A stretch of DNA of 64,000 nucleotides from Candidatus Spongiisociaceae bacterium (GCA_965219685.1 CBDCOH010000002.1:3776001-3840000); one strand, 5' to 3'; shown: positions 1 to 64,000, counted from the stretch's first letter. The notes: generated from the letters alone by a model not told the origin. Translations and numbers: made by a program.

Positions 1-1
1 C

Positions 2-1030
2 CAGTCGACCCTCTTCCCCGGCGGGGAGTGTTGTGTCCAGGGCGGCGTCTGGCTGGTGGACGTGGCCCACGGCGAAATGAGCGAGGTGTTCGCTGAGCCC
101 AGTGCTGCGGCTGCGTTCTCCAGCGACGGCGAAACCTTCTACATGCTCGCGGCTGACGGCGTGCTGCGCGCGTTCGACGCCCATGACGGCGAACTGATCG
201 GCACCATGCAGTTGGTGGACCCGTTCGAGATGGTGTTCGGGAGTCCCTCGCCCGCGATCGTCGTCGTCGGCGACATGATGTACGTCGCCGACCCGAACAG
301 CGGTCATGTCCTCGGGGTCCATCTCACGCACATGGAGATCGAAGAGGAATGGCACGTCGGCGGCGCGCCGTCGAGCCTGGCCTTCGTCGGTATCGCCGAC
401 TCGGGCGACGCACACGAAGATGAGCACGCGCACGAAGATGAGCACGCGCACGAAGATGAACACGGGCACGAAGAGGACGGCCACGCTCACCACGATCACG
501 GCCCTCATGATCCGCACTTCTGGTTCGATCCGATCCGGGTGAAGGTCGCAGTCAACGAGATAGCCATGCGGTTTGCGGCCTTAGACCCCGCGAACGCAGA
601 CACCTACTTCCAGAACGCCGCGGAATACGCGCAAGAGCTGGACGAGCTTCACGCCTGGACCCAGGAGCAGGTCAGCATGGTGCCGCCGGAGCGCAGACAA
701 CTGGTCACGTCACATGACAGCCTTTCCTACTTCGCAAGCCTCTATGGGTTCGAGATAGTTGGTCTAGTGATACCTTCCCTGTCTCCTGATGTGGAGCCCT
801 CCGCGGAGCACATTGCGGGACTGGTCGACGTGATACGGGAGCACAACGTGCCGGCATTGTTCGGCGAGACGACGGTCAGCGACAAGCTGGCGCAAGCCGT
901 GGCGAGGGAGACCGGTGCGATCCTGGTCCAGCTCTACTCGGGCTCGCTCGGGGCGGAAGGCAGCGGCGCCGACACGTACCTCGGCATGGTGCGGGCAAAC
1001 GTGGAACGTATTGTTGAGGCATTGAAGTGA
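2..1030 (+). CDS. Zinc ABC transporter substrate-binding protein (ZnuA/AztC family) with fused AztD-like beta-propeller; 5' end outside window
   Basis: Frame open from position 2. His/Asp/Glu-rich loop followed by DPHFWFDP and VTSHDSLSYF cluster A-I motifs, preceded by propeller-like blades (MYVADPNSGHV...VGGAPSSLAFVG). Followed by ATPase and permease genes. Confidence 0.85.
   Translation, partial: QSTLFPGGECCVQGGVWLVDVAHGEMSEVFAEPSAAAAFSSDGETFYMLAADGVLRAFDAHDGELIGTMQLVDPFEMVFGSPSPAIVVVGDMMYVADPNSGHVLGVHLTHMEIEEEWHVGGAPSSLAFVGIADSGDAHEDEHAHEDEHAHEDEHGHEEDGHAHHDHGPHDPHFWFDPIRVKVAVNEIAMRFAALDPANADTYFQNAAEYAQELDELHAWTQEQVSMVPPERRQLVTSHDSLSYFASLYGFEIVGLVIPSLSPDVEPSAEHIAGLVDVIREHNVPALFGETTVSDKLAQAVARETGAILVQLYSGSLGAEGSGADTYLGMVRANVERIVEALK
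413..466 (+). repeat. 3 x 18-bp coding tandem repeat (HEDEHA) in His-rich loop
   Basis: CACGAAGATGAGCACGCG x2 plus CACGAAGATGAACACGGG. Confidence 0.9.
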
Positions 1031-1782
1031 CCACCGGTCCGACCTCACACAGGGCGAGCATGTCGCTTCAGGGCGTGACTGTCGAGTTCGGCGGGCACCA
1101 GGCCCTGAGCAACGTCACCTTCGACGTGGATGCGGGGACCCTGATGGGAGTTGTCGGACCGAATGGAGCCGGCAAGAGCACCCTCTTCAATGCCATTGCA
1201 GGCCTCCTCCCGGTTCGCCAGGGCACGGTGACCCTTCACCGCGGGGGGCAGGAGAGCGGAGCGTTGGCATACGTGCCTCAACAAGAAAGCGTCAACTGGC
1301 GGCTGCCTGTGACCGCGATGGACGTTGTGATGATGGGCCGCTGCTGCAGGATGGGATGGTTCCGGCGGCCCGGGAAGAAAGACCGAGAGATCGTCAATGC
1401 GTGCCTGGGCCGGGTGGGTCTGTGGGACCATCGCTCTGCTCTGATGACGGAGCTTTCGGGAGGGCAGAGGCAGAGGGTGTTCATCGGCAGGGCGCTGGCC
1501 CAGGAGGCAAGCGTGCTCCTGCTGGACGAGGCCTTCAGCGGCGTTGACGCGGGCGCCCAGGAAGCCCTGGTCGGGGTCCTCCGGACCCTGCGGGATGAAG
1601 GGCGAATCATCCTTCTGGCGACCCACGACCTCACCAACCTGGCCGGCCGCTTCGACGAGGTGCTGTGTCTGAACCGCCACGTGTGCGCCTGCGGTCCTCC
1701 CGACGAGGTGTTCACGTCCGAGGTCATGGAGCAGTTGTACGGCGCCCACGGTGTGTGCCTCACCATGGACGGGGAGAGCTAA
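1027..1782 (+). CDS. znuC: Metal (Zn/Mn) ABC transporter ATP-binding protein
   Basis: Walker A GPNGAGKST, signature LSGGQRQR, LLLDE, THDL. GTGA overlap with upstream stop (alternative ATG 1060). Confidence 0.9.
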   Translation: MTTGPTSHRASMSLQGVTVEFGGHQALSNVTFDVDAGTLMGVVGPNGAGKSTLFNAIAGLLPVRQGTVTLHRGGQESGALAYVPQQESVNWRLPVTAMDVVMMGRCCRMGWFRRPGKKDREIVNACLGRVGLWDHRSALMTELSGGQRQRVFIGRALAQEASVLLLDEAFSGVDAGAQEALVGVLRTLRDEGRIILLATHDLTNLAGRFDEVLCLNRHVCACGPPDEVFTSEVMEQLYGAHGVCLTMDGES

Positions 1783-1791
1783 CAGCTCGAC

Positions 1792-2610
1792 GTGATAGAT
1801 TTCGTTGTCGTACCCCTAGAGCACGGCTTCATGGTGAGAGCCCTCATCGGCTCGATCCTCGTGGGCGTGATGTGTCCGCTGGTCGGCGCGTACGCCGTCA
1901 CCAGGAACCTCGCCTTCATCGGGGACGCTCTCGCCCACGCCGTGCTTCCGGGATTGGTGCTCGGGTTCATAGTCGGCATCAACCCGGCGATAGTCGCAGT
2001 CCCGGTCGGGGTCTCCGTTGCGGTGCTGGTCAGGACGGTGAGCCGGCGTGCGGGCCTCAGCCCGGATACCTCCATAGGCATTCTGTTCGCGACCATGTTT
2101 GCCCTAGGACTAGTAATGCTGGCTACTTCAAGGACGATTACGGTCGACATTGAAGACCTGCTCCTGGGGCAGATCCTGGCAATAACCCCCACCGGCATCT
2201 ACGTGTCCCTCGGGATAACCGTGATGGTCATCCTGGGGCTATTCGCCTTCCACCATTGGCTGCTATTCGCCAGCTTCGACCCCCTGGGGGCGCAGGTCAT
2301 CGGCATGCGCGCAAAGTTCGCAGACTACGCCTTTCTGGTCATGCTCGCCCTCGTCATCGTGATAGGAATCCAAGCGGCGGGCATCGTCCTGGTCATGGCA
2401 ATGCTGGTGATACCCGCCGCCACGGCGTACCTGTTGGCGAGGCGTTTCGTCCCGGTCATGATGACGGCCGCGGCGTTGGGGACCGTGGCCGCCGTCACGG
2501 GCCTCTATTCCTCCTACTACTTCAACCTGCCGGCCGGTCCCGCCATGACCCTGGTGGCAAGCGCGCTGTTCCTGCTGGTCGTCGCATTCAGACGACGAGC
2601 CCCGGCCTGA
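1792..2610 (+). CDS. znuB: Metal (Zn/Mn) ABC transporter permease
   Basis: ABC-3 motif GDALAHAVLPG, LLLGQILAI, multiple TM helices. Confidence 0.9.
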   Translation: MIDFVVVPLEHGFMVRALIGSILVGVMCPLVGAYAVTRNLAFIGDALAHAVLPGLVLGFIVGINPAIVAVPVGVSVAVLVRTVSRRAGLSPDTSIGILFATMFALGLVMLATSRTITVDIEDLLLGQILAITPTGIYVSLGITVMVILGLFAFHHWLLFASFDPLGAQVIGMRAKFADYAFLVMLALVIVIGIQAAGIVLVMAMLVIPAATAYLLARRFVPVMMTAAALGTVAAVTGLYSSYYFNLPAGPAMTLVASALFLLVVAFRRRAPA

Positions 2611-2793
2611 GAATCTCCTCTATCGAGAGCGGCCCCCCGTTGTCCAGGGAGCGTCGTCTAAAGGGGCATCCGTGACGGCCTTCTCCCTCATAGCCACGCG
2701 GGAGGGCAGAGAGGCTTGGTCGTCGGTTGCCAAGATCCGGGGCGGTTCGGCGATCTTGCGGCGGTACTAATCTGCGCCTTCTTGCGGAGAATC

Positions 2794-4377
2794 ATGCAAT
2801 ACGAGTGGTGGCACGAAGCCGTCATCTACCAGATCTACCCCCGGAGCTTCATGGATTCGAACGGGGACGGGATCGGTGATCTGGCCGGCATCACCTCCAA
2901 GCTCGACTACCTGGCCGAAACGCTCGGGGTCGACGCCATCTGGATCTCGCCGTTCTACAAGTCGCCGATGGCGGACTTCGGCTACGACGTGGCCGACTAC
3001 GTGGATGTGGATCCCATGTTCGGCACCCTCGACGACTTCGACGCACTGGTGGACCGTGCCCACGCGCTCGACCTCCGGGTGATCGTCGACTGGGTTCCCA
3101 ACCACTCCTCTTCCATGCATCCCTGGTTCGTGGAGTCCCGCTCGTCCCGTGACAACCCCAAGCGCGACTGGTACGTGTGGAAGGACCCTGCACCGGACGG
3201 CTCGGAGCCCAACAACTGGATCTCGGTGTTCAGCGGCCCGGCATGGACCTTCGACGAGCACACCGGGCAGTACTACCTGCACAGCTTCCTGTCCAGCCAG
3301 CCCGACCTGAACTGGCGGAACCCGGCTCTGGCCGAGGCCATGCTGGACACCCTCCGCTTCTGGTTGCGCCGCGGCGTTGACGGCTTCAGACTGGACGCCT
3401 GCCACTTCGCGATGAAGGACCCCCTGTATCGGTCCAATCCCGTGCTGGAACGTCCGGCGCACGGCTACAAGGACCTCGGGGAGTACGACCGCCTGGTCCA
3501 CCTCTACGACCGGGGACATCCGGACATCCATGGACTGTTCAGGGACGTCAGGGCGGTACTCGATGCCTTCTCGGAGGAACGGCCGAGGTTCTCGGTCGGT
3601 GAGATCCACCTCGAAGGGGAGGAGTGGGCGTCCTACTACGGCGACGGCGACGAACTCCACATGCCTTACCACTTCGGAATGCTCAACGGGGACTGGACCG
3701 CCGCATGGGCCCGGGGCGTGGTCGAGAGCCAGGAAGCTGTCCTCCCCGCCGGGGCGTGGCCCAACTACGTGCTGGGCAACCACGACGAGATCCGGATCGC
3801 CACCAGGTACGGCGACCGGCGGGCCCGGATGGCCACCCTCATGCTCCTCACCCTGCGGGGAACGCCCACCCTGTATTACGGCGACGAACTGGGGATGGTC
3901 CAGGCCGACATCCCACCGGACCGCCAGCAGGACCCCTGGGGCCGGCGGCAGCCGGGCCTCGGCCGGGACGGATGCCGCACCCCGATGCAGTGGGAGGCGG
4001 GACCCGGCGGTGGCTTCACATCCGCACGCCCATGGCTGGGCACCGTGGATCCGGATCGTGTCCTGAACGTGGAGGCACAGCTGGCCGATCCTGGTTCCAT
4101 GCTCAACCTCACACGCCGTCTCCTCGAGGTCCGCAAGGGTTCGAGGGCGCTGCGCGTCGGCTGCTACGAAGCCATACAGGGCCTGCCGGAGACTGTCTTC
4201 GGCTATCACCGCCGGGTCGATGGAGAGTCCGTGTCCGTCTACCTGAACTTCGGGGACCATCCGGTCGAGGTGCCGGCTGACGGACGGGTTCTCGTGGCCA
4301 CAGGCCCGGGCATCCGCGGCCGCGTCGACGGCGCCCTCTCGCTGGACGCCATTGACGGAGCTGTACTGGGTTCGTGA
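2794..4377 (+). CDS. Alpha-glucosidase, glycoside hydrolase family 13
   Basis: WWHEAVIYQIYPRSFMDSNGDGIGDL, DFGYDV, DWVPNH, GFRLDA, GNHD, RDGCRTPMQW. Start set at ATG 2794. Confidence 0.92.
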   Translation: MQYEWWHEAVIYQIYPRSFMDSNGDGIGDLAGITSKLDYLAETLGVDAIWISPFYKSPMADFGYDVADYVDVDPMFGTLDDFDALVDRAHALDLRVIVDWVPNHSSSMHPWFVESRSSRDNPKRDWYVWKDPAPDGSEPNNWISVFSGPAWTFDEHTGQYYLHSFLSSQPDLNWRNPALAEAMLDTLRFWLRRGVDGFRLDACHFAMKDPLYRSNPVLERPAHGYKDLGEYDRLVHLYDRGHPDIHGLFRDVRAVLDAFSEERPRFSVGEIHLEGEEWASYYGDGDELHMPYHFGMLNGDWTAAWARGVVESQEAVLPAGAWPNYVLGNHDEIRIATRYGDRRARMATLMLLTLRGTPTLYYGDELGMVQADIPPDRQQDPWGRRQPGLGRDGCRTPMQWEAGPGGGFTSARPWLGTVDPDRVLNVEAQLADPGSMLNLTRRLLEVRKGSRALRVGCYEAIQGLPETVFGYHRRVDGESVSVYLNFGDHPVEVPADGRVLVATGPGIRGRVDGALSLDAIDGAVLGS

Positions 4378-5705
4378 CGCTCCGCTTTCCGGACGGTTTC
4401 ATATGGGGGGCGGCCACCTCCTCCTATCAGATAGAGGGGGCGGTGGCCGAGGACGGGCGGTCGGAGAGTGTCTGGGACCGCTTCTGCCGGACTCCCGGAC
4501 GGGTGCTGAACGGCGACACGGGCGATGTGGCCTGCGACCACTACCACCGGTGGCGCGACGACATCCGGATCATGAAGGATCTGGGACTCGCGGCCTACCG
4601 GTTCTCGGTGGCCTGGCCAAGGGTCGTACCGGAGGGACAGGGACCCGTCAACCAGGCCGGCCTGGACTTCTACGACCGGCTGGTGGACGGCCTGCTCGAG
4701 GCAGGGATCGAGCCCTTCGTCACCCTGTACCACTGGGACCATCCCCAGCGCATCGAGGAGGCCGGAGGCTGGAGGGTTCGGGAAACCGCCCACGCCTTCG
4801 CACGCTATGCGGCAGCCGTCGGGAGCCGGCTCGGAGATCGAGTCACCCACTGGATGACCCTCAATGAACCCTGGGTGGTGGCGCACCTGGGTCACCGGAC
4901 AGGTCAGCACGCGCCGGGTCTGGTGAACTCCGGGACCGAACTCGATGTGATCCATCACCAGCTCCTGGGGCACGGGCTGGCGTCGCAGGCGTTGCGATCC
5001 GGGCGCGCCGGCCCGGAGATCGGCGTAGCTCTCAACCTCGAACCTCGGACGGCGCGCTCCGAGCATCCGCTGGATCGGGATGCGGCCGCTCTCGAGGAGG
5101 GCCTGATGAACCGGTGGTTTCTCGACCCCCTTCTCGGTCGGGGGTATCCGGCCGACCTGCTCGAGCTGACCCGCTGGAAGGCTTCGGTGATCACCGACGG
5201 CGACCTGGACACCATCGCCCAGCCCTTGGACGCGGTGGGCCTGAACTACTACCGGACCGAGGTGGTCGGGTATCCGGGGCTGAGAGACTGTGATCGGCCG
5301 CTACCGCTCCGCGAACCTCCCGCCGAGGTAACCGAGATGGGCTGGCCGGTGACCCCGGAAGGTCTGGGCACGATGCTCCGGATGCTGGAAGGCTACGGCG
5401 TCGGCGCCATCTACATCACCGAGAGCGGGGCCGCCTATCCCGACAAGGCTTACGACGGGCAGAGAATCCAGGACGAGGATCGCCGCTCGTACCTGGAGAG
5501 GCACCTGGTCGAAGCCGCCCGCGCCATCGACGACGGGGTGCCGTTGAGGGGTTACTTCGCCTGGACCCTGCTGGACAACTTCGAGTGGAGCTTCGGGTAC
5601 TCGCGCCGTTTCGGGCTGGTCCACGTGGATCACGTCACCCAGCGGCGAACTCCCAAGGCTTCGGCCTACTGGTACCGGGATGTCATCGCCCGCAACGCCA
5701 TCTGA
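4374..5705 (+). CDS. Beta-glucosidase, glycoside hydrolase family 1
   Basis: FIWGAATSSYQIEG, TLNEP acid/base, ITESG nucleophile, LLDNFEW. Confidence 0.95.
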   Translation: MTLRFPDGFIWGAATSSYQIEGAVAEDGRSESVWDRFCRTPGRVLNGDTGDVACDHYHRWRDDIRIMKDLGLAAYRFSVAWPRVVPEGQGPVNQAGLDFYDRLVDGLLEAGIEPFVTLYHWDHPQRIEEAGGWRVRETAHAFARYAAAVGSRLGDRVTHWMTLNEPWVVAHLGHRTGQHAPGLVNSGTELDVIHHQLLGHGLASQALRSGRAGPEIGVALNLEPRTARSEHPLDRDAAALEEGLMNRWFLDPLLGRGYPADLLELTRWKASVITDGDLDTIAQPLDAVGLNYYRTEVVGYPGLRDCDRPLPLREPPAEVTEMGWPVTPEGLGTMLRMLEGYGVGAIYITESGAAYPDKAYDGQRIQDEDRRSYLERHLVEAARAIDDGVPLRGYFAWTLLDNFEWSFGYSRRFGLVHVDHVTQRRTPKASAYWYRDVIARNAI

Positions 5706-5780
5706 CTGGCCAGTTGCCAGTTGCCACCGTAAGCCAGTACTAATAACTACCGACTAGCCTTTAGCAACTAACGACTAGTT
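5704..5780. repeat. Two opposed heptamer tandem arrays between convergent genes
   Basis: GACTGGC-CAGTTGC-CAGTTGC (5704-5724), then six ACTANNN-type units (5739-5780) that include the nuclease gene stop codon. Confidence 0.75.
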
Positions 5781-8347
5781 ACCGCCCGGTAGGCCCTGGC
5801 CAGGAACGACGCCATCTGCTGGCGGGTCGTGCAGGCGTCGGGGGAGAAGGTCGTCCGGGATGTGCCTTCCGTCACTCCGAGCCCGAAGATGCGGCCGATG
5901 TCACCGCTCGCCGAGGTCACTTCCCCGCCCAGGTCCGTGAACGGTGTCGCGCCTACCGGAGCGAGGCTGCCTGTCACCAAGGTGTAGAACCTGGCCAGCA
6001 GGGTCGCCATCCGGCCACGGGACACGCAGGCATCGGAGGAGACGGTCGCGAACGGCGCGTCTGCGATGATCCCGAGTCCGTAGATGCGGCGGATGTCGTC
6101 GCGGTGGGCGTCCGAAGTGTTGCCGAGGTCGGCGTACGGTGGCTCGACGACCGGCGGATCCTCGCCCACCACGGCTTCGTAGAGCCGGGCGAGGAAGGAG
6201 GCCGTCTGTTGCAGTGACGCGGGCATGCGCGGGGAGAAGGTCGTCGGGGATGTGCCTTTCGTGATTCCGAGTCCGTGGATGCGGCGTATGTGGTCGCGGT
6301 GGGCGTCCGAGGCGTCCGCGAGGTCGGTGAACGGCGTCTCTGTCACCGGAGCCTCGCCGGCCGGAGCCCGTCTGCCCGCGGTGGGGCTCTTCCCGAGTCG
6401 AAGACCGACGATCACCGGATCGTGGTCCGATGAACGGAACGCGTTGGCCTCGTAGATGGGCAGCGCCGCCGACTCCCGCTGGTAGGCCCGCTCACCCGGG
6501 TCGTGGACATCGTCGTTGTAATCGAACAGCGGTGGCTCGTCGGCGTTGATCTGCCACGCGGCCACCCCGGTGACCTGGCGCAGCAGCGACGGGCTGGCCA
6601 GGGCGTAGTCCAGGTATCCGAGTTGGCCGTCGAAAAGGTAGCCGTAGGCGTCGGCGCCGACGAACCGCCTTATCAGGTCGGTGTAGCCTGCTGTCTCCAA
6701 CGCCCTGATCGGATCTTCCCGGGCGTAAGCGTTCAGATCGCCGATTATCAGGATGTCGGGGTCGCCGCCGGCCGTCGGATCAGTGGCGAGGTACCGGGCG
6801 AGGGCTTCGGCGGCCGCGGTCCGGGTGGCGTTGCAGTTGCCCTGGCCGTCGCGGCGGTCCGGATCGCCTAGTTCTTCGCAGCTCGATCCCTTCGACTTGA
6901 GATGGTTGACCGCGACCGTGAAGCGCTCGCCGGTCGCCACCTCCTCGAAGGTCTGGATCAGGCCGGGCCGGTTCTTCGTGTCGGCGAACGCCGTGTCGAC
7001 CGACGAATCGATGATGATGTGAGTCCCGACGGGGGTCACCCACTCGGGTTGGTAGATCAGCCCGACTTTGATGACGTCGCTTCCGATGGCCGCAGTGTCC
7101 ACGTAGGCATACCGGTCGGGCTCCGCGGCGGAGTTCAGACCGGCTACCAGGTCGGCGAGCGAGGCCGAGTCGTCGTTCTCGATCTCCACCACGCCGAAGA
7201 CATGGGCGCCGATCGCGACCATCGCGGCGACGATCTTGTCCCGCTGCCGGTCCAGTTCCGCCGCCGAGTCGGCACCCCGGCAGCCGAGGTCGCCACCCGG
7301 CCCGCAGAGCGGTGTCCCGTCATCGATCGTGTTGAAGTAGTTCAGAACGTTGAAGCCGACCACCTTGAGGCGGCCGCCCACCTCCGCGGGAGCCGCGGGC
7401 CGCGGGTTGTCCGCATCGAACGTGTAGTCGAACCGCTCGGGTACGGGCTGGATCCTCCAGGCGTCGAATGCCCAGTGCATCACCCCGGTAAGGCCTCTGA
7501 TCGAGTCGCCGCCCCGGAAGCGATTGGTGATGCTCAGCCCGCCTTCGGGATACGGATAGGCCTCGTCCTCCGCCTGCGGGGGGTTGATGGCCTCGTTCTG
7601 GTCGGCGTTGCCGTCGTCGAGGACTATCCGCCTTGTAGCGAGGTCGGCCAGAAAAGCTGCGTATCCCGTGGTGCTCGGCGGGTGTCGATGGGTGAACTGG
7701 TACGGCCGGGACCCGTCGGTGAGGACGATCTCGCCGTACCGGGCGAGCCAGTAGTACTCGCTGACCACCAGCTTGCCCGGGAACGTTACGACCATGGCTT
7801 CGACGTTCTCGAAGGTTCCCGCCGCCCGTGTGCTGCCCGAGGCGGGAAGCGACAGCACCGTCGGGGCCGGAAGATCGTTTCCCGACGAGCGGACCGTGAC
7901 GCTGCCTTCGGATGCGTCGATCTGGCTCGCGCCGCCGAACTCCCCCGCCACCCCCACCACCGTCACCCCGTCGCCCACCGCCAGGCCGTCGGGGCACGCG
8001 GTCGAGCAGTGGACGTAGATTCCCTCGGAGGTGGCCGGGTCGCCATCGCGGTCGGCGTCCTCCTCCTGGAGGGAGAATCCGCTCAGCCGGTCATCGTGCT
8101 CGAACAGCGAGGTGACTATCGCCTCGACCGTGACCGGTCCTGCGATCGCAACGGTGGCTCCGTTGCCCTGTACTTGGGAAATGCGCAGCAACTCGGGCGT
8201 CCCGGTCGGGGCGGCCGGCGGGTCGGGATCCCGAGTCTGGTCGATGGATGCCGGTCCGGCTGCAAGGGCGGGCGCGGCGCCGGCCGCGACTAACCATCCG
8301 ACCACCAGGACCAGGGTGGCCCGGACGGTTGTGGAGAGGGGTGTCAA
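5768..8347 (-). CDS. ExeM/NucH-family extracellular endonuclease with C-terminal SLH-like repeats
   Basis: Signal peptide, OB-like LQEEDADRDGDPATSEGIYV, EEP motifs FNVLNYF, VNHLKSKG, GDLNAY, SDHDPV. Three PFTDL...GITKGTSPTTFSP repeats. Start at TTG 8347 with GGGAGA RBS (ORF track extends to 8449). Confidence 0.88.
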   Translation of the reverse strand: MTPLSTTVRATLVLVVGWLVAAGAAPALAAGPASIDQTRDPDPPAAPTGTPELLRISQVQGNGATVAIAGPVTVEAIVTSLFEHDDRLSGFSLQEEDADRDGDPATSEGIYVHCSTACPDGLAVGDGVTVVGVAGEFGGASQIDASEGSVTVRSSGNDLPAPTVLSLPASGSTRAAGTFENVEAMVVTFPGKLVVSEYYWLARYGEIVLTDGSRPYQFTHRHPPSTTGYAAFLADLATRRIVLDDGNADQNEAINPPQAEDEAYPYPEGGLSITNRFRGGDSIRGLTGVMHWAFDAWRIQPVPERFDYTFDADNPRPAAPAEVGGRLKVVGFNVLNYFNTIDDGTPLCGPGGDLGCRGADSAAELDRQRDKIVAAMVAIGAHVFGVVEIENDDSASLADLVAGLNSAAEPDRYAYVDTAAIGSDVIKVGLIYQPEWVTPVGTHIIIDSSVDTAFADTKNRPGLIQTFEEVATGERFTVAVNHLKSKGSSCEELGDPDRRDGQGNCNATRTAAAEALARYLATDPTAGGDPDILIIGDLNAYAREDPIRALETAGYTDLIRRFVGADAYGYLFDGQLGYLDYALASPSLLRQVTGVAAWQINADEPPLFDYNDDVHDPGERAYQRESAALPIYEANAFRSSDHDPVIVGLRLGKSPTAGRRAPAGEAPVTETPFTDLADASDAHRDHIRRIHGLGITKGTSPTTFSPRMPASLQQTASFLARLYEAVVGEDPPVVEPPYADLGNTSDAHRDDIRRIYGLGIIADAPFATVSSDACVSRGRMATLLARFYTLVTGSLAPVGATPFTDLGGEVTSASGDIGRIFGLGVTEGTSRTTFSPDACTTRQQMASFLARAYRAVTSR

Positions 8348-8471
8348 GTCAGTGTCTCCCGAGAAGCGTGTGTGGGCGCGGATCCGATCGTAGACACGTC
8401 GTCGATGCCGGTCGTGGAACGACCCTGCCCGGGCTCCTGTGCTCGTCATTCGCCGGAAGGGACCGCAGCCC

Positions 8472-8505
8472 GAAGGTGCCCCGACCCGGCGGCCGGGGCA
8501 CCTTC
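8472..8505 (-). terminator. 12-bp perfect inverted repeat downstream of the 5'-nucleotidase gene
   Basis: GAAGGTGCCCCG ... CGGGGCACCTTC; no U-tract. Confidence 0.55.
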
Positions 8506-8522
8506 TCGGGAGGTGCGGATGC

Positions 8523-10475
8523 TTAGAACATGAAGGGGACCCGCAGGACCCAGCCGATGTGGATCAGATCAGGGTTGGTCAGGGCCCGGCCGTCGGCCTG
8601 GGTGACGCCCTTGTTGAGCTCGAAGATCTCCATCCACCGGTTCTCGTCGCCGAGTTCGTCCATGGCGATCTTCCGTAGGGTGTCGCCCGCCCGGACGATC
8701 ACCTCGGTGGTCTCGGGTTCGGGTTCCAGGGCGACGATCCTGCCGCCACCACCGGCGGGGTAGTCGGCAGCCGTGATCGTGCCGCCGAGGTCCATCGATA
8801 TGTAATTGGCCAAGGCCTGCTGGTAGCTGACCCCAAGCTTGGTGAAGGCGATGTCCGCCAAGGGGTAGCAGTCCCCACCGTTGGCGAGGAAGTCGATGGT
8901 GGCCAGCACCACCGGATCGCCCGCCACGACCTGCCCGTCGCTGACGATGACCGTGCCGTCGTCGAGCACGACCTCCCTGACCCGCTCCCCGGGGTTGCCG
9001 ACCAGGGAGCAGTCGCCGTCGCGGGCGATCTCCCTGGCGGGGGCGGCCGGATCGTAGGTGAGCGTGAAGCCCGAAACCTGGGCGAACTGGCCCCCGGCGC
9101 CCGGCAGGCGGTCCAAGCCCTGTTCGAGCAGGACGTGGAAGGTGTCGCGGGGGACCTCGGCGACCACGACGAAGTTCCTGAACGGAGCGATGTCCCAGGT
9201 GGTCCCGACGGTGATCTCCCCCGGCGGGATCAGAGAACTGTTGCGGATGCCTCCGCCGTTCTGGATCGCCACATCGGGCACGGGGGTTCCGAACTCATCG
9301 GCCAGGTTGGTGGCGGTGGCGCGGAGGGCGTCGGCCATCAGGTTGCCCTCGTTGGTCGCCATGATGCGGATCTCCGGCCTGCGACCGTCCAGGGCCACCT
9401 TGCTGGTTCCGATGACCTCGGCGTCGATCAGCGCCACCGCCTCGGACAGGGGCTTGATGACATCGGCCTGTACATCGGGATCGGGCTCGACATCGAAGCC
9501 CACACCGATCGAGCGGCCTTCCGCCGCGGTCACGTTGCCGTCGGCGTCGAAGGTGACGTTCAGTTCGCCGATGCAGCGGTACCCGCCGGGCGCGGTGATT
9601 ACCGGAACCATCGTCCCGGTGGCGTCTTCCACCATGATCGGGTAGGGCGCCACTGCCTCCTCCTCTGCCAGGCAGGTGTCGCCCTCGTTCTTCAGGAGGT
9701 CGTCGCCTCCGCCGGCGATGACCACATCCACACCCGAGAGGCTCGCCACCAATTCGATCTCCTCGGCCACGTCCTGAAGATGGCTGACCAGGATGATCTT
9801 GTTTACTCCGTCGGCTGCCATGTCCTCCACCGCCGCCATCACGGCCGGTAGCACCGGGGACACGACGGCATTGCGGGGAGTGGAGATGTTGGGCAGCATC
9901 GGGGTGACCGCGCCGATCACACCGATCTGCTCGCCTCCGGTCTCTATCACCGTGCCACCGGCGATCAGGCCATCCTCCACCAACGCTTGCAGCATCGGCT
10001 CGCCCGTGAAGTCCACGTTGGCGGACAGGAAGATCACCGGAGGGGAGAAACCGGTCACGAACCGGGCGGTTACCTCCGGTCCGAGATCGAAGTCGTGGTT
10101 ACCCAACGCCATGGCGTCGTAGAGGCCCCTCAAGGCTATGGAGTCGTAGAGCGGACCCTCGCGGCCCAGGGATACGCCCAACTCCTGGGAGGCCAGGAAG
10201 TTGTCACCGGAAGTCAGCGTCACGACCCCCACACCGGAGGCCGCGGCCTGTAGCTGCTTCATCAGGGCCACGAAGCGGGCCACGCCCGGATCGGCGTTCT
10301 CGTCGGGGAGAAGCTTCGACTCGCCGTCGTTGTTGTGCAGGATGGTGAGGGTGAACCCCCCGCTGTCCTCGGTATCCTGCGCACTCCCGGCAACGGGAAG
10401 GGATACCAGCATCCCGGTCACTACCGCCAGGACGGCGAGAATGGCAAGGGGTGGCCTCAAGCGGGTACTCGTCAT
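8523..10475 (-). CDS. Secreted 5'-nucleotidase (metallophosphoesterase + 5_nucleotid_C) with C-terminal LysM
   Basis: TILHNND, SGDNF, LGNHDFD, LVSHL, NGGGIR. LysM VRAGDTLRKIA...NPDLIHIGWVLRVP. Signal peptide. Alternative start 10493. Confidence 0.9.
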   Translation of the reverse strand: MTSTRLRPPLAILAVLAVVTGMLVSLPVAGSAQDTEDSGGFTLTILHNNDGESKLLPDENADPGVARFVALMKQLQAAASGVGVVTLTSGDNFLASQELGVSLGREGPLYDSIALRGLYDAMALGNHDFDLGPEVTARFVTGFSPPVIFLSANVDFTGEPMLQALVEDGLIAGGTVIETGGEQIGVIGAVTPMLPNISTPRNAVVSPVLPAVMAAVEDMAADGVNKIILVSHLQDVAEEIELVASLSGVDVVIAGGGDDLLKNEGDTCLAEEEAVAPYPIMVEDATGTMVPVITAPGGYRCIGELNVTFDADGNVTAAEGRSIGVGFDVEPDPDVQADVIKPLSEAVALIDAEVIGTSKVALDGRRPEIRIMATNEGNLMADALRATATNLADEFGTPVPDVAIQNGGGIRNSSLIPPGEITVGTTWDIAPFRNFVVVAEVPRDTFHVLLEQGLDRLPGAGGQFAQVSGFTLTYDPAAPAREIARDGDCSLVGNPGERVREVVLDDGTVIVSDGQVVAGDPVVLATIDFLANGGDCYPLADIAFTKLGVSYQQALANYISMDLGGTITAADYPAGGGGRIVALEPEPETTEVIVRAGDTLRKIAMDELGDENRWMEIFELNKGVTQADGRALTNPDLIHIGWVLRVPFMF

Positions 10476-10579
10476 GTGTGCTCCTTGATCCATTTGTCTA
10501 CTCTCCTAGATTACGTAACGGGATGACCGTATGCATCCGAGAACGCGTGTTTAGAGAACGGGGATAGGAGGTCGCGAAG

Positions 10580-11668
10580 TTGGCAGGTGGTTCGGTCCGC
10601 TACGGGATCATCGGTACAGGGATGATGGGCATCGAGCACATCGGCAACATCCTCGCTATGCGAAACGCGGCGGTCACGGCCGTGGCGGATCCCTACCCAC
10701 CCTCCCGTGAGGCGGCTCGGGAGGCGCTAGACGGGCAGCGGTTCGCGGTCTTCGGCAACCATCGGGAACTGATCGAGTCGAAGCTGTGCGACGCGGTGGT
10801 GGTGTCGACACCCAACATGACCCACATAGACCTCCTCCGTGACCTCCTGGAAACCGATCTACACCTCCTGGTGGAGAAGCCGCTCTGCACCACGGTCGAG
10901 GACTGCCGCCGGGTGGTCGACGCCCAGCGTGATCGCGACGCTGTCCTGTGGGTCGGGATGGAGTACCGCTACATGCCCGCCATCGCCCGGCTGATCGCGG
11001 AGGTCCGGAGGGGCACCGTCGGCGACCTGAAGATGCTGGCGATCCGGGAGCACCGCTTCCCGTTCCTCGAGAAGGTCAACGACTGGAACCGGTTCAACGC
11101 CAACTCGGGAGGCACCCTGGTGGAGAAGTGCTGCCACCACTTCGACCTGATGAACCACATCATCGGCAATCCCCCGGTCCGGGTGTACGCCTCGGGGAGC
11201 CAGGCGGTGAACCATCTGGACGAGCGCTACGGGGGGCGCCAACCCGATATCCTCGACAACGCCTACGTGATCGTGGACTACCGGGACGGGCAGCGGGCCA
11301 TGCTGGACCTCTGCATGTTCGCGGAAGGCGGTGAGAACCAGGAGGAGTTGGTGGCGGTGGGCGACCGCGGCAAGGTGGAAGCCCGCCTACCCTCCGGCCT
11401 GGTGCTCACCGGCATGAGGGAAGGCGACTGGTTCTCCCCGAGGATCGAGACAGCCACCGACAGCCGGATCGCCCACACCGGCGCCCATCACGGCGCGTCG
11501 TACCTGGAACACCTGGAGTTCCTCAACGCTATCCGGAACGGAACCCCTCCGCAGGTCAACGCCTACGACGGCCTGCTGGCCGTCACCATGGGAGTCGCCG
11601 CTCAGCAGTCGATCGAGGAAGGTCGCCCGGTCGACATAGCCGAGATGGTCGAGCAGGACCTGAGGTGA
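10580..11668 (+). CDS. Gfo/Idh/MocA-family oxidoreductase (inositol dehydrogenase-like)
   Basis: GIIGTGMMG, VEKP, GGTLVEKCCHHFD; AGGAGG RBS. Confidence 0.92.
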   Translation: MAGGSVRYGIIGTGMMGIEHIGNILAMRNAAVTAVADPYPPSREAAREALDGQRFAVFGNHRELIESKLCDAVVVSTPNMTHIDLLRDLLETDLHLLVEKPLCTTVEDCRRVVDAQRDRDAVLWVGMEYRYMPAIARLIAEVRRGTVGDLKMLAIREHRFPFLEKVNDWNRFNANSGGTLVEKCCHHFDLMNHIIGNPPVRVYASGSQAVNHLDERYGGRQPDILDNAYVIVDYRDGQRAMLDLCMFAEGGENQEELVAVGDRGKVEARLPSGLVLTGMREGDWFSPRIETATDSRIAHTGAHHGASYLEHLEFLNAIRNGTPPQVNAYDGLLAVTMGVAAQQSIEEGRPVDIAEMVEQDLR

Positions 11669-11778
11669 GTGGACAGGCTGTCCCGTCGTTATAGCGGCAA
11701 CAAGCATGGGTGGCCGTTCGGGGAACTGGCGACCGGAACCTACCCGATCTAACGCTACTCATCCTTTACCAGATAATA

Positions 11779-11811
11779 ACTAGCAACTAACAACTAGAAA
11801 CTAGCTATCTA
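11779..11811. repeat. Heptamer tandem array (ACTAGCA-like x4) at the 3' end of the AAA gene
   Basis: ACTAGCA ACTAACA ACTAGAA ACTAGCT directly abutting stop at 11809-11811. Confidence 0.8.
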
Positions 11812-13095
11812 GGGACCCAGCACGGTGATAGGCATGACTTGGACACCGTCAGGGCGGAGGTAACCGAAACCGGTGGCGGTCACCACCACCAGGTTGGAAG
11901 GCTTTCCGACATGTTCTGGATCTACCTTGTCCCGAAGTCTCAGCAAGGCCGACGCAGCCCTGTCGGTGGCATCGTTTCCCCCCAGTTTGACCTCTATCGC
12001 GATCCAGGCTCCGTCCCGACGTTCAACGATCGCGTCGATCTCCAATCCGGCGCTGTCTCGATAGTGAGCCACTCGGGCCCGGACAGACTGGGCATATGTC
12101 CGCAGGTCCCTGACCACCATCGATTCGAACAGAAGACCGAACGTCTTCAGGTCGCGCCAGAGCCGCTCGGGGTCCGCGTGAAGAGCCGCCGCTGCCAAGG
12201 AGGGGTCTACCAGGTGGCGCTTGGCGGATTGCCGAAGGAAGGTCCGCGAGCGAAGTCGTGTCGACCATGCCGGCTGGTCTTCGACCACATACACCCTCCG
12301 AAGCGCCTCGAGGTACGCCGCGACCGTACGCGGATCGAGCGGTTTCTCACCTCCCGCGTCGCGAGCGAGGGCGCGCTGCGATGCTTCGGTGGATACATTC
12401 CGGGCAAGAGAGCGTAGTAGGCGGTCTACCCCGATCGGATCACGTGATGGTCCGCCGAGTAGCGGGATGTCGGCGCGGCAGATCTCGCTCAGGTACGAGA
12501 CTGCGTAGTCCTGAGCTGCGCTGGTATCCAGATCGATGGATGCAGGCCAGCCTCCCCGGCAAGCCGCCTCCATCAAGTCTGGCAGGGCGGCATCAGGTCG
12601 CTCCACGTAGCCGACCGGCGAGGCGAACAGGTCTGCCAGAGACACTTCTCCCGTCGAGAGACCCGACTCGTAGAGGGACAACGGACGCATCCGGACACGA
12701 GTGATCCGGCCCGCACCGCTGTGCCGGATGACGTCGTCCGCCGGCACAGCGGATCCGGTGAGGATGAACCTGCCAGGCCGACGACCGTCATCGCCCGCCG
12801 CTCGCACCTGATTCCAGACTTGGGGCGCCAGTTGCCACTCATCCAGCAGGCGCGGCTCCGGACCATCCAGTATCGCCTCCGGATGGATCTGCGCCACCAG
12901 TCGGGCAGCGGTGTCCGAGCCGAACATCACCTCGCTGCGTGCGTGTTCACGCCCGGTTGTTGTCTTGCCACAGGCGCGCGGGCCCTCGATGACCACGGCG
13001 GGAACGGAACGAAGTGCGGCCACAACCTCGGAGTCGACAACGCGTGGAACGTACCCGTCCAACCTTCTAACAACACTCGATCCAACTCCTGACAC
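11809..13095 (-). CDS. AAA_14 ATPase with DUF4143 / C-terminal PD-(D/E)xK-like domain
   Basis: GPRACGKTT, LLDEWQ, FILTGS, GAGRI, GGWP, GLLFES, EIDAIVE..IAIEVKLG. Confidence 0.88.
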   Translation of the reverse strand: MSGVGSSVVRRLDGYVPRVVDSEVVAALRSVPAVVIEGPRACGKTTTGREHARSEVMFGSDTAARLVAQIHPEAILDGPEPRLLDEWQLAPQVWNQVRAAGDDGRRPGRFILTGSAVPADDVIRHSGAGRITRVRMRPLSLYESGLSTGEVSLADLFASPVGYVERPDAALPDLMEAACRGGWPASIDLDTSAAQDYAVSYLSEICRADIPLLGGPSRDPIGVDRLLRSLARNVSTEASQRALARDAGGEKPLDPRTVAAYLEALRRVYVVEDQPAWSTRLRSRTFLRQSAKRHLVDPSLAAAALHADPERLWRDLKTFGLLFESMVVRDLRTYAQSVRARVAHYRDSAGLEIDAIVERRDGAWIAIEVKLGGNDATDRAASALLRLRDKVDPEHVGKPSNLVVVTATGFGYLRPDGVQVMPITVLGP

Positions 13096-13171
13096 CTGGT
13101 CAGTGTATCAAATATCGGAGTGCCAATGTAACAAACGTTGTATACATGATGTATCAAACGCTGACCTTAAG

Positions 13172-13498
13172 GAGAACCAGGAGGAACTGGTGGCGGTCGG
13201 TGACCGGGGCAAGATGGATGCCCGCCTACCGTCCGGCCTGGTCTTCACCGGCATACGGGAATGTGAGTGGTTAGCACCGACTGTCGAGACAGCGGCCGCC
13301 GGCCGCATCGCTCAACCCTGGCGCCGATCACGGCGCCTCCTACCTGGAACATATGGAGTTCCTGGTGGTGAGCCGCGACGGAACCTTACCCGGGTAAGCG
13401 GCAACGACGGCCTCCTGACGGTAGCCATGGGAGTAGTCACCCAGCGCCCTGTCGAGGACTGAGGTGCTGTCCCGATCGTCGAGGTGATTGGACCCTGA
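13172..13498 (+). pseudogene. Decayed second copy of the 3' third of the Gfo/Idh/MocA gene (11333-11668)
   Basis: ENQEELVAVGDRGKMDARLPSGLVFTG aligns with ENQEELVAVGDRGKVEARLPSGLVLTG. Later HGASYLEH and DGLL..MG segments fall in shifted frames; there is no start. Confidence 0.9.
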
Positions 13499-13513
13499 GC
13501 CCGGCGCGAACGA

Positions 13514-16500
13514 TTAGGTAGTCCCCTCGTCATCCGAGGTGATCAGCATGTCCCCGCGCCGCACCAGTTGTCCGTTGTCGATTAGCCAACCGACCCGCTG
13601 ATTGAGACGGGCTTTGATCTTCGGTCCGGCCTTCTGATAGCCGAACTGACGGGCCGTCTCGCGTACGAGGTCGTCTCGCGGTGCACCAAAGGTCTTGCGA
13701 GCGATCAGTAGCAGGCCCTCGTCGATCTCAGCTTCAGCGATGAGGTTTATCGTGCGACCTCCGGTCCGCCTTGGCCGCTGTGGACCTGTCTTGCCCGCCA
13801 GGTGCAGGAAGAGTCCGTTGGTGCCCTCTCGGCCCACAGTCCCATAAGCGATAGCCTGTTCAATTGCTCCTTCGATGTGTTGACGGATAACCTTGCCCGC
13901 TTTCGCATCGTCGTAGATGGTCACCACATGGCTGATTACTTTGTTGACGTGGACCGGCTGCTCTACCGCCACGATCTCTGTCACCAGCTTCGCGAGGCGA
14001 CTTAAAGGAGCATTGAGTACTCTACCCCAGCGACGCTTGCCCTCGAAACAGTGGTACTCGTCGAATAGCTGCGCTGGTCGGGAGGGCTGTAGCACTGGAC
14101 GAGTGTCGTCTCCGTCCTGCAGTGGGGCCGACCGTGACACTTCCGCGGTGCTTTCGCTGGCTGGCTGCGCGTGCTCAGGCGGGTCTTCGCTCCGGGCCCG
14201 TTCAAGAGCTTCCTCGATCGTTCTGATCTCAGTCTCCCGATCGCGGATCCACGCGGTGGACCACACGCGATGAATGTGCCACCCGAGACCTTCGAGCACC
14301 TGCTGCCGTAGCCAATCACGGTCTCGGGCAGCCGGTGACCGGTGGTACGTCGCTCCGTCGCATTCGATGCCCAGATCGAACCGTTCTCCGTCCTCAGCCT
14401 TGATCGCGAGGTCGATGCGATAACCCGATACACCTACCTGAGCCTCAACTCGATGGCCACGCTCGCGTAGCGCTGTGAGCACGGCCTCCTCGAATGGGCT
14501 CTCGGGCTCACCGACGCGGGAAACGGCAGCTTCAAGGGCTTGCTCCGGGTTTCGGACGTACTCGAGATAGCGACGCAGTTGGCGAGCCCCAGGCGATGTT
14601 GATGTGATGTCCTCGGCGCGCAACGAATGAACCACGGTCATCGACTGGCGTGCCCTTGTCACAGCCACGTTGAGTCTCCGCTCACCGCCTTCCTGGTTTA
14701 TCGGTCCGAAACGGTTCGGAACCGCACCCGCGGAGGTGGGTCCGTAACCGACGGAGAGGACCATGTGGTCTCGTTCGTCCCCTTGGACGTTTTCGAGGTT
14801 CTTGACGAAGAAGCGTTCGTCGACATCGCTGCTGAATCGATCATCCAAATGGCGACTGATCAGCCGACGTTCTTCGATCAGGGTCTCGATGAGGTCGGCC
14901 TGCGAACGCGACAGCGCCACCACCCCGATACTCTCATCCCGAGGCTGTGTCTCCAGCAGATCGAAGACGATGTCGGTCACGCGCTCGGCTTCCTCACGAT
15001 TGGTCCGGCGGCCCCCTGCGTCGTAGATGGCTCCCGAGAGGTATACATCCCGGACGGCCGCAGCGGATGGATCTGGATCGGGGAAGGTCAGGAGGCGGTC
15101 TTCGTAGAAGGCATGATTAGAGAATCGGATCAGACTCTCACTGCGGCTCCGATAGTGTACCGTCAAGTACCGTTCTTCGACGCGGTTGCCCACCTGTCCC
15201 ACCATGACGTCGAGAATGCTCTCGCGTCCCTCGAAACTATCACTGGTCTCGTCATCCTCGTCACGGTGGTCGGCGTCGTCCGCGAGGCTACGCCGAAAGA
15301 AAGTGGTGGGCGGGAGTTGGAGTCGATCGCCTACTACGATGACCTGCCTCCCGCGTTCGATGGCTGGGAGCGCATCCTCTGGTAGCACCTGTGAGGCCTC
15401 GTCAAAGATGACCGCATCGAACTCGATTCGGTCGCTCTCCAGTGGTCCGGCAGGCAAGTATTGACTCACTGCGAGGGGGCTCATGAGAAAGCATGGCTTG
15501 AGCGTCTGGAGCAAGTCCGGGATCCGTCGAATGAGACGGCGAACGGGCATCTGCCGACGTTTCTTGGAGAGTTCGCCGTTGAGTATGCCCACTTGCCCTG
15601 CTTGTAAGGGTGTAACGTTTTGCTCCGGGTACTTGCCGAACACCTGTTCCCGGACCCTTCTGCGGGCAGCAACAGGGAACAGGTTGTCGAGACTCCTGAA
15701 CCGCTCTCGGATATCCTCATGATCCACCCTATTGAACATACGCAGATCAGGCTCGATGGCGTACACCTCCTCCAGCCAAACGTCGTAAGCACGGCGTTTG
15801 ACGATGTCCGGTACATCCTTGGCCAGCTTTGTCAGACGGCGGACCTTGTCGGTCGACCCTGTCCCTAGAAGTTCGTCGAAGGAGCTAACGGCGTCCTGAT
15901 ATGCGACCCACGCTGGGGCATCGTCCGCGTTATCGAGAAGGTCAACGGCCCATCCTTCAAGAGCAGTCAAGCTCGGTTCATCCCACGAGTCCCATCCCGT
16001 CGACGCGAGATCAAACCGTTGGTCCAGTAATTCCAACTCCTGCCTGACAGCTTTGATAGCGGTGTCAACTAACTCCGCTCGTTTGGTGTATTCGAACCGC
16101 GGTCGAGGGTTGCTCGCATGGTTCGAGAGTTCTTGGCTGACCTTTCCGTTGGCAGCCTTCACCAAACCCTCCGTCCAGTCGAGAGCTTCCAGGATCAGCG
16201 TCCACTGGGTGGTGTCGCCTTCGAAGAAGTGGCCGAAGTCCGCGGCGAGAGTGGAAGCCAGCCGCTCATCTTCCTCTCTGATCGCCATCAGCCCGACGCC
16301 GACTTCGACGAGTTCTGTCAGCTTCAGCGCGTCGAAGTCGGAAAGCCTCCTTGCGAGACTGCCAATAAGTGGATGGGTAGCACCGCTGACGCGGCGGAGT
16401 GGCGTCACGGCTCGGCGCATGGCCTCGGCGGAGCGCGCAATGTCGAGCGTCGGGCCGGACAACGGCTTGTGACCGACTCGACTCGCGGCCGAGTGGTAGT

Positions 16501-19500
16501 GGTCCAGCGATCTGAGGATCTGATGCTGTGCAGACGAGAGGGCCGAACGTCGTAGTCCATCGGCTTCTGTCGTCGTAAGTTCTCGAAGGATGGCGTCGTC
16601 TACTATTTGGTAGCCCGTAGCCTCGACAGCACCAATGTAGCCTTGCAGGCGACTTCTATCTGCAGACCAGTCATCCCTTAGTCGGTGGACCGTCTCGAAG
16701 TCCCCCAGTACACGCTCCCAATCGGTCCTCCGGCCTCGAAAGCGTCTGCCCAGCTTGACCCTTATATCCGACTTCAGCTCATCCCACCTCTCCCGCATTT
16801 GCTTGATCTCGTGGGCTTGCCGGACAGCTTGCAGGGACTCGGCCACTGTCAGTTTGCGCGGGTCGTTCAGCTGGCCCCGGAGAGTTCGCTGATCATCTCG
16901 GTAAGCCTTGCCGAGGCGTCTCCAAGTACTTTGGTGGTCGGTGCGATATCGGACCAGCATCTCCTCGTCGACGAGATCTACGAGCCGGTCGGAAAAGTCC
17001 ATGCTGAGTTGGATCTCGGCCTGTTCGAGTTGGTTGAGCAGAGACTGTGCATCCTCTAAGGAACGCTTCAACTGGTCAGGCGAAGCGTGCGTGAGCCAAA
17101 GGTCGGGAACCGGTTCGAGGTTGAGAATCCGGCTTGTCAGGCTACACAGACCCTCGACCTTGCCTAGCGTCCGGATTGATGATGACGGTCTCGTGAGCAC
17201 TTCAGCCATCTCCAACACTCGTGTGAGCAGATCGTCAAGTTCTGCGGAGAGGGCACCAACTCCATCCGACAGCCCAACCGGATCCTCGCCGATACGAGTG
17301 CGCCAGCTATCACCTACAACAGCCTCGATATCCTCCACCTCGTCAGGCGTGAGTGCCATGGCCTTCCTGATGGCTCGGTAGTCGAGTGTGGGAGGTTCGC
17401 CAGCAAACGCTGCGGACAGCTTCTCCTCTCGGAGTTGCCGCTCACATTGTTGTGCAGCTTGTCCGCGCGCTAAAGGCCGGAGTCTTTGTACAGCTCTGTG
17501 CCCGAGCCAAGCGACGGGGATGCCTGTAGGCGCGTGTGAGAGCAGCCCGAGAAGTCGAACTATGGTGTGAGCATCGTTGGCCGACTTGATCGGGGGTACT
17601 CCGAGCCAATCCGATTGCGGATCAACGGCGGCGCGTAGTTGATCGACAGCTGACAGCACGACTGTCATGTCGTTACGGATCAGATCGGGAAGAGACAGCG
17701 TCTGCTGCGGTGTGCGAAGCGGTATCCAGCGGCTTGTAGTGTGACAAGTGAACTCGGCGGGTCGGAGCGCGATACGTCGGGCTGCTTCGGTGGCGGCGGA
17801 CAACCAACGATGAGTCAATCGACTGAGGTGCGGGATCTCCAATGAGGTGAATCGCGGCAGATGGCGCAGGCTGGCGAATCTGCCCTGAATCTCGAAAACG
17901 GACTTGCCTAGCGGATCACGCCTCTTGTGGAGCAGTCGAACGATCCTGTTGAGTTGCTTGCGCAGTACAACGAGTTCGCCCAACGGAATGTCTGGCGCGC
18001 CCCCTTCGCGGCTATCGGACAGTGAGCGCTTCAGCTGTTTGTAAACCTGACTCTTCCTCCCGCGGTCGCTGTGCAGATCGAGACAGAAGATACCGAGGCC
18101 GCACTCCTCAAGCCGTCGTTTCACGACGTCGAGGGCAGCGGTCTTTTCACTGACAAACAAGACACGCTTCCCTCCGGCGAGGAGCGTCGCTATAAGGTTC
18201 GTGATCGTCTGGCTCTTGCCGGTGCCTGGAGGGCCGTGTATAACGAGGTGGGAACCCTTTCTGACCGAGTCGATGGCGCGTAACTGGCTAAAGTCCGCCG
18301 GTAACACCGTATACTGGTCACTGATCTCCAATAGGTCGTCCAACTGTCCACCAGCGAGGTCGCGATCCATTGGCGTAGCTGAATGCGTAGGGTTGTCAGT
18401 TCTGTTTGTTTCATTCCCGGCCAGAAGGAGCGTCAGATCGCTCCGCACGCCGTTCTCGAGCATCCGGGTCAGGTCTTCATACATCGCCAGCTTCGTGTAG
18501 GAGAACGTGCCGAGAGTGATCTCACGATCGATGTACCAGCCCTCACGGTCGCCGACTAGCTTCTTGACTTCGCTGAGGTACTCTTCGATGGATGTTTCCG
18601 TCCCAACGTACTCGTCGGCTAGTGCAGGAAGCTCAAGATCTAGCCGCGAGAGGTAGTGACGCAGGGTCGGATTGACGACCGAATCGTCATCCTCACGTTG
18701 CAAGCGGAAGGGGTCGCCCGGTGATCGGCGGTCGAGATCGCAAGGAATCAGCACAAGCGGTGAACACGCCCGCTCATCGTCTTGGTCGATCCAGTACAAG
18801 AACCCCATGGCTAGGAAGAGGACGTTGAGACCTTGTTCCTCCTCCCACTCACGATCTTTGCGTTGGAGATTACGAAGTCGGCGTTGGAGGTCAAGGGGTT
18901 CACAGTTCGTTTTCAGATCGCCTTTGACGACTCGTGGTCGCTCATCGGCACCAGGATCGTCCGTAGTGGCGAATCCGCGTCTCCGTTTCCGACGACGTGC
19001 TGCATAAGGGAAACGAAGTCCAGTGCGAGACTTCTGGAGCCGCTTGTCTAGCTCGTCGGGGGCTATGCCGGTGATGCCAACCGCGCTGCGCCCGGGTTTG
19101 AAGTAGAGCAGGTTGTTTCGCCGATTCAGTTGGAGGAGGCGTGTTTGCCACTCGGCGATCCGGCGATCGATCAGCTTGCTCGGGTGTGTGGTCTGTTTCT
19201 GTCTTGGGCTCCGTCTACTTCTCGCGGCAGTCGTTGGCAGCCTCTCTACTGTCACGGTGGGAGACAACGCACTAGGGGTTGTGGGTGTGGTGGAGGCTTC
19301 GGCGAGACATACGTCCCTTCCGCCGCCGGTCTCCATATCTCGGCCAGTCCCTAGTCCCCACGCGCAATCGGTGCATAGGTAGACATCTACGTCGTGATGT
19401 CCGTTGCCGACGGCACAACCGTCACAATCCCAGTCCGGGACTTCCGGAGCGACCGCGCAGTCAGGACAGGGGTCGGAGTCGGTGGATGGGGCCGAAGTCA

Positions 19501-19615
19501 GGAAGGTCCGAAGTTCAAGAACGCAGTTGCAGCAAAGAAGACGGAGACTATGACCCTCGGGATATCCGCAAGCGCAGCACGGCCTGTAACCGTTCTCCTT
19601 CGTAGGCCGTTGCAT
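13514..19615 (-). CDS. DUF4011 - SF1 helicase - Vsr-like nuclease - DUF3320 protein (Hhe-type anti-phage candidate)
   Basis: DUF4011-like W..RLLQLNRRNNLL, GPPGTGKSQTI, DEASQ, VGDRLQLPP, HYRS, ENVQGDERD, RRLNVAVTRAR, ESPFEE..IDLAI..GIECDGATYH. Visibly less GC3-biased than neighbours. Confidence 0.88.
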   Translation of the reverse strand: MQRPTKENGYRPCCACGYPEGHSLRLLCCNCVLELRTFLTSAPSTDSDPCPDCAVAPEVPDWDCDGCAVGNGHHDVDVYLCTDCAWGLGTGRDMETGGGRDVCLAEASTTPTTPSALSPTVTVERLPTTAARSRRSPRQKQTTHPSKLIDRRIAEWQTRLLQLNRRNNLLYFKPGRSAVGITGIAPDELDKRLQKSRTGLRFPYAARRRKRRRGFATTDDPGADERPRVVKGDLKTNCEPLDLQRRLRNLQRKDREWEEEQGLNVLFLAMGFLYWIDQDDERACSPLVLIPCDLDRRSPGDPFRLQREDDDSVVNPTLRHYLSRLDLELPALADEYVGTETSIEEYLSEVKKLVGDREGWYIDREITLGTFSYTKLAMYEDLTRMLENGVRSDLTLLLAGNETNRTDNPTHSATPMDRDLAGGQLDDLLEISDQYTVLPADFSQLRAIDSVRKGSHLVIHGPPGTGKSQTITNLIATLLAGGKRVLFVSEKTAALDVVKRRLEECGLGIFCLDLHSDRGRKSQVYKQLKRSLSDSREGGAPDIPLGELVVLRKQLNRIVRLLHKRRDPLGKSVFEIQGRFASLRHLPRFTSLEIPHLSRLTHRWLSAATEAARRIALRPAEFTCHTTSRWIPLRTPQQTLSLPDLIRNDMTVVLSAVDQLRAAVDPQSDWLGVPPIKSANDAHTIVRLLGLLSHAPTGIPVAWLGHRAVQRLRPLARGQAAQQCERQLREEKLSAAFAGEPPTLDYRAIRKAMALTPDEVEDIEAVVGDSWRTRIGEDPVGLSDGVGALSAELDDLLTRVLEMAEVLTRPSSSIRTLGKVEGLCSLTSRILNLEPVPDLWLTHASPDQLKRSLEDAQSLLNQLEQAEIQLSMDFSDRLVDLVDEEMLVRYRTDHQSTWRRLGKAYRDDQRTLRGQLNDPRKLTVAESLQAVRQAHEIKQMRERWDELKSDIRVKLGRRFRGRRTDWERVLGDFETVHRLRDDWSADRSRLQGYIGAVEATGYQIVDDAILRELTTTEADGLRRSALSSAQHQILRSLDHYHSAASRVGHKPLSGPTLDIARSAEAMRRAVTPLRRVSGATHPLIGSLARRLSDFDALKLTELVEVGVGLMAIREEDERLASTLAADFGHFFEGDTTQWTLILEALDWTEGLVKAANGKVSQELSNHASNPRPRFEYTKRAELVDTAIKAVRQELELLDQRFDLASTGWDSWDEPSLTALEGWAVDLLDNADDAPAWVAYQDAVSSFDELLGTGSTDKVRRLTKLAKDVPDIVKRRAYDVWLEEVYAIEPDLRMFNRVDHEDIRERFRSLDNLFPVAARRRVREQVFGKYPEQNVTPLQAGQVGILNGELSKKRRQMPVRRLIRRIPDLLQTLKPCFLMSPLAVSQYLPAGPLESDRIEFDAVIFDEASQVLPEDALPAIERGRQVIVVGDRLQLPPTTFFRRSLADDADHRDEDDETSDSFEGRESILDVMVGQVGNRVEERYLTVHYRSRSESLIRFSNHAFYEDRLLTFPDPDPSAAAVRDVYLSGAIYDAGGRRTNREEAERVTDIVFDLLETQPRDESIGVVALSRSQADLIETLIEERRLISRHLDDRFSSDVDERFFVKNLENVQGDERDHMVLSVGYGPTSAGAVPNRFGPINQEGGERRLNVAVTRARQSMTVVHSLRAEDITSTSPGARQLRRYLEYVRNPEQALEAAVSRVGEPESPFEEAVLTALRERGHRVEAQVGVSGYRIDLAIKAEDGERFDLGIECDGATYHRSPAARDRDWLRQQVLEGLGWHIHRVWSTAWIRDRETEIRTIEEALERARSEDPPEHAQPASESTAEVSRSAPLQDGDDTRPVLQPSRPAQLFDEYHCFEGKRRWGRVLNAPLSRLAKLVTEIVAVEQPVHVNKVISHVVTIYDDAKAGKVIRQHIEGAIEQAIAYGTVGREGTNGLFLHLAGKTGPQRPRRTGGRTINLIAEAEIDEGLLLIARKTFGAPRDDLVRETARQFGYQKAGPKIKARLNQRVGWLIDNGQLVRRGDMLITSDDEGTT

Positions 19616-19974
19616 TGGCTAACCTGTCCTAGTATGGGGGTATCATGAATTCTTCTCTCCTAGATTAGCCTCTCTTCGCGTAACAGTCGCGTAGAGAGCG
19701 GGCTATCACCGGGTCCGTAGGGCGCTACGTGAAGAAATGAGCACGAACTCAACGTTAGTGGGGGTCGTGGCACTCCTAGTCGCTCGAGAAATGCACGGTT
19801 AGTCCTACATCCTTCCGACAGTTGACAATACGCGCAGAGGTCAGTCCCCATCGGGTACTCAGTGCCGACGGATGCCCTCGCTGACAGCCGGTGGGAGGGA
19901 ACCCCTGCTTTGCTTCTGGGGGACACCGACCTCGTGGTACATCACCCACGTGCACCCATCGGTGAAGGGCCGAC

Positions 19975-20925
19975 TCAGCCCTTCACCGAGCCGGCCAGGA
20001 TTCCGGTGACGAAGAAGCGTTGCAGCGCGAAGAACACGATGATCGGTAGCAGGGTCGATAGGAACGCGCCGGCGGTCAGCAGGTGTTCGGCCTGGCCGAA
20101 CTCTCCTGACAGGGCCGCGATGCGGGCGGTGGCCGGGAAGTTCGCGCCGGCGCCTCCCAGCATGGTGACCGCGATGAGGTAGTCGTTGTAGGTCCACAGG
20201 AACTGGAAGATCGCGAAGGCCGCCAGTACCGGCACGGAGAGCGGGATGACCAGCCGCCAGAAGATCTTGAAGTGGTCGGCGCCGTCGATCACTGCCGACT
20301 CGAAGATGTCCTTCGGTAGCCCGCTTATGTAGTTGTGCAGCAGGAAGATGGCGAAGGGCAGCGCGAAGCCGGTATGGGTCAGCCAGACCGATACGTGTCT
20401 CCCGGCGAGGTCGAGGTCGGGGAACAAGGTGAGGGTCTTCTCCAGGAAGGGAAGGGTGAGGTGCCCCCCGCCGCTGTAGAGCTGGAGGAGGGGGATCAGC
20501 GACATCTGGGCCGGAATGGCCAGCAGCGAGACGGTGGCGATGAACAGCCACTCGCGGCCCTTGAAGTCGATCCAGGCGAAGGCGTAGGCGGCGAACGCCG
20601 CGAAGGCGATCGGTATGACAGTGGCGGGCAGTGCGATGGCCAGCGAGTTGAGGAGCGCTCGCCATAGACCTCCCTGGGCGCCGGCCGAGAGGATGTCGAT
20701 GTAGTTGTCGAAGGTCAGGTTCTCGGAGTAGTTCTCGAACGGGAAGTGCCACCAGCCGCTGGCCCGCTGAGCGTTGCGGGTCCGGAAGGAGTTCACGAAC
20801 AGGCCGAGGCTCGGGATCGTCCAGAGGACGACCAGCAACCAGAGCACCCAGGTCGGGATGGAGCGGAGGAACGCGTAGGTCCGCTTACCGAGGCCAGGGC
20901 CACCTGTGCTGGAGAGTACGGTCAT
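19975..20925 (-). CDS. Carbohydrate (alpha-glucoside, AglG-like) ABC permease
   Basis: WTIPSLGLFVNSFR, AAYAFAWIDFKGR, EAA loop IFESAVIDGA. ATG 20925 overlaps upstream TGA. Confidence 0.9.
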   Translation of the reverse strand: MTVLSSTGGPGLGKRTYAFLRSIPTWVLWLLVVLWTIPSLGLFVNSFRTRNAQRASGWWHFPFENYSENLTFDNYIDILSAGAQGGLWRALLNSLAIALPATVIPIAFAAFAAYAFAWIDFKGREWLFIATVSLLAIPAQMSLIPLLQLYSGGGHLTLPFLEKTLTLFPDLDLAGRHVSVWLTHTGFALPFAIFLLHNYISGLPKDIFESAVIDGADHFKIFWRLVIPLSVPVLAAFAIFQFLWTYNDYLIAVTMLGGAGANFPATARIAALSGEFGQAEHLLTAGAFLSTLLPIIVFFALQRFFVTGILAGSVKG

Positions 20926-23075
20926 CAGGTCGCCGCTTTCTGCATCCGTCGGATATTGATGAAGAGGATGGGCAGCACCGCGATGAACAGGACCACGGCC
21001 AGCGCCGATCCGAGGCCGAAGTTCAACTCGGTGAAGGCGCGTTGCCACATCTCGTTGGCGATGACCTGGGTGCCGAAGTTGCCGTTGGTCATCACCTTCA
21101 CGATGTCGAAGACCTTCATAACCAGCACTATCAGGGTGGTGATTACCACCCCGATGGTCGGGTAGATGTGGGGGATGATCACCCGCCAGAAGGTCTGGGA
21201 CTCGGACGCGCCGTCCACCCGGGCCGCCTCGATGAAGTCGGCCGGGACCGCTTTGATTGCGGCCGAGAAAATCACCATGGTGAAGCCGGTCTGAATCCAG
21301 ATCAGCACCAGCATCAGCCAGATGTTGTTGTACGGGGCCTTCTGCACGAACTGGATGGTTGAGGCGACCACGTCCCCGTTGTCGCGTACCTCGAAGCCGC
21401 CCACACCTCGCCATAGGGCATAGGCGAACCAGATGAGCGGCAGCGAGCAGATCGCCGCGCCCACCCCCACGGTGCGTTCGCCGGTCTTCCAGGCCCGGAT
21501 TCCCAGACGGATCAGGAGCCCTGCCAGCACCAGGCACACGATCACCGCTGTGAAGAATCCCGGCCCGCGCGAGAGGCTCAGATTGCCGATCGCGACCCAG
21601 ACCGTGTTCAGCACCCCGGTCTGGGGCTTGGAAACATCGCGCGCCAGGTACATGAACCGCCATATGACTCCGGCTCCCACGAAGGAGATGGCCATCGGCA
21701 TGAAGATCAGCGACTTGGCGAACGACTCCCACTTGGCCCGGTCCGCCAGCACCGCGATGGCCAGCCCGGCGGAGGTGGACAGGACCGTGACGGTGAACAC
21801 CCACCAGAGGTTGTTGAAAATCGTACCCCGCAGGGCGGCGAAGACGGCGAAAGCGATCAGGACCACCCCCACGGCGGTGCCGCCGCCGGTGCCCGGCGAG
21901 AAGCGGATGGCGTAGCCGGTGCGGCGGCCCACCATGACCGACACGATGAGCCCGATGAGTACCAGGGCGATGCCCACCAGGAAGAGCTTGCTGCCGAAGA
22001 TCCCGGCCCATCCCTCGACGTTGAAGATGTTGGGGCTCGAGAAGACGTCCTGGTAGTTGACGAACCCCACGTATTCCTGGCCCCGCGTGTCGTGGAAGGA
22101 GAGGAACAGGGTGCGCAAGGTCGGGACGATGAGGGTGGCGGCGATGAACCCCAGCGCCGGGACCAGGAAGATGTAGGCACGCGAGGATGCTTCGATGCGG
22201 CCCCGCTGCGTATGGTCTGGAATCGGTTTGAGGCCGATCAACGCTCCGAAGCCCAATCCCACCCCGATGGAAGCTATCAGCGCGTCCGTCTTGGTTCCCG
22301 AACCGAGGCTCGGAAGCAGCCAGCCGCCGAAGAGGAATCCGATCGTGGCGCCGAGTATCAGGGGCTGAACCAGTGGGTTCCTGCGCCCCCTGACCTGCCA
22401 CAGCAGGAGCCCGATCACGGCTCCGACCAGGGTGGCGCCTGCCAGGACGCCGTAGTCGATGTAGGGAAGGACCGGCCACAACTCGAAGGTCCCCTGCTCG
22501 AGTTCGAACACCAGGATCACTTTCCGCATCCCGGAGGCGGCCAGCGCGCCCAGGGCCGCTCCGGCGCCGATCCCGATCGCCAACCGGGCCCACCTGTGGT
22601 GGACCGTTCCCAGCAGGTAGCCGGCGATCGCCCCGAGCAGGGTTGCGATGACCGTGCGCAGTACGGGGTCGTCGATGGCTCTGTTACCCCATAGCAAGGC
22701 GTACACCACGAGTGTCCCGCCCGCGCCGACTACGGTGGTGTACGTCGACCAGCGGTCGGGTGCCAGGTCGAAGAGTTTGTTGGCGGCTATGAAGATGACC
22801 GCGCTGGCCAGTATCGACACCACCACCCCGCGGGCGGTGGTCTCGAGTTTCTCCACCACGTCGGAGACCAGCGTATCGTCTACATCCAGCAGCGCCGCGA
22901 GTGCGGCCGGCGTGAACAGCACCGACAGGGCAGCGAGGCAGAGAACCACGAAGGTCGCCACGGCAATCCCTCGACGGGTCTTCGAATCTGAACCGCTCCG
23001 GTCGATCCAGAAAGCGATCCCTCCGGCGATGCCGATCACCATGAGGACGTTTATCAGCGCGTTGACGGCTACCAC
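20925..23075 (-). CDS. Carbohydrate (AglF-like) ABC permease with enlarged N-terminal membrane region
   Basis: KSLIFMPMAISFVGAGVIW, IEAARVDGA, KVFDIV..MTNGNFGT; GAGGA RBS before GTG 23075. Confidence 0.88.
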   Translation of the reverse strand: MVAVNALINVLMVIGIAGGIAFWIDRSGSDSKTRRGIAVATFVVLCLAALSVLFTPAALAALLDVDDTLVSDVVEKLETTARGVVVSILASAVIFIAANKLFDLAPDRWSTYTTVVGAGGTLVVYALLWGNRAIDDPVLRTVIATLLGAIAGYLLGTVHHRWARLAIGIGAGAALGALAASGMRKVILVFELEQGTFELWPVLPYIDYGVLAGATLVGAVIGLLLWQVRGRRNPLVQPLILGATIGFLFGGWLLPSLGSGTKTDALIASIGVGLGFGALIGLKPIPDHTQRGRIEASSRAYIFLVPALGFIAATLIVPTLRTLFLSFHDTRGQEYVGFVNYQDVFSSPNIFNVEGWAGIFGSKLFLVGIALVLIGLIVSVMVGRRTGYAIRFSPGTGGGTAVGVVLIAFAVFAALRGTIFNNLWWVFTVTVLSTSAGLAIAVLADRAKWESFAKSLIFMPMAISFVGAGVIWRFMYLARDVSKPQTGVLNTVWVAIGNLSLSRGPGFFTAVIVCLVLAGLLIRLGIRAWKTGERTVGVGAAICSLPLIWFAYALWRGVGGFEVRDNGDVVASTIQFVQKAPYNNIWLMLVLIWIQTGFTMVIFSAAIKAVPADFIEAARVDGASESQTFWRVIIPHIYPTIGVVITTLIVLVMKVFDIVKVMTNGNFGTQVIANEMWQRAFTELNFGLGSALAVVLFIAVLPILFINIRRMQKAAT

Positions 23076-23172
23076 CGGCCGGTCCTCTGCGAGCCGGCTG
23101 GATCGTTCATGATTCGGGTCTGGGCTCTGCGCGGCATCCCGCTCCCGGTCCGTCTAGTGCATCCGGTTGGCG

Positions 23173-23202
23173 GGTGGGCGCCCCGTCTCCGGGGCGCCCA
23201 CC
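23173..23202 (-). terminator. 13-bp hairpin after the SBP gene (attenuator or mRNA stabiliser)
   Basis: GGTGGGCGCCCCG-TCTC-CGGGGCGCCCACC. Confidence 0.6.
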
Positions 23203-23238
23203 GCCGTTGTCGTCTATCCGTGTTTCAGGCTAACCGGC

Positions 23239-24714
23239 TCAGGGCCACGAGTTCTCGATGGCCTGAGTGGCCTCCTCCACCGTCTTGTCGCCGTTGACCG
23301 CGCTCGTCGCCTCGGACCAGAAGGTCCCCGCGCCCACCGCGGCGGGCATGAGATCGGACCCGTCGAAGCGGACCACCTCGGCGGTGAACAGGATGTCCAG
23401 GAAGGACTGCTCCAAGGGCTGGTAGAGATCCAGGTTGGCGTTGATGTTGGGCGACAGGAAGCCGCTCAGCACCGCTCCGCCGCCCTTTGACAGGTTCTGG
23501 AACCGCTGCCGGTTATCCGCGTACTCGGGAGTGGCGTAGTACTCCATCACGGCCCACACCTCGGGGGCGTCACGGAAGGCAGCCACCAGCGTCCCGGCGC
23601 CGAGCACCGGGCGGTCGCCCGTTACCGACGGGAAGTAGAAGACATCCACTCCGTCGGGGCCGAAACCCGTCCCGTCCGGGAAGAAAGCCGAGAAGAAGGA
23701 AGCCTGGCGATGCATCATGCAGTCGCCCTCCACCAGCGGGCGTCCGTTGTCACCGAAGAAGGTGGAGGCGATGGTCCCACCCTCCGCGTAAACGGCGCCC
23801 GGAGTGTTCCACAGGGCGAGGATCTCGTTCCAGATGGAGTTCATCTCGGGCGTGTTGAACGGAATCGTGTGGGCCACCCACTCGTCGTAGAAGTCCGCGC
23901 CCTGGTAGCGCAGGGTCAGGTCCTCCACCCAGTCGGTGAACGCCCATCCGGTAGCGCCTCCGGACTCGATTCCCACGCACCATGGCACGTTGCCGTCGTC
24001 GATCATCTGCTGGGTCAGCGCCTTCAGATCGCCCCAAGTGGTCGGGACCGAGTAACCGTTGGCCGCGAAGTCGGCCGGCCGGTACCAAACCAACGACTTG
24101 AGGTCGGCCTTGGTCGGGATGGCGTACTGGACGCCGTCCACGTTGCCGAACGCGTTCCAGGCCGCACCGATGTTGGCGTTCATAGTCGCCTGCACGTCGT
24201 CGGGAATGGGCAGTAGCCATCCCTCACGGGCGAAGTCGGCTATCTTCCCGGGCTGCGGGAACACCGCGATGTCGGGTGGGTTACCACCCGCCGCCTGGGC
24301 GTTGATCAGGTCGGAGAAGCTCCGCTCCCCGGTGTACTGGATCGTCATGCCGTTCTGGGCCGCGAAGATGTCCAGGGCCGCCTGATGGGATCCTGCCTCC
24401 GCATCGGAACTCTCCGGTCCGAACACGGTCACGGTGGTGCCGGCGAGGGGGTTCATCGCCTCCACCTCGACCTCGACCTCCACGGGGACCGTGACCTCTA
24501 CCTCGACCTCGACGGTCTCTGTGACGGTTTCGGTGACCGTCTCGGTAACAACGGATGTGACGGTCTCGGTGATGGTCTCTGTCTCCGTGACGATCGATGT
24601 CACGACCACGGTCTCGGGCGGCGGCGGGGGCGCTTCTTCGGTGTCCCCGCACGCAGCTGCCACGAGAGCCAGCGCCGCCATAAGCGCAAAGATCCTGGTG
24701 AGTTTTCTCGTCAT
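23239..24714 (-). CDS. Carbohydrate (AglE-like) ABC substrate-binding lipoprotein
   Basis: Lipobox VAAAC-GD, T/V/E linker, GNPPDIAVFPQPG, PWCVGIESGGATGW, FDGSDLMPAAVG. Confidence 0.92.
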   Translation of the reverse strand: MTRKLTRIFALMAALALVAAACGDTEEAPPPPPETVVVTSIVTETETITETVTSVVTETVTETVTETVEVEVEVTVPVEVEVEVEAMNPLAGTTVTVFGPESSDAEAGSHQAALDIFAAQNGMTIQYTGERSFSDLINAQAAGGNPPDIAVFPQPGKIADFAREGWLLPIPDDVQATMNANIGAAWNAFGNVDGVQYAIPTKADLKSLVWYRPADFAANGYSVPTTWGDLKALTQQMIDDGNVPWCVGIESGGATGWAFTDWVEDLTLRYQGADFYDEWVAHTIPFNTPEMNSIWNEILALWNTPGAVYAEGGTIASTFFGDNGRPLVEGDCMMHRQASFFSAFFPDGTGFGPDGVDVFYFPSVTGDRPVLGAGTLVAAFRDAPEVWAVMEYYATPEYADNRQRFQNLSKGGGAVLSGFLSPNINANLDLYQPLEQSFLDILFTAEVVRFDGSDLMPAAVGAGTFWSEATSAVNGDKTVEEATQAIENSWP

Positions 24715-25011
24715 GGTCCTCCTTCTTTCTTACGGTCCGCCGGGCGACTTGGTTGGGCCACCCCTGATGCTCGATTGGGAAACACGTGACCCGCCGCTCG
24801 TGCGCCACCCCACGCGTGCACTCCCCCGATCCTGCCCCGAATTCGGGAGCCGGGAGGAATCCGGAAGTCTATGCGGGTGTTCGCGACTAAGGCCTGCTAG
24901 CCATGGAAAAAAACTCCCCGGGCAGCCCTTGGCCGCCGACCGTGCCTCCGACCGTGACAGCGGGCCCGGTGGCTCCCTGGGTCACCTGCCCGCCGAGTCT
25001 GGCACCCTGCG

Positions 25012-25039
25012 TATAATCTGTCCAACCGGATACACGGAT
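25012..25039 (+). promoter_or_regulatory. -10 box (TATAAT) overlapped by imperfect ATCCG-N6-CGGAT palindromes; candidate SahR operator
   Basis: TATAAT 25012-25017; ATCTG-TCCAAC-CGGAT 25016-25031; AACCG-GATACA-CGGAT 25024-25039. Confidence 0.5.
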
Positions 25040-25063
25040 TTATCAAGGTAGGAGGCCAGTTCC

Positions 25064-26047
25064 GTGGTGACTGCCACCAAGGAGATATTCGAGCACCTGT
25101 CGGTCCTGTCGGACCTGACGCGGGTCCGGTTGCTCTCGGTGCTCGAGGACCACGAACTGACTGTGGGCGATCTCTGCCTGGTGCTCGACCTCCCACAGTC
25201 CACCACCAGCCGCCACCTGAGGATCCTGCTGGATCACGGCTGGGTGAACAGGCGCCGGGAGGGAACCCGGCGCTACTACAGCCTGGTCCCCGCCTCGCCG
25301 GATGAGGGAGGGCGGCGCTTGTGGGATCTCGTGGGCTCCGGTGCGGCGGACCTACCGTCGGTCCATGCGGACAACGCGAGGTTGGCGGAGGTTCTCTCCG
25401 CTCGCCGGACGGCCTCCGAGGCCTACTTCTCCAGGACCGGGGAGGCGTGGGCAAGGGTGAGGAAGGAGGTGTTCGGGGACCGGTTCGACCTGCTGGGCCT
25501 GCTGGGCCTGCTGGACCCGGCATGGACGCTCGGCGATCTCGGATGCGGGACCGCGAACGTGTCCCTGATGGTGGCGCCCTTCGTGGCGAAGGTGATCGCG
25601 GTGGACGGTTCGGAAGCCATGCTCGAGGCAGCCAGGAGCAACGTCTCCCGGCTGGGGAACGTGGAGGTCCGAGAGGGCGCACTCGAGGCTCTGCCCATCG
25701 CCGACCGGTCGCTGGATGTCGCAACCCTGTTCCTCGTACTGCACCATGTGGCTGACCCGGTCCACGTCATACGCGAGGCAGCAAGGGTCATGAAAGTGGG
25801 CGCCCGGTTGATGATCGTCGACATGGAGCAGCACGAGGACGAAGCGCTCGCCGGGCGGATGGGCCATGTGTGGCTGGGATTCGATCGTTCGAACATCGAG
25901 GCCATCCTCCACCGGGTGGGGTTCGAACGCGTCGTCACCCGATCGCTACCACCCGAGAGTTCCGCCAGCGGTCCCGGCCTCTTCGTGGCCGCGGGCCGGC
26001 GCGCCTGTCCGGCGCCAGCATCCGTATCCGCATCCGTATCCGGCTGA
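25064..26047 (+). CDS. sahR: ArsR-family HTH fused to SAM-binding methyltransferase domain (SahR-like regulator)
   Basis: LSDLTRVRLL..ELTVGDL..QSTTSRHLRIL; DLGCGT; LVLHHV; GHVWLGF; directly upstream of ahcY. Confidence 0.8.
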   Translation: MVTATKEIFEHLSVLSDLTRVRLLSVLEDHELTVGDLCLVLDLPQSTTSRHLRILLDHGWVNRRREGTRRYYSLVPASPDEGGRRLWDLVGSGAADLPSVHADNARLAEVLSARRTASEAYFSRTGEAWARVRKEVFGDRFDLLGLLGLLDPAWTLGDLGCGTANVSLMVAPFVAKVIAVDGSEAMLEAARSNVSRLGNVEVREGALEALPIADRSLDVATLFLVLHHVADPVHVIREAARVMKVGARLMIVDMEQHEDEALAGRMGHVWLGFDRSNIEAILHRVGFERVVTRSLPPESSASGPGLFVAAGRRACPAPASVSASVSG

Positions 26048-26072
26048 GAGATAGACAAGGAGCAGATTCCAG

Positions 26073-27542
26073 ATGATGCAGAACGCCCCTGATAAGACGT
26101 TCGACTTCAAGGTCCGGGATCTCGGGCTGGCCGAGCGGGGCCGGCGCGAGATCGAGTTGGCGGAGCACGAGATGCCCGGCCTGATGGCGCTGCGCGACAA
26201 GTACGCATCCGCCCGACCCCTGGCGGGTGCCCGTATCTCCGGATCGCTGCACATGACCGTGCAGACCGCCGTGTTGATCGAGACCCTGGCGGCACTCGGC
26301 GCAGAGGTCCGCTGGGCCTCGTGCAACATCTTCTCCACCCAGGACCACGCCGCGGCGGCGGTGGTGGTGGGCCATCCGGACGCGGGTGGGACGCCGGACG
26401 ATCCCCGGGGTGTGCCCGTCTTCGCGTGGAAGGGCGAGACACTCGATGAGTACTGGTGGTGTACCGACCGCATGCTCGCGTGGAGCGGCTTCGCCGGCCC
26501 CACGCTGATCGTCGACGACGGCGGCGACGCCACCCTGCTGGTCCACAAGGGCGCTGAGTACGGTCGACTGGGCGCGGTCCCGTCCTTCGACCCGGCCAGC
26601 GAGTCTGAGGAGTGGGGGGTGATCCTGGACCTGTTGCGCGAGCGAATCGCTGACGACCCCGAGTACTTCATCAGCATGGCCGCCTCCGTTCGCGGCGTGA
26701 GCGAGGAGACGACTACCGGGGTCCACCGCCTCTACGAGATGCAGGAGATGGGAACCCTGGCCTTCCCGGCGATGAACGTGAACGACTCGGTGACCAAGTC
26801 CAAGTTCGACAACGTCTACGGATGCCGCCATAGCCTCGTGGACGGACTCAACCGCGCCACCGACGTCATGCTGGGTGGGAAGGTGGCCCTGGTGGCCGGC
26901 TACGGAGAGGTGGGCAAGGGATGTGCCCAGGCACTGCGAGGCCAGGGCTGCCGGGTGGTGGTCTCGGAGATCGACCCGATCTGTGCCCTACAGGCCGCCA
27001 TGGACGGCTACGAGGTCAGCACGGTGGAAAACGTGGTCGAGACAGCCGACATCTTCATCACCGCCACCGGCAACCGCGACGTGATCACCGCAGAACACAT
27101 GTCGAGGATGAAGGACAAGGCCATCGTCGGCAACATCGGGCACTTCGACCACGAGATCGACATCGCCGGCCTCAAGGCGACCGAGGGTGTGGTGAGGCGG
27201 AACATCAAGCCGCAGTACGACGAGTTCGTGTTCCCGGACGGCCACGGTGTGCTGGTACTCGCAGAGGGCCGGCTCCTGAATCTGGGCTGCGCCACCGGCC
27301 ATCCCAGCTTCGTGATGTCCACCTCCTTCACCAACCAGGTTCTCGCTCAGCTGGATCTGCACGAGAACGCCGACGAGTACGACCTGGAGGTGATGCGCCT
27401 GCCCAAGTACCTGGACGAGGAAGTGGCCCGCCTCCATCTCGATCATCTGGGCGCGGAACTGACCGAACTCACCAAGGACCAAGCCGATTACATAGGCGTA
27501 CCCGTCGACGGACCCTACAAGCGAGACGAATACCGGTATTAG
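26073..27542 (+). CDS. ahcY: Adenosylhomocysteinase
   Basis: [51 protein letters not shown]. Confidence 0.98.
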
Positions 27543-27682
27543 TGAGTGGTGAGTGGTGAGTGGTGGCGGCCTAGACGGTCGCTTGGTGCTTCGTGCCTTT
27601 CACTGTGCTGGGAATCGAGCGGCTTCCCGGAGCGAGCAACCGCCGTGTGTTACACCCTCACCACCATTCACCATTCACCATT
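27543..27682. repeat. Inverted pair of heptamer arrays bracketing the ahcY-argR spacer
   Basis: (TGAGTGG)x3 at 27543-27563 and (CACCATT)x3 at 27662-27682. Confidence 0.85.
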
Positions 27683-27691
27683 CCCCAGCCT

Positions 27692-27725
27692 TGCATATTC
27701 ATTCACATATGTGCATAATCGTGCA
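27692..27725 (+). promoter_or_regulatory. Tandem ARG boxes upstream of argR
   Basis: TGCATATTCATTCA (27692-27705) and TGCATAATCGTGCA (27712-27725), 20-bp period, overlapping a CATAAT -10. Confidence 0.85.
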
Positions 27726-27727
27726 CC

Positions 27728-28192
27728 ATGAACAGGACGAACTCTCGCCGGTGGGCCTTGCGGGCCATCCTCTCGGAGCAGGTGGTTTCGAGCCAGGCGC
27801 ATCTTGCTCGGCTGCTGGCCGAGCAGGGATTCGAGGTTACCCAGGCTACGGTGTCGAGGGACCTGCGAGCAGTCGGTGCGGTCAAGACCAGGCTGGCGGA
27901 CGGGACCATGCGTTACATGTGGGATACGTCTTCGCAGTCCTCCAATGCCAGGGAGGTCCTGGCGATGACGCTGTCCACATACGCAAAGTCGGTCACGGCA
28001 AGCGGCAACCTGGTGGTCGTCAAGACCCCTCCGGGCGCGGCCCATGTGGTCGCCGCCGCGGTTGACGATTCCGGGCTCGACGGCATCCTGGGAACGGTGG
28101 CCGGCGACGACACGATGCTCATCGTCGCCGATGAGGCAACCGGCGGCCGAGCGGTGGCCGAGTTGATCGAACAGATAGGAGTGCATGGATGA
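27728..28192 (+). CDS. argR: Arginine repressor
   Basis: [29 protein letters not shown]. Confidence 0.96.
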
Positions 28193-29385
28193 GCCGGGTA
28201 ATACTGGCGTACTCGGGAGGGCTGGACACGTCGGTCATCCTGAAGTGGCTGATCGAGGAGCGGGGCCACGAGGTCATCTGCTACACGGCGGATGTCGGCC
28301 AGGGCGAGGAGGTCGAGGAGGCGGTCGTCAAGGCGTACGCGACCGGAGCGGTCGAAGCCGTGGCCGAGGACCTGCGCGAGGAGTTCGTGGAGGACTACGT
28401 ATGGCCGGCCATCCGGGCCAACGCCGTGTACGAGAACTACTACCTGCTGGGTACGTCGCTCGCCCGGCCGGTGATCGCCAAGGGCCTGGTCCGGGCCGCG
28501 GAGACCTTCGAGGCCGAGGCGATATCCCACGGCGCGACCGGCAAGGGGAACGACCAGGTTCGGTTCGAACTGTCCGCCTACGCCCTGAAGCCCGATATCC
28601 GCGTCGTGGCTCCCTGGCGTGAGTGGAGCATGAGGGGCCGGGCCGACCTGGTGGCATACGCCGACAAGCACGACATCCCGGTTCCGGTGACCGCCGAGAA
28701 GCCCTACTCGACCGACGCCAACCTGCTCCACATCTCCTACGAGGGCGGCGTCCTGGAGGATCCGTGGGTGGGTCCTCCCGAGGGGATCTTCAACCTGACC
28801 GTGGATCCGGAGGATGCGCCGGACGAGGCTCAGGAGGTCATCGTGTCCTTCGAGAGGGGCACCCCGGTGGCGGTCGACGGCGCCGAGATGTCACCGGCGG
28901 AACTGCTCGCCCACTGCAACCGGATGGCGGGAGCCCACGGGATCGGGCGGGTGGACCTCGTCGAGAACCGCTTCGTCGGGATGAAGAACCGGGGAGTGTA
29001 CGAAACGCCTGGGGGAACCCTGCTCCATCACGCGCACCGGGCGGTGGAGTCGATAACCCTCGACCGCGAACTGGCCCACCTCCGCGACGAGCTGATGCCC
29101 CGGTATGCCGAGATGGTCTACTACGGGTTCTGGTTCTCACCCGAGCGCCGAGCGCTGCAAAACCTCATGGACGACCTGCAGTCCGGCGTCACGGGAGAAG
29201 CCCGGATGCGCCTCTACAAGGGCAGAGCCACGGTCGTCGGCCGCCGGTCGGACACCCACACGCTGTACGACCAGGAGACGGTGACCTTCGAGGAGGGCGG
29301 CACCTACGACCAGGCCGACGCCACCGGATTCATCAGGCTCAACGCGCTCCGGCTGCGGATGCAGGCCGGCCGGGGTCTGGGGTGA
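28189..29385 (+). CDS. argG: Argininosuccinate synthase
   Basis: [30 protein letters not shown]. Confidence 0.98.
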
Positions 29386-29431
29386 GCCCGATGAGGGGCG
29401 ATGCACCTCCCCGGAGTCCGGAGGCGTAGCG

Positions 29432-30793
29432 GTGGCCCAGATGTGGGGAGGCCGGTTTGCGGAGGGCCCCGACGAGCTGCTGTGGCGCTTCACGGTGGAC
29501 CACTCGGACCGACGCCTGCTGCTCGACGATGTCACCGGTTCGCTCGCACACGTAGCGATGCTCGGGTCCGCCGGGCTCCTGGATCCAGGAGAAGTCGAGG
29601 CTCTCACGCAGGGCCTGAAGACCATCGAGTCCGAGGCCGGAGCGGGTAGCTTCTCGTTCTACGACGTCGACGAGGATGTCCACTCCGCGGTGGAGCGGAG
29701 GCTGGGCGCACTGGTGGGAGAGGTGGCCGGCAAGCTCCACACCGGCCGCTCCCGCAACGATCAGGTGGCGCTGGATCTTCGCCTCTACCTGCGGCGCTCG
29801 GCGGAGGAGCGGGTGGCACAACTCCGGGACTTCGCGCTGACGATGGCGTCGGCTGCCGAATCCGTCGGGGAGACCGTGGTCGCCGGCTATACCCACCTCC
29901 AGCAGGCGCAGGCGGTGCCCCTGGCCCATCACCTGCTCGCCTACGCGTCGGCCGCGTTGAGGGACATCGAGAGATTCGAGGATCTGGGCGGGCGCCTCGA
30001 CGTCTCCCCGCTGGGCGCCGGGGCCTTGGGTGGCAGCAGCCTTCCCCTCGACCCGGACCGCTCCGCCGGGCTGCTGGGAATGGCGGGCAGGTTCGTCAAC
30101 TCGATGGACGCGGTGGCTGCCCGGGATCACGTATCCGAGTACGCCTTCGCCTGCTCCCAAGCGCTGCTTCACCTGTCCCGGTTGGCCGAGGAGTGCGTGC
30201 TGTGGACCACCACGGAGTTCGGATGGATCACCTTCAGCGACGCGCTCACCACCGGGTCGTCGGCCATGCCACACAAGAAGAACCCCGACATCGCCGAGCT
30301 CACCCGCGGCCGGGCGGCCATCGCCCTTGGGCACCTGGCAGGACTGATGGCCTTGCAGAAGGGCCTGCCCATGACCTACAACCGGGATCTGCAGGAGGAC
30401 AAGGCGGCGCTGTTCGCCATCGACGACGCCCTGGCGGGGGCGCTGGAGGCGATGGCCGCCCTGATCCGGAGCGCCGAGTTCCACCCGCCCCTTCCGGACT
30501 CGTCCGTAACCGCTCTCGACCTGGCCGAGGCTCTGGTCGAGAGGGGCGTTCCGTTCCGGGAAGCGCACGAGGCGGTCGGCGCGTTGCTGGCATCCCTCAT
30601 TGCGGACGGGAGGACGCTGTCGGCGGCCACCACGGAGGATCTGGACGCGATGGATGTCAGGTTCGAGCCGGCCGATCTGGCCCTGACCGAACCGGTCGAG
30701 TCGGTCCGCCGCCGGCGGTCGACAGGGGGGGCGAGCTTCGCCTCGGTGCGGGAGCAACTGCGGATGCTGAGGGATCGGCTGGGTAGTTGTTAG
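29432..30793 (+). CDS. argH: Argininosuccinate lyase
   Basis: WGGRF, LHTGRSRNDQV, GYTHLQ, GSSAMPHKKNPD, YNRDLQEDK. Confidence 0.97.
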   Translation: MAQMWGGRFAEGPDELLWRFTVDHSDRRLLLDDVTGSLAHVAMLGSAGLLDPGEVEALTQGLKTIESEAGAGSFSFYDVDEDVHSAVERRLGALVGEVAGKLHTGRSRNDQVALDLRLYLRRSAEERVAQLRDFALTMASAAESVGETVVAGYTHLQQAQAVPLAHHLLAYASAALRDIERFEDLGGRLDVSPLGAGALGGSSLPLDPDRSAGLLGMAGRFVNSMDAVAARDHVSEYAFACSQALLHLSRLAEECVLWTTTEFGWITFSDALTTGSSAMPHKKNPDIAELTRGRAAIALGHLAGLMALQKGLPMTYNRDLQEDKAALFAIDDALAGALEAMAALIRSAEFHPPLPDSSVTALDLAEALVERGVPFREAHEAVGALLASLIADGRTLSAATTEDLDAMDVRFEPADLALTEPVESVRRRRSTGGASFASVREQLRMLRDRLGSC

Positions 30794-30811
30794 TTGCTAG
30801 TTGCTAGTTAC
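30784..30811 (+). repeat. Heptamer array (TAGTTGC-like x4) supplying the argH stop
   Basis: TAGTTGT TAGTTGC TAGTTGC TAGTTAC; stop 30791-30793 lies in unit 2. Confidence 0.85.
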
Positions 30812-31027
30812 AATGGTGAGCGATGGATTGAGTCATTTGCCATCCTTATTAGTGGTGCTTGGGCCTCACAGGTAGGCCTTCGTCGACGGGTCTTGCAAGG
30901 GGCGCCGCTGCCGGCGGATGTCACACCGTTGCTTCACGGGCGGACTTGGGCCCTCTCCATAGCGGTCGCTGGAAGATGTGATCGGGTCCTGTAGTCTCAC
31001 TGGACCAACTCACCCCCGGAGGTTCCA

Positions 31028-31690
31028 GTGGCCGAGCAATCTGTGACCGTCAGCGTTCGGCCCGACGGTCCGTACATAGTCTCGGGATCCATACCTCTGA
31101 GGGTCAGGCGCCCGGTTACATCCGAGCACGGGGAACCGCTCACGTGGCAGGGCGACGAGCCGAGCGAACAAGGCCGGATCTACGCGCTGTGCAGGTGCGG
31201 CGAGTCCTCCAGCAAGCCGTATTGTGACGGTACCCACGCCAAGACGGGCTTCGACGGTACGGAAACGGCGGCGACCGACTCCTTCCGGGAGCGGTGTGCC
31301 GACCTCGGCGGGATCGGCATGCAGGTGTCGGACGACCGCAGCATCTGTGTCCATGCCGGGTTCTGCGGTAACCGGGTGTCCAACGTGTGGAAGATGACCG
31401 GCGAGACCGATGACAGCGTGGTCCGAGCCCAGGTGATGGCCATGGTCGAACGCTGCCCCTCAGGAGCCCTCACCTTCTCCGTGGACGGTGCCGAGATCGA
31501 GCCGGCGTTACCGGTCGAGATATCGGTGATCGCCGATGGACCGCTCTGGCTGACCGGCGGAATTGCGGTCGAACGAGCGGACGGGGAGCCGTTCGAGACC
31601 CGTAATCGGGTGACCCTGTGCCGCTGCGGTCAATCATCCAACAAGCCGCTCTGCGACGGATCGCACAAGAAAGTGGGGTTTGAGGGCTGA
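31028..31690 (+). CDS. CDGSH iron-sulfur protein (CDGSH - ferredoxin-like - CDGSH)
   Basis: LCRCGESSSKPYCDGTH, ICVHAGFC..RCPSGAL, LCRCGQSSNKPLCDGSH. Confidence 0.92.
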   Translation: MAEQSVTVSVRPDGPYIVSGSIPLRVRRPVTSEHGEPLTWQGDEPSEQGRIYALCRCGESSSKPYCDGTHAKTGFDGTETAATDSFRERCADLGGIGMQVSDDRSICVHAGFCGNRVSNVWKMTGETDDSVVRAQVMAMVERCPSGALTFSVDGAEIEPALPVEISVIADGPLWLTGGIAVERADGEPFETRNRVTLCRCGQSSNKPLCDGSHKKVGFEG

Positions 31691-31784
31691 CCGACCGGTC
31701 GCGTCCTTCCGTCCGGTGTAGGCGACGTAATGAGTTTCCGGTAGCGCTCGAGTTGACCGGATGTGAGCGGAGACAAGGAGGATC

Positions 31785-32648
31785 ATGAATCGCGAAAAGC
31801 GAATCCGCCGGGTGTTCGATCTCGATATGGCATACGTGGAGATCGGATCGGGCGACCCGATCGTGTTCCTGCACGGCAACCCGACATCCTCCTACCTCTG
31901 GCGCGGGGTCATACCCCACGTCGCCGGCCTGGGCCGCTGCATCGCCCCCGACCTGATCGGGATGGGCGATTCGGGCAAGCTGGCCGACTCCGGGCCGGAT
32001 GCCTACCGGTACGTCCAGCACCGCGAGTATCTCGACGAACTGCTCCGGTTGCTGGAGGTGGGAGACAGGGTCACGCTGGTGGGACACGACTGGGGATCGG
32101 TCCTGGCCTTCGACTGGGCTGTCCGGCATCCCGGCTCGGTCAGGGGCATCGCCTACATGGAGGCGATCGTCACCCCTGTGACCTGGGAGGACTGGCCGGA
32201 GGCCGCCCGCCCGATCTTCCGGGCCATGCGCTCGGAAGCGGGTGAGCAGATCGTCCTCGAGAAGAACGTGTTCGTGGAGCGGATCCTCCCCGCCTCGATG
32301 CTAAGCGACCTCACCCCCGCGGAGATGGACGAGTACCGCCGTCCCTTCCTGGAGCCCGGAGAGGATCGCCGGCCCATGCTCACCTGGCCGCGGCAGATCC
32401 CTCTCGGAGGTCACCCGGCTGAGGTCCATGCGCTGGTCGCGGACTACTCGGCGAGGCTCGCCGGATGGGACGTGCCGAAGCTGTTCATCAACGCCGACCC
32501 TGGTTCGATCCTGGTAGGCCGAGCTCGCGACGTATGTCGTGCCTGGCCCAACCAGACCGAGGTCACCGTCCCGGGAGTCCACTTCATCCAGGAGGATTCC
32601 CCGGACCTCATCGGAACCGCGATCGCCGGTTGGTATAGCGCCTGCTAG
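31785..32648 (+). CDS. Haloalkane dehalogenase (LinB/DhaA type)
   Basis: [13 protein letters not shown], nucleophile [16 protein letters not shown]. Confidence 0.92.
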
Positions 32649-32739
32649 CAGTCGTTGACGCCCCCCGAAGTGCCGTCCCCCCGGTTCCCGGATGAACGGA
32701 AAATGAGGGATCGGGCAGCCCCGGTTAGCCTTCGCCACG

Positions 32740-34230
32740 ATGACTGAGAGCCGGCCCGGCCAGGCCCGTTTCGATCAAGCGCTGCACGCCGAGCGCCGGG
32801 CTAGATTCGCCGGACTGATGGACGACGGCATAGCCCTGGTGCCGGCCGCCGCCGAGACGATCCGGAACAATGATGTGGAGCATCCGTTCCGCCAGGACTC
32901 GGCCTTCCACTACCTGACCGGGTTCGACGAGCCGGACGCCGTGATGCTGCTCGACCCCTCCGCCGGTGACGAGCAGTACGTGCTGTTCGTCCGGCCAAGA
33001 GATCGGGAGCGGGAGATCTGGGATGGCCGCCGGGCCGGCGTGGACGGCGCCAGGGAGCATTTCGACGCCGACGCCTCCTACCCGGTGTCGGAACTCGAAG
33101 GGATCCTGCGCAAGAGGCTGCTGGGACGCCGGGTCGTCTACCTGCCGTACGGCCATGCCGAATTCCACAGGAGGGTCGTGACGATGGTTCGCTCGCTGGG
33201 AGGGCTGGCAAACCGGTACGGCAGGGTGGTACCCACCGAGGTCCGCGACGCCTCGCCTCTGCTGGGCGATCTCCGCCTGCACAAGACCGCGGAGGAGGTC
33301 GAGCGGCTGAGGCTCGCGTGCAAGATCACGGCCGAGGGCCACAGGGAGGCGATGCGCTTCACCCGGCCGGGCCGGTACGAGTACCAGGTTCAAGCCGCCC
33401 TGGAGTACGTCTTTCGGGCCAGGGGCGCTCGTCGCGACGGTTACCCGTCCATAGTGGCGTCGGGCGCCAACGCGTGCATCCTGCACTACACGGAGAACGA
33501 CCGCAGGATCGAGAAGGGGGATCTCGTACTGATCGACGCAGGGGCCGAGTACGGGTACTTCTCCTCGGACATCACCCGCTCCTTCCCGGCATCCGGGGTG
33601 TTCAGCGGTCCCCAGCGAGAGATCTACGAGGTTGTGTTGAGGGCTCAGCATGCCGCATTGGCGCTGGCGAGGCCGGGTTCCACCATGAAGCAGCTGCACG
33701 AGCAGGCGGTGGCGACCATCGCCGAGGGGTTGGTCGATCTCGGCCTGCTGCCCGGGACGGTCGAGGATGCGGTCCGGATGCACCACTACCGCGAGTACTT
33801 CATGCATGGGACCGGACACTGGTTGGGCATGGACGTACACGACGCCGGCGCCTACGGAGTCGATGGCGACCCCCGACCCCTCGTCCCGGGCATGGCGTTC
33901 ACGGTGGAGCCGGGAGTCTATGTGGACCCGGATAGGGCCGAGATCGAGTTGCCGATGCTCGAGTACGACCTCGACGAGTGGACCGAGCGGCGGATGCTGC
34001 TCGGCGCCGCGAAGGCCAAGGAGGTCGAGAAGCGGGAGCGGGAGGCTGCACCGACCGTGAAGCATCGCGTACCGGATGCCCTGCGCGGAATCGGCATCCG
34101 GATCGAGGACGACGTGGTGATCACCGAAGCCGGCCACGACAATCTGACCGCCGGCGTCCCGACCGATCCCGAGCAGGTCGAGGCTCTGTGCGCCGACGCG
34201 CCACGGGTGCCCTTCCTTGCAGCGCGGTAG
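32740..34230 (+). CDS. pepP: Xaa-Pro aminopeptidase
   Basis: FRQDSAFHYLTGF, LHY, IDAG, SDITR, HGTGHWLGMDVHD, TVEPG, RIEDD. Confidence 0.94.
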   Translation: MTESRPGQARFDQALHAERRARFAGLMDDGIALVPAAAETIRNNDVEHPFRQDSAFHYLTGFDEPDAVMLLDPSAGDEQYVLFVRPRDREREIWDGRRAGVDGAREHFDADASYPVSELEGILRKRLLGRRVVYLPYGHAEFHRRVVTMVRSLGGLANRYGRVVPTEVRDASPLLGDLRLHKTAEEVERLRLACKITAEGHREAMRFTRPGRYEYQVQAALEYVFRARGARRDGYPSIVASGANACILHYTENDRRIEKGDLVLIDAGAEYGYFSSDITRSFPASGVFSGPQREIYEVVLRAQHAALALARPGSTMKQLHEQAVATIAEGLVDLGLLPGTVEDAVRMHHYREYFMHGTGHWLGMDVHDAGAYGVDGDPRPLVPGMAFTVEPGVYVDPDRAEIELPMLEYDLDEWTERRMLLGAAKAKEVEKREREAAPTVKHRVPDALRGIGIRIEDDVVITEAGHDNLTAGVPTDPEQVEALCADAPRVPFLAAR

Positions 34231-34263
34231 CGCTGGGGCCGTTTCCGGGCCGTGGCTCCGCCC

Positions 34264-34473
34264 AAGGGGGGTTGACAGTGTCACACCCGCGTCGCACACT
34301 GGAGGCAACCGCAAGCACCATCGGTCCCTTCCGGCGTCGATCGGACCGTGGCGGGATCACATCGTCGAATCCGACCCCGCGAGGGCACAGGGTGTCGCGT
34401 TTCGAGCCTCGGAGGTGGCGGTTGGGGGAGGGCCCACAGGGGATTCTCTCTGGGGCGTTTTTCGCGTTCTCGG
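34264..34473 (+). ncRNA. Candidate structured small RNA gene, copy A (promoter + ~117-nt core + terminator)
   Basis: TTGACA(34272)-17-CACACT(34295). AACCGC-AAG-CACC pairs with GGTG-GCGGTT (34414-34423). Hairpin + TTTTT at 34431-34462. Homologous copy at 44737-44947 (-). Confidence 0.6.
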
Positions 34474-34572
34474 ACAGCAGGCCCCGGAGGGCCGGGTCGG
34501 CCGACACCGGAGTATCCGGACCGCGCTACCGAGACCGGAAACTGCCTTGATCCAGCGTAAGCCACCGGTGAC

Positions 34573-34607
34573 CAACTATCAACTACCAACTATCAACTAG
34601 GAACTAA
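34573..34607. repeat. Heptamer array (CAACTAN x5) abutting the amidase-remnant stop
   Basis: CAACTAT CAACTAC CAACTAT CAACTAG GAACTAA, then stop 34608-34610 (-). Confidence 0.85.
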
Positions 34608-35081
34608 TCAGATCGGAGGGAGCCGATCGATCCACGGGCGGGCCCGCTCGAGTTGAGCAGCCAGCCGGAACAGGAGGGCTTCGTCGGCATAGCGGGTGGT
34701 GAACTGCACACCGATAGGCAGCCCGCCGTCCCAGTGGAGTGGTAGGGACATGGACGGCTGGCCGGTGACGTTCCACAGGGCGGTGTTGGGTACCGCCCGG
34801 AAAGCCGGCTCACCCTGTCTGGCGATGGCACCCAGAGCCTTGTGGCGTCCCCCGAGCCGGATGAGCGCCTTGGCCAACCGCTTGTTGATAGGGGGGTAGA
34901 GGGTGCCGGTCTTCCAGCGCCGGCGGGCGATCGTGGGCTCCACGAACACGTCGTAGGTGTCGAAGAATGGAGCGGTGGACCGCCCTACGTTGCGGATGTA
35001 CTCGAGGGCGGTGATGAAGTCGCCGGCGGTCAGGCGCCGGCCGACCAGGCCGATCAGCCACGACGCAGCCTGCGGGCAGAT
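34608..35081 (-). pseudogene. 5'-truncated amidase (C-terminal ~158 codons only)
   Basis: FFDTYDVFVEPT, NTALWNVTGQPSMSLPLHW.GGLPIGVQF, DEALLFRLAAQLERARPW. In-frame stop at 35082-35084 upstream; catalytic N-terminal region absent. Confidence 0.8.
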
Positions 35082-35226
35082 TCATGGTGGGTGCCGATGG
35101 GGGAAGGAGGGTCAGCAGTTGGGCGCAACGCTAGGCGGATGACCGCCCGATCCGATCCCGGGCGAAGGCTAACATTCGACTCGGCATCCGACTACCTGTG
35201 GATCCACGGTCGCTCTGAGGGAGATT

Positions 35227-36018
35227 ATGGAGCAAGCGGCGCGCAAACCGAGACTGACCGTACCGCTGTACCGCATCTACGAACGTCGCCTCCTTCGCCG
35301 CCTGGATCTTCAACGCCTCCCCCGGCACATAGGCATCATCCTCGACGGCCACCGTCGCTATGCTCGCGCCGAGGGTCTCGACACCTACACCGACAGCTAC
35401 CGGAGCGGGATGCGGAGGCTCGAGGAGTTCCTCGGGTGGGCAGCCGAGTTGCCCATTCCGCTGATCACCGCATGGGTGCTGTCGACCGAGAACCTGGATC
35501 GACCGGCGGAGCAGATCGATCCCTACTTCGACACCCTACGCGAGATGTTCGAACGGGTTCCCGCCCACGCCGGTCGCCTCGGCTACCAACTCAACGTCAT
35601 CGGGAGCCACGATCTCCTTCCGGCTCGTCTGGTCAGCAGCGCCAAGCAGGCGATCGAGGCGACGAAGTCCGGCTCGCGGCAGTTGACCATCGCCATGGGT
35701 TACGGAGGCCGCCAGGAGATAGTCGACGCATGCCGCGATCTCGTTGAGGGTATGGCGGCGCGCGGGGTCTCCGCCGACGACATGGCGGAGCACGTCGATG
35801 CGCAGGCCATCGCCGCCCATCTTTACGAACCCGACCAGCCGGACGCCGATCTCGTTATCCGGACGTCGGGCGAGTCACGGCTCTCAGGGTTCCTCCTGTG
35901 GCAGGCGGCCTATGCCGAGTACGCATTCGTGGATGTCTACTGGCCTGCCTTCCGGCGGGTGGACTTCATCCGGGCTTTGAGAGACTACGCAGCCGCCGAC
36001 CGCCGTTTCGGGAGGTAG
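35227..36018 (+). CDS. cis-prenyltransferase (UppS / Z-isoprenyl diphosphate synthase family)
   Basis: PRHIGIILDGHRR, LSTEN, YGGRQEI, DLVIRTSGESRLSGFLLWQ. Confidence 0.93.
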   Translation: MEQAARKPRLTVPLYRIYERRLLRRLDLQRLPRHIGIILDGHRRYARAEGLDTYTDSYRSGMRRLEEFLGWAAELPIPLITAWVLSTENLDRPAEQIDPYFDTLREMFERVPAHAGRLGYQLNVIGSHDLLPARLVSSAKQAIEATKSGSRQLTIAMGYGGRQEIVDACRDLVEGMAARGVSADDMAEHVDAQAIAAHLYEPDQPDADLVIRTSGESRLSGFLLWQAAYAEYAFVDVYWPAFRRVDFIRALRDYAAADRRFGR

Positions 36019-36178
36019 GTCGGATTCTTCATAGGTCCCGACAGCAGACCTAGCAGGACTGCGTTTGTCCTTGATGACTGTAGACTGGGGGTTTGGGGAA
36101 GGAGGGTTTCCGTACGGGAGGGCTTTGCCCGTCGGACCACATACGTCCGCGCATGGTGTCCGGAAGAGGGAATGTCCT

Positions 36179-36241
36179 CACCATTCACCATTCACCATTC
36201 ACCATTCACCACCCACCACTCACCACCCACCACTCACTACC
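36179..36241. repeat. Heptamer array, 9 units (CACCATT x4 then CACCACY) upstream of pyrE
   Basis: Direct reading of 36179-36241. Confidence 0.9.
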
Positions 36242-36257
36242 TTGGTAATCTGGCGGT

Positions 36258-36833
36258 GTGACCCTTTCCGCCGTTCAGGCAGCCGTCGCCCATCACCTCC
36301 GATCCAACGCCGTCAGGACGGATGGCCCGTTCGTGCTGCGGTCGGGAAAGGTGAGCGACTGGTACCTCGATGCTCGCCAGACCACCTTCAGCGGCGAAGG
36401 CGCCCTCCTGGTCGGCGCCGCGATATGGGAGCAGCTGATAGAAGCGGACGCAGTGGGAGGGATGACCATGGGAGCGGATCCCATTGCGGTCGCCACCGCG
36501 ATGCACGCCACGGGCCAGGGGAGACAACTCAAGGCTTTCTCCATCCGCAAAGCCGCCAAGGGGCACGGGACCGGAGGCCGTCTCGTGGGGCCGGTACGGG
36601 CAGGTGACCGGATCGTGATGCTGGAGGACACCGTGACGACGGGAGGAACCCTCCTGGAGGCCATCGAGGTCGCGGCAGGCGAGAGCCTCCACGTCGTGCA
36701 GGCGGTGGTCCTGGTGGACCGGTCGCGCGGGGAGGCCGGCCGGCTGATCTCGGCACGGGGGATCCCGTACACGGCAGTTCTGAGTCCGGAGGATCTGGGC
36801 CTCAGCGAGGATCGACCGGGGAGCCCCGCTTGA
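36258..36833 (+). CDS. pyrE: Orotate phosphoribosyltransferase
   Basis: FVLRSGKVSDWYLDAR, RKAAKGHG, PRPP motif LEDTVTTGGT. Confidence 0.93.
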   Translation: MTLSAVQAAVAHHLRSNAVRTDGPFVLRSGKVSDWYLDARQTTFSGEGALLVGAAIWEQLIEADAVGGMTMGADPIAVATAMHATGQGRQLKAFSIRKAAKGHGTGGRLVGPVRAGDRIVMLEDTVTTGGTLLEAIEVAAGESLHVVQAVVLVDRSRGEAGRLISARGIPYTAVLSPEDLGLSEDRPGSPA

Positions 36834-37510
36834 GCGAGTACGAGATAGCGACGCGGCCCCGACTCCCGGCCCGCTGGTATCTGTTCCTGATGGGGCTGAT
36901 CATGGTTCTCCAGGGTGGAGGCGTCCTGTTCGGATGGGCCCCCGTTCCCCGCATCCTGGAACTGCTGTACCCGAACAAGGAGCCGCCGGCATTCGAGAGC
37001 CGCGACCTCACCTGGGCCTGGGTCTTCCTGATCGTCGGTGGGGCGCTGCTGGCCTGGATGATCGTCCGCCTCGCCGGGCGCCGGCAGGTCATCCGCGCGG
37101 ACGCGGAAGGTGTTCACCTTCCACTAGGTCCCCTGGGACGGCTGACCCTGATTCCGTGGGGTCAGGTGGGAGAGGTGGAGACCCGGGAGGGTTCGGACGA
37201 TTTCGGAGCGTTTCCCGTCCTGCTGGTCGGGGTGGAGGACGCGAGACTGTTTCCCCGGCGGCCGTGGGGAGCGCGATGGTCAGACGGGGGAGTGCTCTCA
37301 ATCTCGGCGGAGGGGTGGGCCGTCGACCCGGCCGGGGTGGTCGAGCACCTGCAGGAGGTGCGGATGGCGCATGCAGGATTGTCCGAAGACGAGGCCGAGC
37401 TCCAGGATGGAGCCGATAGGGTCCGCACGGACCGGGACCCGGCGACCGAGGCGGAGGAAGGGGAAGCAGTCCCTGCCGGGGCGGAGCACACGGAAGGCCA
37501 CCCGGCGTGA
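36830..37510 (+). CDS. Hypothetical membrane protein (2 TM + PH-like region, acidic tail)
   Basis: Coupled by 4-bp overlaps to pyrE and nfo; two hydrophobic helices. Confidence 0.7.
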
Positions 37511-38268
37511 TCACCCTGGGCGCCCATGTTCCCTCCGCCGATCCCTTGGCCGAGGCCGAGGCGCGGGGCGTCGGCGCCGTCCAGTTGTTCCTGGGCAATC
37601 CGCAGTCGTGGAAGAAGCCTCCGCCGAGAACCGATGCCTCCGAGCTCCGTGGCTCCGGCATCGACATCTACGTACACGCGCCGTACCTGGTCAACGTCGT
37701 CAACCGGAACAACCGCGTCCGCATCCCGAGCCGCAAGATCCTCGCCAACACGGTGGAGGGCGCCGAACAGATAGGCGCGGCCGGCGTCATCGTCCATGGG
37801 GGACATGTGACCAAGGACGAACGGGTGGATAACGGTTTCCCGCGCTGGCGCAAGGCCCTGGAGACGCTTGAGACCGACATTCCTATCCTGATCGAGAATA
37901 CGGCCTCGGGTGACAACGCGCAGGCCCGGCGGCTGGATCACCTGGCGCGGTTGTGGGATGTGATCGGGGATCTCGGCCCGGGCTTCTGCCTCGACACGTG
38001 CCACGCTTGGGCGGGTGGTGAGCCGCTGGAAGGCCTGGTGGAACGGGTCCTCGAGGCAACCGGCCGGATCGACCTCGTACACCTCAACGATTCTCGCGAC
38101 CGCTTCGACGCTCGCCGGGATCGCCACGCCAACCTGGGCCGGGGCCACATCCCCGGCCAACTCCTGGTGGAGGTGGTGAAGGAAGCCGGCGCACCGCTGA
38201 TCATCGAGACTCCAGGCGACGCGGAGCAACACCGAGCGGATCTCGCCTGGTTACAGGATCGGCTCTAG
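37507..38268 (+). CDS. nfo: Endonuclease IV (AP endonuclease)
   Basis: [44 protein letters not shown]. Confidence 0.93.
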
Positions 38269-38356
38269 CCCCGGGCCGCCGAATTGTCTGTCGCCGGTGT
38301 CGGGCTGCCACGACAGTTCCGCCGCAGATCCACCGAGCGCATGTGCCGGTGGTCCG

Positions 38357-38626
38357 ATGCGCCGGGGTGACGGGCCCAGAGCAGTGAGGGTCCGTCTGTG
38401 CGTGGCGGTCATGGTGATGTCTGCACTTCTCGGTGCCTCCTGCAGGAGTGAGGCGCCCAGGAGCGACCTCGAGTACCTGGTCTGGGAGGTGTGCCGCCAG
38501 GTCAGAGCCGAAGGAGCAACGCCCGATCAGGTAGAGGGCATTCTCCACGACGCCTCGCGGCACGGAGCGGTGATGGCGTTGATCGAGGCCGAGTGCGGCG
38601 AAGAGATCGCGGCCTTCTACGACTGA
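38357..38626 (+). CDS. Small putative lipoprotein
   Basis: Hydrophobic stretch with LGASC lipobox, plus a Cys pair in the mature part; start uncertain. Confidence 0.5.
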   Translation: MRRGDGPRAVRVRLCVAVMVMSALLGASCRSEAPRSDLEYLVWEVCRQVRAEGATPDQVEGILHDASRHGAVMALIEAECGEEIAAFYD

Positions 38627-38630
38627 GATA

Positions 38631-38686
38631 CACCACCCACCATCCACCAATCGACCTACTGGCCACTGGCCACGGGCCACTGGCCG
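38631..38686. repeat. Heptamer arrays at the clpB 3' end (CACCAYN x3; CTGGCCA x4 inside the coding end)
   Basis: CACCACC CACCATC CACCAAT; CTGGCCA CTGGCCA CGGGCCA CTGGCCG encoding the ClpB tail GQWPVASGQ. Confidence 0.75.
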
Positions 38687-41253
38687 CGCTCCAGCGAGAG
38701 GCCCCGGTCGTCGGTGGCGACGGTGACCGTGTCCCCCGCCCTGAACCGTCCGTCGAGCAGTCCGAGTGCCAGCGGATCGAGCAGGGCGGTCTGGAGTAGG
38801 CGCTTCAGCGGCCTGGCGCCGTATGCCGGGTCGTAGCCCTCCGTCGCGAGCCATCGGCCCGCCTCATCGGTCAACTCCAGCTCGATGCCCTGACCGCTGA
38901 CCCGTTCCGCGAGCCTGGCGAACTGGATATCGACGATCTGGCGAAGGTCGTCCTCGGTGAGGCGGGAGAAGACGATTATGTCGTCGATCCGGTTGAGGAA
39001 CTCCGGTCGGAAGTGGTGCCTGACCACTCCCATCACCCGGTTCCGGACTGCTTCCTGCGGCAACTCGGGGGTGATCATCTCGGAGCCCAGGTTCGAGGTC
39101 ATGATGAGTATCGAATTGCTGAAGTCGACCGTCCGACCCTGACCGTCGGTCAGCCTGCCGTCATCGAGTACCTGGAGCAGCGCGCCGAAGACGTCCGCGT
39201 GCGCCTTCTCCACCTCGTCGAGCAGGATCACAGCGTACGGTCGCCTCCGGACAGCCTCGGTGAGTTGGCCGCCCTCGTCGTACCCGACATAGCCGGGGGG
39301 CGCGCCCAGCAGGCGGCTTACCGAGTGCCTCTCCATGTACTCCGACATGTCCAAACGCACCATCGCCCGCTCGTCGTCGAACATGAAGACCGCCAGCGCC
39401 CTGGCCAACTCCGTCTTGCCCACGCCGGTGGGACCCAGGAACAGGAACGAGCCGATCGGGCGGTTGGGGTCAGCCAACCCGGCCCGGCTCCTGCGGATGG
39501 CGCCGGCAACCGCCGCCACTCCGGCATCCTGGCCCACCACCCGCCGGTGCAGGTGGTCCTCGAGGTGGACGAGCTTGGCCATCTCGCTCTCCATCAGGCG
39601 GGAGACGGGGATTCCGGTCCAGCGGCTCACGACCGAGGCGACGTCCTCGTCGATCACCTCCTCGCTGAGCATGGTCATCACGGACTGCAGTTCGGCCAAC
39701 TCCTGCTCCCGGGCCGCCAGCTCGGAATCAAGTCCGGGTAACACCCCGTACTGGAGTTCGGCCGCCCGTTGGAGGTCGCCGGCCCGGGTAGCGCGTTCCG
39801 ACTCGACCCTGGCGTCCTCGATTTTCTGCTTGGTGGTCCGGATCGCCTCGATCTGGTCCTTCTCGTGCTGCCAGTGGGTCGACAGGCGGTCGAGTTCCTC
39901 GGTGACCTCGGCCATCTCCTCGCGGACGGCCGACAGCCGGGCCCTGGCACCCTCGTCGGGTTCGTTCTGCAGAGCATTGGCCTCGATCTCGAGTTGCCGG
40001 AGCCGCCGCGTCAGGGTGTCGATCTCCTCCGGCATCGAATCGATCTCGATGCGCAGGCGCGAGGCTGCCTCGTCCATGAGGTCGATGGCCTTGTCGGGAA
40101 GATGGCGCGCGGTGATGTAGCGGTCGGAGAGCACGGCCGCGGCCATGAGAGCCCCGTCGGTGATGCGCACGCCATGATGTACCTCGTAGCGCTCCTTCAG
40201 CCCGCGCAGGATGCCCACTGTCTCGTCGATGGTCGGCGGTTCCACCATCACGGGCTGGAATCTGCGTTCCAGTGCGGCGTCCTTCTCGATGTGTTTGCGG
40301 TACTCATCAAGGGTGGTGGCGCCGATCATTCTCAACTCTCCTCTGGCGAGAAGGGGTTTGAGCATGTTGGAGGCGTCCATCGAGCCCTCGGCGGCCCCCG
40401 CGCCGACGATGGTGTGCATCTCGTCGATGAAGGTGATGATGCGCCCTTCGGCACCCTTGATGTCGTCGAGGGTCGCCTTCATGCGCTCCTCGAACTCGCC
40501 CCGGTACTTGGTGCCCGCCACCATGGCGCCGAGGTCGAGCGCCACGATGCGCTTGCTCTTCAGGCCTTCGGGCACGTCGCCGTCGAGGATCCGTAGGGCG
40601 AGGCCTTCGGCGATGGCGGTCTTGCCGACCCCCGGTTCGCCGATGAGCACCGGATTGTTCTTGGTGCGACGGCTGAGTACCTGGATCATCCTGCGGATCT
40701 CGTCGTCCCGTCCGATCACCGGATCCAGTTTGCCGTCGGCGGCCAGGGCCACCAGGTCACGGCCGTACTGTTCGAGAGTTCCCTGCGTCGCCTCTGGATT
40801 GTCGGTGGTGATCCGCCGGGCTCCTCGCACCTCGCCCAGGACGTCGACGATGGCCTGCCGGGTGACGCCCTCATCCCGGAGGAGTGCCCCCGCCCGGGTC
40901 CTGGAGGCTGCGATGGCGAGCAGCAGGTGTTCGACGGAGGTGTAGGTGTCGCCACCGGTGTCCATCTCCTTCTGGGCCGCCTCCAGCACCCGGATGGTGT
41001 CGCGCGAGTAACCGGTCTCCCCGGTTCCGAAGACTTTCGGGAGCGATTCGACGAGGCCGGCGGCCTGCCGGCGCAGGGAAGCGGGAACCACTTCGAGCCT
41101 CGCCAGCAGCGGAAGAGTGATGGTGTCGGGCTGTCCGAGCATGGCGAGCAGCAGGTGGGCAGGCTCGACAGACGGGTGGTTACTCGCCTCTGCCAGATCC
41201 CTGGCCGATACCAGTGCCTGCTGTGACTTCTGTGTGAACCTGCTTGCGTCCAT
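38656..41253 (-). CDS. clpB: ATP-dependent chaperone ClpB
   Basis: Two AAA modules GEPGVGKT and GPTGVGKT, M-domain coiled coil, GYVGY, YGARPL. Confidence 0.98.
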
Positions 41254-41271
41254 CCGCTGCCTGTCTCCTCC

Positions 41272-41292
41272 TGGTGGTTGGTGGTCGGTAGG
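41272..41292. repeat. Short heptamer array upstream of the clpB RBS
   Basis: TGGTGGT TGGTGGT CGGTAGG (C/A-rich on the clpB sense strand). Confidence 0.55.
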
Positions 41293-41388
41293 GACTCACC
41301 TGCCCGTTCCACCCGCTGCCGTGTTCTCCGGATCCCGTTCTTTCCCTACTTGTTCAAACACCGATCACCAGTCAATTATGCCATAAAA

Positions 41389-41409
41389 TCTGAGTCGCTA
41401 TCTATCAAG
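41389..41409 (-). promoter_or_regulatory. HAIR-like HspR operator upstream of clpB
   Basis: Minus strand CTTGATA-N7-ACTCAGA versus consensus CTTGAGT-N7-ACTCAAG; CATAAT -10 lies downstream. Confidence 0.6.
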
Positions 41410-41515
41410 TTTTCGCATCCAGTACTCGTTGCAGGGAAGGCATATGCACTCCTCGGACGATGTCTCCGAGTAGCGTTGCGGAGGGGCTCGGCCGGGCAGG
41501 AGAGGGAGGTCGTCG

Positions 41516-41710
41516 TTGAATTGTTCCTGGTGCGCCGCACCGCTCGCTTACGTCCATGGCCACGGAGCCTGCCTCGACGGGGGCTGTCCGATGTTCGGGC
41601 TCAACCAGGCTGAGTGTTGCGATGGGGAGACCGCCGTAGCGACGGGCGACGGGCGACGGGTGCACCGACGCCTCCTAGAATGCGGTCACTATGAGTTGGA
41701 CCTTCGATAA
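41516..41710 (+). CDS. Small Cys/His-rich putative metal-binding protein
   Basis: GGGAGG RBS before TTG; CSWC..HGH..C-x4-C..CC. Confidence 0.55.
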   Translation: MNCSWCAAPLAYVHGHGACLDGGCPMFGLNQAECCDGETAVATGDGRRVHRRLLECGHYELDLR

Positions 41711-42308
41711 CGGCACCATCCTCACCAAGGCGGCCTTGGTAGGCGAGTACGACAACAATGCCTTCGTGGTGGCTTGCGCGCAGACGGGAAGGGCCGTGGT
41801 GATCGATGCCGCCGCCGAACCCGACCGCGTCCTCGAGTTGACCGACGGTGTGGAGGTCGAGGCCTTGCTCACCACCCATGGGCACTACGACCATCTGAGG
41901 GCCGTAGCCCCGGTGGTGGACGCCCTAGGCGTGCCCTTCCTGCTTCATCCGGCCGACTACGAGTTGGCGGCGCGAACCACTTCGGTCACACCGACCGCTC
42001 TGGCGGACGGGGACGTGATCACCCTGGGGGAGACGAGCCTCCTGACCATGCACACGCCGGGTCACACGCCCGGTTCGGTGTGCTTCCTCAGCCCCGGAGT
42101 GCTCTTCTCGGGGGACACGCTGTTCCCCGGTGGTCCCGGCGCCACCCAGTATGAAGGCGGCGACTTCGACACCATCATCAAGAGCATCAAGCAGCGACTC
42201 TTCACCCTCGATGACGCTACCGAGGTGTACCCGGGGCACGGCCCGAATGCCACTACGATCGGGAAGGAACGCCCCGAATTGCCCGAGTGGATCGCCCGAG
42301 GCTGGTAG
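41691..42308 (+). CDS. MBL-fold metallo-hydrolase (glyoxalase II-like)
   Basis: THGHYDH, TPGHTPGS, SGDTLF, YPGHG. Confidence 0.92.
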   Translation: MSWTFDNGTILTKAALVGEYDNNAFVVACAQTGRAVVIDAAAEPDRVLELTDGVEVEALLTTHGHYDHLRAVAPVVDALGVPFLLHPADYELAARTTSVTPTALADGDVITLGETSLLTMHTPGHTPGSVCFLSPGVLFSGDTLFPGGPGATQYEGGDFDTIIKSIKQRLFTLDDATEVYPGHGPNATTIGKERPELPEWIARGW

Positions 42309-42466
42309 GGGGCAGGGCGCTACACTGGCTCCAATTCCGTTCCGGAGACGCGCGACCTGTTCCCAGGCGGGTGAATTCCGGCGGCGGATCGACAGAAACG
42401 ATTTGCTCTCCGGCTACGGCCGGGAGGTGTCCCCCAACCTCGATGGTGGGGAGAAACGGAGCAGCC

Positions 42467-43390
42467 ATGTCGAACTCGACGTCGAACCACTCCCGCGGCG
42501 CTGCCCGCAAGAAGGTCACCGCGCCCTCGGTCCAGGCCCGCAAGGGCGGGAAGAAGCTCACCATGGTGACCGCCTACGACTTTCCCGGTGGCAAGGTCGC
42601 CGACCGAGCCGGGGCCGACATGATCCTGGTTGGAGACTCGGTCGCCAACGTGGTCCTCGGATACGAGACCACCAACGAGGTGACCCTGAACGACATGATC
42701 CACCACACGGCGGCGGTCGCCCGCTCGCGGCCGAGAGCGCTGCTCATCGGCGACATGCCCTGGATGAGCTTCCACGTCAACCCGGACGAGACCCTGCACA
42801 ACGCCGCCCGCCTGGTACGGGAAGGAGGCGCCGAGGCGGTCAAGCTGGAGGGGGGGGCAGAGCGGGTGGAGATGATCCGCAAGATCCGCTCCGCCGAGAT
42901 CCCGGTGATGGGACACATCGGCCTGACCCCCCAGTCCGTCCACTCGATGGGCGGCTACCGGGTCATGGGTAGGGGGCTGGACGATGCTCGGAGGTTGGTC
43001 AGCGACGCGAGGGCGCTCGACGCGGCCGGGGTGTTCGCTCTGGTGCTCGAAGGTGTTCCCGTCACCCTCGCCCAGGTCATCACCGAGGAGGTGTCGACAC
43101 CGACCATCGGCATCGGCGCCGGACCCCACACTGATGGTCAGGTGCTGGTCATGCATGACCTTCTCGGTCTCAACTTCGGTCACTACCCGAAGTTCGTCAG
43201 GCGCTATGCGGATCTGGCGGAAGAGGCGACCGGAGCGATCACGGAGTGGATCTCCGACGTCCGGACCGGTGGGTTCCCGACCGACGCGGAGTCCTACCAC
43301 ATGATCCAGGCGTCCGCCGAGCAACTGCTGGCGGAACATCGGGAGCGGCGCCCGAAGGCTGAGGGCCCGGAGCTACGCGCCATTCCCTGA
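42467..43390 (+). CDS. panB: 3-methyl-2-oxobutanoate hydroxymethyltransferase
   Basis: MVTAYD, LVGDS, AVKLEGG, GHIGLTPQ, IGIGAG..DGQVLV; ATG 42467 with GGAG RBS. Confidence 0.96.
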   Translation: MSNSTSNHSRGAARKKVTAPSVQARKGGKKLTMVTAYDFPGGKVADRAGADMILVGDSVANVVLGYETTNEVTLNDMIHHTAAVARSRPRALLIGDMPWMSFHVNPDETLHNAARLVREGGAEAVKLEGGAERVEMIRKIRSAEIPVMGHIGLTPQSVHSMGGYRVMGRGLDDARRLVSDARALDAAGVFALVLEGVPVTLAQVITEEVSTPTIGIGAGPHTDGQVLVMHDLLGLNFGHYPKFVRRYADLAEEATGAITEWISDVRTGGFPTDAESYHMIQASAEQLLAEHRERRPKAEGPELRAIP

Positions 43391-43422
43391 ACGAGTTCCC
43401 CGGCGCCCGACCCGTTGACCGG

Positions 43423-44505
43423 TCAGCCGTCCCGCGCCGCGTACCACGGCTCTATCACTCCGGTGACGATCTCGCGGCGCTCGTCCGCGGGCAGGAAGGC
43501 TCCTTCGATCGCGTTGACGGTCAGCTGTCGCAGTTCGTCCCATGACCACCCGAAGGCGGAGCGGCAGCGGTCCAGTTCTCTGGTGAGGAAGGTGCCGCTC
43601 ATCAGCCGGTTGTCCGTGTTCACCGTGACCCGGAAGCCGAGATCGAGGAGGCGTCCGACCGGATGGGTGGAGATTGAGCCGACCGCCCCGATATGCACGT
43701 TCGAGGTCGGGCACTGCTCGAGAGGCATCGCCTCGTCGCGTACGTAACGGGCGAGAGGCCCCAGGCTCCCGTCCTGCTCCATGTCGTCGACGATGCGGAT
43801 TCCGTGGCCGATACGGTCGGCCCCGCATGTATGGACGGCATCCCTGATGGATGCGAGACCGCAGGCCTCGCCGGCGTGGATAGTGAAGGGAAGCCGTGCC
43901 CGGCGCAGCAGTCGGAAGGCGGCGAGGTGCTGCGATGGCGGGTATCCGGCTTCCGCTCCGGCGATGTCGAAACCGACCACTCCCTGATCCCGGTTCCGGA
44001 TAGCAGCTCCGGCGGCATCCAGGCTCCGGGCACCGGTGCGCATGGCCGTCACGAGCGTGCCGACGCGGATGCCTCGTCCCTCACTGCCGTCGCGGAAGCC
44101 GGCAGTAACGGCCTCTACGGCCTGGTCAAGCGAGAGCCCTCCGGCTAGGTGCAGTTCCGGAGCGAAGCGCACTTCGGCGTAGACCACACCGTCATCCGCG
44201 AGATCCTCGGCGCACTCGGCCGCCACCCGGTACAGGGCTCGACCGGTCTGCATGACGCCGAAGGTGTGACGGAACATCTCCAGGTAAAGCTCGAGACTGC
44301 GCCGCCGGGCCCCGGCGCGCAGGTGGGCCGCCAGTGCCTCGGGGTCGTGGGTCGGCAGGTCCGTGTAGCCGGTCGTCTCGGCGAGTTCCACGATCGTGGA
44401 CGGGCGCAGCCCGCCGTCGAGATGGTCGTGGAGCAGCACCTTGGGCGCCCCGCGAAGGCTTGCCGCGGTGGGTAGCGTTCCTCGGCCGGTATCCGGAGCG
44501 GCCAC
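43423..44505 (-). CDS. add: Adenosine deaminase
   Basis: PKVLLHDHLDGGLRP, YAEVRFAP, GFDIAG, TIHAGE, RIGHG, CPTSN, VNTDN; start GTG 44505 after TAGGCT. Confidence 0.94.
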   Translation of the reverse strand: MAAPDTGRGTLPTAASLRGAPKVLLHDHLDGGLRPSTIVELAETTGYTDLPTHDPEALAAHLRAGARRRSLELYLEMFRHTFGVMQTGRALYRVAAECAEDLADDGVVYAEVRFAPELHLAGGLSLDQAVEAVTAGFRDGSEGRGIRVGTLVTAMRTGARSLDAAGAAIRNRDQGVVGFDIAGAEAGYPPSQHLAAFRLLRRARLPFTIHAGEACGLASIRDAVHTCGADRIGHGIRIVDDMEQDGSLGPLARYVRDEAMPLEQCPTSNVHIGAVGSISTHPVGRLLDLGFRVTVNTDNRLMSGTFLTRELDRCRSAFGWSWDELRQLTVNAIEGAFLPADERREIVTGVIEPWYAARDG

Positions 44506-44736
44506 CTGGCGTAGCCTAACCGCGGCCGTGCACGGGCTTCGTCGAGCGATGCCACGGAGTCTTCGGCGGATGGGCTTCGAGCTGAACCCGGAGAGAGGCA
44601 GATCCACTGGCGGGTCGACCTGGCCGGAGAATTGTCGGCCTCGGGCTGGGAACCCTTGGCAGCTCAGCGAACCGCGCAGGGACCCGACCAGCGACTGTTC
44701 GGGAACGTCCACCGCGCCACCAAGGGGCCACACCCA

Positions 44737-44947
44737 CCGAGAACGCGAAAAACGGCCGACCGAAGCCCTGTCGAGGGCCCACCCCCACCGCCACCTCCCC
44801 GGCTTCGAGACGCGTCTCCCTCTCCCCTGAGAGGTGCGACGGCGACAACATGATCCCGGCCATCCGTTCGACGTCGGAAACGAACGGGCGGTGCTTGCGG
44901 CTACCCACAAAGTGTGCAGAAGGCCTGTGACACCGTCAACCCCCTTG
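44737..44947 (-). ncRNA. Candidate structured small RNA gene, copy B
   Basis: TTGACG(44939-44934)-17-CACACT(44916-44911). Shares CCGCAAGCACC, GGAGGTGGCGGT and an identical CGTTTTTCGCGTTCTCGG with copy A. Confidence 0.6.
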
Positions 44948-44983
44948 CGGGTCCCGGAACGCAACGGAGCAGAACTAGCGTCG

Positions 44984-45853
44984 CTAGGACGCAGGGGGCG
45001 GAACGCGGGCCGCGAAATGCTCGGCGATCTCACGGCGGGTGGCTACCCACACGCCGCCTCTGGTCCGTACATGTTCGAGGAAGCGGTGGAGCGCCCCGAT
45101 CCTTCCCGGGCGGCCTATCACGCGTAGGTGCAGACCCAATGACATCATCCGTGGTCGATCGGTCCCTTCCGCATGCAGGCACTCGAAGGTGTCGATGGCG
45201 TAGTCCAGCCACTGGTGAGGCGTATAGGAGGGTTCCGCCCACATCTTCATGTCGTTGGTGTCGAGCGCGTAGGGCATGATCACCAGAGGCCGTCCGTCGA
45301 CCAACTCCCAGAACGGTTCGTCCCTCGAGTAGTCGTCCATGTGGTACAGGAACCCCTCCTCGGCAAGGATCCGCCGGGTGTTGTCGCTGACCAGGTACCG
45401 GGACAGGTGGCCTAAGGGGCGGTTGCCCGTTGTGCGGGTGATCGAGCGCACCGCGCTGCGGATGAACTCCCGCTCCTGCGACTCATCCATGCGGAACTGG
45501 TGAGACCAGCGGTAGCCGTGGCTGGCTGCTTCGTCACCGCGTCCCGCGATGAACCGGGCGATCTCCGGCGCCCGCTCCAAGGCCAGGGCGGCGGCCGTCC
45601 AGGTGGCTGGGACTGCGTGCTCGTCCAGCGCCTGGGCCACCCGCCGGAACCCTTCCTGCAATCCGTAGCGGTAGTTGCTCTCGTTGGCCCGGTTGCGAAT
45701 CGGTCTCTTGAGCACGATGCCCATCTCGTCAACCGGTTCCGGGCCCCTGTCGCCGTCCAGCACCGACATCTCCGCGCCCTCTTCCACGTTGACGACCACA
45801 GAGAGCGCCAGCGAAGCTCCTTGCGGCCAGCGGTAGGTGGCATGGGCACTCAT
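44984..45853 (-). CDS. Polysaccharide deacetylase family protein (PuuE-like)
   Basis: LSVVVNVEEG, SHGYRW, PYALDTNDM, MMSLGLHLRVIGRPGR. Confidence 0.88.
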   Translation of the reverse strand: MSAHATYRWPQGASLALSVVVNVEEGAEMSVLDGDRGPEPVDEMGIVLKRPIRNRANESNYRYGLQEGFRRVAQALDEHAVPATWTAAALALERAPEIARFIAGRGDEAASHGYRWSHQFRMDESQEREFIRSAVRSITRTTGNRPLGHLSRYLVSDNTRRILAEEGFLYHMDDYSRDEPFWELVDGRPLVIMPYALDTNDMKMWAEPSYTPHQWLDYAIDTFECLHAEGTDRPRMMSLGLHLRVIGRPGRIGALHRFLEHVRTRGGVWVATRREIAEHFAARVPPPAS

Positions 45854-45882
45854 CGATGGTGGAGGTTATATAGCCTGGGGGC

Positions 45883-46665
45883 GTGGATGAGCGCTTGTAC
45901 GTATCCAGATCCGGAGACGTTGCTACTCTCGTGATCAACCGTCCCCGGAAGAAGAACTCCATCACGGACGCCATGTGGGGGCAGATTCCGGACTTGGTGG
46001 CGGGAATCGATGCCGATCCACAGGCGAAGGTGCTGGTGATCCGCGGTTCGACAGGAGGTGCCTTCTGCGCGGGCGCCGATGTCAACGAGTACCGGCGGCA
46101 CATCGGCGACCCGGAGCGGGGCGATCGCAGCCGGGAACTGGTAGCGCGGGCTCTGGTCGCGGTGAAGGAGATGGCGAAGCCTGCGATCAGCGCCATCAGC
46201 GGGGCGTGTTTCGGGGGCGGCGTAGCTCTCGCCCTCGCCTCGGACTTCAGGCTGGCTGACACGACTGCCTACTTCTCGGTCTCTCCCGCTCGAATGGGGA
46301 TGGTCTATACCTTCCCCGGTACGGTGGAACTCGTGCGGGTGGTCGGTGCACCGGTGGCTAAGCGACTTCTGTACACAGGGGAGGTCTTCGACGCCACCGA
46401 AGCAGAGCGCATCGGTCTGCTCGACCGCCTGGTCTCACCGGAGCATCTCGATCACGAGGTCGATGAACTGTCCGCCAAGATCGCTTCTGTCTCCCAGTTC
46501 TCGGTGCGAGCAACCAAGCGGATCATCCACCTCATCGAAGACGGACTCACCGAGGAGAACGAGGAGACCGTGGGTCTGGCGGTCCGGGCCTTGGAGGGAG
46601 AAGACCACCTGGAGGGAATGACCGCGTTCTTCGAGCGACGCTCCCCGCAATTCCGTTACCGTTGA
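45883..46665 (+). CDS. Enoyl-CoA hydratase/isomerase family protein
   Basis: INRPRKKNSI, AFCAGAD, KPAISAISGACFGGG, ASDFR. Confidence 0.92.
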   Translation: MDERLYVSRSGDVATLVINRPRKKNSITDAMWGQIPDLVAGIDADPQAKVLVIRGSTGGAFCAGADVNEYRRHIGDPERGDRSRELVARALVAVKEMAKPAISAISGACFGGGVALALASDFRLADTTAYFSVSPARMGMVYTFPGTVELVRVVGAPVAKRLLYTGEVFDATEAERIGLLDRLVSPEHLDHEVDELSAKIASVSQFSVRATKRIIHLIEDGLTEENEETVGLAVRALEGEDHLEGMTAFFERRSPQFRYR

Positions 46666-46858
46666 TCCGGCGGAAGCCTTCCCGGATCGGGTCGAGGATC
46701 GATGCACGCGGTGCCCGGTTCCGGTCGACTCCGGAACCGACCGACAGTGCTAACGGGCTTGGGCTACCCCTTGTTCCTACCGGCTGGGTCCTTGTCGCGG
46801 TCGGGCCTCGTGTCCGTCGCCGGTGCGCAGGACTGCCAGGTTCTCGCCTTCGAGCCAT

Positions 46859-46893
46859 CAACTACCAACTATAAACTATCAACTACCAACTAT
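46859..46893. repeat. Heptamer array (CAACTAY x5) downstream of the amidase
   Basis: CAACTAC CAACTAT AAACTAT CAACTAC CAACTAT. Confidence 0.85.
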
Positions 46894-46898
46894 TCATC

Positions 46899-48176
46899 CT
46901 AGGACGCCAAGCGTTTGCTTGCCTCCCGTGCTGTCCGGAGGAGGAACCCATCCGCTCCTGGACGGCCCACGAGCTGCAGCCCCACGGGTCCTCCGGCGAC
47001 GGTCAAGACGGGAATCGAGACGGCGCAACTTCCGGCTGCGCTCGCGAAGGCGGTCATCTCCGGCAGTCCATCGGGTACTGGCTCGCCGACCCGTAGCGGT
47101 GGCTGTGGAGTGGTGGGCAGGGCGAGGAGGTGGCGGGTCGAAGCGGTCAACTCGGCCACGCGCCGGCGAACCCCGTCCAGGATTCGATGGGCGCGGGCGA
47201 GTTTCCACGCCGGGGCGACCTCGGCGTACTGCAGCAGCGAGCGAAGCTCCGGCGAGAAACCGTGCAGGGCCTGTTCTAGAGCCTGGCGGTGGAACAGGTA
47301 TGCCTCCGCCTCGACAGCGAGGAGGCCTGCCATGCGCACCCGGGCCGGGTCGAGACCCAGCCGAACCTGTTCCGTCCGCCACCCGAGTCCGGCGATCGCC
47401 TCCCGGAAAGCCTCCTGTATCTCGGGTGACGTTCGTTGCACGATATCGATCGGGATGAGCAGATGCGGCCGTCGGGCGTCGGCAGGCGAGGGACCCAGGA
47501 ACCCGCAGGCCTGCGCCGCGATCACCAGATCGTCCGCTTTCGGGGCCAGCAGCCCGACCGTGTCCAGACGGGCCGAGAGAGGTAGCAGTCCCCCGGTCGG
47601 GATCAGGTCCGGAGAGGGTTTCCATCCGGCGACCCCGCACCAGGCGGCCGGAATACGCACCGATCCCAATGTGTCCGAGCCGAGGGCCAAGGACGCCATA
47701 CCCGCCGCCACCGACGCCGCCGAGCCCCCGCTCGACCCGCCGGCGTGGTGGTCGGGGAGTCCGGGGTTGCGGCACACCCCGAACCAGGGGTTGGCGGTCA
47801 CCGCCCCGACGGCTGCCTCCGCCAGGTTGGTGGTTCCCATGATGACCGCTCCGCTCGCTCGGAGAGCCGCCACGGCCGCGGCGTCCTGCGCTGCCCTGAC
47901 GTTCGCTCTGGCGCCGATCCCCCCGGACCACGCCGATCCCTTCACCGCCAGGTTGGCTTTGACCGCTGCCGGTATGCCCTCCAGAGGACTCCTGGGCCGG
48001 CCGTTCCGCCTCCGGCGATCCGACTCGCGCGCTTGGACCAGTGCCCCGTCGCGGTCCACTTCGAGGAAGCACCGCAAGTCAGCATCCCGGTCGGCGATCT
48101 CGGCCAGGCAGGACTCGACCAGTTCCGTGGCTGTGATCTGGCCCGCGTCCAGCAGACCTGCTTGTTCAGCGATCAC
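46899..48176 (-). CDS. Amidase signature family protein
   Basis: GIPAAVK, GGSSGGS, GSDTLGSVRIPA, PVGLQLVG; GTG 48176 overlaps upstream TGA. Confidence 0.9.
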   Translation of the reverse strand: MIAEQAGLLDAGQITATELVESCLAEIADRDADLRCFLEVDRDGALVQARESDRRRRNGRPRSPLEGIPAAVKANLAVKGSAWSGGIGARANVRAAQDAAAVAALRASGAVIMGTTNLAEAAVGAVTANPWFGVCRNPGLPDHHAGGSSGGSAASVAAGMASLALGSDTLGSVRIPAAWCGVAGWKPSPDLIPTGGLLPLSARLDTVGLLAPKADDLVIAAQACGFLGPSPADARRPHLLIPIDIVQRTSPEIQEAFREAIAGLGWRTEQVRLGLDPARVRMAGLLAVEAEAYLFHRQALEQALHGFSPELRSLLQYAEVAPAWKLARAHRILDGVRRRVAELTASTRHLLALPTTPQPPLRVGEPVPDGLPEMTAFASAAGSCAVSIPVLTVAGGPVGLQLVGRPGADGFLLRTAREASKRLAS

Positions 48177-49558
48177 TTGCGTTCGTCGACGAGGCGGAGG
48201 GGTTTCTGGCGCCGGTCCACGCCGGTTACTGCGGCCGTCGCCCCCGGGGGTTGCGGATCCACCCGGACCGCCACTCCGAGCAGGAGACGAAGTCCGTCGG
48301 CCAACCGCTCCGCGCTTCCCCCTTCCCATTCGACGACCAGCGTCAGATCCTCCCGGCCTGAAGGGCCGCCGGTGACCCGGAAGTAGTACGAGCCGTTGCA
48401 GCCGGGCTGTGCGGCGATCCACCCTGCCACGGAGTCCGGGTAGATGTTGACGCCCCGGACCTTCACCATGCTGTCGGAGCGGCCCATGAACCCCCGGATG
48501 CGACGGAACACCAGCCCGGACGCGCCGGATCCCTCCAGCCACTCGGTCACGTCGTGGGTGTTGAACCTGATGACCGGAGCCAGATCCTCCTTGTAGAGGC
48601 AGGTGACCACCATGTCCCCCTTCGAAGCCGGTTCTCCCGTCCCTGGATCCAGGACCTCCAGGAAGTGGGCGTCCTCCCACACGTGCATCCCGTCGCGTTC
48701 CGGGCCCTCTCCGGCGACCGAACCTGTGTCGGCAACCCCGTACCAGTCATAGGCGGGTGCGCCTGCCCAGGCTTGCTCGACCTCCCGACGCCCTCCGGTC
48801 CCGAGATGGCCGATGATCATGCGTACCGGGAGGTCGACTCCGGGCTCGAAGCCCTCCTCGGCGGCCACTTCGGCCAGACGGCGCAGGTAGTCGACGAAAC
48901 CCACCAGCACGGTGGCGCCGAAGCGGTGCATGAGCCGCACCTGGCGACGGGAAGGCGTCTCCGATCCGGTACCCGCCGAGAGGAACAGGGCGGGTGTGAA
49001 GTGGGTCACCGCTTCCCGGATGTAGTGGCCCCCGTTGACCATCCCGTGGCCGTAGACCGAGTGGACCACATCGTCGGCCTCGAGGCCCTGCCACGTGTAC
49101 ATCCTGGCAACCAGGATGTTGGCCACTTCCCGTCCCCACGGTCCGAAGATCACCGGCTGGGGGCTTCCGGTGGTTCCGCTAGTCGTGTGAAGGATCATCG
49201 GAGGGACCTCACCCCGCGCGTAGGACTCCGTCCCCGTCATGTCGCCTAGCGGAGGGCGGGCCTCGACCGAGTCCATGAGGTCGGCCTTGTCGTAGACAGG
49301 CAGTCGATGCAGGTCGTCCAGGCCGCGGATGTCACCCGGTTCGATACCCTCTCGGCCCCACAGCCGGCGGTAGAAGGCGGTTGCCCAACCCCGGCGCATC
49401 ACCCTTAGGAACCGCTGCTCCTGGAGGGAGCGCAGCTCATCGCGGCTCATCGCCCGGTACACGCCGGGGAAGGCGGGACCCGCCGGGTATTCCCGGAGGA
49501 GCCGGGCGGTGTCCAGGGCCTCGAAGAAGGTCGGACTTCTCCCGGTGGATCGAGTCAT
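48173..49558 (-). CDS. Phenylacetate-CoA ligase (PaaK/F390) family protein
   Basis: LPVYDKADL, HTTSGTTG, WYGVAD, IRFNTHD, GRSDSMVKVRGVNIYP. Confidence 0.88.
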   Translation of the reverse strand: MTRSTGRSPTFFEALDTARLLREYPAGPAFPGVYRAMSRDELRSLQEQRFLRVMRRGWATAFYRRLWGREGIEPGDIRGLDDLHRLPVYDKADLMDSVEARPPLGDMTGTESYARGEVPPMILHTTSGTTGSPQPVIFGPWGREVANILVARMYTWQGLEADDVVHSVYGHGMVNGGHYIREAVTHFTPALFLSAGTGSETPSRRQVRLMHRFGATVLVGFVDYLRRLAEVAAEEGFEPGVDLPVRMIIGHLGTGGRREVEQAWAGAPAYDWYGVADTGSVAGEGPERDGMHVWEDAHFLEVLDPGTGEPASKGDMVVTCLYKEDLAPVIRFNTHDVTEWLEGSGASGLVFRRIRGFMGRSDSMVKVRGVNIYPDSVAGWIAAQPGCNGSYYFRVTGGPSGREDLTLVVEWEGGSAERLADGLRLLLGVAVRVDPQPPGATAAVTGVDRRQKPLRLVDERK

Positions 49559-50937
49559 AGCAGGTCCGTCAACTCCCTCACATCATCGAGGTCCTCCAAG
49601 CGCCCTACGAGGTCGATCACACGGCCCGTGCGATGGCTGTCCCATCCTTCTGCCCCGTACCCGACGCACGACCTGAACTTGCTGACATGGTCGGTCGGGG
49701 TGAGCGGAGCGGCAGGGGAGCCCGGTAGCTCCTCAACCGTCACGGAGTGTCTAGAGCCGTCGGCGAGGACGATGATCACGGTCTGCGGACTGAAGGCGTT
49801 GGGGTCGGGGGTGTCGTTCACGACGATCCTCACCTTGTCCGCGTGCTCCGCGAAGAGGGGGTCGGCGAGGCGCTCCGGGCGGACGGTCGTGAGGTCGACG
49901 GATCCGTCGACGAGGGCTCCGGCAATCTGGTAGGGGATGCAAAGCCGCAGGTAGTTAGGGGTGGCGTTGGGGACCATCGGTCGGGAACAGAGGTGCTTGA
50001 TCATCGGCGGGACCTCCACGACCACGCTCTCGACGTCACCGGCTTGGAAGCCATGGAGCCGGCGCAGCCTCAGCGTTCCGTCGATGGCCGAGTGGGTGGC
50101 GCGCCCGCTTGGGAACGGCTTGTGGGAGACCTGGGTGACGCGCCAGGGACTTGTCCACTCGTCGAGCAGGCGGACGGTGTCCCCGGCGGCTTCGATAAGC
50201 CCGTAGAAGCCGAACTCGCCCTCGATCACCTGCCGGGGACCCCGATGCCCGGCCTCCGCCAGGTCGACCGACGCGAGGGCGCTGCGGGCGCTGAAAGCCA
50301 TCTGCAGCGCCAGGAGCGCGGAGCCTTCCGAGTGAGGCTGCATGGTGCCCGAGAGCTGGCCGTACGCGATCCCCAGGGCATGGGCGGTCATCTCGGGTCC
50401 CATGCCTCGCAGCCGCGCCAGCGCTGCCACCGCTCCCCACAATCCGTTCGTGCAGGGTCGGAAGAAGCGCAGGGCGGTGGTGGTAGCGGTTCCAAGCCCG
50501 GCGGCGACCTCCACACCCAGCGCGACCCCGGTGATCAGCTCCTCTCCCGAGGTGCGCTCGCCGCGTCGCGAGCGGGCCTGGATGTCGGCGACGGCGGCTG
50601 GAAGCACCACGGTCATCGGGTGGATCACCGCCGGCTCGTGGACGCAGTCGAACTCGAGGCAATGGGCCTGGTGGCTGTTGATCATGGCGGCGCCCCATGC
50701 GGGAAGGGACAGGTTCCTCCCCCACACCGAGGCGTCGGCCGGTCCACCCCATCCCCGTGCTGTTTCCACCAAGCTGCGGCTCTCCGGTGTCCTGGCCCCG
50801 GCGAGACCTACGCCGATGGTGTCCAGGATGAATGTCTTGGTCGCTTCGACTGCCGTTGAGGGAAGATCCCCGGGCAGGCAGCGGCTGACTCGCTCGGCGA
50901 GGATCTCGGAAACGCTGGGAACGGGAGGCTCTGGCAT
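49555..50937 (-). CDS. MmgE/PrpD family protein
   Basis: ILDTIGVGLAG, AHCLEFDCVH..IHP, KPFPSGRATH, PGSP..PL. Confidence 0.9.
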   Translation of the reverse strand: MPEPPVPSVSEILAERVSRCLPGDLPSTAVEATKTFILDTIGVGLAGARTPESRSLVETARGWGGPADASVWGRNLSLPAWGAAMINSHQAHCLEFDCVHEPAVIHPMTVVLPAAVADIQARSRRGERTSGEELITGVALGVEVAAGLGTATTTALRFFRPCTNGLWGAVAALARLRGMGPEMTAHALGIAYGQLSGTMQPHSEGSALLALQMAFSARSALASVDLAEAGHRGPRQVIEGEFGFYGLIEAAGDTVRLLDEWTSPWRVTQVSHKPFPSGRATHSAIDGTLRLRRLHGFQAGDVESVVVEVPPMIKHLCSRPMVPNATPNYLRLCIPYQIAGALVDGSVDLTTVRPERLADPLFAEHADKVRIVVNDTPDPNAFSPQTVIIVLADGSRHSVTVEELPGSPAAPLTPTDHVSKFRSCVGYGAEGWDSHRTGRVIDLVGRLEDLDDVRELTDLL

Positions 50938-51003
50938 AACGGGATCATGATACGGACTAGGCGTCGATGCTTCCGAGAAGGCGGTTCCGTTCCGCTTGTG
51001 AGG

Positions 51004-52164
51004 TCAGTACCTGTCCGGCTCGGAGCCTTGCAGGTCGGCGAGATCGCCGATCACCTGCTCGGGAAGGGGGGCCTCCACGAGGATCGTGGCGCCGTGGTCG
51101 TAATAGTCGGTCGTCGACACGAGTTGGGGCATGTCCTCGAGTCCGTCGCCATCGGAACCGGCGAGGTTGGGCATGAGTGAGTCGAGGTCGATGACGGTGC
51201 GGTGTATCAGCAGGTCGTCGTCGATCCAGATGTCGGCCTGGATCCCGGCGTCGACCGGAAACATCTCCTCGAGGCCATCAGGATCGCCACCGCCGTTCTC
51301 CAAGTCCGGTACTGACTCCAGTCTCAGGCCGATCACGTCCTGGACAGAAAGGGTGAGTCGGATCACGGTCGTCTCGAACCCGCGCAGGGTCTCCCGGCCG
51401 ACGATGGTCGCGTCGTCGACGAACTCGGGTAGGAGCATGGCGGTGTCGCTCAGCGGGTCACAGGCCGAGATCGATCCCTCGGGATCGAGAAAGGCCAGCG
51501 GCGATGGGCAACCGACTCCCAGTTCCGCCGCCGATGCCTCGTCAACGGTCAGCCAGGCGTCGGGCGCGGCTGTTTCCAACCCCAGCGAGCGAAGGAGCTC
51601 CGGAGGAAGCTGTACGTATGCCGTCCCATCCACGAATCTGAGCTCCATGCTGAGCGAACCGAACAGCGTGAAAGTCATGGCGGTATTGCCGTCCGCGCCG
51701 GTCTCGAAGGTCGCCGAGGCGAACACAGCGCCGGCGCTCGGAGACAAGGAGACCGTGAACTCCCCCCGCACAGGCTGCCCGACGGACGCCTCAGCGGCCG
51801 CAGACAGGAGCGCCGAGGCGTCGAGGTCTCCCGCGGTCGGAGGTGGTCGATCGACTCCGGCGTCCGGGCTCGTGGTGGAGACTGCCGGTTCAGGCTCCTC
51901 CTCGCTCGTGTCGGGAACCGGAGGATCGGGTTCGTCGTCAGGCCCTGAGACGGTGGTCGACGGTGCTGGAGCCGTGTCGGTGGGCGTGACGGTGGTGGAG
52001 GGTCCCGAACCCACATCAACGGCCGCCCGGAGAGAGTCCGGCTCGGTCACCGAGACCTGTGCATCGTCGAAGTTGGTGTTGTTGGTGGACGAATCACCGC
52101 ATGCCGCGGCCACGACCACCACGGCCACCAGGAGGATCATCAGTGATCGGATGTCTCGATACAT
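51004..52164 (-). CDS. Lipoprotein with P/T/D-rich linker and LppX/LprAFG-like C-terminal domain
   Basis: VAAAC-GD lipobox, ELRFVDGTAYV, DIWIDDD, DYYDHGATILVEAP. Confidence 0.7.
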   Translation of the reverse strand: MYRDIRSLMILLVAVVVVAAACGDSSTNNTNFDDAQVSVTEPDSLRAAVDVGSGPSTTVTPTDTAPAPSTTVSGPDDEPDPPVPDTSEEEPEPAVSTTSPDAGVDRPPPTAGDLDASALLSAAAEASVGQPVRGEFTVSLSPSAGAVFASATFETGADGNTAMTFTLFGSLSMELRFVDGTAYVQLPPELLRSLGLETAAPDAWLTVDEASAAELGVGCPSPLAFLDPEGSISACDPLSDTAMLLPEFVDDATIVGRETLRGFETTVIRLTLSVQDVIGLRLESVPDLENGGGDPDGLEEMFPVDAGIQADIWIDDDLLIHRTVIDLDSLMPNLAGSDGDGLEDMPQLVSTTDYYDHGATILVEAPLPEQVIGDLADLQGSEPDRY

Positions 52165-52324
52165 GGCTACCCCGTTGTCCATCCCAGGCGGTAACAGGCG
52201 GCCTTCCGGCCCGATCTGAACCGTGCGCATTCTCCGTGCATGAACGCCACGTTATCGCTCCGTGCTCGTTATGGAGCAGGTAACGGTCGCCGGCCGCAGG
52301 ACCGCACCGTGTACATTGTGCGGG

Positions 52325-52609
52325 GTGCTGAACTGGCAGGCGGTAGTGAAGGTTCCGGACCCTGCGGCCACGCTACCGGTCGGGGTGAGGATCGCCCGTG
52401 CTCTCCAGACCGAAGCCGGATCCCAGGAGCGGGTGAGCCTCGAGATATACCGCCACCGGGGCCAGAAGCGCTACGGCTTCTTCGTCAAGCTCGTCGCGCC
52501 CGATCAGGGCGAAGCTGCCGCGTCGGCGGTTCGTGCCACGGTCCGGGCGTTCGAAGCGGAAGGGCTGCCCGTCCCGACGGAGCTGACCGTGAGCATTGTT
52601 AGGTGTTAG
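52325..52609 (+). CDS. Hypothetical protein
   Basis: High-GC3 ORF; TACATT -10 precedes GTG 52325; no recognisable motif. Confidence 0.5.
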   Translation: MLNWQAVVKVPDPAATLPVGVRIARALQTEAGSQERVSLEIYRHRGQKRYGFFVKLVAPDQGEAAASAVRATVRAFEAEGLPVPTELTVSIVRC

Positions 52610-52687
52610 ATATTAGATTAATCTAGCGATTATAGCGATCTAGTATGGACCTCACCATTCACCATTCACTATTCACCATTCACCACT
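52600..52687. repeat. Opposed heptamer arrays between convergent genes
   Basis: TAGGTGT TAGATAT TAGATTA (52600-52620, supplies stop 52607-52609) and CACCATT-type x5 (52653-52687) abutting the SDR stop. Confidence 0.8.
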
Positions 52688-53499
52688 CAGTGAACCTCTT
52701 CGCCGCCGCTCACGTTCAGGGCTTGGCCGGTGGTGAATTCTCCCGCCTCTCCGGCGAGGATGAGGACCGCTCTCGCCACGTCGAGCGGTTGGCCGAGCCG
52801 GCCCATCGGAATCGCGTCGATCCAGCGCTGAATCAGATCCTCCGGAGAGATACCCATCTTCTCCCCGAAGAACTCGAAGTCCTCCTCCATGATGCCGGTC
52901 ACGACGTTGGTGGGGCATAGGCAGTTGACGGTTACCTCGGGGGCAGCTTCCTTGGCGATCGCCTGGGTGAAGCCGATGATCGCTGCTTTCGCGGCGGAGT
53001 AGTGGGCCGTGTATGGGGCGGGCGTCTTGCCCAGCATCGAGGAGAGCGAGATCACCCGACCCCAGCCCGACCTTCTCATACCGGGAAGCAGCGCCCGGGT
53101 CATCAGGTAGGTCCCCCTCAGGCTCACCGCCATCACCGCGTCGAACTCGTTCTCCCTCAGCTCGAGGAAGGGTGCCATGGTGACGATCCCGGCGTTGTTG
53201 ACCAGGATCTGGATGACCCCCGCTGCTCGCACAGCTTCGGAGGCGAACTGCTCCACCTGCTCTTGGTCCGTGACGTCGAAGGCGTAGTGGTCGGCCGAGC
53301 CGCCCTCACCGCGGATCCCCCCGGCAGCGTCCCGTGCGGCAGGCTCGTCGATGTCGGTCACCAGTACATGCGCGCCAGCCGCGGCCAGGATCCGCGCGGT
53401 CTCGCGGCCGATACCCCGCCCCGCGCCGGTGACGACGGCCACCCGCCCATCGAGACGAAGGCTCGGAATCAGGTCCCCGTATGTGACCTCCGAAGCCAT
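52687..53499 (-). CDS. Short-chain dehydrogenase/reductase
   Basis: TGAGRGIG, LVNNAG, YSAAK, TGQALNVSGG. Confidence 0.93.
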   Translation of the reverse strand: MASEVTYGDLIPSLRLDGRVAVVTGAGRGIGRETARILAAAGAHVLVTDIDEPAARDAAGGIRGEGGSADHYAFDVTDQEQVEQFASEAVRAAGVIQILVNNAGIVTMAPFLELRENEFDAVMAVSLRGTYLMTRALLPGMRRSGWGRVISLSSMLGKTPAPYTAHYSAAKAAIIGFTQAIAKEAAPEVTVNCLCPTNVVTGIMEEDFEFFGEKMGISPEDLIQRWIDAIPMGRLGQPLDVARAVLILAGEAGEFTTGQALNVSGGEEVH

Positions 53500-53634
53500 C
53501 ACCCCAGATTAGGTGTCGGTTGCCGGTAGGCAACTGCGCGTTTGTCGAAAAACAGGTCGCTGTTCCGGCGGATGGCGGCACCTGTCAATAACCTCTATTC
53601 GGACGAACTCACTGCCCGACCAGGGAGAGGTAAG

Positions 53635-54651
53635 TTGCCCGTCTACACAGTTCTCGGACCGATCGAACCCCAGGACCTGGGACCCACAACCATGCACGAG
53701 CACCTGCTCATCAACGCGGTTGATGCGCTGGACGACCCGCACACCGAGACGATCGATCGTCCCATCACGATCGAGCAGATCGGCGACCTCCGCTGGAACG
53801 CGGTCTCGAACAAGTTCAACCTATCGCTCGATGATCCGGAGATCACGGTCGCCGAGTTACGGCGGTTCCATGCGGCGGGAGGCCGGGGGATCGTCGATGT
53901 GACCCCCATCGGTATCGGTCGCCGGGTAGGCGAGTTGCCCGCGATCTCGGAACGGAGCGAGGTGCACATCATGGTGGGATGCGGTTTCTATCGTGGACCG
54001 AGCCACCCCTCCTGGATCGGGCACAAGTCGGCCAAGGATGTGGCGGCCTACCTGGTCGACGAGCTGGACAACGGGCTGGACGGAACCGGCATCCGTCCGG
54101 CGCTCATCGGTGAGATCGGTACTACCGATCCTGTCACCTCCGACGAGTTCAAGGTGCTCCACGGGTCGGCCATCGCCGCAAGCCGCACGGGCGCCGCCAT
54201 CAGCGTTCACCTCGACCCGCAGGGCCAGTACCAGGCCCCGGGGATCCTGGAATGGTTGGCGGGCCACGGGGCGGACCCGTCCCGGATCGTGTTCGGCCAC
54301 TCTGACGAGATCCTCGACCTCGACAACCACCGCAGCTTGATGGAGGCCGGGGCCACCGTCGAGTACGACCTGTTCGGCACCGAGTTCTACTACCCGGGCC
54401 GCGGCAACTACGCCACCGACTACGAGCGGATGGAGGCTGTTGCGCTCCTGGTGTCGGAAGGCTACGCCGACCGGCTGGTCCTCGCCGGCGACGTGCACCT
54501 CAAGATGATGCTCACCGCGTACGGAGGGATGGGCTACGCCCACGTCATGGGAAGGATCGTTCCGTTCCTGAGGAAGGAGTTCGGGCTCGGGTCCCGGGAC
54601 CTGGACCGGATGCTGGTCGAGAATCCCGCCCGCCTGCTCGACCGTCCCTGA
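53635..54651 (+). CDS. Phosphotriesterase-family (PHP/PTE-like) amidohydrolase
   Basis: TVLGPI..LGPTTMHEH, VDVTP.GIGR, GEIG, SVH, FGH, AGD, NPARLL; TTG 53635 after GGGAGAGG. Confidence 0.9.
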   Translation: MPVYTVLGPIEPQDLGPTTMHEHLLINAVDALDDPHTETIDRPITIEQIGDLRWNAVSNKFNLSLDDPEITVAELRRFHAAGGRGIVDVTPIGIGRRVGELPAISERSEVHIMVGCGFYRGPSHPSWIGHKSAKDVAAYLVDELDNGLDGTGIRPALIGEIGTTDPVTSDEFKVLHGSAIAASRTGAAISVHLDPQGQYQAPGILEWLAGHGADPSRIVFGHSDEILDLDNHRSLMEAGATVEYDLFGTEFYYPGRGNYATDYERMEAVALLVSEGYADRLVLAGDVHLKMMLTAYGGMGYAHVMGRIVPFLRKEFGLGSRDLDRMLVENPARLLDRP

Positions 54652-54771
54652 CCCCACGGGGTCCGATCAGGGGCGCCATGTCCGGGCGTCCTGTCTGGTC
54701 CGCGGCGACGGACGACACCAGCATCGTTAAGGGTCTTGTCACGGCCTACATGGTGATGTATATCTCACGTT

Positions 54772-55104
54772 ATGAGTAGATGGAAATATACATTGATGAT
54801 TCCTGACTTCCCCCATGCGGGACTCGCCAAGCAACTACCCGACACGATGCACGCGGAGATCAGAGCTCAGCAACAGGTGGGCAAGGAGCTCTACCATCAC
54901 CTACGCCGCAAGCACCAGGGGCACTTCCTGAGTGCGGAGGCGGCCGAAGTGATAGCAGGAGTTGCCACGACGCTCCTCGGTACGGCTCTGGTGCTGGAGG
55001 GTTGCGGGCTCCCGATACCTCCCGAGTTGTCGGTGGTGGTCTCGCAGCAGCCGAGCGAGGATGGAGCCGACCGCCGAGTTCGCCGCGGGTCGGCATCGGA
55101 GTAA
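54772..55104 (+). CDS. Hypothetical protein
   Basis: Fills the gap between PTE and HAD genes; no motif recognised. Confidence 0.4.
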   Translation: MSRWKYTLMIPDFPHAGLAKQLPDTMHAEIRAQQQVGKELYHHLRRKHQGHFLSAEAAEVIAGVATTLLGTALVLEGCGLPIPPELSVVVSQQPSEDGADRRVRRGSASE

Positions 55105-55119
55105 CGTGGTCGCCGGCTT

Positions 55120-55764
55120 ATGGCGATACGTGCAGTTGTGTTCGACTTCGGAGGCGTGGTCATCCGGACGCCGTTCGAGATGGCCCCCGGCCTCGAGCGG
55201 CGGCTCGGGCTGGCGACCGGCAGCATCGACCTGGCCGGGCCCTTCGACCCCGGCGCGGATCCACTGTGGCGTAGATTCCGGGCCGGGGAGTTCACCGAAC
55301 TCGCATACTGGCAGCGCCAAGCCGACCGCCACGCCGAGATGATCGGCGCGGGGGAGGACCGCCTGCGGAGCCTGATGGATGCCCTCTTCGAAGCACCGCG
55401 GCACGAGGTCCTCCGGCCCGACACCTGGCAGTTACGCCGGACGCTGATCGCCGGCGGCCTGCGCGTGGCGGCGCTGACCAACGACCTCAGCCGCTTCCAC
55501 GACCCTGCCTGGATCGAACGCATGGACGTGCTCGACAAGTTCGATCCGTTCGTGGACCTATCCAACACCGGCATCCTCAAGCCCGACCCGAGGGGATACC
55601 GCCGCGTGCTCGCCGGCCTGCACGTCGCAGCCGAACAGGTGCTCTTCGTCGACGACCAACCCGTCAACATCGAAGGCGCCGAAAATGTAGGTATGCAAGC
55701 CGTCCACTTCGATGTCCTCGACCGCCCTGCCTCGATCAGGCAGGTTCTGGAAGCGACCTCGTGA
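55120..55764 (+). CDS. HAD-IA family hydrolase
   Basis: AVVFDFGGV, LTND, KPDP, FVDD..NIEGA. Confidence 0.9.
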   Translation: MAIRAVVFDFGGVVIRTPFEMAPGLERRLGLATGSIDLAGPFDPGADPLWRRFRAGEFTELAYWQRQADRHAEMIGAGEDRLRSLMDALFEAPRHEVLRPDTWQLRRTLIAGGLRVAALTNDLSRFHDPAWIERMDVLDKFDPFVDLSNTGILKPDPRGYRRVLAGLHVAAEQVLFVDDQPVNIEGAENVGMQAVHFDVLDRPASIRQVLEATS

Positions 55765-55893
55765 GTGGTGAGTGGTGAGTGGTGAGTGGTGAGTGGTGAG
55801 TGGTGAGTGGTGAGTGGTGAGTGGTGAGTGGTGAGTGGTGAGTGGTGAATGGTGAATGGTGAGTGGTGAATGGTGAATGGTGAGTGGTGAATG
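55761..55893 (+). repeat. 19-unit heptamer array GTGA(G/A)TG beginning in the HAD stop codon
   Basis: 12 x GTGAGTG followed by 7 mixed GTGAATG/GTGAGTG units. Confidence 0.97.
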
Positions 55894-55927
55894 GTAGCAT
55901 ACCCTTATCAAGCTGTATCATCGGACA

Positions 55928-55948
55928 ACTAGCAACTAGCCACTAACT
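55928..55948. repeat. Heptamer array (ACTAGCA-like x3) supplying the symporter stop
   Basis: ACTAGCA ACTAGCC ACTAACT; stop 55936-55938. Confidence 0.7.
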
Positions 55949-57528
55949 GGCGTCGGGTCTGCCCAATCCGGGCTGTTGACCTCGTCGAAGAGTCGGGTGA
56001 TCTCGTCGGAGGGGGGAGAGGTCGCCAGGGTCACCGCGACGGCCAGGAGCGTTGCGGCCACTACGCCCGGGACGGCCGGGTTGATCTCCCACAGACCGAT
56101 CTCCTGGAGGTTCCTGACCGTGGCAGCGAACCCGAGAGACTCGGTCAGGTTGAGCAGTCCCTGGTTGCCCAGGTCCATCAGCCACCAGAAGGTGGATACC
56201 AGGGTGCCAGATATGAGGCCGGTGAAGGCCCCGGCCAGGTTGAAGCGCCTCCAATACAGGGCTAGGACCGTGACCGGGCCGAAGGCTGCGCCCATGCCTC
56301 CCCAGGCGAGCGAAACGAGGGCGAAGACCGAGTCCGGGGAGACGATCGAGACCACAGCTGCCAGCGCACCGATCGTAACGAGCAGCAACCTCCCCATTGC
56401 TACCCTTCCCCCGGTTCGCATTTGCTCGGTGATCCGCTTGAACCAGGGCACGTCGCTCGAAGCGATGGCGGAAGCCAGCAGCAGTTGCGAGTCGGCGGTG
56501 CTCATGACGGCCGCTACCACGCCGGTCAGCAGCAGGCCGCCCACGATGGGGTGGAAGAAGACCGACGAGACCACAAGGTAGAGCCGTTCGGCGTCGGGAA
56601 TGCCCACTCCTCGGGCGGCCAACGCCGGGGCGGCGACCAATCCCATCAACAGCCCCAAGAAGAACATGAGGCCACCCCATCCCACGGCTATGTACGTACT
56701 CTGAGGGATCTGGCCTTCGTCCTTCATCGCCATGAACCGCGCCAGGAGGCGGAGAGATCCGAAGCTGCCCAGTCCCCAGCCGAGGGCAGAAACGTAGGTC
56801 AGCAAGCCCAGCGTGTCGCCGCCCGTGTCGGTGAACGGGTTCCAGAATCCCGGAGCCGCCGACCCGAGGCCCTCGAAGGGGTTGCTGCTGATCAGCATGA
56901 GCGTCACGGGGATGATGGCGAAGCCGCCCAACATGATCAGCGCCTGGAACACATCCGTGCGCGAGACGGCGAGGAACCCCCCTATGAAGGTATACGAGAG
57001 GACCGCCAACAGGGTGATGAGGATTGCCATGTCGTGGCCGGCGCCGGCGCGGTCCAGATCGAACACCTCCCTGAGGAGCTTGGCGCCCGAGATCAGCCCT
57101 GAGCAGACGTAGAGCGTGATGAAGTAGAGGCTGACCATGGCTGCCAGCCCCCGCAACGCGCCGGTGGAGTCACCGAAGCGCTTCTCCCAGAACTCAGGGA
57201 TCGTCAGCGAATTGTCCGCGCTGATGGTGTACCGCCGCAGCCGCTTGGCGGTGACGATCCAGGCGAGCCACATGCCCAAGACGATCCAGACTGCGGTCCA
57301 GAGATGCATCAGACCGCCGGCGAATGCCAGCGCCGGAAGCACCAGCATGGTCCAGCCACTCGCAGAGGACGAACCGGCGCTGAGGGCAGCCGTGAAGCTA
57401 CCGAGCCGGCGGCCACCTAGGACGTAGTCGCCCATGTTCGCCATGTGGCCCGACCGCTGCACAGCAATACCGATGAGAATTGCGAAGTACAGGGCGAAGA
57501 CGATCAGTATCCAGACCCATTCAGCCAT
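55936..57528 (-). CDS. putP: Sodium:solute symporter, PutP-like
   Basis: DYVLGGRRLG, ALSAGSS..SGW, GGFLAVSRTD, AAVMSTADSQLL, AWGGMGAAFGP. Confidence 0.85.
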   Translation of the reverse strand: MAEWVWILIVFALYFAILIGIAVQRSGHMANMGDYVLGGRRLGSFTAALSAGSSSASGWTMLVLPALAFAGGLMHLWTAVWIVLGMWLAWIVTAKRLRRYTISADNSLTIPEFWEKRFGDSTGALRGLAAMVSLYFITLYVCSGLISGAKLLREVFDLDRAGAGHDMAILITLLAVLSYTFIGGFLAVSRTDVFQALIMLGGFAIIPVTLMLISSNPFEGLGSAAPGFWNPFTDTGGDTLGLLTYVSALGWGLGSFGSLRLLARFMAMKDEGQIPQSTYIAVGWGGLMFFLGLLMGLVAAPALAARGVGIPDAERLYLVVSSVFFHPIVGGLLLTGVVAAVMSTADSQLLLASAIASSDVPWFKRITEQMRTGGRVAMGRLLLVTIGALAAVVSIVSPDSVFALVSLAWGGMGAAFGPVTVLALYWRRFNLAGAFTGLISGTLVSTFWWLMDLGNQGLLNLTESLGFAATVRNLQEIGLWEINPAVPGVVAATLLAVAVTLATSPPSDEITRLFDEVNSPDWADPTPVSG

Positions 57529-57664
57529 GTGAAGGCCCCCTGCATTGGTTAGCAGTCGATCCCGAGGACGCTGGGCGAGGCCGCACCGAGGCCCCACGTA
57601 GGGTTCGGGATCGTCCCAGTATACGGCCACTTTGCTGCTGGTTCCGCGACGGTTGGCAGGGTCC

Positions 57665-57797
57665 TCACCCCTCCCCGAGATCCCTCAGGAGGCGCGCTCA
57701 ACTCGCGGTGATATCGGTGTGGTCGACGAAGAAGCCGGGCATGCCGACGGCTTCGGCGCCTCGATGTTGGCAATCCGTTTCGTCCGCGAACAGGCGC
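57665..57797 (-). pseudogene. Decayed second copy of the 3' end of the HAD gene at 58643-59299
   Basis: AEAVGMPGFFVDHTDITAS* versus AEAVGMPGFFFDHTDIAASC; 1-bp deletion and a Cys-to-TGA change. Confidence 0.85.
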
Positions 57798-57825
57798 CGG
57801 CTTCGGGACGTATCCTCCGGCCGGT

Positions 57826-58221
57826 TCACACCTCGACTATCCGAGCGCGTGTATCCAGCACTGAGAGCAGTACACCCAACTCATCGGAATCGGACGTCAA
57901 CAACGTGACCTCCTCGCCTGAACGCTGAGCGTACGCCACCGCGAGCGCGACAGACGCATCGATCACATCGCTCGTCGTCGCTCGGCCACATAGTTGGCCG
58001 CCGGCGCGAGCCGTCGCTCCGTCGAGATCGACCTCGTTGCATCGCTTGAGCGTTCGCGATAGCAGCACTTGACGGTCCGGGTTCCTCCATGCCTGTCCGA
58101 TCACGCCGGTGGGAACATCAACGACTTCGCCCCTGTCGAAAGCAACTTTGAGCGCGGACAGAACTTCTTGGTTGCCGCGATCCACCTGGATCAGGGCGCC
58201 GGCATCGAGCACCAGGGTCAC
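57826..58221 (-). CDS. PIN-domain (VapC-like) toxin
   Basis: LVLDAGAL, GQAWR, DVIDASV, LLTSD. Confidence 0.85.
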   Translation of the reverse strand: MTLVLDAGALIQVDRGNQEVLSALKVAFDRGEVVDVPTGVIGQAWRNPDRQVLLSRTLKRCNEVDLDGATARAGGQLCGRATTSDVIDASVALAVAYAQRSGEEVTLLTSDSDELGVLLSVLDTRARIVEV

Positions 58222-58224
58222 GGT

Positions 58225-58614
58225 CTACCTACCAAGGATGGCGCGACCCCGCCGGAGCTGCTCCTCGGTGAACGCCCCGTTCTCGGCCTGCCACTCCTCC
58301 ATCAGCTTGCGGAAGCCCTCCGCCGCCTCACGCTGCCACTCCGGATTGTTGCGGAGACTGTTCGGGTTCCGGTCAGCCGCTTCAAAGGCCTTCTCCATGA
58401 GGTCGGCCAGCACGGGATCCTCAGGGCCGCCCATGCTGATGATCTGGATAGCTACGAGACCTGAAGGCTGTGGTGGCCCGGCAGGCCGCTGGTCAGCCCG
58501 ATCCGCCTGATCCCCATCCTTGTTGCCACCGGGCGCATCGGGCATCCGCGAAGGCCCCGAGATGCCGTCATCCAAAGAGTCGGCAACAACTGTGGTGTCC
58601 ATGAACGACAACAT
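58225..58614 (-). CDS. Putative antitoxin partner of the PIN toxin
   Basis: Immediately upstream of the PIN gene. C-terminus LMEEWQAENGAFTEEQL resembles actinobacterial antitoxin tails. Start uncertain. Confidence 0.6.
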   Translation of the reverse strand: MLSFMDTTVVADSLDDGISGPSRMPDAPGGNKDGDQADRADQRPAGPPQPSGLVAIQIISMGGPEDPVLADLMEKAFEAADRNPNSLRNNPEWQREAAEGFRKLMEEWQAENGAFTEEQLRRGRAILGR

Positions 58615-58642
58615 ACACGGTCATGATGAAAATTTCTATACG

Positions 58643-59299
58643 CTAGTTAGCGCTTTGTAGTCTCTCAGCCTTTCCGAGGCCCAAGTAGCTCACGAGGCCG
58701 GCGCAACTCGCGGCGATGTCGGTGTGGTCGAAGAAGAAGCCGGGCATGCCGACGGCTTCGGCGCCTTCGATGTTGACCGCCATGTCGTCCACGAACAGGC
58801 ACTCGGCGACGTCGAGACCCATGCGTTCGGCGGTGGACACATACGTGAGGGGGTGCGGTTTGCGGACCCCGAGGGTTACCACGTCGATGACATGTTCGAA
58901 CAGGTGGGCGTAGGGCCACGAGTCCCACCATCCGTATCCCAGCCACTCGCTCGAATCGTTGGAGAGGGTGGCCTGGCGGAACCGGCGGCCAAGCGTCTCG
59001 ATGGTGGCCATCACCTCCGGCCGCTCGGTGCCCTCCCAGTCGATCTCTCGCTTGAGATCGAGCGGGTAGCCACGTGCGGCGCTGTCCCGCTGGTATCTCT
59101 TCCAGTACTGGCCCTCAGTTAGCTCCCCAGTAGAGCACTTCGCGTAGTCGGTGTCCCCTTCGGCCGAGAAGGGTCCCCTTGGCAGCGTTCCCGGCGGCCA
59201 TCCCCTAGACGCTTCCAACCGGTCGAGCAGCTCGAAGGGGGTGGGGTAGAGGATCCCGCCCATGTCCCAGATGACGGCCCGGAGGTCAGCGGTCCCCAC
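58643..59299 (-). CDS. HAD-IA family hydrolase
   Basis: AVIWDMGG, LSND, RKPHP, FVDD..NIEGA. Confidence 0.9.
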   Translation of the reverse strand: MGTADLRAVIWDMGGILYPTPFELLDRLEASRGWPPGTLPRGPFSAEGDTDYAKCSTGELTEGQYWKRYQRDSAARGYPLDLKREIDWEGTERPEVMATIETLGRRFRQATLSNDSSEWLGYGWWDSWPYAHLFEHVIDVVTLGVRKPHPLTYVSTAERMGLDVAECLFVDDMAVNIEGAEAVGMPGFFFDHTDIAASCAGLVSYLGLGKAERLQSAN

Positions 59300-59657
59300 G
59301 TTCCCACTCCCGGGCGTGGTCCAGCAGCATCTCGCGCATGGAGCGGGCCGGCCCCGCCTCGGGGAGTTCGACCAGCACCGTGCCGGACTCGAGCCGTACC
59401 GGGTAGGAGCGGAGTTGGAGTTCGGGTTCGCCGCACTTGGCGCCGGTGGCGGCGTCGTAGCGCCAGAAGTGGAGCGGACAGGTGATGACCCCGTCCTTGA
59501 CCAGCCCGCCGGTCAGCGGGGACGCCTGATGGAGGCACTCGTTCCGGTATGCGTACGCACGGTCGCCGATCCGCACGACGACCGCCCGACCTCCGGCGAC
59601 GGCCACGCAACTGTTCGATGGAAGGTCCTGCAGTGCGCCGGCGCTAACCGTCGGCAT
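59286..59657 (-). CDS. Rieske [2Fe-2S] ferredoxin
   Basis: CLH...CPLH motif. Confidence 0.9.
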   Translation of the reverse strand: MPTVSAGALQDLPSNSCVAVAGGRAVVVRIGDRAYAYRNECLHQASPLTGGLVKDGVITCPLHFWRYDAATGAKCGEPELQLRSYPVRLESGTVLVELPEAGPARSMREMLLDHAREWERGDR

Positions 59658-59673
59658 CGTCAGACCCAACGCC

Positions 59674-61125
59674 CTAATCGTCCAGCTTCATGACCACGGC
59701 CTTGGACTCGGTGAAGAACTCGTAGCTGTAGTCGCCGCCCTCCCGGCCGACTCCCGAGTCCCCGTAGCCGCCGAAGGGCGCCCTCAGGTCCCGGACGAAG
59801 AAGCAGTTCACCCACATGGTGCCTGCCCTCACCTCTCGGGCCACCTTGTGGGCGGTGTTCACGTTGGTGGTCCAGACCATTCCCGCCAAGCCGTAGCGGG
59901 TGGCGTTGGCCACTTCGATGGCCTCGTCGATATCGTCGAAGGGGATCACCATCTCCACCGGCCCGAAGATCTCGTCCTGGCAGGAGCGCATGTGGTTGTC
60001 GGCGTCGGCGAAGACGGTGGGGGCCACGTAGTTGCCCCTGGCGAGTTCCCCGTCCGTGATCCGGTAACCGCCTGTCATCAGCTTGGCGCCCTCCTCGACG
60101 GCCAAGTCGATGTACGACAGGACCTTCTCCATGTGTTCGGCCGACACGAGCGGTCCCATCCCGGTGCGGGGATCGAGCGGGTTGCCCACCACGTAGCGGT
60201 CGGCTCCATCCACCATTCGGGCCACGAACTCGTCGTATATGGGGCGCTCCACTAGGAGTCGTGCCCCGGCCAGGCACACCTCGCCCTGGTTCGTGAAGAT
60301 GCCCTTCAGCGATCCGGCCACGGCCTTGTCGAGGTCGGCGTCGGCGCACACGATGTTGGGCGAGTTGCCGCCCAACTCGAAGGACAGCTTCTTCAGGGTG
60401 GGAGCGGCGGTGGCCATGATGGCCTTGCCGGTGGCGGACTCGCCGGTGAAGGTGATGGCGTCGACGTCGGCATGGGCCACCAGCGCTTCGCCGGCCTCCC
60501 CCGGTCCGAAGCCATGGACCACGTTGAACACTCCATCGGGCACCCCGGCGTCGCGGCAGATCTCAGCCAACAGGGTGGCGGTGACGGGCGACTGCTCGGC
60601 GGGCTTGGCCACCACCGTGCAACCGTAGGCGAGCGCCGGAGCCACCTTCCAGCTCAGGAGCATCAGCGGGAAGTTCCAGGGTGAGATGGCGCCCACCACC
60701 CCCAGCGGTTCCCGCAGCTCGTAGGTGAGCACCCCGTCCCACGGCTTGGAGAAGGCCTTCGTCGCGGCGTGCTCGGCCGCCTCCGCGAAGAACCGGAAGT
60801 TGTGGGCCGATCTCGGCATGTCCTTGGTGCGGGCCGCACCGATCGGCTTGCCCATGTCGCGGACCTCCCAGCGGGCCAGCTCGTCGAGACGGGCCTCGAT
60901 GCCCTCGGCGACCCGGAACAGGATCCTGCGCCGCTCAGCGGGGTCCATCGCTCCCCAGGCCGGGAAGGCCTCGCGGGCAGCCCGGACGGCCCGTCCCACG
61001 TCGATGTCGTCCCCCCTGGCCACGGTGGCGATCGGTTTGTTGTCGATCGGGCTGATCGATTCGAAGGTCTCGCCGGAGGACGGGTCGGTGAACTCGCCCC
61101 CGATGAAGTGCCGTAACGTGATCAT
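59674..61125 (-). CDS. Aldehyde dehydrogenase, 2-hydroxy(amino)muconic semialdehyde dehydrogenase-like
   Basis: PWNFP, FTGES, FELGG, NQGEVC, EIFGP, VRDLRAPFGG; operon context. Confidence 0.88.
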   Translation of the reverse strand: MITLRHFIGGEFTDPSSGETFESISPIDNKPIATVARGDDIDVGRAVRAAREAFPAWGAMDPAERRRILFRVAEGIEARLDELARWEVRDMGKPIGAARTKDMPRSAHNFRFFAEAAEHAATKAFSKPWDGVLTYELREPLGVVGAISPWNFPLMLLSWKVAPALAYGCTVVAKPAEQSPVTATLLAEICRDAGVPDGVFNVVHGFGPGEAGEALVAHADVDAITFTGESATGKAIMATAAPTLKKLSFELGGNSPNIVCADADLDKAVAGSLKGIFTNQGEVCLAGARLLVERPIYDEFVARMVDGADRYVVGNPLDPRTGMGPLVSAEHMEKVLSYIDLAVEEGAKLMTGGYRITDGELARGNYVAPTVFADADNHMRSCQDEIFGPVEMVIPFDDIDEAIEVANATRYGLAGMVWTTNVNTAHKVAREVRAGTMWVNCFFVRDLRAPFGGYGDSGVGREGGDYSYEFFTESKAVVMKLDD

Positions 61126-61367
61126 CCTGGTTCCTCCTGGGCTTCGGTCGCTTCTCGGGTCGCGGCGGCGCGTCGTTCGGCCATCACCACCGAAGAGGGA
61201 CGCCCGCCGATCCCGAACGTGTGAGCCGGCATCTCGTTGACCATGACCCGCACTGTCTCGATGGGGGCGTCGAGGCTGATCGCAGCTGCCTCTGACACGC
61301 TGGTGATCATCTTCTCGATCGTCTCCTGCGGGCGGCCCTCCAACAGGTTGACGGTGATTATCGGCAT
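61122..61367 (-). CDS. 4-oxalocrotonate tautomerase family
   Basis: N-terminal Pro (MPIITVNLLEGR), VRVMVNE, FGIGG. Confidence 0.92.
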   Translation of the reverse strand: MPIITVNLLEGRPQETIEKMITSVSEAAAISLDAPIETVRVMVNEMPAHTFGIGGRPSSVVMAERRAAATREATEAQEEPG

Positions 61368-61410
61368 CTCGGCTCCTCTGTGGTCATGGCGGTTCCGGCT
61401 CCCGGCTCTG

Positions 61411-62217
61411 CTAGTCGCTTACTTTCATGGACGCGCTACCCAAACGGTCGATCTCGATGACAACGTGGGTGCCGGGGTCGAGTTCGATGGGACCCGTAAG
61501 TCCACCGGAGATCACCAGTTGGCCTGCCGCGAGGCCCCGGCCGGACAGAGCCAGGCGGCGGACGAGCCAGGCAACGCTGGCAGCCGGATGCCCGTACGCC
61601 GCGGCTCCCGAAGACGTGTAGAGAAGTTGACCGTTCAAAGTCACGACCACCCCGACCCTCGACAGGTCGAAGACCGGTCTCGTTGCCCGGGTTCCCAGCA
61701 CCACCTTTCCCGCCGATGAGTTGTCGGCGGTGTTGTCCAGCGCCCGGAACCGGAAGTCCATGAACCGGGAGTCGACCACTTCGATGATCGGCACCACGTA
61801 TGCGGTGGCGGAGAGCACCTGCTCGGCGGAGACGCCGGGGCCGGAAACGTCCTCGCCCAGGACGAAGGCGATCTCAGGCTCCGCCTTCGGGTGGATCAAC
61901 TCCCCCAGGGACACTCTCCCGTCGGAGACGATCATCGGGTCGGTCAGCCACCCGAAGTTGGGAGAGTCCACTCCCAGCGCCTTCTGCATTGCGGCGGAGG
62001 TGAAACCGAGCTTGGCGCCCACCACCCGCTCGCCCCGGTCCACTCTCAGTTGCATGCCCCTTTCCGCGATGGCATAGGCCGCCCCTTCGGTGAAGTCGGG
62101 GTATTCGTCGGTCAGCCTGGTGGTGGGGATCCGGGAGAGGCGAGCCTGGTCGAGCCGGTCTGCAAGGTTCCCGATCGTGTCCGGATCGAGACGCTGCAGA
62201 CCGGTGGAGTCGTTCAT
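61411..62217 (-). CDS. 2-keto-4-pentenoate hydratase (FAH family)
   Basis: KLGFTSAAMQ..LGVDSPNFG, PKAEPEIAF, IEVVDSR, TADNSS. Confidence 0.82.
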   Translation of the reverse strand: MNDSTGLQRLDPDTIGNLADRLDQARLSRIPTTRLTDEYPDFTEGAAYAIAERGMQLRVDRGERVVGAKLGFTSAAMQKALGVDSPNFGWLTDPMIVSDGRVSLGELIHPKAEPEIAFVLGEDVSGPGVSAEQVLSATAYVVPIIEVVDSRFMDFRFRALDNTADNSSAGKVVLGTRATRPVFDLSRVGVVVTLNGQLLYTSSGAAAYGHPAASVAWLVRRLALSGRGLAAGQLVISGGLTGPIELDPGTHVVIEIDRLGSASMKVSD

Positions 62218-63002
62218 GCCACGGACAGTCCCACCGAGCCGATCCGGTCGAAGGAGGCGACGACAGTGTCCCCAGGGGCAACCGGTACCGCACCGGTCAA
62301 CGCCCCGGCCAGGACCAACGAACCGGCAGGGAGACCCTGGTCTCTCTCGGCCAGCTTCCGCACGAACCAGGCCACCGCCGCGGCCGGATGGCCCAGGACG
62401 GCCGCGCCCGCGGCGGTGGCGGCGATCTCGCCGTTCTTCTCGAACACGCAACCCACCAGCGCCAAGTCGAAGTCGCCTAGGGCTACCGGATTCCCCACTG
62501 TGAACGCCCCGGCACTGCAGTTGTCGGCCACTACGTCGGCCAGGGTGAAGGAGTATCCGGCGAAACGGGAGTCGAGGATGTCGAGCGCCGGCGCAACGGC
62601 GGCGGTGGCGGCGAGAACCTCGTGCAGACCGACCGGTCCCTCGAGGTCCTTCGAGGTTATGAACGCGATTTCCGGCTCGGCGCGGGGCTGGATGAGCAGG
62701 CCACTTTCCAGGGGCTGTCCGGGATTCAGGCGGTGGCGGTCCGTGAACCATCCATACAGAGCCTCGGAGACCCCCATCTGTTGCTGTTTTGCCCGGCTGG
62801 TCAACCCCAGCTTGGCGGCGACGATGGTTTCACCATCTACCTCGGCACGGGCCAGAAGGGTGTCCTGGATGTCGTAGGCGTCGTCGACGGTGAACCGGTG
62901 CTCGGTCGTCAGGGAGTCGATGGCGGTCCGCGTTTCGACGGCGTTCGCCAATCTGGCCGCGAAACGCTCTGCCAGATCGCTAGCGGGTGCTGGGCGTATC
63001 AC
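62214..63002 (-). CDS. 4-oxalocrotonate decarboxylase-like (FAH family)
   Basis: KLGLTSRAKQQQMGV, PRAEPEIAF, FTLADVVADN, GAAVLGHP. Confidence 0.82.
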   Translation of the reverse strand: MIRPAPASDLAERFAARLANAVETRTAIDSLTTEHRFTVDDAYDIQDTLLARAEVDGETIVAAKLGLTSRAKQQQMGVSEALYGWFTDRHRLNPGQPLESGLLIQPRAEPEIAFITSKDLEGPVGLHEVLAATAAVAPALDILDSRFAGYSFTLADVVADNCSAGAFTVGNPVALGDFDLALVGCVFEKNGEIAATAAGAAVLGHPAAAVAWFVRKLAERDQGLPAGSLVLAGALTGAVPVAPGDTVVASFDRIGSVGLSVA

Positions 63003-63014
63003 GTCTGGCTCCTC

Positions 63015-64000
63015 TCACGCTACGGCGGGTTGGGCCGCCGCCGCCCGGCGCTGGAGTTCCATCGCCACGTCGATGATCATGTCCTCCTGGCCTCCCACCA
63101 CTCTCCGCTCGCCCAGTTCCAGCAGGATGTCCCTGGTCGGGACGCCGTATCTCTCGGCGGCGCGCTTGGCGTGCAGCAGGAACGACCCGTAGACGCCCGC
63201 GTAGCCCAGTAGCAGCCCGTCGCCGTCGATGACTCCCTGCTCGGGACGGATGGGGCGGACCGCCCGGTCGGCCACCTCGATCAGTGAGATCGGGTCGATG
63301 CCGGTCACCCAGCCGGTCTTCTCGCACGCTGCGACCAGCACCTCGGTGGGGCAGTTGCCGGCCCCGGCGCCCAGGCCGGTCATGCACCCGTCGATCTGGT
63401 CCACCCCTTCCTCAAGGGCGGCAAGGGAGTTGGCCACCGCCAGGGATAGGTTGTTGTGGGCATGGATACCCACCTCGCATGACAGGCCGGCCTTGAGGGT
63501 CGCCACCCGGCGCCGGGCGTCGTCGATGGTCATGGCCCCGGCCGAGTCGACCGTGTAGACCACGTCGGCGCCGTAGGACTCCATGAGCAGGGCCTGCTCC
63601 AGCAGCGCGTCCGGTTCGATCATGTGGGACATCATCAGGAAGCCCACCGCTTCCATCCCGAGTTCCTTGGACAGCGCGATGTGCTGCTCGGCTATGTCGG
63701 CTTCGGTGCAGTGGGTGGCGATGCGGGCCACCCGGACGCCCATCCCGGCGGCCCGGCGGAGGTCGTCCTTCACCCCGATCCCCGGGAGCATCAGCACGGC
63801 GATCTTGGAGTTGGTAGCCGTCTCGACCGCCACCCTGATGAGGTTCATCTCGTCGGTGTGCGAGAAGCCGTAGTTGAAAGACGATCCCCCCAGCCCGTCG
63901 CCGTGGGTGACCTCGATCACGGGGACCCCGGCCTGGTCCAGCCCGGCCACGACCCGCCGGACCTGGCTCTCGGTGAGTTGGTGGGCCACGGCGTGCGAAC
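63015..64000 (-). CDS. dmpG: 4-hydroxy-2-oxovalerate aldolase; 5' end outside window
   Basis: [61 protein letters not shown]. Confidence 0.95.

Follow-up and report, generated by a model that had tools for sequence, protein, structure and literature searches.

What are the two look-alike stretches found on opposite strands of the analysed DNA (designated here as the window, 64,000 nucleotides of a Candidatus Spongiisociaceae genome, G000:C2:3776001-3840000), and how did they come to lie there? An initial annotation had interpreted them as two diverged copies of a small structured RNA gene, and nhmmer indeed placed look-alike stretches at the positions claimed, i.e. 34265-34474 (+) and 44949-44736 (-) of the window (here termed copies A and B, located at loci A and B, respectively). 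When flanks are included, the two copies align colinearly with a mean column identity of 79% over 365 columns.

Layout of the conserved unit

The conserved unit was shown to span ~215 bp and to consist of a sigma-70-like promoter, followed by a ~150-nt RNA and a hairpin with T5. Its features in the two window copies are listed below.

34264..34300, + strand: copy A promoter-like region, with GGGGGG, -35 element TTGACA (34272-34277), 17-bp spacer with the near-invariant GTGTCACA and -10 element CACACT (34295-34300) (sequence reading, family conservation)
34307..34423, + strand: copy A RNA core (reading; pairing in 74 family sequences)
34307-34312 with 34418-34423, + strand: copy A P1a, AACCGC with GCGGTT; bulge AAG
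34316-34319 with 34414-34417, + strand: copy A P1b, CACC with GGTG
34322-34327 with 34343-34348, + strand: copy A P2, CGGTCC with GGACCG; loop hexamer GGCGTC (34333-34338)
34353-34359, + strand: copy A junction GGGATCA, followed by P3 (about 34363-34399) and P4 (TTCGA..TCGGA, 34401-34413)
34424..34473, + strand: copy A 3' part, with G-rich linker GGGGGAGGG (34424-34432), terminator-like hairpin (34433-34455), T5 (34458-34462) and conserved CGCGTTCTCGG (34463-34473) (reading, scan, conservation)
44911..44947, - strand: copy B promoter-like region, with -35 element TTGACG (44939-44934), 17-bp spacer with GTGTCACA and -10 element CACACT (44916-44911) (sequence reading)
44787..44901, - strand: copy B RNA core (reading; family pairing)
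44901-44897 with 44791-44787, - strand: copy B P1a, GCCGC with GCGGT; bulge AAG
44893-44890 with 44795-44792, - strand: copy B P1b, CACC with GGTG
44887-44881 with 44870-44864, - strand: copy B P2, CCGTTCG with CGAACGG; loop hexamer GACGTC (44875-44870)
after P2, - strand: copy B junction GGGATCA, then P3 and P4
44737..44786, - strand: copy B 3' part, with G-rich linker GGGGGTGGG (44786-44778), hairpin (44777-44753), T5 (44752-44748) and conserved CGCGTTCTCGG (44747-44737) (reading, conservation)

As had been claimed, TTGACR, a 17-bp spacer and CACACT can be read in both copies (TTGACA in A and TTGACG in B), and a hairpin followed by TTTTT is present at the 3' side of each. A simple promoter consensus scan flagged neither window copy, since CACACT matches TATAAT at only three of six positions, and a terminator scan flagged copy A alone (stem 34437-34452 plus tail), the hairpin of copy B being passed over. 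The family promoter-like consensus reads TTGAC-17-CATACT, and young copies in G002, a genome of the same genus, read TTGACA-16-TATAAT/CATAAT. Judged by promoter and terminator consensus, the units would be transcribed independently, each yielding a predicted RNA of ~150-165 nt that starts ~7 nt past the -10 element and ends at the U-tract. The statement that no ORF is shared also holds, as copies A and B are separated by indels of 1-2 nt and hence have no common reading frame.

Copy number and distribution

The count of two copies was found to be far too low: iterated nhmmer identified ~47 full-length copies in the source genome, and the covariance model found 46. These copies are mutually 70-80% identical. 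Of 28 further genomes belonging to f1, the family of the source genome, 21 were positive with dozens of copies each, the positives by genus being 7/7 (g1), 3/3 (g4) and 11/12 (g7). No copy was found in g7 genome G019, which is 96% complete, indicating that the RNA is dispensable in this genome. The unit was absent from all 32 genomes from eleven other families of the same order, and none of 140 other genomes of the class Acidimicrobiia searched produced a match. A DNA pattern scan of genome contigs returned at least 109 stretches; among the matches listed, all titles named an Acidimicrobiia, a Ca. Spongiisocius/Spongiisociaceae or an unclassified MAG, and the MAG titles of carriers point to sponges and corals.

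Occupancy of individual loci was shown to vary. Both loci are filled in G000 and G007; locus A is empty in G002, G004, G005 and G006, and locus B is empty in G002. Four G007 elements occupy four loci without syntenic G000 flanks, though they may represent only two distinct copies, as two pairs of these loci overlap.

RNA fold and covariation

The predicted fold is built from a closing stem (P1), a hairpin (P2) and a long P3, to which either a fourth helix (P4) or an alternatively paired P3 base is added. The closing stem described in the initial annotation is present in both copies (AACCGC-AAG-CACC/GGTG-GCGGTT in A and GCCGC-AAG-CACC/GGTG-GCGGT in B), and pairing across 74 family members reached 94.7% for P1a, 97.6% for P1b and 95.8% for P2. 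In this 74-sequence set, 82.4% of cells were paired compared with 76.5% in shuffles (0/500 shuffles reaching the observed value) and 34-56% in slid controls, with both-sided changes at 30 of 37 pairs, and another 94 sequences, taken from other MAGs as a second set, gave 80.0% paired versus 73.1% shuffled, 29 of 37 pairs and 0/500 shuffles; both alignments were fitted to the model and are thus biased towards it, and the relatedness of the paralogues causes the shuffle control to overstate significance. Covariation in the two sequence sets supports P1 and P2 as predicted helices; P3, P4 and the terminator were only 58-75% paired in both sets. Within P1 and P2, 99 of 1114 cells are G-U and 17 are A-C, and this marked excess of G-U on the promoter strand fixes the RNA strand. 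Single-sequence folding energy was no better than that of shuffles (z +0.79 and +1.01; opposite strands about 0).

The three-way junction originally envisaged was too simple, as P4 or the alternative P3 base has to be added. What had been taken for its first inner arm (CGGCG/CGTCG) forms no stem and is instead a self-complementary hexamer within the P2 loop, and the second (CGAC/GTCG) corresponds roughly to the P3 base, a place at which the segment after GACGCG has two competing ways to pair. The P2 loop is mostly 14 nt in size and contains a self-complementary hexamer in 72 of 73 cases, compared with 38.8 in shuffled loops; the hexamers form a series (GGUACC, GGUGCC, GGCGCC, GGCGUC, GACGUC) connected by wobble steps. 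To judge from its sequence, this 6-nt word may allow two RNAs to pair loop to loop, and such a co-varying palindromic loop predicts RNA dimers. The conserved junctions GGGAUCAU and GACGCG, together with the single-stranded GGGGGNGGG, may bind a partner in trans.

Comparison with known RNA classes

The proposal of a multicopy, structured, promoter-to-terminator unit outside Rfam was sustained. In an Rfam 15 covariance-model search, the window gave 0 matches at the gathering threshold. At E values up to 10, the two loci and 20 further copies produced only chance-level miRNA, lncRNA and IRES rows, the best row scoring 23.3 bits where the gathering score is 69. Accordingly, 5S, SRP, 6S, tmRNA, RNase P, 6C, Y RNA, HEARO, raiA and the remaining Rfam 15 families were set aside, none matching at or near its gathering score.

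The more specific roles that had been suggested fared less well. A Y-RNA-like function is at odds with the finding of TROVE/Ro60 (PF05731) in 0/29 genomes of the family, while the Deinococcus and Bacteroides controls matched. A guide function found no support, as a variable single-stranded segment that could serve as guide was not seen in the unit, whose partner is a DDE_3 transposase; omega RNA (TnpB/IscB) and IS110 bridge RNA were rejected on the same partner and on finding no hypervariable single-stranded stretch beside the scaffold. The antitoxin interpretation is unsupported because the unit contains no conserved ORF, the indels among family copies not being multiples of three. A CsrB/RsmZ-type or Hfq-dependent sRNA was likewise rejected, PF02599 and PF17209 each being found in 0/5 sampled genomes with controls matched.

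Association with an IS630-family MITE

Of the roles that had been suggested, that of cargo in a non-autonomous element is the one favoured by the data: the unit resides inside an IS630-family MITE, the ends of which match an autonomous IS of the same-genus genome G002. Young G002 copies are 394-bp units with ends (TA followed by GTGTCCTGA.TC) that match the ends of a 1174-bp IS exactly, and eight G002 copies align over the 394 bp with ends GTGTCCTGAGTC...GAATCAGGACAC, mostly abutted by TA. The IS, which carries TAGTGTCCTGATTC at both ends in four of five IS loci examined (L237, L234, L231 and L232), encompasses a single 364-aa ORF with HTH and DDE_3 domains. The sequence that it shares with the MITE is limited to ~21 bp (5' end) and ~29 bp (3' end), the interiors of the two being unrelated. 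DDE_3 matches numbered 14 in G002; no DDE_3 transposase was found in G000 or in any of the 12 genomes of genus g7.

TA abuts the left end in 5/6 and the right end in 4/6 full G002 copies, and both ends in 2/3 intact G000 copies; a search for clean empty sites of end-bearing copies recovered none, and TA duplication is thus presumed from these flanks and from family habit. IS-type ends recur ~40 nt downstream of the top copies in three g7 genomes. In G000, both ends are retained in 3/47 copies and the right end in 11/47 (chance expectation, 0.03 per site); no recognisable IS-type ends occur within 300 nt of either window copy, nor in any of the 17 sub-II copies of this genome, and for most copies, which have no recognisable ends, we infer a MITE origin. 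The family combines IS630-type terminal repeats, a small size without a transposase gene, and many copies with variable presence. Both window copies are probably end-less relics of this IS630-family MITE, with a self-contained small-RNA gene as cargo.

An alternative that we consider unlikely holds that the RNA gene family is older (a host sRNA) and that, in one lineage, a single member became captured by a pair of IS630 ends, in which case only the young sub-I clade would be a MITE and the window copies would never have been MITEs. At least 33 of the 47 G000 copies are end-less (including all 17 sub-II and both window copies), no inverted ends surround the g4 copies examined, and the end-bearing copies are the highest-scoring and most alike, all of which would fit this alternative. 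However, a TIR-less unit would need another route to ~40 intergenic sites, and none was seen; the units contain the promoter and are therefore not retro-copies of a transcript. Moreover, the unit occurs together with the same ends in both g1 and g7, which are separate genera, and its presence or absence varies among species of one genus.

Selection on the RNA and proposed history

Among six young G002 copies, pairwise differences amounted to 0.16 and 0.21 in the arms, 0.12 in the promoter, 0.038 in the core and 0.068 in the terminator. Divergence of the RNA core is thus 4-5 times slower than that of the MITE arms, pointing to selection on the RNA. Between G000 and G007 orthologues, identity of the element 5' half was 0.96 (A) and 0.89 (B), compared with 0.51, 0.63 and 0.69 for non-coding flanks, in a comparison of two loci where the partly coding left flank of locus B is conserved as much as the element. 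The 17 sub-II copies exhibit sharp conservation borders at the -35 element and just past the T-run, and copies persist in genomes where the DDE_3 transposase was not found.

Several observations weigh against a plain selfish MITE without RNA function, an explanation we also regard as improbable, in which conservation and pairing would stem from recent descent, gene conversion or DNA hairpins, and the promoter and terminator likeness would be incidental. Despite their modest overall identity, the copies are 93-98% paired in P1/P2 with both-sided changes, the difference between arms and core is seen within the same copies, the borders remain sharp even where the arms are gone, and the G-U excess assigns a strand. 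In addition, A and B differ by ~21%, each being conserved with its own orthologue, which argues against gene conversion. On the other side, MITEs often fold and carry promoter-like sequences, as far as described in PMC3184786 and PMC10969869, the folding energy is unexceptional, G019 has no copy despite belonging to positive genus g7, and the shuffle controls are inflated by paralogue kinship.

A portable cis-regulatory cassette, in which promoter, aptamer-like fold and terminator (a riboswitch/attenuator layout) would control downstream read-through, is very improbable. In its favour, promoter, multi-helix fold and intrinsic terminator follow one another as in a transcriptional riboswitch, CGCGTTCTCGG is conserved just past the T-run and the segment after GACGCG has its two alternative pairings. 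Against it, the downstream gene is convergent in 32/47 copies and the upstream gene co-directional in 29/47 (counts that rely on crude GC3-based ORF calls for 69% of the contig), the downstream genes fall into no recurrent class, and in young copies the terminator precedes the MITE right arm rather than a gene.

In the history favoured here, that of a MITE with an RNA gene as cargo, the unit would have been dispersed by an IS630 transposase acting in trans through TA-targeted cut-and-paste, and once copies were immobilised, the arms would have decayed while selection retained promoter, RNA and terminator. A bolder reading, offered tentatively, is that the transposon seeded symbiont genomes with ~50 working paralogues of a new structured-RNA class, each selected after end decay, and that the RNA, self-pairing via a kissing loop of palindromic sequence, serves as a scaffold for an RNP, as a sponge for protein or RNA, or in catalysis or ligand binding. 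Dozens of sites appear to have received a complete and complex RNA gene from a DNA transposon, and the RNA part appears to outlive the transposon part under purifying selection, which would represent a clean natural case of a multigene RNA family born from mobile DNA. The candidate RNA class is absent from Rfam and confined to one uncultured Acidimicrobiia family. If there are indeed ~50 working paralogues, they would constitute a bacterial counterpart of the Alu/SINE spread of RNA genes, but by a DNA transposase.

Comparison with known systems

RUP of Streptococcus pneumoniae is a MITE of ~107 bp thought to be mobilised by an IS630-type transposase; the present element is similarly non-autonomous, IS630-linked, intergenic and of high copy number, RUP not being known to carry internal gene-like cargo. 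The dimerisation initiation site (DIS) of the retrovirus HIV-1 exposes a 6-nt self-complementary word in an apical loop, with GCGCGC and GUGCAC variants. The likeness is one of working principle only, in that the loop word varies by paired changes (here GGUACC/GACGUC); the molecules are unrelated, the loop is larger here, and dimerisation of the present RNA is a prediction from its sequence.

Promoter-carrying or sRNA-yielding MITEs are known, and such RNAs are few and poorly understood, as far as covered in PMC3184786 and PMC10969869. Correia elements of Neisseria (CREE/nemis) are described there as high-copy MITEs with functional sigma-70-like promoters and linked small transcripts; by these accounts, their promoters transcribe neighbouring DNA rather than the element, whereas the promoter faces inward here and a terminator closes the unit. 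As portrayed in PMC3184786, bcr1 of the Bacillus cereus group is a ~155-bp mobile repeat with a two-hairpin cruciform and flanking 5-bp direct repeats. It resembles our element in being dispersed, in varying in distribution between related strains and in compensatory changes that keep the RNA structure, and it is transcribed; the element described here differs from that portrayal in that its ends are of IS630 type and flanked by TA, in that it has a promoter and a terminator of its own, and in that it combines a closing stem with several helices. QMITE1 and QMITE2 of Coxiella burnetii, which give rise to the sRNAs CbsR3, CbsR13 and CbsR16, are likewise bacterial MITEs with sigma-70-like promoters, their sRNAs being of unknown role according to the account in PMC10969869. 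Compared with the QMITEs of that account, the cargo here, known from sequence, runs as a complete unit from promoter to terminator and has a multi-helix, co-varying fold, one that outlasts the ends of its element and is common to three genera.

Two window copies of a multicopy family

Both stretches singled out in the initial annotation were recovered by iterated nhmmer searching as copies (A and B) of a unit of ~215 bp, which consists of a sigma-70-like promoter, a predicted RNA core of ~150 nt (helices P1 to P4) and a terminator-like hairpin followed by five T residues:

34265-34474, + strand: copy A, after pepP
44949-44736, - strand: copy B, between the deacetylase gene and add
34278-34285, + strand: promoter spacer GTGTCACA of copy A
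44933-44926, - strand: promoter spacer GTGTCACA of copy B

The two copies are colinear; in an alignment of 365 columns, flanks included, column identity is 79%. As initially described, both carry TTGACA or TTGACG, a 17-bp spacer and CACACT, followed by the 5' strand (A)RCCGC-AAG-CACC, its partner GGTG-GCGGT ~100 nt downstream and, as read from the sequence, a hairpin and TTTTT. Indels of 1-2 nt separate A from B, so that, as stated earlier, no ORF is common to them. The RNA also matched no known family, as an Rfam 15 covariance search of the whole window returned nothing at the gathering threshold and, at E-values up to 10, a single row of chance level for the two loci; the same search with 20 further copies produced six chance rows only (miRNA and IRES families). 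A consensus promoter scan flagged neither copy's promoter, because CACACT matches TATAAT at 3 of 6 positions, and a consensus terminator scan flagged the terminator of copy A, not that of copy B. Folding energies showed no gain over dinucleotide shuffles for either copy (z=+0.79 and +1.01), and stability was therefore not counted as evidence. Across the family, the spacer GTGTCACA is more conserved than the -35 hexamer, with which it forms the near-palindrome TGAC-N3-GTCA, a possible protein-binding site.

The initial count of two copies proved too low, with ~47 identified by nhmmer in G000, the genome holding the window. BLAST with copy A yielded ~27 near-full-length matches, and iterated nhmmer converged at 50, 47 of which cover more than 170 of the 217 profile positions (the first family alignment had 48 rows, one of them a weak fragment, and later steps relied on 47). 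Two subfamilies were distinguished, i.e. sub-I (29 copies, including A and B), marked by GCCGY-AAA-CACC and the loop words GGTACC or GGCGCC, and sub-II (~18 copies), marked by ACC-AAG-CACC, the loop word GACGTC and the motif ACCCAGGAA. According to a crude GC3-based caller, whose 2844 ORFs span 69% of the contig, 42 of the 47 copies lie outside called ORFs, the downstream gene being convergent in 32 and the upstream gene co-directional in 29. These orientations suit a tolerated insertion or an independent gene, rather than the leader of a downstream gene.

In seven or eight G000 copies, similarity starts at CGTGTCACA, so that the -35 (GGGGGTTGAC) is missing, and no TA precedes the break (examples, outside the window: C2:943460, 1192414, 1920173, 2221593, 3883162, 3897421 and 3908328); such copies may be promoter-less, if the RNA is transcribed. 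In two copies outside the window (G000:C2:3675250-3675430 and ~3908530-3908650), the -35 is separated from the GTGTCACA spacer by an insert of ~55-90 nt that contains short tandem repeats (units GGAGGACGG / GGACAACGG); in one case the insert is bounded by a repeat of GGGTTGTCCG and resembles a secondary insertion or a duplication.

Covariation of the RNA fold

RNAalifold analysis of plain MAFFT alignments revealed little consensus (10 pairs) because the two subfamilies misalign; the structure was consequently assigned manually using the 29 sub-I sequences, from which covariance model R1 (176 positions, 37 pairs) was built. Of 75 sequences submitted to R1, 74 were matched (46 from G000 and 28 from relatives), the fetched locus L036 having no match at E 0.001. 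In this set, which is aligned by model fitting and composed of related paralogues, standard pairs occupied 82.4% of cells (76.5 +/- 0.4% in shuffles) and both-side changes were present in 30 of 37 pairs (17.1 in shuffles), values reached by none of 500 shuffles; slid controls exhibited 34-56% pairing. A second set of 94 sequences, obtained by searching 100 of at least 109 MAG loci and subject to the same model fitting and relatedness, displayed 80.0% pairing (73.1% shuffled) and double changes in 29 of 37 pairs, again reached by none of 500 shuffles.

Table. Paired cells per helix in the two covariation sets
P1a: 94.7% (n=74); 93.0% (n=94)
P1b: 97.6% (n=74); 97.6% (n=94)
P2: 95.8%, double changes in 7/7 pairs (n=74); 94.5% (n=94)
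P3 inner: 88.3% (n=74); 91.1% (n=94)
P3 outer: 72.9% (n=74)
P3 middle: 68.6% (n=74)
P4: 74.3% (n=74)
Terminator helix: 63-67% (n=74)

The earlier proposal of a structured RNA was thus upheld for P1 and P2, which covary in both model-fitted sets, with weaker pairing in outer and middle P3, P4 and the terminator. P1 and P2 together contain 99 G-U cells versus 17 A-C cells, an excess that places the fold on the strand bearing the promoter and the T-run.

Downstream of the conserved GACGCG lies a segment with two alternative pairings: backward with the start of P3, strong in sub-II (e.g. CGGAGC/GCUCCG), or forward as hairpin P4, strong in the sub-I core (UUCGAA..UUCGGA). In the 62 of 74 rows that retain the anchors (missing in the other 12), native partners outperformed permuted ones for both the P3-base and the P4 option, with 1/200 and 0/200 permutations, respectively, reaching the native value. 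A helix between GACGCG and the CGCG beyond the terminator was rejected, as copies bearing GCGCAUG still have CGCG outside and no covariation was observed.

A palindromic P2 loop

What had been noted as the first inner arm is not a stem but part of the P2 loop, in which it makes up a self-complementary word. Among the 73 of 74 rows that possess P2, a 6-nt self-complementary word was found in 72 loops when G-U pairs were allowed (38.8 in shuffles) and in 62 with Watson-Crick pairs only (13.3 in shuffles). The words (GGUACC, 29; GACGUC, 23; GGCGUC, 6; GGCGCC, 5; GGUGCC, 3; and a few others) represent a series in which neighbours are one substitution apart, each making a wobble pair. The central letters are chain-adjacent and the middle pair encloses two bases, so neither can pair within one molecule, which leaves putative loop-to-loop pairing of two RNAs as the simplest reading of the palindrome.

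An IS630-type element carrying the unit

A second conserved module of ~70 nt is located directly 3' of ten sub-I copies in G000. The full element was observed as eight near-identical copies in the complete genome of G002, a member of the same genus, where it measures 394 bp and consists, from start to end, of GTGTCCTGAGTC, a left arm of ~100 nt, the promoter-RNA-terminator unit, a right arm of ~75 nt corresponding to the G000 module, and GAATCAGGACAC, with TA mostly adjoining both ends. IS630 elements target TA within CTAG. An IS of 1174 bp (fetched locus L237:890-2063) carries TAGTGTCCTGATTC at both ends, an arrangement seen in four of the five IS loci examined (from G002, G005 and G006), this one included, and encodes a single 364-aa ORF with HTH and DDE_3 domains. 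The 394-bp element and the IS have only ~21 bp (5' end) and ~29 bp (3' end) in common, the ~340-bp interior being unrelated, and the 394-bp element bears the marks of an IS630-family MITE. The suggestion that a non-autonomous element carries the RNA as cargo is borne out by these matching ends, while that of a guide RNA is not supported, given that the autonomous partner is an HTH and DDE_3 transposase.

DDE_3 (PF13358) had 14 matches in G002 and none in G000; 6 of the 29 genomes of family f1 were positive, including none of the 12 from genus g7. In three g7 genomes the top copies are followed, ~40 nt further on, by the same MITE ends, so that the link between ends and cargo spans two genera; no consistent inverted ends were detected around g4 and other copies. 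Within G000, the right end is kept in 11 copies and the left end in six (chance expectation 0.03 per site), and both ends are kept in only 3 of 47, all outside the window (C2:2324511-2324836, C2:3240629-3241018 and C2:3675250-3675700). Neither A nor B carries MITE ends, and in the 17 sub-II copies, which have no arms, conservation breaks off sharply at ACAAGGGGGTTGAC and TTTTCGCGACCTGG. A search of G000 for the autonomous IS using 12-mer ends with two mismatches returned, besides MITE copies, only chance matches in coding DNA.

A second, unrelated dispersed repeat of ~165 bp directly adjoins two G002 MITE copies, and is present in many copies with 74-87% identity in G000, G007 and G001:

G002: L222:816-982; L224:258-442
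G000:C2, outside the window: 2794549-2794722; 1389329-1389513; 77480-77646; 1395443-1395608; 2146499-2146665; 2898632-2898778

Distribution, mobility and selection

R1 identified 46 copies in G000 and was positive in 21 of 28 other f1 genomes (g1, 7/7; g4, 3/3; g7, 11/12), most positive genomes having at least 45 scored candidates each. No copies were found in the sampled genomes of g2, g3, g5 and g6, in 32 genomes from eleven other families of the order or in 140 genomes elsewhere in the class, these sets being samples and the absence holding for the genomes searched. An exact-pattern scan of assembled genome contigs returned at least 109 stretches; among the matches listed, all titles were Acidimicrobiia, Ca. 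Spongiisocius/Spongiisociaceae or unclassified 'bacterium' MAGs, and many of the isolate names are in the style used for sponges or corals. Many G001 copies lie at contig ends, as expected where near-identical repeats break assemblies. G019 (96% complete, 2 contigs), the only g7 genome without a copy, also lacks a DDE_3 match, and its copy-free state speaks against a host-essential role. The 30,458-bp contig C1 of G000 has a G+C content of 59.2%, compared with 65.3% for the chromosome, and may represent a plasmid, a phage or contamination (estimated at 5.9%).

G000 and G007, its closest relative, carry the element at both loci. The site is empty at locus A in G002, G004, G005 and G006, and at locus B in G002. 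At both loci the element lies inside a longer intergenic stretch also absent from G002 (34474-34611 and 44400-44736), intergenic lengths being ~390 and ~540 nt in G000 versus ~77 and ~34 nt in G002, and the genomes thus differ by more than the 215-bp unit. Four elements in four high-scoring G007 loci have no syntenic flanks in G000, and perhaps represent as few as two or three distinct copies, since L092/L245 and L242/L070 fall in overlapping or separate contig ranges. No clean empty sites were found for end-bearing G002 copies, whose flanks are 1.8-2.0 kb apart or unmatched in G000 and G007.

Among six of the eight aligned G002 copies, all young (L223 and L226, with truncated arms, were excluded), mean pairwise difference was 0.16 in the left arm, 0.21 in the right arm, 0.12 in the promoter, 0.038 in the RNA core and 0.068 in the terminator. 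Between the G000 and G007 orthologues at the two loci, identity across the element's 5' half is 0.96 for A and 0.89 for B, compared with 0.51, 0.63 and 0.69 for non-coding flanks and 0.86 for the partly coding left flank of B; from P1 through the GGGAUCA junction, neither locus has a substitution. The low divergence of the core, the abrupt ends of conservation and the stem compensation among copies of 70-80% identity all argue for purifying selection acting on the RNA unit rather than on the transposon.

Candidate functions and comparison with known elements

A Y-RNA-like role, as initially suggested, lost ground with the absence of a TROVE/Ro60 partner from all 29 family genomes. CsrB-like and Hfq-type readings were set aside, with CsrA and Hfq absent from the five genomes searched, and a coding or type I toxin reading was rejected in view of the non-3n indels. 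Antisense control of the transposase was rejected because the best MITE-IS complementarity (17 nt, 88%, E 0.16) is at chance level. In the mechanism proposed here, the unit would be dispersed in trans by the IS630 transposase, with the arms decaying after transposase loss; the RNA would be made from the internal promoter through to the internal terminator, two RNAs would dimerise via the P2 loop, and the RNA would work in trans via its conserved junctions and G-rich linker.

No description of the element was found in the main texts of the literature on MITEs and sRNAs, bcr1 and Spongiisocius. According to two reviews (PMC3184786, PMC10969869), sigma-70-like promoters can occur in MITEs, examples being Correia, MITEAba12, BrickBuilt, QMITE1 and SonMITE_1, neighbouring DNA is transcribed from Correia promoters, QMITE1 and QMITE2 are the origin of three Coxiella sRNAs, and the B. 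cereus group element bcr1 is transcribed, with an RNA-level cruciform preserved by compensatory changes. The element described here is of the same kind as these MITEs with promoters, sRNAs or RNA-level structure. However, it differs from them in its closed predicted promoter-to-terminator unit with a multi-helix fold, in the co-varying palindromic loop, and in that the unit outlasts its lost ends in genomes without the transposase.
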